Assembly (NCBI GenBank): GCA_038496445.1
Contig: JALMLS010000416.1
Span: 62,001-126,000, forward strand
From: Trichosphaerium sp. ATCC 40318
Lineage: Eukaryota > Protista > Tubulinea
Length of the DNA stretch: 64,000 bases
Direction: 5' to 3'
A program made the position numbers and the translations under genes. Below are positions 1-64,000 of the stretch, in pieces. Numbering within the stretch: the stretch's first letter is position 1; every line of letters begins with the position of its first letter. Below the pieces are notes generated by a model. It had not been told where the DNA came from and searched no databases. It saw nothing but the letters and a program-made list of their open reading frames with translations.

Positions 1-471
1 TCCAAAAAAAAATGAAAAAAGAGTATTCGTAGTTTACCCATTTCTAGTAGTTGCGCGCATATTTCCAAGTCGATATTAAGAACGCCACGTGCCATAAGAT
101 GAAATGCGTTATTTCCTGAGCTATCTGTTTTTTTTAAAGTATCTTCGTATAAACCATCTCTTTCGCCTTTAGTTTGCTTGGTGTTGCGGTACCTACATAA
201 AAGAAGTACAATTGAATAAAATATAACGTCAAAGGTTAAATTCTTTAATATAGGTACGTTGTATATCTAACACGTGATCCATGGACACGACGCTCTATAA
301 TTTTTTGTTTTAGATAAAATATCTTCGAGCTTTATCCGTATGTACCATTGCTTGGCCAAGCATACTTCCAATCCATTTACTGGTAAACAAGTTATTGATG
401 TCGAAGAATTTGAATAGGGTATTTGTTAAGTCTGCTTTGTCAAGATGCTCCAGTTCTAGCGTGAATATAGC
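1..471 (-). CDS. Ankyrin-repeat-like protein, partial (spliced; runs off window start; 5' end unresolved)
   Basis: Minus-strand exons read AIFTLELEHLDKADL...SMLGQAM / SVVSMDHVLDIQ / YRNTKQ...DSSGNNAFHLMARGVLNIDLEICAQLLEMG, an ankyrin-like G-x-x-x-x-H...LL-x-x-G pattern, with GT-AG boundaries. Confidence 0.5.
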
Positions 472-890
472 CTAAGCGAGGGCAGAGTTGGTAAGAATGA
501 TTACAGCTTACAAGCGCTACAATACTGCACTGCGTGTATTCCTTTGAATAGTTTGTTTCTTATCTTTTTCTTGTTTCTCTACACTACTTGTGCTTATTAC
601 TTCATATCACATTGCTTTGCTAAGAGGTGAACGTAATTTTACTAGTAACTCAAGTTTTGTAGCAAGTAAAAACGAAAAACAAGGAGTGAAGACATTACAT
701 GATAACTTTTTTTGCATGTTGTTTTATCTATACCGTCGTTGCACAACAAGCTCCTAAGAGCTACATCAATTTTATTGTATGCCTGTGCCGTGACATCCGT
801 TGTTTTGGGACGCGTGATACTTAGTGAACTAGTTAAGCCAAAAGTCAACAAAAAAAACAGTCTAAAAAAAGAACAAAGCCTTTTAGCGTT

Positions 891-2042
891 ATGGCTGCCT
901 CAAATCAAAGTGGAAATGTTGCACCTATTGTAAAGCAAAGAACTATTAACGCAGACGGTACAGTTGGAGAAAATACCTTAATAGAGAGCCTGGACGCCCT
1001 TTCATTGTCTTTCTGCCTTCTAGCAGCGTCTGACGACGCTATTTTAGGCGTTCTAAGCTTCCTCGACTTAGAAACGCTTTATGCAACGTCTACTACTTGC
1101 GCACGCCTAAACACACTTGCTAGATACCAAATATCGCTCTTGCCATCGATTCCACAGTATACTATTAAAGATCAAATGCAGGGATTGATGGAATTTACTT
1201 TTTCTCAACCTCTGGACAAGGATGCAATCTACACGCTCCATGTCTCAGGAGTACCTATTACATATAACAAGGAAGAAGGCTACACCATTTTGCCCGTTGA
1301 TGAGAGACCTAGTTGTTATGACGCTATAAGTGAAGGTACAATACTGTTCACTTCAAAATCACTAAAGAAAGGGCTTCCTGGGAATGAAACTGTTTATGAA
1401 ATTAATATGGGCGGATACACAAGTACTTACATACAGTCTTTGTTGACTTTGTACTTTTCGGCAAAAAAGAAGGGTATTACAGTAAGGAGTAAACCATTTA
1501 AGACTACTCTTCAGCCTGGATATCCGTCATGCTTTGATGGAAATGCTTTGATTCATATGTCAGATGGAACTCAAAAGAGAGCGAAGTATATTGAAGTTGG
1601 TGATAAGGTTATTTCATCAAAAGATACTGTTCAAATAGTAAGAAAAGTCAGTTCTACTACAGGAAGAGTAAAAAAGTTGATGGTGAAACTTGGTGATTTT
1701 TGGATTACAAGAGGTCATCCAGTTTTCGTGAATGGTGATTGGTTCGTTGTCGTTATATCTAGCTTTGTAGTAGACATGTTTATTTTTCTTTCTTTTTTCT
1801 TCCTTTTGATGTTGCAGCGATATACTAACTCTTGGTTTAGGTTCAGACCGGATGAATTGTACCAAACCGAACTGAGAGTATCAGATGGTTTGTATAATTT
1901 TGTTCTAGATGGAGAGCATACTATACGTGTTGGCTTATCTAAAGTCTTTACGTGTTGTACACTTGGAAAATATTGTGGTGATAGATTGAGCAGTTTGTAT
2001 CCTGCTCTAAACAGGAGGTTTGGACCTAGCATTCTTGGTTAA
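891..2042 (+). CDS. F-box-like protein with C-terminal Vint-type Hint domain; probable 99-nt intron 1742-1840
   Basis: F-box-like SDDAILGVLSFLDLETLYATSTTCARLNTLA. Hint block A CFDGNALIHMSDGTQKRAKYIEVGDKV (Cys at 1530), block B ITRGHPV, block F LYNFVLDGEHTIRVG, Vint-like end CCTLG. Intron GTTCGT...TACTAAC...TTTAG restores DW|FRPDEL. Confidence 0.75.
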   Translation: MAASNQSGNVAPIVKQRTINADGTVGENTLIESLDALSLSFCLLAASDDAILGVLSFLDLETLYATSTTCARLNTLARYQISLLPSIPQYTIKDQMQGLMEFTFSQPLDKDAIYTLHVSGVPITYNKEEGYTILPVDERPSCYDAISEGTILFTSKSLKKGLPGNETVYEINMGGYTSTYIQSLLTLYFSAKKKGITVRSKPFKTTLQPGYPSCFDGNALIHMSDGTQKRAKYIEVGDKVISSKDTVQIVRKVSSTTGRVKKLMVKLGDFWITRGHPVFVNGDWFVVVISSFVVDMFIFLSFFFLLMLQRYTNSWFRFRPDELYQTELRVSDGLYNFVLDGEHTIRVGLSKVFTCCTLGKYCGDRLSSLYPALNRRFGPSILG

Positions 2043-2428
2043 ATTTGTTTGTTCTTTAAAGAGAGCTACACGCAACCTTTGATTATTATATCTAAAAACT
2101 GAAAGCCAGTACTCTAAACACGTGATGACGCTACACTAGTAGCATATTGAAGAACTTCATGTACTGGTATAACCATACAATAAAAACTTGTTTTTACCAA
2201 CTTTCTTCCGTCTTGTTTGTGCTCAAAACATCTGGGGCTTGTTTGGACTTTCTAATACAACAGAAAATAAATCACAAGAGATGAAAAACAGGGTTGATGT
2301 GGAGTTTTCATTTGCCCGCCAAATACGTATTTGAAACGCGCCAATTCAAAGAATAGCCTGTTAATGATTGTCATAGTACTTCTTCACGCTATCCACAAGA
2401 CTAAGGCTCATTTATTGGCACTATCAAT

Positions 2429-5400
2429 ATGACAGAAGAAGTGGCGATAACTATGGACGCTGTATCTATGGTACCAGATGAGATATGGCTTATGATGTTC
2501 AATGTACGACAATAAACGCCCGTGGAATATTTTTCTAACGTTTGTGCGTTGTACAATTTTTCTAAACCTTCTAGGAGGTTCCTAAGAATAACTTACGCGC
2601 ATGCGCGCGTGTTTGCGTACGTTCTGTTAGGTTCTACAAAAAAAAAGTTAAGAAACTATTTAGTGGCAATGGTACCACGTCAGCCGTGATATTGGATGGT
2701 AAAATGACGTCCTCAACACAATTTTAAAGTTTCTAACACCTCCTAGGGCTCATTTCCATACAGGGCCAATTAGAAGCTGTAACGATAAATCCATGCTTTT
2801 TACAGCTAAAACTTGCATTGTGGAGAAAGTATCACGCCTCTATAGTGACACAATAAGTTATTGTGTTCAACAAACTACGGGGGAACATATTCTTGAAGTA
2901 ACTGATTGGACCACTAGTACATTGTCGTTTTCCCTGCTGGGAGCAATGTCAAAGATACCAAAACTTTTCAGTCATTCTTTTCGTCAGTCTTCTAGATATA
3001 ACACAGTAGACCTCATGCTCTATATAAATAGGAATGTGTACGTAATGATTTGGTTTTTTTTTTCTCACCCAACAAATTCCTTTTTGTATTTTTTTTTCAT
3101 TTAGTCCACAACTGATATACGTAAATTTGCACTAATGTTAAACTCTGTATTATTGTGATCGTTTGATTACTCGTTTGAATTAAAAAAATCAGACACGTGC
3201 CTCTTGAGTTTGCTTTTTTTCTACCAACCTGACTTTTTTGGTTGCCAATTTAGATTGGAAAGTATGATTTACAATGGAGAGTTAATACCAGATTATCTTT
3301 GTGACATACTTGACACATGCATAAGAGATGATTTAGAAACTCATCTGGCACGTAGATATGTTGTAGAGTACAAGGACTCGTACCTGCCTATGGTAATTTT
3401 TTATTATTATTTTACGATTGTCTAAAAAACAGTGGTAACAGTGTTTAGGTGGTTTCCAGTACTGTAGAGCAGCCAATTGGGTTGAAATTAAAATTGTATA
3501 AGTACCAGTACGATGCCCTTACATGGATGACACGTGTTGAAGAGAACTTGGATAAAGGTATTGCCTTAAAACTGATTTCGTTTTAGCTCATCTTAATTTC
3601 ATACAGAATTCTCGTATAGTACTCTTGCCCATTGGTCTAGGATTCGATTAAATGCACTGTATGACCTTCAAAAGAAAATGTTTGTTCCCTCTGATGGACC
3701 TGTAGAAAAACCGCTCAAAGCGTCATTTAAAGGTACCATTATGTACAAAAATTTTAAGCTGACATGCCACTCAGGTGGTGTTCTCGCTGATGAAGTTGGT
3801 CTCGGCAAAACAATAGAAGGTTTGTATTGTCCATTTATTTACCAGAAACTAATGCTGTTCTCTACTAGTATTGGCATTAATACTATCCAAGCCAGCACCT
3901 AAATTTAAGGAGCCTGCTTTTGAATTAGAAGACAAAACTCTGGAGCCTCTTTGGAAGACGAAAGCTACACTTATTATAACACCTAGCCACCTGTCCAAAC
4001 AATGGTTTGAAGAATTTACAAATCACGTCAAAGAAGAACATGCGTTGAATATCGTACTTGTAACAACAACTAAACAGTACAATGATTACACCCACCAAGA
4101 TATTCTAGATGCTGGTACGAGAAAAAAAACTTGAAGTTTTAACTTTAGTTTTCAGTTCAAAACCATTTCGTTGTAACACCCACAAAGGTTCCGATACACA
4201 TTCTTCTACTTTTCCATGAAATACAATTGTTATTGTTTTTGCTGTAAAGGAGAATTTGCTATTTGAACTTCGTTGAATTGAAGCAAATTGTTTATTCTTT
4301 ATTTTTTCTTCTTCTCTTTTTTACTTACTGTATTACTTGTTCCGCAGACGTTGTCATTGTATCTTATCCTATGTTACGTAACCCTAATTACATAAATATT
4401 GGCATGGAGAGTATTGAAACTTGCATTGAAAACAATACGCAGTTTGTAAAAAGACGTGCCAAGATGCTGACTAAAAGTCAACGTATTGAAAGACCAAGAC
4501 TATTAAGCAACATGAGAAAGGTAAGAGAATAGACGACCTCTCTTCCTATTAAACTAGAGTCAACAACAAAACTTCTTTTCAGTCTCACGTGATTCATTAA
4601 GGAAGCGAATGCTCGTGATGATCGAGGTGAATGGTTCCCTTTTGTGTTGAATAACTATTACTGGCATCGTATTGTACTTGATGAAGGACATGAAGTCCTT
4701 TGTGAGAAACAAAGCCATTTCTACCCTGAAGAACTAACTTCATTGGAATCAAGAACAAGATGGGTAGTAAGTGGAACACCCTTTCCAAACTGGTACGTTT
4801 ATAAAAAAACCATTTTTTCTTTTTTTGGGCTTGTTGGATTCTTACTGGTTTCATGCACTTAGGCTGACTGTTAGCGGTATTATGAGATTTTTAAGAGTTA
4901 AATCTTCTGATCCGTGGTTTGAAACCTACTTGAATAAGGCAGGAACAGGGCTAGAAAAAGCTTATTCCAAGTTCGTCTATCTTTCAGAAAAAAAAAACTC
5001 TTTGTTCAACTTTGCTAACACTAGTATAGCTGGGTTGTTGCAGACTTACTCATATCTAATCTATACTGGTACGATTTATTACTTGCACCCCTTACCTCAC
5101 TACTCACGTGCAATTCTTTAGGCGTAATACAAAACAAACCATAGAAAGCGAACTGGATATTCCAGAGTACTCTGAGGTAGTGAACTTACTCACATTCCAT
5201 CCAATTGAGCGCCTATATTACTCAGAGCCAAGTACATCATTAGGTACTATAAATGTAAAACATATTTAACATCCCATTATTACTTTAACCCTTAACACGT
5301 GATAACAAACAACAATCTTATCTTTTATAATTTCACTTACATGTTCTTGTTTTTTCCAAGAATCTAAGCGAGAGATGTGCACTATGAATAGAGATGGAAT

Positions 5401-7713
5401 GAATTCAATTTTGTCAATCAAACAAAGAACTACCAAACTTTATACTGTATGTACTCAAGTGTTCAAACTTTGACGAATTTACTTTACTACAAGGAAGACA
5501 TAAAGCTACTTAAACACGAAATACGCATGTGTAAATACAATATAGAAAATAGCAACAACCAACTTCGAGCGCCTAAAATCACAGCTCATAGAAGAAATCA
5601 ACTTCAAAGAAAAATTACTGATGACCAACGAGATATGGAATTACTTTCAAGCTCACTAGAAGAAAATACAATGCTATTGAATAGATATTTGGCTTACAAG
5701 TTAGATACAAACTTTTTGAAGGTAACTACTTTAGTAGCTGTTTGACATTCAAATTCCTTTTAAAGTTCAAACAAACTATTTCTTTGTCTGTGTTTTTTTG
5801 GGCTTCTATCATGTGTTACACTAGAAAACCTTGCTACAAAATCTTGCTGTTTTTCAGCGCTTCTAGTGCTTCTTGTTAAAGATCTCTCAGATGTACAAGT
5901 TTTACATTACCTAACTTTTTGGATTACAGACAAAATCTATCTTGCCTGGTTATAAATGTGTCCCAAAAGAAGCGATACCATTTGTTGATAAGAAAAAGAT
6001 GATAGATATACTAAAGAAGCGTAGATTACCAATAACAGGAAGTATTGGTGTTCTACGAAGGAGGTAAAGAGTTTTAAAAAAAAAACCTGAAATCAATTCT
6101 TCTTTCTTACATTTTTCTATCAAACAGGGTATCAACCGTTCTGAGTAAAGAAGATTTTCTAATGGAGCATAATAAAACACCAGAGCATTATACTGACTTG
6201 ACTAATCACGAGTTGAAGTTGTGCTATGGGACAAAAATCGGTAATGTTTCAACGGTTTAACTTTTCTTCTAAAAAAAGTTTTAGCATCCAAAAAACGTCC
6301 CTGAGTTACCTTAGTCTCGTCTTTCTTTTTCTCTAAATTTTTACTGTACTAATGCATCAACACATCAAGTCTTACATAATCTATCTTTATTATCATGCAT
6401 TGTTTTGACTCCTAATAACACTGTCATTTAGGATCGCTCCTTGGATTTTTGCAAGATTTATGGAAAGAGGAACCTACAGAGCGTGTTATACTTTTCTCTC
6501 AGGTATGTAAAATTTAATTTAGTAGCATTTTAATCTAACCCATATATTTAGTGGACTGACGTACTGATACGATTCAAAAAAATCCTTGTCTCCCACGGTA
6601 TAAACAGTACAATGATTTCTGGGTAAGTTCCTTTTTTTTGTTCTATGACCAGTTTTATTGTCTTTTATCTCAGCACGTGCTCAAAAAAAATTGTGTCATT
6701 TAATGTACATACAAAGCCATCTTTGACATCCTTTATTGTAGCACTGTAACAAATCGTAATACTGCTATTGATGCGTTTAAGAGCGAAGACTCTGATGTAA
6801 AGGTTATTCTACTTAGCCTTGAAAAATCAGCTTCTGGAACAAATCTAATGAACGCAAAATATGTCATATTCATAGACGCTGTACTTGGAACTTTGAGTGA
6901 GATTAAAGCAATTGAACAACAAGCAATAGGAAGAGCTGTAAGTGTTTTTTTTATCAAAATCCACAAAAAAGAAAAACTTGCATTTCTATCCCTACGAAGG
7001 AGCTAATGTGTACTCTTTGTTTAGTATCGTATGGGCCAAAAAGATAATGTATGTGTGCTCAGATTTATTATCAAAAATAGTGTTGAGTATGATAACTATG
7101 AAACAATTCTCAAAGAAAGTTCGTACTTCTTTGTTAGTTTGTTAACTCACTACCTTTTGACAGATGACAACATTACTATATGGCATAACGGTAAACCTCA
7201 ATGTTCATCAAACATGGACATAGATGCTAACGAAAATGAACTTGATGATGATACCAACAAAGAAGAACCAAAGGCAAAACGGAGGAGAAAAAGAACAATT
7301 ACAATTAAAAGAAAGAAAAAGAGACCAATACTTGAAAGTGCTACATCAAGTACTGCTTTAGTAACTGACACCATCTCGAATAAACATGATGGCGAACCCA
7401 ATTGCATATCAAATACCAACATAGATATCAATGAAAAAGAAGGGAAGAGGATGAAACCAAGGAACATGAAACAAAAACAAAGAAGAGAAAAAGAAAATCA
7501 ATTACAATCAAACGAAAGAAAAAGAGACCAAGACTTGTTAAAGCTAAATCTACTGGTGGTAGCACGACGAAGAAACATAATGAAAAATCCAAAGACGAAT
7601 CAGCCGCAGATGTTGACACCAATAAACAGAAATATGACAACGATGACACTGAAGAAAAGCCTAAAATTAAAATAAGAAAAAGAAAAACAATAAAGATAAA
7701 AAGAAGGAAATAA
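2429..7713 (+). CDS. F-box + SNF2-family (Rad5/16-like) helicase/ATPase with basic repeated C-terminal tail; multi-exon
   Basis: F-box VPDEIWLMMFN|EVPKNNLRACARVC|WQW. SNF2 motifs LYKYQ, GGVLADEVGLGKT, TLIITPSHL, WHRIVLDEGHE, VSGTPF, VILFSQW, SGTNL, EQQAIGRA-RMGQ. Apparent 1-nt frameshift near 7442 in the tail; no RING finger seen. Confidence 0.85.
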
Positions 7714-8876
7714 ACATAATTATTTAATGTACATATGTATATGTATACTTTGAACTTTGAGCTTGTTCAAGGTTCGAAATAAATCTTATGACAATCCTTA
7801 AAGACAAAAACGTTGTCACCTTCATCAGGTGTCCAGATCTAAAGTGTTTTAACAAGAAACAAAGCCGTGCATCTCCTTCACTGCCCGTGCTCTCAATTTG
7901 AATGCGACTGTATTCAATCTGTCAATTTATATGCTACAATAGCGATGCCCTTTGCCCATCTTAATTGGTAAATAGTTGTTGCATAGCTCTACTCACATAG
8001 CAAATTCTTCAATACCGTTGTTATCCATTTTAGTTTGTACTTGCAGAACGCTCAGTGCTATACTTAGGTATTATATTACGAGCATAACTGAGTACTTCCA
8101 TCAACGAGCAGAACTTCCCAAGTGCAAGTTTTGGCTTAACAAAAAACTTTGGGAGCTGAGTCCTCCTTCATGCTTTTGTATGCTCAAACTGTGAATACAG
8201 CTCCTTGTTGGTTTGAACAAAGTCTATGGAGACATTGGGTTAGTGTTTGAGTTAAACTACACATGAAGGACGCACTAAAGCTAAGAATTATTCTATCGCA
8301 CGTCATGTTGGCATTGTCAAACGTGACAACTAAGGGATGTGTTTTCGAAGAAATTTTTTTAAACTCGTTGCATTTTGTGTGTATCGTGGATTGTTAGATG
8401 GCGCATATGACGACAGATATGCGAAAAACAGACAGATTGGGTTCCGTTACTGTAAAAAAAACGCGAACTTGTCCAGAAAGCAAACTAGTTTCAAAAGTTT
8501 TGTTTAGCACGGTTGATATTGTTCGGCTCTTACGTCGCTTGAATCCACTAAAAAAAAACAATTACTGCATTTGGTCCCATGCAGTTGTTACATTCTCTGT
8601 AACCGACCATGTCGGCATCTACGTAAACAATTCCGCTATGAAGGCAAAAAGAAAACTCGCACAGTTTTCGGCTTTTTTCTCTCGTCATGAAACGCGTACA
8701 AATAGTCGAATTTGGCTCTCCTACGTTTCCAATTGTTTTTTTCAGTGCTCATTAGGATAAAACTAAGTCTAATTATCGTAACAAAATGGTCCCACAAATA
8801 TCTCATTGTAAGGGTGATTCTACAGCAATTGCTGGTACAAATCCATTTTTTTTTTTTACAAACTCACATCTTAGTT

Positions 8877-9775
8877 TAGTGGTTGAAAGTTAACGGCTCA
8901 GCTCTAAATGACTTTTCAAACAAAAACAACTCTATTTAACCGGCTAACCGACTCCAAATTGTTACAATAAAACACGTGTTTGGAAATTTATTTGTAGTTT
9001 ATGTAGACTAAGTACTTAGCATTACCTGCAGCACAAACTTGCAGTTCTAGAGATTTTGTACTCAGACTAGTACGTTTGCTTGTCATCACAATAGAACCAC
9101 AAGAAAATACTCTCTCAACTGTTGCGGAACTTGCTGGCATTCCTAAGTACACTCTAGCCAAAGCTGAAAGGAGAAAGTAAGAACGGTTGCCACGCCACCA
9201 TGTTAATGCACACTGTTTTAGGGCAAGTGCAGGCATCCGTCTGTATTGCTTCAGTTCTTTGGCAATCTAAGAAAAAAAGAAAATAAAACTTTTCGAAAAA
9301 AAAAAAGAATCCGAGGATCAAGAGCGGAAGCAACATGTTACTTGCCATTGATCTTTGTAGAACCCATCTCAGTAACAAATTGTCTAAGCACACTTGATCT
9401 TCATGCAATAGCGTAGGGTTTGCTTTGAATCCCATTGAGGTGAGCGATAGTTGTTTCAGCTGGGCTTTTGTTCCATCGTTTAAGCACAATTTACAAACTT
9501 GTAAATGCTTGCGAAGTGTATCAGTGCTGGAGTTGCGACTGAATGGTGCTTGACAATAGGCACAAGAAACCTTATCAGGCGAGTCTATCATGGTCAATAA
9601 ACAAAAACATCAGCAGTTCTTGTTAGTAGACGTTTTTTGGTTCCGCTACTTGGTGGTTCAGCCATTGAAATTGGTATTTAGAACGGAAACGATTTAAGTC
9701 AATTAAGTCATTTATTTTTTTCGTGACAGCCAAATGACTAAGCCGGTTAAATAAGCCGTTTACCAACAACCACTA
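8877..9775 (-). mobile_element. Non-autonomous, internally deleted hAT DNA transposon (899 bp)
   Basis: Imperfect TIRs TAGTGGTTGaaaGTtAACGGCT and TAGTGGTTGttgGTaAACGGCT; perfect 8-bp TSD TCTTAGTT (8869-8876 and 9776-9783); BED finger (CAYC...LRKHL), LDPR relic and hAT dimerisation domain (WW...LARVYLGMPASSATVERVFS); no catalytic core. Confidence 0.92.
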
Positions 9776-10000
9776 TCTTAGTTATAATGAGGTTTTTCTA
9801 CGTCCTACGACAAAGTACTCCAAAACCGTTACACACCCAGGGTGGATTGTTTTGTTGGTACTATCAATGCTCCCGTTTTGATATACTTCCTATTTTGATA
9901 TCAAAAAATGTTATTTGAATATTCACATAAGTGACTTTGCAACTCAAAATCGGGCAGCATTTGCCCTTCAAAGTATCATTACTTAGGAATTCATACAAAG

Positions 10001-10632
10001 ATGAACACTCTTCTAAGCTTACTAATTGCATTAATTGTAACCTTGTGTTTGGTTCTACCAGCGGAGTAAGTTGTTTTTTCCGATATTTTCAGAAATGCAT
10101 TTCTAGAGCACTTTGTATCACTTTCTCGCTTGATTACTAACCCTGTACTAGATCAAAGTTCAGAAGCAGAGGCAGTAGGTTTGGTTCTACAATCTATAGG
10201 CCAAAACCTCGTTTCGATGACTATGACGAAGATACCGACATGGCTTTCAATGGCAACGGTGCTGGTATGACGAGAAGAGGTGAACAAACTGTTGCTTTCA
10301 ATGGCAATGGCGCTGGTATGACAAGAAGAGGCGAACAAACTGTCGCTTTCAATGGTAATGGCGCTGGTATGACCAGAAGAGGCGAACAAACTGTTGCACG
10401 CCAACCAAAGTTCGATTTCGGTTTTGATAGACTCCCAAGAACCACTCGTACTGCCCACAACTGGCCTGGAATGAACGAGAGAAAAGATTTCTGGGACATA
10501 AACAGCCCTGCAAAGTACCTCAACCGATACAGCTCTCGCAGAACAAACCGCGCTCGCGTTGCTCACAACTGGCCTGGAATGAATGAGAGACAAGATTTCT
10601 GGGACAAAAACAGACCTGCTAAGTACCTTTAG
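10001..10632 (+). CDS. Secreted multi-repeat peptide precursor, 181 aa (exons 10001-10065 and 10152-10632)
   Basis: Exon 1 MNTLLSLLIALIVTLCLVLPA is a signal peptide. Intron GTAAGT...TACTAAC...CTAG joins in frame to the 10240 ORF. Contains 3x AFNGNGAGMTRRGEQTV and 2x AHNWPGMNERxDFWDxNxPAKYL; AATAAA shortly after the stop. Confidence 0.85.
10243..10395 (+). repeat. Three tandem 51-bp coding repeats (AFNGNGAGMTRRGEQTV)
   Basis: Direct repeats differing only at 6 synonymous third-codon positions. Confidence 0.95.
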
Positions 10633-11170
10633 AGTATACTGAGTAATAAAGTGAAATCACTTCCTTTTCACAGGCCGTCTTTTTTTTTGAGAGTAAAAAC
10701 GAGCGCTTGTCGTTCCATTTCAATTTGGTTGTGTACTGTGAATGTGATTCACAACAAACACGTTGTGGGATTTCCCTAAAAGACTTTTTAACGTTTCTAA
10801 TTGAGAAATTCTTGAGGGTGTTGTTCCGGTTATATAACCCGAACACATCATACACGAGGTTCTACTCTGTGCGCCCCTTTCAAAGAAGAGCTTTACAGTA
10901 GCTATGAATCAAGTAGTGCTCTCCTAATTCTCAGGCTTTACGCACAATACGCTTGCCCCACAACGTCCTCGATGTTTTTAGATTATTTTGGCGTATAGAC
11001 ACTTCGCGTTTGGTGAGAAATACGTTTCTTTTAATCACTTTTTGGCTTGAATGAACTTGAAAAAAATCATGTTTATTGATTGCTGTGTACAAAGTAAAGA
11101 GTACTAAAGAATTTGCTTTAGAAAAGTTTAAAATCGCGCTTATCATCAGCACATGTTGATCCTTTTGAAA

Positions 11171-14100
11171 TTACATTTCTGCTGCAATTACAGCATCGAC
11201 ACCGTGAACCATGAGCTAACAAAAAAGTGAGTTGTGAGTTGATAAAAAAACACACAAAGACAGAAAGAATTTAAAAAACTGTTCTCATCAAGCCAGCGAT
11301 TGTTTTGTTTCAGCTATAAAAAAGCGTACAGTTGGAGGTAAGTCCTTAGATAGTGCATCCAATTCTTGTATAAAATGATCTGCATCTGTATCAGTAACAT
11401 CAACTGGGTTCCTAAGAAAAAAAATCACCAAAAGCAAAGCATGAAAAGAATCTATGTTCGTTCTCATAGTAATAGCTTGGAGCAAAATAATACAACATGA
11501 CATACCTTGGCATTGGAACAAATAGTACAGCTAGTAAATAAATAAGTTAGGCTGGTTAACGTGTAAAAGTACTTTCATGAAAGTCATGGATTTTCAGTTT
11601 ATCTGCCGGTGACAAGAAAAAAAAAAAAGAAAATTCGTTTTTACCTGTATCTCTAGAATGCTGTTTTATCACTTGGTTTACCAAACATTGCTTATCTAAT
11701 TCGCTTATACCATCTAATGAATCATCAAGTATTTTTTCTTCAAGAGAAACACCTTTAGAATCACTTTCATCTTTACTTTGAATTTCATCATATAAAGCAG
11801 TCTCAGATAAAGCGAACACCTAAAACACGTGCAAAAACGATAAATATCACGTGATTTTTCCAATAAAAAACCCTAGAAACGTACATCATATCTAGCGCCT
11901 ACACGTGTTCTATAAAGGAAAGTTTTTAGAGCATCTTTTGTGTCCTTGACATCTTTTTCTTTTTCAACCAAACCGATTATTCTCAAATGAGTATTCTTCT
12001 TCCAAACATCTAAAAAACAAAAAACTTATCAAAAAAAATTCTCTGAACAAAAAACAAGTTTTATGACTTTTCTGGCTTCCTTACCGCTTGATGTTGATAA
12101 GATATAACCTAACTGTAATGCCAATAAAGCAGTTGGCTTCTCTTCATCAATGTAACCTTGGTACATAGGGACCCAGATATCGATACTCATCAACACTCTT
12201 TTTTTGAATGAGGTCACCATTTTACGAACAAGATTAGGTGAGTTCTCAACAGCGAATCCCAATATCATTCCCTTACTATGTTTATCAAAGCTAATAACTG
12301 TTATTCCCAATACTACAAATAGTTGTTAAATCACTCTTAATACGCGTACTTGCGTGCCAAGAGCAAATTTCTTTCCATCTCAATAACGTTTCTTAGGATA
12401 TCCAAGTAAACAGTAACATCCATACGGATAGGAGAATTTAACGTTGTTGAAGCGTAGATTCTTTGAATCTGTTCTCTGCATCTCTTGAACCCTTTAGGGG
12501 TACTAGCAGCACTCATATCATCCCTTCACAAATAACGTCAGTGAGGAAAACAATTGAAGCCTGAAGCGGAAAAAAAAGTGTTTGTTGTTATCTTCAACTT
12601 ACATTGGTAGTATGTGCTCTTCTGTGTTGTTACCACCAGCATTTCTGGAGCTCTTTTTACGCCTAAATTTCTTCGCCAATTCAGGAGTGACAGATCCAAA
12701 ATCAGTTGTTTTTCCTTGAAATGAGTTGAAGGCAATTAACACAGTATTTGGCTTCATTCCTCCAATACCAGCTGTCTATTTAAAAAAAATTAACTTCAAT
12801 GTATTGCAACAATCTTTCTACCATAATAAGATTAGCTGCGCCCAAGTCATACTTCTCGCTGCACACTACCTCAGCAAAAGCCTTCAAGTGAGATTCTAAA
12901 AGTATATTTTTTAGAGAACGATTGAGGTGTAGGCACATTTGATATCATACCTCTTGTGAATGCTTCTAGTTTTTGTTGATGTTCTTTCCATTCGCGTTTA
13001 TCAACACGTGGGTCACCAGCGTATACTGTACCGATGATATAAAGTCCTCCTTTTTTGAGATTATTGCCAAAATCGATCAGACTAAGACTCCCAGGTATGT
13101 CTTGTATTAACAATAATAAAGATGGTCTCCAATTCTAATCGAAAAAAATTTAGACATCTCACTTGGTTGTAACTTTCTGGGGTTTTCCTAAAGACGTACT
13201 TTGACATGTTGCTTTGAATCAAGCCTTAGTAGATACTTTCTTACTTGATGAAACATAACAGCTGAATAATATCACGTGATTAATAATAGGAACAAGATAA
13301 AAATAATGAAAAAACAATGGCTTGAGTATTATAGCAAGTACCTTGTGTAATATCACCCCATTGTTTTTCACTTGCTTTAAAGTACAAGAATCCAAATAGA
13401 AGAATAAACAATATAATAGATACACCAGCGTAAATAGGATTCAAATAGAACATAAACGCTATACAAGCAACAGCAGCAATCAACGCTTAAAAACAAATAT
13501 AAGTCATAACAAAAAGAGATTGATATTCGCCAAAGAAAAACGTCATTGTAAATGTTTCTAATAATATATAGAAACATGTGATTGATGTCTAGCATACGTA
13601 CATGACCACCAAGTGAAGTACTTGAAAGTAGGACGGAAATTTGGAGCACCAGAGATTGATAACATGAAACAAGCAAAGTTTGTCATACCGTATGTCAAAA
13701 AGTAAAACATTGTAACAAACGGTAGAACGGCGTTGAGGTTACCAATTAAACAAACAGCCTATGTAAAAGATTAATGAAGGAGAAGGTATGAGAGAAAAAG
13801 GTAAAAGAAAGATACAATAAGGCCAAAAACAACAAAACAACAAAGGAGGAAGATGAAGAAGGTAAACGTTCTTACAAGTATCAGTAATGCAGTAACAAGA
13901 ACAGCTCTTCTTGGTTCATCTCCTTTTTTTGATCCTTTAGCGAAAAATCCCAGAGGTAATAGTTCATCACGTGCAAGAGCTTGAAGTATACGTGCTCCAC
14001 CTTGGAAAATAAAAATTAAACAAAAAAACAACAAAAGACAACTTGGGACAAGGTCTATACAGTGAGTCCGTAGAACTATGAAAAAGCACGTGAGATATAC

Positions 14101-16119
14101 CTAAAATTGATCCGAGTGCAGAAGATAATGTAGCCATCCACACTCCTTGAATTACAGGCCATTTGTTGTATGCAAGTGTCTTTTTGTTGAAAAAAGTTAG
14201 AAAGAAATTACTCCTGGCATACTGGGATTTTTGACGTAACTGCAAATGCAAAGTAATCATGTTTTAGGGTATCCCTTGTTGTTGTGAAACCCAAAGCTAT
14301 AACTATTCAAAGAAAAGTAAGTCACAAACAGCTTCTAAGAGCGAGATTTTAAGACGTTTTTCAGGTTAAAAAATTCACTGAACTTACCTAGAATAGAGTA
14401 AACTATAAGCGCAGTGAATACTGCTAGAAGTGTTCCAGATGGTATTGAACGACCAGGATCTATGTTTTAGTCAATATAATACAGTGTAAAGGAACTTTAG
14501 AACCTCGTAAATCTCCCGACATATTAGCACCTTGTTATTGGATTAGCATTCAAATATTTATTAATCTCTATGCTGTACCTGCCATGATTCCCGTTACAGA
14601 AGGAAAAAATATGGAAAACACAACATTGAATGAGTATGAAGGTCCATAAGAAGAAAGAATGTTCCTGAATGAAAGAATCAGTTCTCAAAGAAACTCAACA
14701 AAATAGGAGCAAAAAAAACACGTTGTAAAATCTGACTGCCTTATAAATACGAATGGGTTAATCGTAGCCAAATGGCAAGATTATTTTTGATATCACCATT
14801 ATCGCTTTACCAAATATAGGCGGATATCCTGCGTGCACGTTTTGTTAAGAGAAATATTTTGACGTACGACTTAAACGTTGTGAAATCCCATCCTACATAA
14901 GTCGAGTTTCCTGTATAGTCTGTCGGATCTGGACTCAATGCAGGTTTGCTGAACATATGCCTATTCGTTGCGAGACTAACACTTACTGTGCCAATGGCTA
15001 CAAGAAGGCAAAGGAATATCACAATAAAAGTTTTTGCGAAGACATCTTTAAAAAAAAAGGTTAAAATAAGGTCTCAAAGTCAAAGTATCCATACCTGCTC
15101 CAAGGAAAGAGATACCAGTTAATAATACTAACGCTGCCAATGCATATGCGATAACTTCCCAGTGACCTTGTGGAATCTTTTCCGACGCTGCCTACAAGTC
15201 CAAAAATTAAGAAGAATACTTTTGGAAAAACTTTTGCGGTTTTAGTGAAAAACACATACAGCAAGCGCCGCAGCGAACCCTAACAGATACGTCGCCCCTC
15301 CTACAACATTTGCTAGATAGAATACAATACCAATACTACCACCAAACTCTATAAAACAAATATAAACAACTGGGAACTCAAAGTTCTTTTTTTTCCAAAA
15401 TTGAAAAAAAAAATCACGTGCCTGGTCCTAAACATCTACTAATCATATCTTTTTCGTTACGTTAAAGAAAACAAAATCACTCTGGCGTCGTTTTCAGCAA
15501 AAAAAAAAAAAGGGAAAAGTAGGTGGAGGATACAATAAGCTCCACCGCCTTTTATCTCTCCATTTGTGGCAATAGCAGAAAGAGAGAGTGTTGTTAATGT
15601 CACTACAGTAAATGCCATAAAAAACATAACAAATGTTTGAACTATTCCTGCCTACGCTCTATCTTAGCTTCAAGAAGTCATATATATGTGTTACCTGTCC
15701 AACCATCCACGACAAACGTTCAAATAGTACAACACCAAATATACTCAATATACAAGGTACATAGACGCCCTGAAACAATAGAGGTTAAAATTAATCTTCA
15801 AATTACAAAAAAAAAATGGTTTCTGAAAAACATTTCACTTATCACGTGCCATGAATGTTCCCAAGGCATTCTTTGTTTGTTTAACTGGCTCAATGGCTAT
15901 ATTATCATCTCCTTTATTATCATCCAATAAAGGTACCGTAGAATCGCCATCGTCGTACTGAACTGACATGTTTGGCTCGTAAAATGGAGTATTCTCGTTG
16001 TTTACACTTGCGTTTGGTGGTTGGGCCATTATGTATGATGTAGAACTAGTACTTGTTGTATCTACTGTCTCTAGTACATTGCTCAACTCACGAACACTTT
16101 CTTTGTTGTTTTTGTGCAT
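11171..16119 (-). CDS. Cation-chloride cotransporter (SLC12 family, SLC12A9/CIP1-like), multi-exon
   Basis: [100 protein letters not shown]; ends VHGVDAVIAAEM*. Confidence 0.92.
15449..15533 (-). other. U12-type (minor spliceosome) GT-AG intron
   Basis: 5' site T|GTATCCTC, branch point TTCTTTAAC about 13 nt from the 3' end, no polypyrimidine tract; splicing restores [10 protein letters not shown]. Confidence 0.8.
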
Positions 16120-18429
16120 CAATAAACAAAAACACTAGTCAAATGCTGGTCTTGGTTGCATGTGCAAATCACGTGACGTATAAAATAAATACAATTGCAT
16201 GGCTTATATACGAACTTAATACATAGATATCATTACGCTCTCGCACAGGTAGTCCATGTTACATTGACTAAGTGAGTGTAGTAGTTTAATTGAATGATTC
16301 TGGTTTACAAAGTACGTTGAACATGTTTTAATAAGTACATGGTGGAATTAAATTGAGATACCTATAGCTGTCGGGCAAGCCGAGCCTGGAGACGCTTTTA
16401 ATATAATAATGTAAAGTGTTTACCGCTTGGGCAGCGCAATTTCACATGTCGACAAACTTACTCATTGCAAATGCCGAGTTCAGGATGCCAACGTTAATCT
16501 TAAATAACATAACTATACGTGCATGTGCGCGTAGATTGCAACAAGAGTATTTAGTGTGCTCAAGACTACATCAAACATTGCTTTACACATGGTTAGTTTT
16601 GCTTGATTGCAAGTATACCGCTAGAAAATAAATACACAAAGAGAAAAGTAATTGAATGTAGATCGAATTTCGGCGAAGTTATGGACACAGATAGATTTAT
16701 CAAAAGTTACTGCGAAGTACCCGAACTTACGATGTTTAAAAGGTTGTTGATTAGACTACTTACGCGTTGGCAGAGCTCTTGAATGAACAATAGCTCTTTC
16801 TTCAGTGTTAAAAAGGTGTATGAGCCAACTACCCTTTTGGATGGTATCATTAGCGACTGTAGTATTGTTGTTGCAAAAAGTCTGGAACTAAACCGCTGAA
16901 CAGACTGTGTCACAGATCAAATCTATTTGTGTACCATAAACCAACGTAGAACTACCACAAGAAGGTACTTCGCTAGCATAGTACCTAAAAGTATACTTGG
17001 TTTTTCCTATTATGGAAAAACACCTTAACAAAAGCCACTCGGTGAGGATAAGCATTCACACTGAGCCTGTTTTTTTGATTCAACAACAAACACGCGCTTT
17101 ATTTCTGATATAATTTTTTTCTTACACTTCTCAATATGCGTGTTGAGTGTGTCGTACAACTTGATGAAATGGCGGTGAAACAGTGAACAAACACGAAAGA
17201 AAAACAATACTGCTACAAAACTTAAAAAGTATAAAAATTGAAGAGAGCAAAACAGTTGTCAAAATTACGTACCATCAAAATTAGATGCTTGATACTTCTA
17301 CCTTTTATGCTCATTTCTCAAAATTTACGCTAGTTTTCAAAAAGGCTCGTTTTGTGCAAAGGAAGAAAAACGAAAAAAAAAAACACGTTTTCGTTTTAAG
17401 ACTTGCACAAACGCACAAGAGGATAATACTAAAGTACCCTACATCTTCGAGTTATCGTATACTCGTAATAATACTCGGTAAGACGTATTATTACGCCAAG
17501 TTTGGCAGGTAATTTAGGTGGTTTAGAAAATTGTGTTCACGGCGCACAGTACGCATAAATTGTTTCTTATTGATAGTATTACGAGATCTAAAGTGACAAT
17601 AATAAGAAATCATACCGAAAGAACCAAACAGCCGTTGAGGCGACAAATTGGGTTTAAACCAACTGTTTGAATCATGTTACAATGATGTAAATAGCTATAG
17701 CTCATTTTTGAGCAGGTTATTACTAAAACACAAGATTCGACTTTTTTCTTTTCTGCGCAAACGTGAGTAAATAAGAAATCATTGCTTATATTGCTGATCG
17801 CCAAAATTGCTAGTGAACTCCGATGTTGAATGTTTTCTGTCATCACACCGAAAACTCGCATTATTTCATAGCATTCCAACTTCAACCGCCTGTGAAAAGC
17901 AATGAGACCTTGGGGACATCATTATAACTGCTCTGAGAACTCTCCTACGCTAGCTAGATTACCTTGCATGGCACGAATAGAGAATTTACACCATGGCGCG
18001 CGTTATGGCCGCTGCGATGTACCCGCGACCTCTATGGATATCGCGCAAATAAGATCAAGTACGCTACTTTACTCGCAAATATTTGAACCCACTCCGAAGT
18101 TTTTACGTACAAACGGCCTTAAACTTACATAAACCAGTGTACGGATGGTCACACTTCACAGCTGAGGACGTTGCAGCCGCTGAAATAATTTCTGGCCTAG
18201 ATCCTCAAAACAACGAATGTCACATGGAATATAACATGTTTAACTGGTGAGTTGATACTTTTTTTGATCTAATGATCGCGATATAAAAGACGGGCTTTGT
18301 CACAGGCCTAATTTGGTTTTTAGTCCAATCTCCACTAATATAGTACATAGCGCGGATAACTCACCTCCTAAACCATTTATACACGCTCATAGACATGAGA
18401 CAAGCACACAAACAACGAAAAAACGGAAA

Positions 18430-18911
18430 ATGGCAACCCCGCCTTCTACAACTAAGGACAAGCCTAATTTGATGAGACTTGTCGCATCACCGAGCGGAAA
18501 ATGCTGTCCGAACTGTGGAACAGAACATGCACCCCTATGGCGTTATATGGAGTACAAAGGAGAAGTACAATATCTGTGCAATGCATGCGGATTGCGTAAA
18601 AGCAAAGGGAAATTCTGTCTAGGTATGTCTCTACGCGTTGATAGCTTCCGGATCTTTTTTTGTTCTCGTGAAAGAACAGCGTTACTCCGTTTAGTTTTTT
18701 TTTATATTGCCGTCGGATAACAACCCCGAAAAGTGATCATGACTTCTTACAATGTTTAGGATGTGATTATGTTTATAGAAGAGAGGATGTAAAGAGTAAT
18801 CCAAAAACATGGTTAAAGTGCACTTTGTGCCGACGGCTATCTCATGCAGCATGTATAAAAGGAGCAGTTAAACCTTGGGTATGTAGTACATGCCAAGGAA
18901 AGTGCTTATAG
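18430..18911 (+). CDS. Small GATA zinc finger + PHD-like finger protein (intron 18623-18759)
   Basis: CPNC-x20-CNAC with PLWR and LCNACGLR, followed by CLGC...WLKCTLC...HAAC...WVCSTC (C4HC3). Confidence 0.8.
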
Positions 18912-19599
18912 AGGAGGAGAAAAAACAGGGAGATTGTATTATAAACACAAGAAAAAAAAGTAAAAACCACACTGTATTATTGCTACACCACAAAACACAG
19001 TCTACAATTTCTTTTTTTCTCTATTAAAATAACCTACCGAACATGGAGGAGTACCATTTTCTGTTTTTAGTCACGTACGATATAACGACATAATACAACT
19101 CCGAATTTGGTTCAAAGGATCTTCACCAAATGTTACGCATAGTTTGACAACTCCCAACGATACGGATTAGTACGAGGAAGGTACTTAGTACATCTTGAAC
19201 AATTGTCGGACGCTAGAACTTTTTGTTCCGATACACATACGCTATCCGGCATCAACAAATTGCTTACAACCGTTATTTACACCCTGAACCAAACAAAACT
19301 CAAAGAGAAAGAGTTCACACTAAAAGCTCGGGCAGCTAATCTTCGCTCGAAAACACAGCACAAAGTGCGAACCAGCTAGACAAGAATAACCACGCACCTA
19401 TGATCCATTTTAATGTAAAACTGTCCAGCTAGTGATTATTACGCTTAACAAAACAGCTACTAGTAGGTTTTTTTTTGTACACCTCGGTTAAGGGAGAAGC
19501 GTTTAAACAGTTTGTGTTCCAGTTTTTTCCCACAGCCAGTCGTTCAAACTTATTCTCGATGCAAAAAGACAGCTTTGGCCTTTAGATGGTTACACCAGT

Positions 19600-22500
19600 A
19601 TGAGCAGCGACAATAAGAAATATCGCCGCAGTTCAAAGAGGCCAAGTACTGCAGCTATACAAGTTATTTGTAATGACAATAATTAGCCTCACCAAGTGAG
19701 ACGGCATCGTTTTCAGTGTCCTCGCCTAGGAGTACAGGCAGCGGTACAGTCCAACAACATGTTAGGTAACTAGCTTATTGAAATTGTATATTGTGTTAAT
19801 GTGGCGTAGAAGAAACACAACTGCATCACCAAAGCCTATGTTCAAAGCTGGAGATTCGGTAAATTTAGTTTTGATCTAAAAGCGTTGTTTACTCTTCTAG
19901 GACTTTCTATCTATTCTAGAGAACCTTCTAGACGGCATGGGATTATCAGCTATCGAAACAAATAGAGTTAGGCAATCAATAGAAAGCCACCGCGTACCTG
20001 AGGACATAAGCGGTCTAGGAAGACTGGATAAAAAGAGATATATTTTGGTACACTTATAATTTTAATTCGCGTCTATTTTGTATCTGAACAACCTAAAATA
20101 CGCTATACTGCATTCAAGAGCCCAAGCACAAAAAATATTGGTTAATACCTCTTTTGGCTTTTGTTTTCTATTGCATCTCTTATCGCTTATAATCTGTCAA
20201 GGTGTCTGTTATAGACTACTGCCAACTATGCATACGCGATATCGATAGAAAACGGGCAGTTATAAAAATGCAAAAGGTAAAATAACGCTTACTCAGTACT
20301 AAAAAAGTGCCATTTAATAATAAATGGTATCTCATAGGTAGTCAGAGGGTTTTTAGTCAGAAACAAGCTCAGAAAATATCGTAAGTATTTTGAACTAAAT
20401 TCTGGTTTTGGTTGAACTTACATCTACATTCTTCTTACTCTGCTGCGCTTAGGGGCTTTATACGCTGAAGATAAAGGAACATCAATAGCATACCGTAATG
20501 AGGCATTGCGTGAAATGATAAGACAAGAAGAGAGATATGTGAAGCATTTACGCATTATTATATACGTACGAGCGTTTTCTTTTTTTTTTTTTTGTTTTCT
20601 TGATAGATTGCTTGTATTTTGTTTACACGCGCTTCTTTATGGTTTATTCTTTTTATTAGGAGTATTTGAAGCCTCTACAAGAACCAAAGAACCCTTACGG
20701 TGTCACTATAGCTGACGTACATGCATTATTCTCAAATGCAGAAATCCTTTATAGTGTGCATCAAGAGCTTTTAATTAAGTTCAAAGCACTCATACCTATG
20801 ATGCCTTATGTCAGAAATATTGGTAGAGTATTTATAAGTACTGTAAGTCCAAAGAAAGCGTTTTTTTATTTCAGCTCCAAAAAAATTTCGCTCAATAGTC
20901 GTCTAACTGGTTTTATATAGGCGCCACTTATGTCTGCGTACGGATCTTATGTAGAAAATTCAAAGCACGCAATGCGGACACTAGTCCGTCTTCGCGAGAC
21001 AGTACCAAAGTTCAATACTTTCTTGAACGAGAATAGACACGATTTCCGCCTTGATGAGATGATTACATTCCCTCTCAATAGAATGGCACAATACCAAACT
21101 CATCTAGAGGTAAGTTAAGGTTATATATGTTGGTTGTACTCTTCCAGAAGGGAGTAGTACCTTCTCGAAGCAATTGCATTCAATTGTTGTGATAGTTGCT
21201 TTGTTAACCATTTTTTACAGATGATTCTTAAGCTTACACCAAAGAACCACCCTGATTATAGTGAGCTTTCTAAAGCTGGAACCATGATGATGAAATTATA
21301 TCAGTTTATTCAAGAGAGTGTTAGACAGGCGTCTAATAAGGCTGATATTCTTGAAGCACAGAGAAAAATCCAAAATTACCAAGTATGCTCTTTTTTGCTT
21401 GTTTTTGGCTTCAACTTCGAGGTTTAATCGTTTACCCATGTTAATGTAATATCAAGGGCCATCTGTATACACCTCAGCGTGTGTTATTAAAAGAAGGAAG
21501 AATTCTATTAATGAACAAAGGAAAGAAATCAGCACGGTATTGTTATTTGTTTAATGATCTCGTGTTGTTGTGTAAGGATGAAGGAAAGGATAAGCTCAAA
21601 TTGAAGGAAGAAATGACAATTACACAAAATACAAAGGTCGGTGCTTCTGTTGAACGTGGTTATACGTTTACACTAGGATCAGAAACTCAGTATGACATGG
21701 TATGTGCTTTTTGGGTTTTTTTTCAACTGTTTACTTTTTGGTCAACTTTTTACTGTTATCTGACTCTGGATTAGGCTTTGGAAACTAAGCCTGAGTATGA
21801 GCAATGGTATGCATCTTTCCAAGCTTGTGTGAATGCGCTCATCAAAAAAAGTCGTGTTGGTACGTTGGGAGAAGAAAAAAATTGTCTTTTTTCATCATCT
21901 TGGATAAAAATATTGACTCGTTCACTAGTTTTTGGAGCAGCACTTGCAGATGTTCTAGAACAAGATACTAGAAAGTCTGGCGGAGTACCACACGCTATCA
22001 ATGTGCTTATTGAAGAAGTTGAGAAAAGTGCGTTAAAATAGTTTTTTCTCCGTATTTTTGTCTTATGTTTGTAGATTTGGATAAGGAGGGTATATACCGT
22101 GTACCTGGGAATGATGAGACTGTATTGATGATTAAGAAAAAAGTTGACACTTGTGCGCTTTTAGTCGAATATTCAGTTGCTCTTTTCGTTGCTTTTGGCT
22201 AAAACTATCTTAGTTGATGAATATAAAGATCCTTTCGTTGATGGCACACCGTGGGACGTTGCCGGTGTTTTAAAACTTTATTTCAGAGAGCTTCCAGGTC
22301 CATTGCTTACATACGCAATGTATGAACCGCTAACACAATTTCAATGTAAGTTTTCGACAGTTAAGAGCCAATCTTGTGCACTTGTGTGCTACCGATCTTT
22401 TTTTGTAGACTCATCGAACATTATCTCACCATAACGTAATAGGTGTGCCTGATGATATCTTAAAGCTTGCTGAATTAGTAGCGGAACTACCAAAAGAAAA

Positions 22501-23720
22501 CTTGGAGTTACTTAAATGCTTTATGCGCCATCTAGGAAGAGTACGCTTTCTTTATAATACAGCGTTTATTTGCTTTATTTTATGAGGCTTTTCGTACTTT
22601 TAAGTAACGCTTCGCGTAGTTGACCGAGCATTCTGAGACGAATTTAATGACAGCTAATAACTGTGCTTTGATTTTTGCTCCTAGTTTGATCTACCCAGAG
22701 GAACAAACAATTCAATACACATTAATGCTTCCTCGATTGTTTTTCGCTGTTCAAGCTATGATAGAGGACTACGATCTTGTATTTGGTACCAGCGGAAAGT
22801 CACCAAGTCCTGCATCCAGTACAAATACCCCAACGACCGTATCGCCAATTGTACGTTTTTTTTTTCAAAGCAAATTGGGCGAAATGTTTGATTAGTGACA
22901 TTTTTGCTCTACACTTTTTTTTGTGTTTTGTGATTTCTAATGTCCCTCCAAAGAAGGCAGAACGGTCTACTAGTCCTCAGCCTTATGCACACGATTCGTT
23001 GCGATCGAGTAGACGCCTAAAGAAGAAGAAATCTGATGTTGTAAGCCCTTCTAAGCGTGCTAGACCAAAGAAGCGTGTTAGTAAAGCTGGTGTATGTGGT
23101 TTTGTATACCGACGACTATTTACTTATCTCTCTATTAGCTATCAAACTCTGCACGATACAAGAAGCCTCTTCCTGTTGCACCTAATATATTTATGAAGAA
23201 TTCATCTTCTTTCGTTACAGTAAAGAGTAATACGGTACGTAATAGTCTATTTCTATTACCCATAAGCATGTTATATACGTTGTGTATGTTTTACTCACTT
23301 ATGTTGTAGTTAAACGGAACTAAAAGTACTTCCAAAAAAGTACGTAGCCTCTTTTGATTTGTTAAGTCTGCTTTAACTTATTGTTGCTTTTTTAGGAGAT
23401 TACAAAACCAGGTTCATTTAGTGGTATGGAAAGTGCAAAACCTCCTCCTCCTTTAGCTTCAACTACAGAGAAGAAACAGCAAAGAGTTGTTGCATTGTAT
23501 ACCTATCAAAAACGTGCACCAAATGAAATTAGTAAGTTTTTGTTTTTTTTTTTCGTTCTAAATTCAAAGAAAAAAGAAGGAACTCACGCTGTTGTTTTTA
23601 GGTTTTTCAAAAGGTGATAAACTTGTTGTTCTTAATAAAGATACAAGCGGTTGGTGGGAAGTTTTAAAGAATGGAGAATCTGGATGGGTACCTGCCAATT
23701 ACCTAGAGCTTTTGGCGTAA
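19600..23720 (+). CDS. IQ-RhoGEF(DH)-PH-RhoGAP-SH3 protein, multi-exon
   Basis: IQ-like MQK.VRGFL; DH EMIRQEERYVKHL, LFSNAE, PLNRMAQY, TPKNHPDY; PH YLFNDLVLLC; GAP EGIYRVPG, VAGVLKLYFRELPGPLL, NLMTANNCALIFAPSL; SH3 VALYTY...GWW...GWVPANYLE. Confidence 0.88.
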
Positions 23721-24119
23721 AAAAAAAAATACACAAAAAAACACAAAAAAGCAAGCTTCCCTCTGTAAATGTAATTTAGCCCCAGAATTGAATAAAAATT
23801 TAAAAAACATTAGTTGCGAGATAGTAAAGAATTAGGCGAAGAACACAACAAAGCAGCATTTGTTAACAGTAAAGAATACTTGTGCCTGGTTACTTTCAAT
23901 CTTTACAATTTTGTTCTTTGAACTTCTTTATTTGGTTGTACATTGAAAAAAAGGTTGACAGTTTCATAACCCTAACACAAAAGGAAATCATAGTGCAGAC
24001 GAAAATAACAACCGTAGTGTTCGATGATGTTCTAATCGATAAGAAAAAAACCACGTGATACACGTGGTTTTCTGTCAACAAGCTGTTTTATTATTTTGTT
24101 TACACTGCTTATAATTTTT

Positions 24120-27100
24120 TTATTCGCGCTCTCCATCATCTGATTCATTTGTGTCTTGAGTTTGTATAAGTCCTTGTATCGATGTCATTCTTCCACGCTG
24201 AATTCTGTCTTCTTCTTTTTCAATCATGTGCTTTTTCTTCTCATCGCTTTTTGTGCTTTCTTCAGATTCTGAGTCTATATTTGGTATCTTAATATATGTA
24301 TCTTTTGATACAATACAGGATGCTATTAGTGGTACTATTATCTGTAAAATAATCATTGCAGCAATAGGTACAACTATTATTGTTGCAAATAAAAGACCAT
24401 ATGAAGGATAAGATATGAATGAGTTCAACATGAAAAGAGTTATTGAAGAAGCCAAAAGCGCAAGAAGTTCAGAGATGTACACATTGTAGAATTTGTATGG
24501 TACAACAAAGAATAGTATGAATGCGAATATTAGATCGTATATTGCTAGAATAAGGAACTGTGAACGGATGTTCCATAAGTATGTTGCCAGAATGACAAAT
24601 CCAATTCTATGAAAAAAATCAGGAAGAAACTCAAAAAGAAGTAAAAAGTTTTGAACTTACCTTTGCAAGAACTGAACAGCCTTGACTCGGTGACTCATCA
24701 AAGATCGTAGGTGTGTTAGTATAGATGCTCTTCTATCCTTTTCTATGTCGTATGATGCTAATTCTTCAAACAAAAATGCGTTTTGGTGAAGAAACTCCGA
24801 GTCTTCTGAATCTAAAGAAAGAAATAAGAAAACGAAAAGAGAAAAAGTTGACTTACATTCTTCTGTTTGAAAACAAAGAAACTTTTTATCTTTGTTTGAT
24901 TTCTTATCTACCATAGCTTTCACAGAGAAATTACACGAAGTTTCACCGCCACAGCACTCGAGCTTGAGTTTCTACACAAAAGTTAATAAAATTATGAATT
25001 TTTCTGACTTACTTTGACGTTCGTCCATCCAAGTCCTGGTGGAGAATGCTTTTCTTTAAATTCTCTTGACTTGGGTTCATAGTATATTATGTATAAACTG
25101 GCGAACGCAATCAAAATGAATAATCCAATACCGACACCGAATAAAATGACTGCAAGTGAAACTTTTGGAATAGGATATGTCACTATTGGTTTGGATGACG
25201 TCAAGTTATCTTTGTGTATTGAATCGGCATGTATGAACTGTAAGTCGATGAATATACGCAATAGCGATCCTAAAACAGGAACAAGGAAAATATTAAGAGC
25301 CAAGTCGAGGATAAACGTCCATCCGAGTTTCAGTTTAAATCCGCAACAATTAAATCCTAACTTGGCTTAAAACTTGAACTCAACTCACAAGTATCACGTG
25401 AGATAGTAATATAAAACGTGATCTTACCTTTAAGATTCGTTAGTTTCCATGTAAATAGCGAAATAATGGCTAACACAAAGGCTATTGCAAGCAATTTGGG
25501 AACAAAGTAAGCGCCAATTTGATAAATCTAATCAAACAATTACTAACACGTTTTGTCAAATCAAATTGAATTACTGTTTCAAAAGCTGTCCATTTAGATA
25601 TACCAGATCCTGTAGCTGCAGGGAATGACGAAAACATGACTGCATCGTAGGCAGGGTAAAGATCTATTTAAAAAAAAGTGTAAGTCAAGAGTTAAACGAA
25701 ACACCGTCAATGCAATTGGAAAGTGAAAACAGAAGTTACTACAACTATGACCAATAAACGTACCCGCCATAGATGTAGCTAAGAAGTAGTTGTTTCTTGT
25801 TGGTAGTAGTATACTTTGAAAGAAACTCAAAGCAAGCTAAACAAAGAAAAGTTATAAAACGCACGTGCAAGGAGATAAAAAAAAGGAAAAATGACGTACA
25901 AGAAGTTGAGATGATTGCCAGAAACTTTGACAACACGAAAAATGAGATCCTACTTGTGCTGAAGCTGTAGCAGCAATTAAAACTATTGAAGCTATATTTA
26001 TGCTGTTTTTTTCTGGTATTGTCAAGTTCAACAAGGCACATCTATCACCTAACCATGATGCATAACAAACGCAGTATCCCAGTGTAACATTACAATATCC
26101 GTTGATACACTCGTAAGGACATCCTGATTGATTCGTTGGAGGAACCGTTGTTGGTGTCACGTGTGATGGTGCTGATGGGTGCGCAGGTGCTGTCGTTGGT
26201 GTAGTGTGGGAGTGTGGAGGCAAAGCGGGCGGTGCAGGAGTTGGCGTTGATGGGGGAGAAGGAGTTGGGGTTGACGGTGTTGGCACTGATATAGGTACTG
26301 ATGGGATAGGATTTGATGATGGCGGCAGTGTTGTAGGAGGTGTGATGGATGATGGTAATGTAGGTGCGCTGGTTGGTGATGTTGTAGGCGAAGATGTTGG
26401 TGTTACTGTTGGAGCTTGTGTTGGCGATATTGTTGGAGCTTGTGTTGGTGATGATGTTGGAATGAATTCTGGACACATAGATGTAGCTCTTGTGCCTATC
26501 AGGCAATTTTCGTATGTTGATGCTTTACAACCTGGTACTTGAAAATCTCCAGTAACGTTAAAACACCAGCTACAATCCTTGTAGCCAACGCACTCCTTCA
26601 AAAAAAACATTAGAAAGAAAAGTCAAATGAGAAAAAACCAGAACTCTTGTACGGTACATCCAGACAACCTTCTCAAAGACATGTAAAGACTGTAGGTGGA
26701 TGGTACAACAAGGTTTTAAACGGTAAGGTATTTGTGGCATGTAGTAGAAGTAGAAAGTGTTGGCACCAATAGTCGGCGACCAAAAAAAAAAAACCTTGAA
26801 ATAAAAGTTACTTACCGTACATGTTGCTTTGGATTCACAAAAAGGTTCAGCATTAACCCCAGTAGATGTAAATATATAAGACATACCAGTTGACACTTGA
26901 TACTTTCCACCATTGAGGGAGGATATCTTAGTTTCGTAGCCTTAAACAAAAGGTAAATTACTTGTACAAAAAAGAAATAATTGAAGAACTTTCTTGGTTC
27001 TTTCTTACCTTGTGGTAGTAACTGGCTTGTGCTAAAGAGGTATAATTGTGGGTCGATTTTTAAAATCAAGCCGGCCGCGTTGTAGAAAAAGGTTGCTGCA

Positions 27101-27884
27101 GATGGCACCCAAGGAAGACCCAGTTGAACTACATTTGCCTTCCATGTTGTAGCGAAAGTGCTTTCGCTTCTGACTTGAAGTGTATCGGCAGTTACTATTC
27201 CAGCTACATAATGTAAGTATTTACCAATTTGTGGTAGTGTATAGAGGCCAAGAATTGATTAAGATAAGAGTCCAAACGGAAAAGAAAGAACCTTTCCAGA
27301 GTGGAAAGACAAAGTTTTTTTTGAAAAACTTTCTGATGAATTGATCGACATACAGCTTTGTAAATAGTTATTGGCTGTTAGCAGTAGACTCATCTCAAAG
27401 TACTTATTCGTTTGCACAGTGCTATACAATGATGTTTTTAGCTTAGGTGTTTGTGTAACACAAAAAAGGGAAAATTATCCAAAAAAGAGGAAATTATGAA
27501 ATAAATAATCTAAGAACGACTAAAATACGCACTTTGTGGCTGAATAACTACCATTTAAGTTACCGACATAAAGAAAAGTTGATGTTTGGTCTGTAATTGT
27601 AAAACTAGCTCTTCCAAGGTATCCAATGCATTTAGTGCCTGTTGCGATGACTGTATCATCTTGAAACGTTATTGGAGACAAAACACTGTTAAAACGTTAC
27701 TCATTTAAATCATCACGTGATAATACGCATATATTACTCTAATTATAACGACGTACGCGCGGTATAAGCCAAAACATTGTAATGTATCAGGTTGATTGTT
27801 GTATACTGTTACAACGCCCGAAGTAAACGTAGCGGATGAAGCAAGAGAAGTTATTAACAGTAATAGTAGACAACATCTCAGCAT
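24120..27884 (-). CDS. Cell-surface multi-pass membrane protein: signal peptide, PSI-like Cys domain, Pro/Thr mucin stalk, EGF domain, multiple TM helices
   Basis: Start MLRCCLLLLLITSLASS; C...CSWC...C; PTxxPT repeats about 26150-26460; CPYECINGYCNVTLGYCVCYASWLGDRC; several hydrophobic exons; stop at 24120. Confidence 0.65.
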
Positions 27885-28592
27885 TGTAGGTTAACCTTTG
27901 TTTGACTGTTTTGTGAAACACGCCGCTAGTAAAAAACAACCTCAAGCCAAGGGCACTCCTTAAGTGCCGAGTCACCATGCTGACGTGGCGTGGATTGTGT
28001 AGCCTAAAATATCATTGGATGTGTACCTTTGTTAAAAATAATCTAAAAATCCGAAAATATCATAACACATCTTCACACTCTAAACAAAAGTATCCTCTAG
28101 GTGGGGTAATGTAGTTATTTAAATAATTTAAGAATTTGTTTTCATTCAGATGCACTTCCTAAGGTAGCCGCTAATAGATTTGTAACTTTTTTTGTGGATT
28201 TTTTGTTGGTTTTATAGACCGACCATTGTGTGTCTACTTTTGTTAGCCACTACGAAAGATTTAAGGGAGGGGGTTGGTAATGCGTGCCGCTTCGGTTAGT
28301 CAAACCGAAACTAGCTTTGGAGAACTCTATCTGATATTTAGCAGATACTCATATCTTTATCTCCGCCCTCACAATAAGGGATATAGCTGGTATACCTGTG
28401 ATTAATTTTATAAGTTGGAGCCAGTTTGGCTGACTTGCTGACAAAACAAGCGTCCAACTCTGTAGTAGTAATACATTTCAGTTCATAATCAAATAAAAAA
28501 AAAGACAGGTGCCAAATGATCATATCTCGGGAGATATTGTTTTATTATTCTATCTGGCAACATTCTTGATAAACGGTTTTTCTAGATCGTTT

Positions 28593-30835
28593 TTATAGGA
28601 TTGTTAATAGGTTTTGCCAGTTATTACAGTAAGCCCAAGTATTGTAATCAAGAGTTTTCATTTCGAGAGGAACGTTGAACTCTAAAACCTCGTTTTCAGG
28701 AAAAAATGTCTTCCATGGGGTCCCTGGTACTCCTGAAACAGCCATAGACTTCCATAATCTATACAATCGATTATCAAATAAATGGTGTTACTCTTTAAAA
28801 GCTAGTAAAATCATACGCTGCCATTTTGTGTGAAATGTCGATGTCATCTTCAGTGAAAGTTCCATTGACAAAATAACTCCGTTGGAATATGTATGGTACT
28901 ATTACATTGTAAGTTTTAAGGTTACTAAATATATGAATCGATTATACTTACACTCGTAGGTGTGCGTAGCATTAAGGAAGGATGTTGGACCTTCGGGGAA
29001 CTTTGTGAAGTGATATCTAAAATATGAGTATGGCTGATATTTCCCAATAAACGGAGAAGCTAGTTGTACTCCACATGCAAGTTGAAAGTCTCCAAAAATC
29101 TTTGCAACACCTTGCCAATATCCTCTTGTCTCAGTATAAGGAGCATACCTGAAAAACCCAAGTGAGTAAATACGTAAAAGCAAACAGCACATACCATAAC
29201 TTAGCGAGCTCAATATATCTATCAGGCAAACCATCCAAAGATACAGCGACTAGCTGGTTATACGCTGCTTCATCAATACCTAACAGTAATCTTAGTACCA
29301 ATGACATAACATCAGAAAGAAGGAGCTCGAAACAGCTGTACCTTCGTCGGGTGTCCTTCCACTGCTATCAAATGTAAATATGTTTCCTTCGTATTCTTGA
29401 GTGCCTATTATCATAGGATACTTTCTGTATAACCCACTTTGGAACAAAGCCAGTGGTTGTGCGGGGATGGTTGTTCCACCGGCAGTAGGAATATAGGATA
29501 CCTGTTAATAGTCAACAAAACTGCATGTTAAAACAAAAATCATACTCCAGCTTTAAATGTTTCAGTGATAAGCGTTTCAGCTGGTATTTCCTTCAGGCAT
29601 CTTAAAAAATACTCAGTAAGTAAATAATGTAAAAATCACTGGTACTCTGTATTGGAGCAACCAAAGAGTTGCAATACTTTCTGGGTAATCTGCATACTAG
29701 TTTCTGTTGATGGAAATCTCCATGGACCAGGACTCTCCGCGATTAAAGCACTACAGAAAATAATGAGAATGTAGTTCAGAACAAATTGGAAGAACTACAA
29801 AGATCTTATGACGTAAGAATTACAACAAAGGAAACCTACTAGTAGTATGGATGATTATATTTTAAACGAAAGGAAGTATACTTACCGTATAGGAACATTT
29901 TGGATTGTTGGAGGTAGAATACTTTGTAGCAATACGCTCATACCACCTGCTGATTCACCAAATACCGTCAAGGTGCTAGGATCGCCACCAAAAGCATGTA
30001 TGTTTTCATAAACCCATTTAATAGCTAAAGCTTGATCTTGTAGTCCAGCATTTTCGTGTTGTTTGTTATCTTCGTTGTAATAAAACCCAAAGATATCAAC
30101 TCGATATCTACACGCAAAAAGAGTTAATTCACATATCACGTGATATACTTTCTATGGAATAACTTTTTTGTACGTACGACACGGTGACGATAATTGAATC
30201 TGTTTGAGCAGCAAGCTGTCCTCCAGGGTACGCATTCGTGCCTCCAAAAATAAAACCACCACCGAAAACTACAAACAATAAAATAAGACCGGCAACTTGC
30301 CTTTCACTTTTACGTACTGAATAGTAATACTGGCGTTTCCGACTGCATTGGCATTGGCGTAAATACGTTGAGGTATAAACAATCTTCAGAGGTCTCATCC
30401 GAACTAACCACAAAGGGACCTTGAACACAAACCGGCTTGTAACTTTCCAAAAAAAAACAGTTAGAAGAAAAGGTTTTTGATTTTTCATCTCGTACTCTTT
30501 CGCGTCAATGATTTCAGTCCAATCATCTACAGGATACGGAGCCTGAAATCGCTTTTCTCCGATAGGTGGAGCTGCGAATGGTATACCTAGTGAACATTAC
30601 GAAAAAGACGTATAAGTTCGAATATGAGCGTACCGTGGAAATAAGTAAATGGGAGCGCCTGAGTTGTATCTAAACAGTTTTAATATCTAGCATTAATGTA
30701 GATTAACGAACTGTAGTGTCCTTGAACAGGCCCATTATTTGTATGAACAACAGGTGGAGACGATCCAAAATAATTTAAACACGTGATTGTAATGATGAAG
30801 GTCGAAAAGAGGATAGTCACCAAGGTTTTTACCAT
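28593..30835 (-). CDS. Secreted type-B carboxylesterase/lipase (cholinesterase fold)
   Basis: Signal peptide; GIPFAAPP, EDCLYLNV, FGGGF, GLQDQ, FGGDP, GESAG nucleophile, ATHTYE catalytic His region. Confidence 0.92.
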
Positions 30836-31864
30836 GATCTGTTGTAGCGGATATATGTACCGTGATCTACAAACACATGCACCGGGAGGAAAGATACGCC
30901 GGGGGAAAAATATTTAAATAGACGCTAGCAATGTAGTTTCGACAACTAGCGCATGAATTCTACAAACGTAAAAAAAACACAATCAGTAAACGATCTGTTG
31001 GCGTTGCTAGATATCCAGGTCACAGTTCACAAATTAATGGGATCCTCAACCATATACAACGTATTTTCAACTTGTTACCATCACATTCATTTACTACTGG
31101 CTTTAAACAAGTTCTGGTAAAGTTTATCTAACGTCACTTAGGGTTTTTTTTGATCGAACGGAACATTGGTGTACGTGGTGGTATTCCCAAATAATAACCT
31201 GAAAGATTAACTCACTATTTACCACAGATAATAGAGCGGAATGAGCGGAAGTAGAATTAATGTTGGTAGCTTGTTACAGCGCACAACATTGCGTATCAAT
31301 TGGTTTTAAAAAAATATCTATTGCTGAAATTTGCGTCACAGTGACGCTTAGGAAAGTTGTACGATGAATACGTATTCCCTGGAGGTGTATCATAAACCCT
31401 CATACATATAACTTGAACCAAAATCACCGCTTGATTGCGTTGTTGCTGATGTTTGCAGAACTTTCAATTTTTTTTTTGACCATTGTGAATACTAATATTA
31501 CACAAGATGGCGTTAGATACACAACTTGCAGCTATGCTTAAGTAGTTGAATATTTCTTATATGACGACATTAATATCACCGAAAAAATTCAATGCCCTCT
31601 TGCTCTGCGCTTTGAAAGAAAGAGCTTCGGAATGTTTTTTCCCAAGTCTTACCAAAAAGTGATATCGTACATTATGTACTCTTTCTAAAATAAATAAAAA
31701 TATCATGCTAGAACGATACAAATAGATTTTAGACACTTATTGATGGGGTTTTATTAAATTGCAGTACTAACATAGTGTTGTTTTGGTGGACGAGTTTATA
31801 CGAAAGTCAACTGTTGTCATAGCGCTGCTCTCATGCACGAATTTAGCTTGTTGAATAAAGAGGA

Positions 31865-32903
31865 CTAAGGGTTAAAAATAGATAAACAATGTACACCAGA
31901 AAGAACTTTTTTGCCATCAATGATGCCGTTCATAAATTTAAGATGAACAGTGTGCACACCAGAAAGTGCCTTGATGCCCTCATCTGTAATCCTGTCACAA
32001 CATACAAGGTCAATAGAATGAACACCTGAAAGCATTTTAATACCTTCATCAGTAATGCCTTCACAACCACAAATACTAATCGTGTGAACATCACCAGCAA
32101 TTGCCCTAATACCCTCATCTGTAAACTTGCAACACATAAGGTCTAAAGTGTGGACACCTGAAATTGCTTTGAGAGCTTCATCTGTAATATTTTGACAATT
32201 ATTGAAATAAACAGTGTGAACTCCTGATAGTGCTCTGATTCCTTCATCCGTTACATGGTCACATTCCTTCAAGGTAATACTATGCACTCCAGCAAGCGCC
32301 TTGATACCCTCATCAGTTATAAGTTTGCACCCAGAAAGGTCTATGGTATGAACACCTGACAGCACTTTGAGACTTTCGTCTGTTATAAGTTCACACCATC
32401 CAAGGCATATAGTATGAACACCAGCAAGCGCTTTGATTCCTTCATCTGTAACACTGTCACAACAGCTAAGAGCAATTGTATGAACTCCTGCAAGTGCTTT
32501 GATATCCTCATCTGTAATGCGATCACTTTGAAGGGTAATAGTGTGAACACCAGCAAATTCTTTGACAATATCAGAGGAGAATCTAGCAATATTGATCTTT
32601 GTTTGCTTAAGAGTGCTGGCGTGTTTTAAGAGTGCCTTTGCTTGTGCGATGGTCGAAATAACAACACTTTCGTATCCGATAATGTCGTGAATGATTGATG
32701 CAAAATGATGACAAGATTGACAAGCCGCAAATCTTGATTTTGTTGTTTGCTTCAAAATTAGAGCTAATATCTCTGTAGGTAGTTCTAGAATGCCTGGTTG
32801 TCTCCTTTTTGATATTAGAACAACAAAATAGACAAACGAAACAGATAATTTTATTTTAGTGTATGTACCTTTGATTTACGGTTACTAGGCGTTTTTTTGA
32901 CAT
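31865..32903 (-). CDS. F-box + leucine-rich repeat protein (one 5' intron)
   Basis: MSKKRLVTVNQR|RQPGILELPTEILALILK F-box; about 8-9 copies of a 25-aa repeat EGIKALAGVHTIxLxxCxxITD. Confidence 0.85.
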
Positions 32904-33653
32904 TATTATAACTATGAGCACGCAGTGTTGAGGTGCTGTACGGTAAAAAGTTGAAGTAAATCAATCAACTTACCACTCATGACTTAAACCTGCTAAGGAT
33001 TGATCCTTAATTACTAAGCACAATTAATGAGCAAAAGGGTGGGGTGGTATTGGGAACGTCAACAAGGCATAACATTCTTGGATGAAATAACCGAGCTCGT
33101 TTAACTTTCTGAATACGAAAACAACAATTACAACCCTTGAAATGCTATGATCTGACCATGTGGTGCTTCTAATTTCTTACAGTTCCATCTTGTAGTTTAG
33201 ACTATAGTGAAACTACTATAAGTCACGTTACTTGGGCTGCAGCTCTCTCAGTATACGACTAACAGCGTTTATACCAGAGTTGTGACCAGCACCAGGTTTT
33301 TCCAAGCGATTGGACAAGTAGTTCTTCAACTTTAGGTTGCACTTTAAGAACAAAATACTTTTATTGAATTGTGAACGTGAAAGAATTTGTGTAATTGACT
33401 AAACAATCGTAGTATTTAACGAGTTAACAGTGCAATTCTCTCTTCAGTTAGTGATGCCAATGTCATTTCTGATCGTTTGCTAAAAACAAGGTAAGTGAGG
33501 AATCACAAGTGGATGGTTTTTCTTTGTAACCTTGATACACATGTAGCTATGAAACCTGGATAGAACGTAGGTAAACCAATGGTCAACGGAAATTGTACCA
33601 TATGGTGTTTGAGTGCCTATAAATCATGTAAGCCCAAAAAAAATAAACAATAA

Positions 33654-34252
33654 ATGATTGAAGAGAAGATAAGTTCATGTGACGATATCCGTGAAGAAGT
33701 TGTTGTCGGTGGTTGAACTTGCTTCTTACGTATCTGACTGGTCTGATACAATCAAGACATACCCCTTCGGTACTGGTGACATGAACCTCAGATTCGAAGC
33801 TAAAGCAACCAACCCAACCAACGTCGCTTGCGAAGGTGTCCCAGCCATTGACGATCTCGTCTTGACAAAATTCTCTGCTGGTGAAAGACTTTTGGTCACA
33901 GGTACACCTGCTCCTCTTGTTGAATTCCCAACATCTGTATGTCAACGTGTCATTGTCTCGCAAGGTGACTGCGATAAACCATGTGTATATTGCTGCGTTG
34001 TAGATCCGACTGATGTTGATATCGACATTGGACCTAATGAGCCAGCAACATGGTGGACAATGAGAGAATCTATTGAAGTACAATGGAGTGGTTTTACAAA
34101 GAAGTCCGTATTGGAGATTACTACACCATCAACACAAGCTATCCGCTTCTGCTGATGTAAGAATGCAACCTGGTAACGCTATAAGCGGTGTTTCATTCGT
34201 TAAGCCATTGTTATCCTTGGTTGTTATTGCTCTTATTGCTCTACTGTTCTAA
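33654..34252 (+). pseudogene. Intronless, twice-frameshifted fragment of a Cys-containing GPI-anchored surface protein
   Basis: Biased codon usage (TTC/AAC/GTC/GCT). Frame changes near 33711 and 34141 are needed to reach the GPI-type tail SASADVRMQPGNAISGVSFVKPLLSLVVIALIALLF*; no signal peptide found. Confidence 0.55.
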
Positions 34253-34986
34253 GTTACCAATGTTCTAGAATGTCAGTAAATATACTTATTGTTCACAAAC
34301 AAAACAGTCGCTACTTTGTTTTCTTCTCCATATTAACGAGAGTGAAGTGAAACGACTCTTTTAGGTTTAGCACGTGATGTAAAATTACAATCATGCACGC
34401 GCTTTGTGTTTGATAAAAACTTCTGTGGCAAAACTCATTCCTCTACTGTTTTTGTACTTGGTCAATATACTCTACAATATTGTATCTAGCTCCATTTGGT
34501 GTACACTTCTTCGCCTAAACAATCCTGGATTATCCAACCAAAGTCGGCGACTGTATGTAGCAAATGTTGGTTGAAATCGAGTAGGACAACGCGTAGGGCC
34601 TAGCACAGAAAGCTTCTACCCTCAAAATGCGCAAATAACGGTAAGTAGCGAATTGGCGCTATTTAACGCTATTGAGGCTCAAAAGTAAGAAGAAGCGTAC
34701 AATAGTACGTACGAAGCCAAATTAACAATTCAAAGTGGTTACTAGTAAGCAATTAATGTGAATAACGAAGAGTGACCAGCGCTGGCAAAGTTATCGTGAT
34801 ACACGGCTTTCCAATTAGAGATTACAACAATTGCGCCAAAAGATTTCAGTAGCCTGCTAACGTTCATCCACAGCGTTAAGTTATACTTCTGGTTCGTTTA
34901 TAATAGCGTTTGAAAGAGCAACAAGCAACCTGGTGGGCGGTTTCGGATGCAATCTATCCCACGAATTTCCACTAATTCACATGTAA

Positions 34987-35069
34987 GCATGGATGGCCGA
35001 GTGGTTAAGGCGATAGACTCAAGTTCTATTGGATGTATGTCCGCGTGGGTTCAAGTCCCACTTCATGCA
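34987..35069 (+). tRNA. tRNA-Leu(CAA)
   Basis: Acceptor GCATGGA/TTCATGC, D-arm GCCGAGTGGTTAAGGC, anticodon arm ATAGA-CTCAAGT-TCTAT, long variable arm, T-arm GTGGG-TTCAAGT-CCCAC, downstream TTTT. Confidence 0.95.
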
Positions 35070-35239
35070 GTACTTTTGCAATCTTTTACAAGGTTAAATT
35101 TTTTTGATAGGACGTGACGCCATGGCAGCATCTGCAACCGTTACAACTCAAGTAAAATTTTGTCTCAATATCCAACGTAAGTGTTGTTTAAATTGTTATT
35201 TTTTCTTGTTTTACAATGTATGGGCGTTGTTCGTGTGGT

Positions 35240-37946
35240 TTACTCGTCATCACTAACCACTTGTTCTCGCTTTTTAAAGTAACTTGTGTGCTTCGCGCCA
35301 AAGGAAACAATAGGTATTTTATCACCCACTGATGTTTCACGTGGTGGATTAGTCACAATAAGAATGGCTGGCATAGCTGTGTAAGCATCTCGCTAAAGTT
35401 CACATGTTAACCCAAAGGCGTATAATTGAGAAAATAAAGTAATTTTGATTTTACAGCGCGTACCTGTTCTTGGGTATCAAATGTTCCAACTTCAAAGTCT
35501 GTTGCCTTCGCAGAAATGTTACTTTTTTGACTACCAGAAACATTTGGTCGTACATTTTGTAGTTGTTTTGGGTGCGATTTAGCGTATTGTCGACCACGTA
35601 TATCACTACGACTTAGACGTATTGAATACATTGTGCCAATGTATACAGCTAAGATTAATATCTCTGCAACAAACAATTGAACCCATAGTGTCGAAGATAA
35701 AAAGAAAAGTACAACAACTTGTGCCTACATCACCACGTGGTTAGTTTTAATTAAAAATAATGCAAATTATAGAATTAGTTAAAAACAAGTTGGGCTTATT
35801 AGACTAATCACAGTAGCGCTTAGTTTTAGTTTGTTTTTTGTTGGAGTTTTTCTGGTTTTTTTCGTACCAAAACAAAGACAAGGACGTAAGTTGTCATGAA
35901 GGTACGTATACTCCGGAAAATAATATACTTATAGTACACTATAGAGTCATAATAACTATCATCAAATGTACTATCAATTAGCTCAGCCTAAAGGAATAAA
36001 ATAAGCAAGAAGAAAAACAAATTCGCAGTTGTTGAATTAAATTCGAAAACGTGATTGTATAGTTGCATATTAATGTACCTGATCATTCAGCTTTTGCATA
36101 TTGTAGCTCATGCTCGAAAAAATGTACTTTAAGTTAACAGTGTACATGACAAACAAAGGTATCTAGAAAAAAAGAAATTAATAAAAAAATCAGAAAGATG
36201 ACAACTCTGATCATAACGTGACGTCATGTAGCTTTGGTTTATGAAGAAAACTAATGCTAATCTTTTTAAAAACTTACTATCCACAGTCCTTTCCAAAAAT
36301 AGTTCATACACACAGAGACAGAGAGAGCACCACCACAGACTAATAGTCAATTTAACAAAAAAATCAATAAAAAATGTGAGAAAAATAAACGTGGTATGTA
36401 ATTGCTTTCTCATCACAAATAACATACAATCTACAATAGTGTAACAACTATCTACTGCATTACAAAAATTGCAACAACAACAAAATAGTTTGGAGCAAAG
36501 GCTATCCAAGAATTGCCCAATACAAACTTTGGTTAGAAAAGACTTACGCAGTATAGAAGAGATCTCTGACCATGTCAAGCTGAACCGTGATATACCCCAA
36601 CCCTTGGCCGTTACACCCATAACCACATAAAAAGAGCCTTCAAGAAAACTTTGACACAGTGCATTTGTCTAAAACAAGTCATAAGACAACGCGTCAAAAA
36701 AGTAAACAAAATTACCCAATTCATGAAATCATTCACTTCTCCTGCCTTTTGCAACGTTTGCCAGTATATTAAAAAATACACAGTAAGAATACACTATACT
36801 AAAAGTAAGAAGGAACCAAAAGAAGCAGAAAAGAAACAATCTGTTGAAGGTGAACGGTATATTCAAAAAAAAAAACCAATGTGATGTTGTGCGATAATGC
36901 TATTTTTAGTGCTAACGCTATTAATGTCTAGTTTATCACGTGCCTTCACAAAAGCATATGAAACGATTAAAAGATGTAAATGATGTGTTCCTTGTCTAAA
37001 CATGACCAAATGAATGCCAAAGATGATAATACAAATCAACCATGCGAAAACAAGCGCCAAGTACACCATAGGAAGCATATATGTTCCTAATCAATATTAA
37101 AACATATACACTCAATATAAATCACCACATTCGCCAAATTTAAAGCGCAGTGGGTTGACTGGACGGTCGAAGATTGAAGAAAAAAAATCGACACAAGTTT
37201 GGTTTTTTTTACCTGTTGACAAATGTTCGCCTCCTGGGTTCATAAGTGTCCCTTTTACATTGATATCAACCCCCCATTGTTGACAATTAGCGAACTATAA
37301 TATACAAGGTAAGTAAGAGCGTTGTAGTAGCTCAAAAAACCCGAATTGAGTTGAAATGCGTTAGGTGTCAAAATTAACAACGCTTACTTGTAGAAGCGTA
37401 AAAAATGCGTTAAAAAGCATTTCAACGTGTATATACGCATTGAGAAGCATTTTTGTGGTCGTACCAATACAACATAAGTGTACGTATTTGTAATTTTTTG
37501 TGAGAACGTGTAACGGCCTGCTGAGAGACTCTCGGATAGTGTGCAGCCCATGAATTGATCAATACCTTTACACATAGCAGCGTCGGATTCTTTTCCCGAA
37601 ACAATCTAAAAACTGTTTGAACCTCTTTGTGGGTAGTTAACGCAACGTACTCTATTGTATCGCCGTGTATTACACATAAAAACATAAACTGATGTTTCAT
37701 TTGTACGCTTAATACTTAATTTAACACCGGGGGTTATGTGTACATACGTACGTGGCGAGGAAAATCATAATCAATTGTTAAATTTATTTTTCCGTCCTTT
37801 TTGAACCCATAACGCTCTATTTCATAAAACGCTTGCGTTCCTTTGAAGTGTTTATCAATTTTTATACCATTCGTTGATTTAACAGTTAGTATACATATAA
37901 ATAGTAATATAATTCCCCAAGGGGCGCCAGCTGTCGTTGGGAGCAT
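35240..37946 (-). CDS. Lung 7-TM receptor family (GPR107/GPR108/TMEM87-like) protein
   Basis: Signal peptide; IERYGFKKDGKINL luminal motif; HHLHLLI...FVK; AKGWGISRFSL; multiple TM exons. Confidence 0.75.
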
Positions 37947-38057
37947 TTCTATTCGTTTATAAGCGAATAACGGATCGCCAAATTAAGGCAACTTTGTTTT
38001 TGTTCCGACTTAGACTGTACGCTTGTACTACCCGCCAAAAAGTAATTGAACTCTGAA
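37947..38057. promoter_or_regulatory. Compact 111-bp divergent (bidirectional) promoter region
   Basis: Head-to-head ATGs at 37946 (-) and 38058 (+). Confidence 0.6.
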
Positions 38058-40696
38058 ATGAGTGCCACAAAGTTCTGTCAGTTAGTACGGGACCTTGGAT
38101 ACGTCCCAAAAGGCAGGCGCCAAAATTTAAAAAAATCAGCTCTAGAATGGATTTTTATATCCGAGGACGCCACTAAACCGCTTCTTACTTGGTTATGTAA
38201 TAATGTATCGAAAAAGAATTGCGTTTCGTCCCAAGAGCTCAAATTGTACGGAAAATATTATGCCCACCGCTAACAAACAACAGGTTCCAACGCCTAGAAA
38301 GTGAAAACAAGACAGTTATGGTACGCTTACAAGACAGCATCAATACATTCTAAATCACTCTACAGGCTCCAGAACTACAGGAAGAATTACAAGCAACACA
38401 AAGCGAGGACTATAGCGCCGAAGAGGAAGCCCTGGAGTATGGAAAAGTTGTAACTGTCAAAAAAAATTAACAACGTGTCAAGGCGTGAGATTGCAGAGCT
38501 AGAAACTCGCTTAAAGCGTAAGAACGCGCGTAGAGAACGACTAGAAAAAATAAGAGGAGCTCTAGACGGTAAATGTACGTACTGACGATTGATTGTTTGA
38601 CAGCTGTCACTTACCATTTTATTTTCACATTTTTTGAGGTTTTCTTTCGCTCAACTTTCTTTAGCGGTTTCGTCTACTGATGAGTTGGGTAAATGCAAGG
38701 AAACATTAAAAGTTAAAGGAGAAGCTCGTATAAGGGAAACTGACGAGAAGTTAACAAAGACAAATAGCCAGGTTAGTTACTTTTTGAAATAAACAAAATA
38801 AGAAAAAGGAAACAAAAAACCGAATATTTTCGTGTTGTACTCAGTATTAACGTATTTTCTTTAGCTCATAGAATCAGCTAAACGTGCTCAAAGTATAGCA
38901 ATGGATATATGTGAAAGATCTAGAACTAATGCTGTTGCTGTTGGTAAGTTAAAGAAGAATCAAATGCCAACATTTTTATTAAGATTTTTTTGCTTCAACA
39001 AATGTTTTGGTTTATTGTACTAAAAGCTTTATTACAGCGCGCCACATGTATGAATATACACTAGATGAATACGTAGAACTTGAGCAAAGTGTTACACGTG
39101 CAGCACAAGTGCTTTCAATGAACGGATTTGCTTCTAAACAAACTAATTTAAAAACGAAGCTTTACGAAGAACAACGAGTTGAAATACTTCGTGTATGCCA
39201 AGTGTACGTACTCCTTTTTTTTGTTGGTGCTATGGCTACATTGAAGCAAAATCAGCCGTAATATACGCCGTTATGCTACTGCAGCGGCGAAGTACTTCTT
39301 CGATTTGGATAAAAAATGAAACACGTTTTTCTGATATGTGTAGATTTTCTTTGCTTGAGCAAAACTATGTCCAAGCTGAAATGGAACGAGCCAGGTATGA
39401 ATATATGGTAGATTATACCGCGCGCAATGGTCAAAAGAGGCGTGAGGCTGAGCTTAAGGATCCAGAAACTTTAGAGTACGATAATATCAAATCATTGTAT
39501 CTTACTTACACCTGATCCAGGTCAATGCTGCTTGATGCTAAGAATCAGTTTCAAAGTGCTACAGCTGCATCTGAGGAGAACATGCAGAAGTCTACAGCAT
39601 TGTTTGAAGCATTTGCAGACACCCAAGCATTATCTCTTATTGAAGGCGACTATAACTTTAGAACTGCACAAGCAAACTATATTTCTCATAAATTTAATGC
39701 TGTACGCTTCTTTATCCTCTTGGATTCTTGTCACGTGATTTTACTATTTTTTTCCTGTTGTTTACAACCTGCGTTTCTAACTCTTTGATAAGGCCATCAA
39801 AAGAACTTACGAGCAACAATCACGTCATAAGCTTGTGTCATTAATTCTCGATAACGAAACTGAGAAGTTGAGACAGTTTTGTATTTCTCTAAAAGCTATG
39901 TTGTTAGAACTAGCTGATATTACTGCGTATGTGTTACATTGAATATGATATTAATATCCATACAGTGACTAATGATTTCCTAGTACGTTAACAAAGGGCA
40001 CAACCCCGACTTCATCGAATACATTAAGTACAAACCCTTGGCTAAGCCGCATTAAGACTGCTTGTTTGCAAGGAAACAACGACTCCTCATCGATGGTACA
40101 CCTACGATACACGAACCCTTATTTTGCTTCATATACCATACCAAGAAATGAGGCATACTCACGTGGTTATTAGAGCGATGGTGTCGAAGGTCTGGTCGAG
40201 TACCTTGTACAATTAAAAGCATATGAAGACCAGCTATTGAAAAGAACAAGTGGGTTAAGAGTGAAGTATGTTGGGCTCTCCAAGGACATGCACAACGTAT
40301 TACTCAAGTTATCTGATCTGGTTTACCGTGGTAGCAAAGATCCTCAGATTGTAATGCCACAAGTACTTGCTGTACAACGTGAACTACGCGTCCAACTCGG
40401 TAAGTTGCAACTTCAAATTAAGTTTTTTTTTTAACTGTTTTTAACACTTTTCTTTAGAGTCTTTACAACGTGGTATACAAGCTATTGTACAACAAAGAGG
40501 TGTATTTACAAAGGTAAACTATTTAAAAGATAAAGTTTATTATTGCTGTTCTATTCTGACTGTGTTTGTTCTATAGAAACTGGAGCACATGTCACGAGAA
40601 AAAAAGATTGAACGTGAATTATTTGTATACTTTTTCAGGAACCAAGAGAAGCTCAGACAAATATTTGATGAGTTGAGATCACGTGTATCTGTATGA
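38058..40696 (+). CDS. HAUS3: HAUS augmin-like complex subunit 3
   Basis: N-terminal FCQLVRDLGY...LEWIF...PLLTWLCNNVSKKNCVSSQEL, coiled-coil middle, C-terminal ERELFVYFFRNQEKL. Confidence 0.75.
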
Positions 40697-40980
40697 GTTT
40701 ATTTGTGTTGTACCAAATTTTGTAAGATAGGAGATAAAAACACTGTACATTTTCGCAAAAGTTTTTTTGGTTAAGCGGGTACCGAATGTCAATTCGAGTT
40801 TCTCAGAGTCCTAATAACTAGCCGCTGTACCATTTTCAAGGTGTGCTGTAACCACCTCTACAAGTGGTTTGCTAGTAAGTTATCCTTTCAGTCTGCCAGC
40901 CTTTCAAAAACACAGGGTTCAATTTAATTGATACTTAATTAATGATTAAGTTAGGTTTTCCAGAAGAGCTCATAGTATCA

Positions 40981-41718
40981 ATGGAAATACGCGACATAAC
41001 TGAATATGAAGATATTTGGTTTAAAGTATGCGAATACATGCCATTTACTCGATTGGTGGTGCTAGCGAGCGTCTGTAGAAGTCTACACTCTATTTGCATG
41101 AGCAAACATGCTTTGAAGGCTGTTTACAGTATTGAGGCACCAAAGCGAAAGTTTTGGCCTCTGTTGGATCCTAAAATGACTGCTGAGGGACTGAGAGCTC
41201 TATTGATGGAACTTGTGTCATCAACAGACTCTACCTTGTTTGTACTTTACCACCTACAATACGACAATGCTGCCCAAATATCTCCTAAAGTTAGAGAAAA
41301 GATGTTGGAAGTGTACGGAGAATAGTATTTCTTATTTTTTTGACACAATAATCACGTGACAATAAAATTGTAGGTACGATAAATTCGTGTGCTTAACAAC
41401 ACAGGCCCTAGAAGCTGTACTACTATTTCATGGAAGCTTCCTGTATTTGAACTCGGTGTGAGGTTTTGTTGAAGCTAGTCTTTTTTACTGACTTCTTGTT
41501 TAAGGCTCGAAAGTAACAATGATGCTTTGAATAATCTTGTGTGTGTCTTGGTTAAGGAGCAATATACACGTATGAAAGAACAAATTGATTCAGGAGGTAA
41601 TAGGGAAGATAAAATCATGGAGTTTCGCAATTGGGGCATAGGCTTGTTTGGAAAATGCCAGCCATGGACAAACACTCAGACTGTTACATTGCACACACAA
41701 TGCTTAGAAAGTTTATGA
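40981..41718 (+). CDS. Small F-box-like protein (spliced)
   Basis: EDIWFKVCEYMPFTRLVVLASVCRSLHSIC F-box-like N-terminus; GT-AG introns. Confidence 0.55.
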
Positions 41719-42002
41719 CATATTCTTTCTTCGTCCTATCATTGGAGCAAAAACAAATCACGTGAGTAACGTAACGCGAACTCGAAATATTCGCTCAGTA
41801 AATTTTTTTCTCATATGATTATGGGAACTTTTTTCTCATTTGATTTTCATCAATTCTCTGGCTAGTAGTTTAAAACACCTTTGTGGTATGCAACAGTAAA
41901 ACTTTAAAAAAGAATAATGCTTGTCTTGAAAAGTCTACGAGAAGTTCGAACTTGTATTGATCACTACTTACAATAGTTTTTTTTTTAACTTCGCTAGCTT
42001 AA

Positions 42003-43947
42003 TTATTTTTCTACTTTTACTACTATATCACTTGATGAAGCCTTCAGTTCACTTGAACCACTCTTAGCAGAAGCAGTAGCGTTTGAGGTCTTGCTGAATA
42101 ATGTAGATATGTGTATAGTACTTATGAGCATAACACAGTATCCTGTTATACTTGCTATAAGAAGTCTTGTGACATCTGGTCTTGATCCGTAACCTCTTAA
42201 ACCCATAATATACGAAATAATCAGAATTAAGTATATTATCAGTATAGCAGCCATCACCGCAGATTTAATCATAATCTAATAAAATTGATAAGCTGACGAA
42301 AGGGGAACGCAAGAAAAAAAAACCAAAAGAGTTCAGTTTTTTCTCGGAATGGATTTTTGTTTAAGCGCTTTACCCTCTGGAGGTGTTTTACAGTATTTGA
42401 TTTAGGTAAATTACTCGTTCTTAATAGCACACGTGTCGCAGTTACAGTGAATGTGATGGCAACTACGATCATTACAATCGTCAATACTGTGTACCCAATG
42501 ACGGCGCTAATGTCAGCAGGCTACACAGGCCATTAGTGCTTTAAAGTGTGAGTGTACATACGTATAAGGCCACCGCAGAAGAAACAAGCATGAGAATAAA
42601 AAATCCACCAAATATTACAGTGATAGTACCCTTGTATCTGTTCATAAAAACGCCAACACTGACTTTGCTTGATTTCAAAATTTTATGCCAACACAAAGTC
42701 ACGAGCAATAAAGCACCAAAACCAAACGCGTGTCCGAGGAACAGTAATGCATTTGAAGCCACAGAAGGGTATATTTTCTTCATACTCCACGGGTCAACGC
42801 TATATAGCATCACTCGTACTAAATGGAATTTCCATGAGTTCAGTGAATTGTAAAAAATACTAAAATGTTTCTTGTGACGTTGACAAACTTACCAATATTC
42901 GCCAAGAGTTCTAACAACAGGACTACCATAGGCAAACTATATATAACAGCTGACGATTGATAGCCCTTGATCATCTTGTATGAGGCAAACAACTATTAAA
43001 AGAGTGATTAAAATCAGAAAAAAACAAAAAAAACGGTTTGGTTTCATACCACGTTGATACACGACCATAACGTGGGAATCAATCTCAGTAGCAAGATATA
43101 CCAAGCAGTATTACTTATCTTTACAAACAAATTTTCCTCTAGCGCTAGAAGTTAAACACAAACAAATGCGAGAGTTCCTTTTAAAAAAAAACCCCAGGTA
43201 TTATTATTACCATATGTGACGATACACGTTACATTCGTTAGTGCCATAATCTGATTGAATTCATCAGCTATCCCAAAATAATAAGTAAACTGTAAACACT
43301 ATACAAACCAAATGATATCGTACTTCCAACGCCGACAACAGGTATTGTTATGTCCTTTGTTGATGAAGCGTCAGTTTTTAAAAAACCTATAACATCATTA
43401 ATCGTCGTAGGTACCGTGAGTATTACATACCAAGCCCTTTCTCGGCGTCATGAACAATCAATGCATTAATACCTTCATCCAGGTGTCTTCTATTTAAAAC
43501 AGTAAAAACGATGCCGTTTTGTATAAAGACTGATGAGCACATGTTTTAAACTAATAAATTAATCGCTTACAGTTTTGATCACGTGATAATTTTTGAAAAT
43601 AATAAAAACCAAAAAACGTTGCAGTGCGTACCGCACAAGCTTCTCTATTGCAAAGTCTTCTGTTGTTCTATCAAGGAGTAATACTGACCCGTTATGTGTG
43701 CCAACATAATCTTCAGTTACTAGATTCCCAATCGCTATTTTCCATTCACCGACGCCTTCAAACCTAATACATTTGTCAAATAAAAAAATTCTGTTTCGTT
43801 TTCTTTAAAAACTTCGCAGCACAAACTGTGATTTTTAGCCTTCTTGTATAGCCACCACACCATTACTATGTAATGACGGATATAATGAACATATTAGGAA
43901 CGCCAATAACGCTAAAACAAAGGTCCGTAAAAACTGTTACCGGACAT
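42003..43947 (-). CDS. GPCR-like 7TM protein with probable extracellular PA (protease-associated) domain
   Basis: Signal peptide MSGNSFYGPFVLALLAFLIC; PA-like GINALIVHDA...KDITIPVVGVG; TM region RVMLYSVDPW...LLFLGHAFGFGALLLVTLCWH; Ser-rich tail. Confidence 0.55.
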
Positions 43948-45343
43948 GGCTTCATTCTGTTGTGTTCAATATTCTAACTAACTAGCAGTACATTTTTTTG
44001 CTTACGAGGCAAAATAATGGCTGTCTAGTACTATTTAATTACTTACGGGTATGCCACTGAAGGCACAATTAAGCTACCACATACGCTTTTACCAGAAGAA
44101 GGTAATACAAAGCACATGATCTTAAAACGGTAAGTTCCCCAAACAGTAAAACATAAAAGGCACGTACCAGCAATAATAAAACAGTAATACGCTCTGTATT
44201 ATATGTAATAAATCCTAGAGCCATGTGAGGTACTCCTGGTCCGTTTAAAACTGGTAACAATGGAGAAATAATCAGAAATCGGTTGACTAAGACGTTCAAC
44301 GCCTCCAGACGCGCTGTTGAAGCCTACAAAATTGCGTAGCGCTAAGATCAAGCGAAGACTTCAAAAACTGCTAAAGTTCGACTGCACAACAAGAAACACA
44401 TTTACACACATAGGTTATCGCGCGTTATTAATTATGAGCTCCTCTGTACGATCATTGAACTATTACGAACGTTATTACAAGCTTGTGATTCGAGCATAGG
44501 GACTTGAGCTGGGAAAAAAAGGTAACTAACGCAGAACATGGGAAGTCAGAAAACCTGAATATTTGTAATAAAGTTATTTTTAATCTGTTTGAAAGACCCC
44601 AACGGATGACAATGTCACAACTGAATTATTTTGAGTGCACTATTTCAATACACGTGTACCCTATAGGATAGTGCTAGAGGCTATAACAGTGAGTGAAACA
44701 GTCTTTTTTAGTGCGCTGCTTGTTGTTTTTTATAAATAGTAATTATGTCTGCTTTTGTGCGGAGAATTTTCGGTTTGCGTTCACGTGTAATTATGCGGAG
44801 AAGGATCCAAGTTAAATTCATCATGTTAAACTGAGAGCCTTTAGTGCGCACCCTCTGTTTGTACCATTGGCAGCGGAACACAGGCATAAATAGAATGAGT
44901 TTGACAGTTGCTATTCTGTTAACAGTAATTTGACACGGAGTAGGTATTTGTATTCGCTACTTGAGTCTAATTATTTACTTTCAACCATAGCTCCTCTATT
45001 TTATACAGTCTGAAAATAACCTTGATAAAATCTTGCGATGTCTGCTTTTGAGAGTGCCGGAATAATTTTTTTTCTATTGTTTTCGCATGCAAATGGCGCT
45101 TCTTTGTTTACATGCGGCTTGGTGACGGTCGATATGTAAACAAAAAGTCAAAAAGTAAATTCTAACATTTGTTGTACGGCAGGGTACGGTGATCATCTTC
45201 TCACCACTAGAGCGATTGCGCGGATATAGTGGGGGAAGCTGGCCCTTAAGTAGCGATAACATACGTAATAATCTGGTGACTCTGCTGAAGTAAAGCAGCG
45301 CAATAAACTAAAACTTTATTGCTCTAAATTGAGGTTTCTAGAC

Positions 45344-47382
45344 TTAACCAAGAGGTGGTATTGAGGTACAGCTATCCTTACAAGCGCACAAACTATCATC
45401 ACATCTTGCAAATGGAAGTACATCAGGTACAACAGCCACTTCAGAGGTCTGAACAAACTCAGTTCCATCAACCGTGAAGTGCAATTCAAGAAAAGCAGCT
45501 CTGAATCCTACAAATTACTGTTAACAAAGCAGGTGTAGGTACGAAGATCCTTACCAGTGTCAGGAGTGTCAGGAACACCCCTATAAATTTGACCGCTAGG
45601 TGTCAGGGGGAGAATTGTTGTCGACGTCCAAGGAATTCCTTCTGGGAAGCCTCGAAATACGCGTGCGTTTTCGTTGTATGCTGTCCACATGAGTACTTTC
45701 TAATAAAGTTTTAGGACGTTGTTGTCATGTTGTAATAATGAAAACACTTGCCGTTGGTACTACTGAAGAGACAGCGTAAATTCTACCAGTACGTCTCTTT
45801 ATCCACGAAACGACTTTAGGTATTTTAATATTATTTATCAAAGCGTTATACCACGTGACAATGCTTCCACTAATAGAAACGTGAGTTGATGTTTTTTAGA
45901 TTGGTACGTACATTGCAAGAGTTGGTGCTGTGCCGTGGCGAGAATTAGGTACATATCTCAAAGACTTTGGTCCACGTAATCTGCTGTAGTAAAACTGGCT
46001 GCTTGTTGGCAAAAAAAACCTGTAATAAAACGACGTGAGAACACGGACTTCTAGGATTCTCTAAGGTTTTTTTAAAACTTACTCATCTCCAGCTGCATTA
46101 ACAATATATTTTGGTAGTGTGAACCTGTTTTTATAACTGAAAGGATCAACTATATCCATCAACCTTTGATTCTTGAAAAAAACAATTTAGAAAGTAGCAA
46201 AAAACAAAGCTATCACGTGCTTCTCTGGTGTTTAGAAATCCGTTGTATCCAATAGCAGCGTAGTCAAAAATAGCAAGGCTGAAAAATCCATACGACTATT
46301 TATAGACCATTAAAAAAAAAATCACGTGATTATTTAACGTACCCTGAAGTGATGATTTAGTGACGGAATTAAGTTCAACACGTCAATTACAATAGGAACA
46401 ATACCAATAACTCTTTGGTCAATTGCAGTTAGCCACGTGGTCCTATAGATGTTAATTTGTGTTTCCTGACAGTGTGATATCTACCATCCACGTTTAGATT
46501 CTCCAATGACAACAAAGTCGTCAATTTGCGCTGTTGTTCTTCCATTGGCTGCTTCCTCGGCAATGAACTCTTGAACGGCATCCATCGCTTTCACAGCTGC
46601 TTTAACCATTGGTAGCCTTGCAATCTAGGTATTGCATTAATAACACATATCAAGAATGTACGCACAATAGAAGAATCAAAGTTGTGCACGTATTCCCACC
46701 AAGTGTAAGCGATCAATTCATCTACAAATACTTTAATTTCGTAATATTATTTCTACTAGGGCTGTACCTTCTTCTCGTTCGAAGCCTGGAACAGGGTCAT
46801 CTCTGAAAGATATTTTTTGGTTCGGTACTTGGTAGAGACCAACATACACTGAGTTCAAAGCGAGAATAGGCTCAAAAATACCCAAACCAGGTATGCTAGG
46901 AAAGTTGTGTCAGCGGACAATCAGCACCAAAGGATAAAAGTCATACGATGTTGGCGGTGTGCCTAGTGGGTTGGAACCTCCTTCAATATTAAGCATGGCA
47001 GTACTATAGTCGACTGTATCAGGGATAGCGCTGAATAAAAGTTTGTCAAAAGAGAAAGAAGCGAAAGATACAGAAACTCATCTTTTCCACATTACGTTAG
47101 ACTTACACTACTAGCCAATGCTCCCAGACTGGAACTGATACACGAGGGCTAGAGAGCCATGTTTGAGAAGTTAACTTGAGTACATTCGCAGTATAGCCAA
47201 CTCCATTGAAAGATGAAACACGCTCCCACTTGTATCTGTAAATGCCGTAGTGTTAAAAGCGTAATTCGTGCCTAACATTTATCGTACGTAGCGTCAGGAG
47301 CGTTTACATACGCATCCAAGGCAGTGAATGTTCCTAGAGCTACTGATAACGTAATAAAGATGAGAAACAGGTGCTGTCTCAT
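45344..47382 (-). CDS. Secreted PqaA/AprA-like protein (PhoPQ-activated pathogenicity-related family)
   Basis: ALDAYVNAPD, LTSQTW, WEHWL, YQVPNQ, LPMVKAAVKAMDAVQEF, GESKRGWTTWL, IVDPFSY, PKYIVNAAGDEFFLP. Confidence 0.88.
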
Positions 47383-47895
47383 GTGTGTTTGGAAGTTTTG
47401 AAAATATCTCCAAATTTTGGCTGTCGACGATTAGTGAAACGTGGTTTTTATCGAGAAATTTTGTGATTCACAAAAACTTGAATGAATCAAAATATTGCTG
47501 TTTTAATAAATAAGGATTGTACGTACACCGACATTAAATTTTTAACGTGAAGTTATGAGTCGTAGTCACTACATTTCGCGAAACTTGGCAACACGTGTTT
47601 TTTTCGTCAGCCGCTTGTAACTCGTGAATGTCGGAGAAAGTACCACCTCACTCGACAGTGGAGTGTATGCGCTTTTGGCATAGCTGTTTATAAATGCGAC
47701 ATGAATAGTGTAATTACCTCACGGTTTGGGAGCACGTGATCTTGCGACACTTGTTTCTGGCTTGCCCAATTGACAAAGTTTACAACCTTGACAGGAGTTG
47801 CTTATCTCTTTTTTCAAATAGAGTTGCTTATCAACTAGCTTTAATACTAACTGGGCAAACAATAAATCAAAACGAAACTATTTATTGGTGTTATC

Positions 47896-50130
47896 TTAGT
47901 GTTCACACAAAGAAAAAGATCTTTCCCATTTTTCGTTTTCTGAGTTTACGTGATATTTACGTTCATCCATCAATGCCAATCTATGACCGCAAGCGTCTTC
48001 CCAAGTCATTCCAGACTGTGCATAGCTAACAATCATCTGTATCAGCTCAGGAGGAATTTTTTTACCTACAAACGTTTCAGCTATTGAATAAGCAAAATGT
48101 TAAATAAGAGTTCTGACCTAGTCTGTTGAATACAAGCATGAGAGTAAATGTAAGTCTTCTTGATCTCACGCCCCACTGTTGCTCGGGTACTTCTTTTGTT
48201 GATAGTATTGGTACATCTGGGTTGACAATAAAGAAACAAAGAATTTTTCTGGATTGCATCATATTTGAGATGTTGTGAAGCGATACAACTTGGTGCTGTA
48301 AATCGTTTGGAAACACAATCAACCTTCCTAATAGTTCTTAGTTGTTAATACAGCATATAAACGACAAAAACCCTTGAATGTGTGGCCGACAACACGTGTT
48401 TTGTTATAAAAGAAGATTCAAAAAAGAACATATGCAAGTCTTTTTTTCAAATACCGTGGTTTGTTTCTACAGATCCAAGGATTTTATGGTTTGTCCACTC
48501 GCGTCCTCCATCTGGTTCATCAGGTGCTGGAAACTTGTCAAAAACATCCCCTCTTTCATCATCCTCACGCCAACGTCTGAAACAAAGACCAGAATCATTA
48601 ATTCCTATGTAGCTGAGTAAGTAACAAAAAAGGTATGGACAAAAATAACCATCTTACCTGGAGCAACAGAGTAGTAGAATATTGCTGATGCTACGATTTG
48701 TTCATGAAACATACCCTCAACATGCCTTTTTCTTTGTCAAAAAAAAAAAAACAAAGGAAAAAAGTTCTGAGAAATAAAATGGTCGAAGTTCAGTCAACTC
48801 TCCACCACCCAGTCCGTGAAAACAAACAATGATAAATGAGTATTGAGTGAAATCAAGGAATTGGTAAAGATTTGAAACAACGGCTTAAAAAACCTACCAT
48901 GAGCCTTGATATACCTACAAAAATACTTGTCAGCACATGTCAATGTTGAAGGCAAACGCACATCTCCTGGTTTAAGTGTGTAGTTTGCTGCTTTTACTAT
49001 CACTTGAACATTTCTTCCTGTTAATTCATACTCTGGAACATGAGGCACAACTTTATCGAATACTTGCTCAAGTGTTTTGTAAAATGGCTCATTTGTGTAT
49101 CTATCAACATTGTTGACATATCCTTCTATTGAACTTTTACCGTTTTTATCTATGTTAAAATTCGTAGGTAGCCATTGGTACTTTGATGTATCTTGCTGCT
49201 TTTTCTCTTTTGAATGGTGAAAGTAACTAATAGGTAAATTAGATAATGCAACCTATACAACCAAAACAATGTATCCAACAAAACAAAATCTAACAACTTT
49301 CATAAAAATCAAGTTTTTCGTTTTGAACCTTATGATCCTCAACGCAGAACAAATGGTCCCTCAGTGCAGAACGTAATGATTAAAATTAATTGATTTTTTA
49401 ATATGAAATAGAGTTCGATGAAGTCGCTCAGCTACATTTGTAGTGGCATACGAGAATAAAAGACTTTGAAGTAAAACAATAACAACAGGAAAAATATTTC
49501 ATCGTACTTATATTCCTCAGGGTCTTCGTATTCTCTTTTTGGGCGCTCTCCAAATCTCTTCAAATCCAATAGCTTCTTATCAGTTCCAGGTAATACCTCA
49601 GAAATACCGGCAATGTAAGGAAACATAGAAGGATGAATGATATCCTGAACCATCTCATTTGTGTTTGGATGAAAGTCAGGTTTACCTTTAAAAAGCACGA
49701 TTAGTATTTGCTTGAACGGTCATCTTGTAGTTAACAAAAAAATCTTAGGAAAAAGGCCTTTACCTGTCTGCGCAAGCTCATCTAATTGCGACTCGACCTT
49801 TGCTCTTAGATCTTCTGGTATCAAATCATCTGATACAAATACTCTTTCATTGTGTAATTGTTGAGGTGTCACAAAATGGGATTGGTTGATTTCTTGGACT
49901 AGTTCCTCGAAAGCTTGTAAAAGGATGTTTGTTTTGACTCCTTGAGCAGCTAGTTCGTCAAAGTAGCGACTACGAATCTCATAATCCAACATCTTTGTTC
50001 TCCAAAGCAATTTTTGTTGTATTACCTTTTTAACAGCGTCTATGCTGTTGAGATCAGTTTTTGGGCGTTTCGCGTCTTGTTCATAGCTATCATCAGTGTC
50101 AGCACTACGTTTACGCTTAGGAGGCATCAT
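47896..50130 (-). CDS. DUF4246-family (2OG-Fe(II)-oxygenase-like) protein, copy 1
   Basis: PDFHPNTNEMVQDIIHPSMFP, KYQWLPTNF, QVIVKAANYTL, 17-nt exon 48898-48914 (VYQGSW) then HVEGM..EQIVAS, GRLIVFPNDLQHQV, RKILCFFIVNP; ends FSLCEH*. Confidence 0.82.
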
Positions 50131-51442
50131 ATAGTTATATAGGCGTAGTGGAGCGGGTGGGCGCGTGTTAAAATAACTTGTAAGAATACCCTAAAGAAAG
50201 TTCCAGTGAATGTCTTGAAAAATCACAAAAATCACGTGCTTGCTACTAATCGGAAGTTACCCATTGAAAGTAGCTTGATGCTCCATTTAAATGGCAGCAA
50301 ACAAAAATCTCGCGTGGTGAGTTTTGATCACAAAGTACACAAAAACGACTCAGTGAAAAGTAAACGAGGGTAATGTCAGCTCACCGTGCTTATTAAAGCT
50401 AGCAATTAGAAAGTTTCGCTCCTTGTTAGTACTACCACAATGTGACTATTGCTTGATAATGTTGGCCTTCGTGTATTGGCGATAACAAATTTTTCAATGT
50501 CAGATCACCACCATTTTCTTGGCAGGAAATATCGCAATATTAGGCACTGTACTAGGTAAGTTCAAGCCATAGAAGTCTTCAATGAGCTAAAATCGAATTA
50601 ACAAAGCTGTTGAAATACCACCAAACACTGTATGAATCCTCAACCACAAGCGCTGATTAGTAGCTTATGAAAACTCATTGGATGTAACACAGGATAAATA
50701 GGAGTAGTATGTGAAAGTTATGCTATTATGTGCATAAGTTATAGGTCAATACATTACATCTCGGACTCTCACGGATCCCGCTGATGATGAGTAATATGAA
50801 TGCCTGTTTGTTTCTGAAGAAATTTTGGTTAGTGTTAGATCCCTATCATTCATTGGCTCCTACAAACAACATCAAATGAAGAAGAACCTATCTCTAGGCT
50901 TGAACGCTTGGTCGCGAAGCCTGAGACCCTTTGTTTTATTACAAGTTGCAGACACAACAAAACAATCACCGAAAAACCAAAGACTTTTCCGAGTACACAA
51001 TTGCCGTTGTTACACCTTCCAGGTTGTTGAATTTACACGTAAGTCGCAAACCTCCCTTAGTCTCAAACGGCCATAAAAACTGGTTTGTACAGCCGCAACA
51101 ATATTTTACTAGATCTTTGCTGGCGCAACAACCTGTACAGGCAATACCATTGTCAAATAATCAAAAAGATTACTTTTCTTGCTGATTCTCTCAATATTTT
51201 GTTTTTAATCACATGTGATAACATGTTGTACACAATTATTAACCTAGCGTTGGTGCGCCTTTAGCAGTACTCTTTTATCCGACTCGCCAGTTGGCAGATC
51301 AAGTTATGAATCACTCGGCGAGCTACTCTAAGTATCTCAAAAATAAATTTTGTTGGTAGCCCTCTGATAGTATGTCAGCAGATAGCCAACGAGGAATCTA
51401 AAATGTAAGGTTTATTTGGACAATACAGGAAGTTCACAGTAT

Positions 51443-51952
51443 TTACACCCATCCGAGTTGCTTGGAGCTAAAATGGTCGTTCCATACTTTGGTCACATGA
51501 TAAATCTTACCATCTTTGTTGGTATGCATAATATGTACAAAGTCAGTCTCACACGTCTTGCCAGTAGCTGGTTGAGGTCCTCCAGTTCCTTTATGAGTAC
51601 CATAGAATCTTCCAGATCCCATATAGATGTTGTCAGCTCCAGAAAATGAATACGCTTTGTACGAGGACCCAGGGAAGGTATCGATGCATCTCTCTAAAAC
51701 AAGTGGTTAGACATTGAACAAGATTTTCAACTAATCACGTGACAAAACTTTATTTCAAAACATACCTTTCAACCATTCAGCGTATGCTTTTACTGTTTTG
51801 AGATCTTTGAGAGCCTCAGTTTGAGCTTCAAATGTTGCATCAGGCGTTATGTACTTCTTGACACCTTCAAATCCTTTGCCAGTTTCAATAGCATCAAAAA
51901 ACTGTTTGATATCTTCCATCTTTGTGTTGCTTGTGTTGTTGTTGCTTGTCAT
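51443..51952 (-). CDS. SnoaL-like/NTF2-fold polyketide (ester) cyclase-family protein, one intron
   Basis: QFFDAIETGKG...TPDATFEAQ...YAEWLK / FYGTHKGTGGPQPATGKTCETDFV...GKIYHVTKVWND...QLGWV*. Confidence 0.78.
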
Positions 51953-52516
51953 GTTTCTACTGTCTTGTTTTGTTTTGTACTAATCTATCTATTTAAGGCA
52001 TAGGAGGTGCGAATTCGTTGTATTCCGTGTGACTAGAATGGACAAAAGGTACGAATTCATATTGTGTGTCACGTCAGGGTTCCATCTCACTCCTGGCAGA
52101 GTGTGCTAACCCCTTATGGCATTAATGGTTTCTAAATGCTACGATTATGTTGCGATACTTCCGCTTTCCGCACAATCCTCCGCATACGCTATGATTCGTC
52201 ATAAATCACAACCTTGGTTCTCTGAAGACGGCTAACGCTAGAGCTAAAAGCAGTATCGTACGTTTAGATTGTGCCTTCAGCTCAAAAAGAGTTTGAAAAA
52301 TAAATACAGTTTGTAGCACTAGTAAATATTAAAAACAAACAAAGTCATAAAATAGCATTCATCTCGGATCCCGTTTCTTCATGTTACAAGTAGTTGTAAG
52401 GTTTAATATTAAGACTGGTGACATAGAAATACAGCACATTCCAGCCTCACTTTTTTAGAAAGTGATAGTACAATTGGTGACAAACAATATTCAAAAACAG
52501 CTATTTTATTGTTATC

Positions 52517-54799
52517 TTAGTGTTCACACAAAGAAAAAGATCTCTCCCATTTCTGGTTTTCTGAGTTTACGTGATATTTGCGTTCATCCATCAATGCCAA
52601 TCTATGACCACAAGCTTCGTCCCAAGTCATTCCAGACTGCGCATAGCTAACGATCATCTGTATCAGCTCAGGAGGAATTTGTTTACCTACAAACGTTTCA
52701 GTTCAAAAAGGGACGGTTAAAGTTCTGACCTAGTCTGTTGAATACAAGCATGAGAGTAAATGTAAGTCTTCTTGATCTTACGCCCCATTGTTGCTCGGGC
52801 ACTTCTTTTGTTGATAGTATTGGTACATCTGGGTTGACAATAAAGAAACAAAGAATTTTTCTGGATTGCATCATGTTTGAGATGTTGTGAAGGGATACAA
52901 CTTGGTGCTGTAAATCGTTTGGGAACACAATCAACCTTCCTAATAGTTCTTAGTTGTTAACGCAGTATATAATCGACAAAAAACCTTGAAATGTGTGGCC
53001 GACAAGTTTTGGTATAAAAGAAGATTCAAAAAAAGAACAAATGCAAGTGTTTTTTCAAATACCGTGGTTTGTTTCTACAGATCCAAGGATTACGTTGTTT
53101 GTCCACTCGCGTCCTCCATCTTCTCCATCAGGTGCTGGATAATTACCTTCAACATCTCCTCTTTCATCACCCTCACGCCAACGTCTGAAGCAAAGACCAG
53201 AATCATTAATTCCTATGTAGCTGGGTAAGTAACAAAAAAGGTATAGACAAAAATAACCATCTTACCTGGAGCAACAGAGTAGTAGAATATTGCTGATGCT
53301 ACGATTTGTTCATGAAACATACCCTCAACATGCCTTTTTCTTTGTCAAAAAAAAAAAAAGGAAAAAAGTTCTGAGAAATAAAATGGTCGAAGTTCAGTCT
53401 GCCTGCGAGTAGATTGCTTGCAAATTAACGAATATGATGATAATAAATGAGTGTTGTGCGAAATCAAGGAATTGGTAAAGATTTGAAGCAACATTTAAAA
53501 AACCTACCATGAGCCTTGATACACCTAAAAAAATACTTATCAGCACATGTCAATGTTGAAGGCAAACGCACATCTCCTGGTTTAAGTGTGTAGTTTGCTG
53601 CTTTTACTATCACTTGAACATTTCTTCCTGTTAATTCGTACTCTGGAACATGAGGCACAACTTTATCAAATACTTGCTCAAGTGTTTTGTAAAATGGCTC
53701 ATTTGTGTATCTATCGACATTGTTGACATATCCTTCAATTGAACTTTTACCATTTTTATCTACTTTAAAATTCGTAGGTAGCCATTGGTACTTTGATGTA
53801 TCTTGCTGCTTTTTATTTCTTGAATGGTAGTAACTAATAGTAAATTAGACAACGTAAAGACAACAAAGACTTCAAAAAAAAAGGAAAAAAAATAAAACTA
53901 GTTTTTTGTGTGGTAACAAATGATCCCCGCAGTGCTCCTCGGGGCAGACGTAATGATTAAAATTAATGGTTTTATATGAAACAGAGTTAGATAAAGCCAA
54001 TCAGTTATATTACATTTGAAGTGACATACGAAAATAAGACTTTTAAGTCAAATGCAAAATCAACAGAAAAAAAACCGATAAACCAGTCGTACTAATTGGT
54101 TTCTTCGTATGGTCTTTTTGGGCGCTCTCCAAATCTCTTCAAATCCAATAGCTTCTTATCAGTCTCAGGTAATACCTCAGAAATACCGGCAATGTAAGGA
54201 AACATAGAAGGATGAATGATATCCTGAACCATCTCATTTGTGTTTGGATGAAAGTCAGGTTTACCTTGTAAAACACGATTAGTATTTGCTTGAAACCAAA
54301 GCTAGTAGTCAACAAAAATAGCTTGCATTCTTTCACAACAAAGTCTACAATGGCACATAGCAAATCAAGTGTTCGAAGACATAAGAAAGTCATTGTTAAG
54401 CCGAAAAAAAAAACTTTTGAAGGAAAACGGGTTACCTGTCTGTGCAAGCTCATCTAATTGCGATTCGACCTTTGCTCTTAGATCTTCTGGTATCAGATCA
54501 TCTGATACAAATACTCGCTCGTAGCGTAATTGTTGAGGCGTCACAAAATGGGATTGGTTGATTTCTTGGACCAGTTCCTCGAAAGCTTGTAAAAGGATGT
54601 TTGATTTGACTCCTTGAGCAGCTAGTTCGTCAAAGTAACGACCACGAATCTCATAATCCAACACCTTTGTTCTCCAAAGCAATTTTTGTTGTATTACCTT
54701 TTTAACAGCGTCTACGCTGTTGAGATCCGTTTTTGGGCGTTTCGCGTCTTGTTTAGAGCTATCATCTGTTTCAGCACTACGTTTACGCTTAGGAGGCAT
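52517..54799 (-). CDS. DUF4246-family protein, copy 2 (tandem paralogue)
   Basis: Exons nearly identical to 47896-50130, same intron positions, ends FSLCEH*. Confidence 0.82.
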
Positions 54800-55306
54800 T
54801 GTATAGTTAATCAGCGTGGTGGAGCGGGTGTGGGCGCTTGTTAAAATAACTTGTAACATACCTTAACGAACTCAAGTACTGAGGGGTTGTCATCATGGTG
54901 GAGTGTAGGATTACTGTAACCAACGTTACGGTTTAGCGTCTTACTAGAAATCGTTTTCTTGGCAACTTGCAAAAACCGTTGTGGAAGTGGACGTTTTAAC
55001 TCTTTCCAACGTGAGTGGAAGCCAGTAGTCTGTTTTGTAACTGTAGTGGACAACCTTGTAAGGCAACAAGAGCGCCTGAACAAAGAGATTTGTCCAAACT
55101 GGTGCGACAGAAACGACTTCAGTTTTTCGACTTTTGAAAACAAATGTAACATCACGGTTGTACTTAAAACTAAATAATTATACAAGTGCTTTGTTTTTAG
55201 AACATTGTAGCAGGTTCATTCACAGGATCTTGAGTTCGACATCATTTTTTTTCGTGGCACGTGTTTGTTTTTTGAAATTTTTTTCTCTTTGTCAAGCTGT
55301 TTCGTT

Positions 55307-55960
55307 TTATACAATTGCTTGATCTTGGTCATACAATAGTGCCCTTCGTTCTTCATCTGTTTTAGGCTTGTAGCATATACAACAGCAAAGAACGCACCAA
55401 GTGATTATAGAGATTTCAATTATAACAGAAACAATACCAGCAATAATAGCAATGATTGTCCAATCAGTTATTGGCTCTAAAAAGAAAAATTACGTTGTTG
55501 AACGTCATTCTCGTCTCAAGGCTTACCGAGTATCTCTGCAGTAGGTGAAAACGTTGGATATTGCGTAGGAGCCTGTGTTGTAGGTACGTGAGGTGCTTGT
55601 GGAGGGAATGTTGAGTTTGTTGTTGGCGCAGTCCCTGCAAGGTACTGAGCTTGTAAAATATCACGTTTTTGGTACCGTTTCCCAAGTGTGCTGCACAAAT
55701 ATGCGTTAAAAACAATACCACGTATACCAGGTAAAAGGATGCAGCGTTTATATACATTACTAACATTCAGGACTAATGACTGATGGTTGACAAACGGAAC
55801 GATCTTTTTGAATTTTTCACAAACATCAGATCTCATTGAGCTCGCTAAACACGCTAACAATGACAAACGAGATTCATGTTCGCGAATACGTCATATTCTA
55901 TCAAGCAATGAAACAAAGCGAAGCTGAAATGAAAAACAACGCCACCAGAAAAAACAACAT
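55307..55960 (-). pseudogene. Small type-I membrane protein with Pro/Thr stalk; 5' end disrupted (pseudogene or assembly error)
   Basis: Signal-like MLFFLVALFFISAS followed by an early stop/frameshift; APTTNSTFPPQAP stalk; TM IIAIIAGIVSVIIEISIITWCVLCCCIC. Confidence 0.4.
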
Positions 55961-56129
55961 TTTTTCACGCGCTAAAAAAACCTACGTTTACAAGTGAGTG
56001 TTGCAACTATTTCAGTTTTTATTAAGAACACCAATAGTCACCAAGGTGTTATTGCAGTGGGCTTAGGGAAGGTTAAAAATCAAATACAAGGCAAGTTTTT
56101 TATTTGTACTTTTTTTTGACATGTTATTG

Positions 56130-59100
56130 TTAGAAGCCTATGTTTGCTTTGTATACTCTCTTCCCTTTCCATTTTTCTCTAATATCTGTATCGTATCTTT
56201 CAGATACTTGAATCAACTCACTTGTCATTTCATCTCTCATACTATCTTCAATATCATGACACGAATAAACGCCAACATTTACATCCTACAAGAAAAAAAT
56301 CAGAAAAAAAAACTTCACAACGATGTGTAAAACACTCCGTTTGGATAAAATCCGCCTCTCATACCTCTGCATTTTTGCTGATATCATAAAGGAAGTATCC
56401 AAGATTTTCAGATACATTCATACGTGTCATTAAATTGACACCTTTAACAATAGGTTGAACTTTTTGACCTAAATAAAGAAGTTAACATTGTAGGTATGGC
56501 TTAATTGTTACTAGGTGTTGATTAGTACCTTGAAGTTCTTTAAGGGGTACAGATCGACCTCCATTGTTGTAAAAGTCTTTTGGGAGGATTCTACCAACAA
56601 CAGAAACATCAGGTGTGAACATTTGAGGAAACGCTGGTGATAGTACAAAACATTGCTTTTCTGAAGCTCTAAAATATGTAGTAAGCATCAAACCATGTGA
56701 TATGCTACAACAAATATCTGACAAGCAAATGTGGGTATAATAGTTTGAAGAAAAGAACACAGTGATCATTGTGTTTGAACACTGAAAAGTTTGCGTATTC
56801 TTTCACTTTTTAACCCAAGAATATTTTAGCTTACCTTTGCCGTACTAGGCATTTATAGCGACCAAAGTAGTTATCAAACAAATCATATGAACTCTTATAA
56901 TTCTTTGATGTTTGAAAATAAGGTTCCAAACCTCGTAGCATAATAGACTCTGTCAATTGACCTACTTTTGTCTAAACAAAAAAATAAGAACAAGAAGAGA
57001 AAATAAAGATGACAAGTTCCAAGCTCTCTTGAGCTCATCTTGTCTCAGATACGCTTTAAAAGATAAAATACTATTCCAAGTATACCAATCACTAGATTAA
57101 ACAGACGTACCTTTGTAACAAATGGATAGAGGCTCGATATTAAGTCAGATTCTGGTAGTGCTTTGTTATTTTTATTCAAAGCTTGTTCCAAACTCTCTTC
57201 TTCTCCCATTGGGAATGGAAATCCTACATCTAGAGCACCTATATTATGGCTTTCTCCAATAGATCCCAATTGTTGTAAAAGTCTATGCATTGGTGTAGCA
57301 TTTTTGTCAAGTCTGAAAAAAAGCATTGTTAGTTCCATTAAACAAAAATGTAACTGCTAGCAGGTACAAACTTGCCTGAACGGAAGTGTTGCATTATCAA
57401 TAGCTGCACTGATAACAGCACTAGAATGGTAGGAAGACGAAAGCTATAAAAAGAGGTGTTAATACAGAACTCATGTGTTTTAAATTTTCGAAGAAAAAAG
57501 CGTACTGATGCAAGGTAAGGAAATGTTTCTTCTGTTAAATGATAGTTACTGACAGGAACAATAAAAGTTGCAAAATCCCGTAGAGCTAAGAATTGATTAG
57601 ATACTTGAAGATTCTTGAGAAAGAATAAGGTAAAAGCGTACAATGAAGACAGAGTCCTGTGTTTAGATAGTAAGATTCTAGTTGTTTCGCTGTTTCTTTC
57701 TTTTCATGGTAAGCCCACAAAAGAACAGGTGTGTTACCATACTCTTTGCGTATCTCTTCTAAGAATACTATACAATTCATGTTAAATTATTAAAAGATAG
57801 TGACATAGATAGCAAAGACAACAAGAATTCCTTTATGAGGTTGTTTTTTTTATTTGATTAAAAAGTTTGAGACTCAACTCCTTCGTTAGTCTTAGCTTAC
57901 CGGAAGTGACACCTCCCCAACCATTATGTATATCAGCAAATAATTGTATGCCTTGCATATGATCACATTCTTCGGCAAAGTAACGAACCCTATCGATCAT
58001 CTCATCCAACTAGTAGCAATTTCAACTTAATCGTCTAGTATTTGAAAACAGCTCAATTGATGGGTTGCGTACTTGATCAACGTCCTTTGTTATTTCGTGA
58101 CCTTGTTGCCAAAAATCAAAGTCATCGCCATAACGAACACCGTTCATAGCATACAAAGACTTTGGATGATACTCTGTATTTACATAATCGCTCCAATGCT
58201 TAACAGTATTTTCTGATAGTCCAAAATCGTATGCTGTATTTGTTCCAGTTTTATTGGACTATATATGACTGTTAAGCACTATGAAATAACACACAATTAT
58301 GCGCTAATATAAAAGGACAACATAATAAGCTTTTGATTTCTTGTAACCCAGCTGGGCGAAGAAAAAAAAACTACAAAAAAAAAATGGAAAAAAATAAGAA
58401 AAAAATAAAGACTGGAGAAAGGTTGTCGTTGAAGCCTCTTACCACAATTTTATAATACATCTCAAGTTCTTGTTCAATATCATCAATATCATATTGAGCA
58501 TCCATTAACCTTAATCGTTCGGCACCTATAAAATTAAATCAATAAAAAACAAATAACAATTTTTGTTCAGTAACTCCATACCAGTCACAGCATCTTTTGA
58601 TAAGTTTGCTACTTCTGTTTTCAATTGTTGCAATTTCTTCTTCTTAGCATCAACTTGTGACGGTAATTGTTGTCCAAAAGCACGTGCTTGTACTACTGCA
58701 CTCTCCTACAAAGCACGATAAGCGACGAAAACGAGGTTGGAAATAAATTAAGAAAAAATCATTCTAGGCCTTTCCAAAAAGCATCTAGCTCAAGCGTACT
58801 AGTTGAATAAGTCTTCTGACGCGCTGATAAACGCTTGAGGAACCACCTTGGTCAATACGCGTTGATCTACCTTGCCTGAAGGATTGTTAAAAGGCTAATA
58901 CTGTTACGTAGGACTAAAACGAGTGGTTTTAAGGTGGTGAAACGTATTGACATACCATGTTGCTGAACTGGCTTGTTGAGGTACTCCTGTCTCTCCACTT
59001 TTATTTACAGAGCGAAATCCGCCTGTTGATTCGAAAATAACGGATCTAGGAAGAAACTACAATAATTTGTAAATAAACGATAGAATAGTTATTCCATACG

Positions 59101-59285
59101 CGTCCTTTACGCTCTACGAACAAAGAACGTTTATTAAAGTCCGCATTCTTGTACTCTAAAAGCGCTGCCTACAATACCAAGTTAATCAACGCGTAATGGC
59201 CATCAATAGCGCTTACCTGAGTATTCCAGTAGTGCGTTGCTATATTATTTGAGTTAGGACCTATCTGTACTGTAATAATCTCCAT
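56130..59285 (-). CDS. MSTO1: Misato/DML1 tubulin-FtsZ-like protein
   Basis: MEIITVQIGPNSNNIATHYWNTQ; VKHWSDY...YHPKS; DRVRYFAEECDHMQGIQLFADIHNGWGG. Confidence 0.88.
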
Positions 59286-59722
59286 AGTTGTCAAGATGCT
59301 GATTTAATAAACAAACTGTCCAAATTATGCCATTTTCTCGTCGAATTTTTTAATTTGTTGTATCAGAAAAACCGTCAAAAAATTAACAGAAAACTCGTGT
59401 TTTTTTGGAATACTCACGATTTCTTTTAAACGTGCGTTCTATGTAAGAGGTTATTAAATCACGTAGAGGTTGTAATAGTTTTTTTCTGGCTATATATGAG
59501 CAATTAAGTTACATCTACAGATTGGAGTAAGTGTTTGTGTTTTGAGCTATTTGTCCGCTTTATCAATATACATTTATTGTCTTACATAGAAAATAATTTA
59601 AAGACGGTCTCAAAGGGGCTGATATTAACACATATAGTATGTTTTCAATGTCAGAAATTTATTTGTTACAATGCGAAACAAGGCCAAAAATAAAAAACCA
59701 GGGTTCAGAAAAAAAAAGTTAT

Positions 59723-62700
59723 TTACAGATTATCACTACCACCATTTAAATTATGGGTTAGTAGTTTCAAAATATGTTCAAAAGATGGTCTCTCATCAGG
59801 ATCAAATGACCAACATTCAAGTAATATATCATATAACCAAGCAGGAGTACGTGAAGGTATTACAGGGTGATACCCTTCATCACGAATTTTCTTTAAAGTA
59901 GCCAACATATCTTGTGCATTAGCATGTGGCTCTATACCAGCCTATTGAAGAATATCAGTTAGTGACTGACATACTCTTTTAATAATTCGATTTACCAGTA
60001 GTTCATATGCGACACACCCAAACATCCATGTATCTGATGCAACAGAGTACACACGTGAAAGAGATTCTGGAGCCATCCAACTGAAAGTTTGTTTTAGCCT
60101 AACTATGAAAAAAGTTTTTTTTTACGCTTACCGTACTGGCCCTACATTGGCTTTTGTCATGCCTTTACCTGATTTTACTGTTCTAGAAAATCCAAAGTCT
60201 GATACTTTAGGTATCAGTGTATTATTGGTCTGTTGTAAGAGTATATTTCTACAAGCCAAATCCCTAGCCAGATTAGCTTTTTTTTTGGAAGAATTCTAGC
60301 TTTGTTGCAACACGCCTATGAATGATTTTCTCCTTGTGTATATGTAAAACACCCCGTGCTATACCTATTAACATAGATACACACATTTCTATACTTATAC
60401 GTGGTCTTGAAAATGCTATAGCATCAAGAGAACCTCCAGAAAGGTACCTTAAGATAAAGTTAACTTGGCTGTATTTCTTTTGTCTAAAATTAAACCGTAC
60501 TCCATAACAAAACAAGTCATAGTATCATCGAGTACAATACCATAAAGTTGAACTACATTTGGATGCGGTCTCAGTTGATTCATTACACTAATTTCTGATA
60601 TAAAGTCAGAAAGTAATTCTTGCTGTACTTCCAATCCTGTTTTTACAGCAACGTCAATCGCTCTCCATTTCCTGTTTTAGAAATAAGTTTAAAACATTCA
60701 CAATAATATTTTAATAATTTTACCCTTTATGAACAACGCCATAGGTACCTCTACCTAACTCGTTACCTATCGATACTTCACTTGAGTCTATTTTCCATTT
60801 TTTCAAAGCAGCATTTCCGAAATCTTTTTCATACTTTGCACAAACGTTATGAATAGCCTCTTCTTTTGTTGTGAGGGCTGTGTTATCATATAAAGTAGAG
60901 TCTAAAAAGTAAAGAGTAAATCAATTATTATCTGTCTGTGAGTGCCAAGCTCTTAAGTTTTTTGGTGTACCATTTTCCGACTTCCTAATTTTAAACACAA
61001 CAAATACAGTAATTATGGCTATAATTATTATCACAGCTATTGTTACACCAACTAATATTGGTACTATATTAAGAGATTTTCCTTTTTGATTATCTGAAGT
61101 CTCTTCTGTTGGTGGTACAGGTGGGAGAATATCCACTAAGAAAAAAATGAGAATATGTATTCCCAAAAGAAAAACATACATTGCCATTGTTGGACAAACG
61201 GTTTCGCATCAAAAGTCAGGAATTGATTAGTAAAAGTAACCCAAAGAGAGTTTCTATCTTCAATGAGAATACTTCCGGCCACTATGAAAAAGTGAGCAAT
61301 CATTGAAAATATACAAGGTGCAAATAAAAGAATATTATTCTCCTTACTTCCAACAGCGAATATGCCTCCATCAGTGATAGTTTTGGATACATATAACAGT
61401 GATGTATCATTTATGCCTTTTATAACCAAGTATAAAGGTTCATAGGCACGTGCTGTAAGGCCTCCAAAAGAGTATCCAAGTACGCACATATCGCCAGCAG
61501 GAAGCACAGAATAAGGGCCAAAACCATGGATGTATAAGTTCCCTATAATAATATCTACAAGCTCTATATTATAATTCTCTGTTACTTCTGCAATACTGTA
61601 GTTAAGCATATGTATTGTGACTAGAAAAGAGCGTTAGCACATACAATCGTAGGCTAGTTTTTTGGTTTTTTGTAATTGTTTTTTTGAAAAAATTACCTTT
61701 AACAGATGTGGGTAAGACTTCGTCAAGTACCTGATTTGTTTGTATCAGAGGATTTGTCAAACCTACGTATAAATAATTAGTATGTAATAATGATGAATTT
61801 TACGTACTAACTACGAGTTGTTGTTTGTTTTCGGTGTGCGTAAAAAAGAAATGAGATATGTATTTATGAGCTAACCAGTCTCCTTTTGTGTTATTTAATG
61901 GGTTCAAAACTTCTCCAATATCATTAAAAGATATATCCAAAGTTTTAATAAATAATTGATCGCCTTCAAGCCAAGCCATAACAAGATTTTCTCCATTCAA
62001 TACAATCTTTGGGCATTTTATTGAAGAATTTCTTGGAATTATTCTTTCATTCGTAATCCGATCAAAGTCAATGGTACGCAGGTGAAGTATTGTATCATTT
62101 TCATAATCTACGTTGACTATAACACATGTTGTATTATCTCCGAATACTTCAAAGTCCATCAACTGAGCATACGCGAAATCTGAAGTCGGCCTGTAAAAAA
62201 CCAGAATTAAAAAAAACCCTTCACAACTTGCTCGTTTGTTTAAACTGAGCTAACTTTGACTCACTTACCACTTTGAGGTAGAAAAGAGTGCAGTCTGATT
62301 ATATGTTCCTCGTGGTATATCTAAGTCTATTGCATATACTTGTTGTCTAGGGTCAGGCTGGCTCGGTGATTTTTCATGAAAAACATGCAAGCAATGAACC
62401 GTGTCAATAGAAGTGAATGTGCAATACAACAGCCTTTCTGTTCCAGTCTCAGCAAACCTAGAACTATTTGTGATCATAGGGTCATAGTACGATACATTTC
62501 CCATGGGCCTAACAAGAATTTAACGGCTGTTAAGCTAAGCGAAGCGGAAACTAAGTTTTTTCGAGTTGTTGGCTTACCAGCAATCGCCTAATGTAGTAAG
62601 CTTGTTATTATCGTCCATGCGCTGTATACTAAGGCATGACGGAGCTGTACTGAGCTCGTTTTTGATTTCAATGATGCTCAGAAAATAATATTTTCCGTCT

Positions 62701-62894
62701 GTGGTGTTTAACGCTGAAATAGCTGAAAATGCGTTCTTTAGATCCTCTACTTAGCGTCAGATTACGTTTTGTAATTATTTCGCGAAGAATTCTTGATTAC
62801 CGCCAGGTACGGCTCGTAACGTGTTTATAGGGTATTGAGCGCTACATAGAGCAAGAATTAGAGCTACAGCAAGTATTTTCGTATACAAGAACAT
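59723..62894 (-). CDS. Single-pass receptor tyrosine kinase / TKL
   Basis: Signal peptide MFLYTKILAVALILALCSA; TM IVPILVGVTIAVIIIIAIITVFVVF; LGRGTYGVV, VAVK, HRDLACRN, DFG, GPVRWMAPES, CW...RPSF. Confidence 0.9.
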
Positions 62895-63197
62895 CTCATA
62901 GCGTTTAGAATTATCCCCGTGATGTATTAGTAGCCAGAAAACAATTAGTAGTTGTTGTATTGCCAATAAGCCTATTTAATAGCATTTCATGAAATGCAGT
63001 TAAGTACTACCCCAAAAACATCTGTTTTTCCAACAATCGTGTTGCATCCTCTACACAACCTCCAACAGCTACACTTGTGGTGAAGTAAAGACACATGCAT
63101 TACAATACTATAACAGTATTTTTTTGTCTACCTATGCCTCAGAGGTATTTACAAGACAACATTAAAACATCCTTGGATGGTAAAACTATTTATTATG

Positions 63198-63975
63198 TTA
63201 CATGTCTTTCCAAGGACATTTCTCAGGATGGCAAGTGAGACAAGGCATGCTCAAAGAAAATTGGTGCTCCCCGCAATCGTCGCAGTGCCATTCTCTATAA
63301 TCACCTGTACATTCTCCAAATGACTCGCACTTACAACAGTGATTGTGAAACTTACCACAATCTACAATGTAAATGTAAGCAGATTTTAAAAGACTCAGTT
63401 TCAGTCCATACCTGAGCGGAACTCTCCAGAGCATAGTTCTGAAATATAAAATCGTATATCGCAATCTTCACATTTAGAAGCACCTCCTCTAGGACCATTT
63501 TCGTCTTCATAGTCGCCACCGTAGTCAGGTTGCAAAATCTTTGTATAAAATAAGCCACATATTTCAAATATGACCGTACCAAGCGCCTGTACGTTGTAGT
63601 ACATCCATCTTTTCCACACACCGGACAATCAAAAGTTCTGGGGAGTTTCTGATTGAGGTTTGAGGTTGGTAGTTTCAAGAATCTAGAAGCTAATCAACAA
63701 AATATTCCAACTTTACATTAAACAAAAAAATTATAAGCAATAAAATCTAAACGAACCCACGAGCAATGGCAGCCATACAACACCAACTTGCTTCCGATAC
63801 ATGATGCTTAGCCATACCAAGAGACATCAGCTTTTGTTGCACTCTTCTAACTTCAGGAGGAAAAACTTCGGATGTATTTGGTCCACATTGATATGGTCCA
63901 TACCGCTGAAACCTCATGCCAATATGTCCCCAAAGCACAGGTGGCTTTTTCTGGTGTACTAAAAATCCATTAAAA
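63198..63975 (-). CDS. Cys/His-rich putative zinc-binding protein, partial (continues beyond window)
   Basis: Spliced exons FDCPVC..., KCEDC...LCSG, CGKFHNHCCKC...GDYREWHCDDCGEH...CLTC. Confidence 0.55.
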
Positions 63976-64000
63976 CCTGAGAAAACTAAAAATCTGTGCC

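Follow-up and report, generated by a model that had tools for sequence, protein, structure and literature searches.

Does a short, repeat-bearing locus of the amoeba Trichosphaerium sp. ATCC 40318 encode a secreted precursor from which several peptides are cut, and what would such peptides do? The locus lies in a 64,000-nucleotide stretch of contig JALMLS010000416.1 (hereafter the window). A sequence-only reading had proposed a secreted multi-copy peptide precursor with two repeat types, and this layout is supported by the signal exon, the repeats and the silent-biased substitutions described below.

A gene of two exons encoding a small exported protein

Positions 10001-10632 form a genuine two-exon gene encoding a small exported protein. 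Joining 10001-10065 to 10152-10632 results in a protein of 181 amino acids with its stop codon at 10630-10632. The features of the locus are:

8991-9609, minus strand: disrupted remnant of a hAT transposase, with the BED finger in one frame and the dimerisation domain in another
10001-10065, plus strand: exon 1, ATG and signal peptide (residues 1-21 and two bases of codon 22; from sequence and hydropathy)
10066-10151, plus strand: 86-nt GT-AG intron, phase 2 (GTAAGT donor at 10066, TACTAAC branch at 10135-10141, TAG acceptor ending at 10151)
10152-10632, plus strand: exon 2, coding part through the stop (open frame, raised GC, contig of run X1)
10156-10245, plus strand: pro-region, with a basic part (residues 24-42, net +7) and an acidic part (43-53, net -6), ending in Met-Ala (from sequence)
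10243-10398, plus strand: type A tandem array of three 17-residue units (repeat detection: 3.0 copies x 51 nt over 10243-10397)
10399-10455, plus strand: spacer, residues 105-123, with R-x-x-R-Thr-Ala ahead of the first B copy (from sequence)
10456-10524, plus strand: type B copy 1 (B1), His-started, 22 residues plus Asn, net charge 0 (from sequence)
10525-10563, plus strand: Arg-rich linker holding the fourth Arg-Arg and terminating in Arg-Val-Ala (from sequence)
10564-10629, plus strand: type B copy 2 (B2), 22 residues, its end coinciding with the stop codon (from sequence)
10645-10650, plus strand: AATAAA, likely a polyadenylation signal

What the sequence-only reading had said about the spliced order (signal peptide, pro-region, three A units, spacer, two B copies) is correct throughout, the junction itself being predicted. 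The signal peptide was called by hydropathy, not by SignalP: an 11-residue peak of 3.29 lies at residues 8-18, and the remainder does not exceed 0.33. Cleavage is predicted after Ala-Glu-Ser (residue 23) by the -3/-1 rule. Downstream of the signal peptide there is no cysteine and, by hydropathy, no membrane segment.

Both strands of the window together contain 50 branch-plus-acceptor sites, 23 of them with a strong donor, and an ATG-started, hydrophobic, in-frame upstream exon was found at a single one of the 50, the precursor's own. The GC content of exon 2 is 47%, compared to 35-40% in the flanks and the intron. With 36.7% GC and introns of 86 nt (precursor) and 114 nt (11216-11329, in the neighbouring transporter gene), the window is compatible with the published Trichosphaerium genome (GC 37.69%, mean intron 75 nt; PMC10521059). 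ORF-based annotation overlooks genes of this kind because the signal peptide sits on a separate small exon.

Expression was assessed on the contigs of three public runs (X1, X2 and X3) from one sample, X2 and X3 being the larger ones. X1 holds one 377-nt contig at 10243-10619, which matches with zero differences and lies entirely within exon 2. Since a random contig of this length would land inside the exon in only 6-8% of cases, the X1 contig is probably RNA. Run X2 is RNA, the intron of the transporter gene (11216-11329) being spliced there. RNA-seq had been proposed as a check on the gene model; the probable RNA contig of X1 covers part of exon 2, but the 10065/10152 junction is spanned by no contig in the three runs. 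The contigs of X2 and X3 do not cover the gene. Detection in just one run out of three may point to expression limited to certain cells or stages, although contigs cannot prove absence.

Constraint on the repeats and the grammar of cut sites

Within the type A array, the FNGNGAGMT element starts at 10246, 10297 and 10348 and is followed each time by Arg-Arg, which closes all three units, and then by GEQTVA. The units differ at six third-codon sites through at least seven substitutions, all of them synonymous, which bears out the earlier statement on the six sites; the chance of this outcome is 5e-5 to 7e-4, depending on the model and on whether sites or substitutions are counted. A recount likewise confirmed the reported identity of the type B copies (20/23), which are separated by four synonymous and three non-synonymous changes. 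Pooled over both families, 11 of 14 changes are silent against an expected silent share of 0.17-0.30 (p 6e-6 to 1e-4), and the sense protein is under purifying selection. As the GEQTV stretch is conserved to the same degree as FNGNGAGMT, selection does not single out a core inside type A. One antisense frame, sharing third positions, preserves the A repeat too; an antisense reading was rejected because of a stop in B2 and the lack of a signal peptide.

Arginine makes up 15% of the protein, so that basic sites are easy to find, and the mature chain carries a net charge of +13. The predicted repeated products are free of cysteine with net charges of -1 to +1, and the N-terminal 19-mer reaches +7. 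Predicted monoisotopic masses of the unmodified peptides are 1452.63 Da for the type A 15-mer, 867.35 for the type A 9-mer, 2831.32 for B1, 2801.32 for B2 and 983.39 for an N-terminal 8-mer of type B. AlphaFold, run on the single sequence without alignment, gave a pLDDT of 48 and no confident fold, which would fit a disordered precursor but is weak evidence for one. The similarity N-x-x-GM-x-x-R between A and B was dropped as evidence, its p of 0.04 being uncorrected and one of seven comparisons.

Cutting at KR and RR yields five fragments of 41, 17, 17, 54 and 29 residues. Three of these terminate in the type A motif, which covers 25% of the protein with the 15-mer counted or 15% with the 9-mer alone, by direct count in place of the FIMO step of the published rule. 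The rules for fungal Kex2-processed repeat proteins (KEPs; Le Marquer 2019, PMC6339444) require a signal peptide in a protein free of membrane segments, a minimum of four fragments from KR/RR cutting, and a motif that three or more fragments have in common and that covers at least 15% of the protein; judged on its sequence, the precursor passes them. Those of Umemura 2020 ask for at least three repeats of at least eight residues, each between dibasic sites. Here only the second and third A units have dibasic sites on both sides, the first being preceded by a single-Arg region.

The residues behind the four Arg-Arg sites are GE, GE, GE and TN, and a Ste13-type XA or XP directly after a dibasic site occurs at none of the four. 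This points to a 15-mer that includes GEQTVA, and not the 9-residue core, as the default type A product: two copies of GEQTVAFNGNGAGMT would be released together with one copy bearing an acidic N-terminal extension. The earlier comparison with Kex2/Ste13-processed precursors is therefore not borne out for type A: Kex2, Kex1 and Ste13 would not produce FNGNGAGMT, and a 9-mer would require an additional protease cutting after Val-Ala or Met-Ala. The Kex2/Ste13 idea fares better with type B. X-Ala follows Arg only ahead of this family, in the order single Arg, X, Ala, core, and before both copies Arg(-3) and Ala(-1) are retained via different codons while the middle residue has changed. Such a flank is what one would expect if a cut at the single Arg were followed by loss of one dipeptide, so that the peptide would begin with His. 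An X-Ala had been reported before every core and is indeed present at all five, but each repeat family accounts for a single independent event, giving two in all. Both places said to carry the P[RK]FD motif ahead of a family do have it, yet at chance level (p=0.27 vs shuffles), and it was rejected as a signal.

A monobasic-site rule is satisfied by 43% of the arginines vs 46% in shuffles and was also dropped. Type A ends in Met-Thr-Arg-Arg and type B in Tyr-Leu-Asn-Arg or Tyr-Leu-stop, the B homology finishing exactly where B2 reaches the stop codon; none of the repeats has an amidation Gly before a basic cut site or at its C-terminus. The spacer might release a possible third product, a Gln-started 9-mer flanked by single Arg. 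Two Arg-Gln sites (10399-10431, after residue 105, and 10588-10629, inside B2) could yield pyroglutamate-started sub-peptides; B1 carries Lys at the position corresponding to the Gln of the B2 site.

Enzymes for such processing had been proposed as a further check. The entries listed in the Trichosphaerium gene tables (PMC10521059 supplement) include at least two dipeptidyl peptidases, a carboxypeptidase A3-like gene, an S8/S53 peptidase and at least two glutaminyl cyclases; the dipeptidyl peptidases are thus listed, but a kexin is not among these entries. Acanthamoeba has three kexin-like genes (10.1101/802215).

Relatives and genomic surroundings

Database searches were run exon by exon, and the joined model was analysed locally only. 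A word-indexed protein search with exon 2 returned 625 candidates, none with E<=1, and the B region returned none. A HMMER search of 1.84 billion representatives produced three hits, each a repeat that matches by chance: jerboa USP29, which carries an inserted 17-residue repeat, and two NGDG-repeat proteins, one of them OmpA-family lipoprotein-like. A JGI metagenome locus (3626-3727) agrees with type A plus RR at 10 of 11 residues; it reads as a bacterial GH3-type glucosidase and was set aside as a chance match among 241 million records. Viral contigs, bacterial genomes, the ESM Atlas (twice), Pfam, NCBIfam and the PDB yielded no match. The precursor would accordingly stand without sequence kin in the databases searched, and the suggested search for paralogues and homologues found no second precursor within the 64-kb window and no relative in any database.

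The identified neighbours are an SNF2 helicase, the hAT remnant and an amino-acid-permease/SLC12-type transporter. A DUF3328 or other tailoring gene was not recognised among them, part of the window's exons having been scanned, and the suggestion of a RiPP-like system finds no tailoring enzyme there. The hAT remnant, whose end lies some 400 nt before the ATG of the precursor gene, could influence the promoter of that gene. The multi-exon transporter gene (about 11200-16100, minus strand) is convergent with the precursor. Further away, an ORF at 891-2042 on the plus strand combines an F-box-like with a Vint/Hint domain (Pfam Vint E 8e-12), and three relatives at ~40% identity were found for it. 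A single-exon leucine-rich-repeat protein with 22-residue units is encoded at 31865-32875 on the minus strand. A tandem duplication of ~4.6 kb (about 47900-50200 and 52500-54860, 94-97% identity) encloses a small gene that looks SnoaL-like by eye. The receptor-type tyrosine-kinase-like gene at about 59700-62500 (minus strand) encodes one membrane segment and an ectodomain.

Peptides, coat or defence

The explanation we put forward, at a little under an even chance, is a convertase-cut secretory polyprotein giving short, linear, essentially unmodified peptides that act extracellularly, with signalling from amoeba to amoeba as their most likely task. Signal peptidase would remove residues 1-23, a kexin/furin-type protease would cleave after Arg-Arg and some single Arg, and a carboxypeptidase would trim the basic ends. 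Type A would then give two copies of the 15-mer and a third peptide that differs at its N-terminus but has the same last ten residues; type B, cut after Arg and relieved of one X-Ala dipeptide, would give two His-started 22-23-mers. Processing into peptides appears likely from the sequence, and a signalling role, given processing, has a somewhat better than even chance. Signalling is the leading guess, since the repeated products would be small, carry almost no net charge and contain no cysteine; the last two properties would also set them apart from membrane-lytic antimicrobials. The peptide-precursor reading draws on a signal exon unique in the window, the absence of any domain, the 11/14 silent changes and the Arg-Arg closing the A units; against it count the lack of homologues in which conservation of the cut sites could be followed, the unseen junction and the Arg-rich chain.

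Conservation of the Asn/Gly-rich type A repeat over its entire 17 residues would also suit a structural or surface part, in which the whole or Arg-cut protein builds the cell coat (test), adhesive or amyloid-like fibres. Trichosphaerium has a membranous test (PMC10521059), a chain of net +13 could bind acidic coat polymers, and Kex2-cut Rep1 peptides forming fibres in Ustilago provide a precedent (PMC9769878). We nevertheless regard this role as unlikely, as the repeats are few (three and two), no paralogue occurs in the window and, of the three runs, only X1 has a contig of the gene; for a coat protein made constitutively and in bulk one would not expect it to be missing from the contigs of X2 and X3, even if contigs are no proof of absence. 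A precursor of several peptides for defence or feeding (antibacterial, antifungal or toxin-protective), cut by furin and dipeptidyl peptidase, is to our mind improbable as well. Its grammar of a furin site plus one dipeptide, with several product kinds per precursor, is that of Drosophila Baramicin and bee apidaecin (PMC9233930), amoebae produce multi-peptide antimicrobial precursors (naegleriapores, AplE/AplK; PMC11542183) and the N-terminal 19-mer is strongly cationic; the repeated products, however, lie between -1 and +1, lack cysteines and show no saposin-type likeness.

Much less credible is a RiPP precursor whose cores are cyclised, isomerised at Asn-Gly or cross-linked by enzymes encoded elsewhere: the multi-core layout resembles dikaritins, and the cores offer Asn-Gly pairs and Trp, Tyr and His, but the helicase, the transposase remnant and the transporter are what was identified nearby. 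The least probable of the readings considered is a recent or decaying lineage-specific ORF without function, or a mis-joined model. It could draw on the missing homologues, the unseen junction and the antisense frame that also keeps the A repeat, and it is opposed by the silent-biased substitutions, the perfect splice signals with the signal exon, the polyA signal, the raised GC and the defects of the antisense frame named above.

Known peptide signals of the Amoebozoa, such as SDF-2 and glorin, use other routes. Dictyostelium SDF-2 is, like the putative products here, a peptide from an amoeba precursor, but a single one cut from the housekeeping-type protein AcbA (PMC5055082). Naegleriapores and Dictyostelium AplE/AplK (PMC11542183) are likewise freed from amoeba precursors; they consist of folded six-Cys saposin domains, whereas the present protein has no Cys after the signal and no Pfam match. 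With fungal KEPs (PMC6339444, PMC7329392) it shares the signal peptide, three similar RR-separated fragments, repeats over more than 15% of the length with the 15-mer, and two motif types, as found in 77 of 1193 KEPs. It differs in its amoeba host, the absence of any sequence relationship and the presence of only two A copies between two dibasic sites; the single-Arg-flanked type B would escape KEP pipelines. The KEP class was defined on fungal hosts; the host here is not a fungus, the window containing a RhoGEF-RhoGAP gene besides the receptor tyrosine-kinase-like one.

In ascomycete alpha-factor precursors (Kex2, Kex1, Ste13; PMC5850478) a prepro-polyprotein likewise carries several copies of one peptide that have diverged at synonymous sites, but the amoeba precursor lacks an XA/XP run after a dibasic site and carries two peptide types; neither a mating role nor a receptor is known for it. 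Animal proneuropeptides and Chlamydomonas prepropeptides (PMC6313938, PMC9351486) resemble it in signal, basic cut sites, multiple similar copies and the absence of a folded domain; unlike in these, the amoeba repeats have no Gly-basic amidation site, and there is no homology. The insect defence precursors of Baramicin A, apidaecin and Drosocin (PMC9233930) yield several product kinds, and their furin-type site with single dipeptide trimming resembles type B; again there is no homology, and the amoeba products are near neutral. By its sequence, the precursor would represent a familiar KEP- or prohormone-like design in an unexpected lineage, outside the fungal class and failing the Ste13, amidation and dikaritin tests.

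In the literature searched, mostly without subscription journals, we found no description of a short linear multi-core precursor from Amoebozoa. The origin of short-repeat prepropeptides cut at basic sites has been placed at the base of the opisthokonts (PMC6339444). Hormone- or pheromone-style signalling in an amoebozoan, with one convertase-cut precursor that releases linear peptides of two kinds and is restricted to certain cells or stages, is a tentative proposal that we hold to be possible. If the peptides are made, they would be cheap and defined candidates (15-23 residues) for cell-cell signals, and the unexplained life cycle and cell contacts of this amoeba provide a setting for them. 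If the proposal is true, the multi-copy prepropeptide design would extend beyond the opisthokonts, and would either go back to an ancestor shared by amoebae, fungi and animals or have arisen independently.
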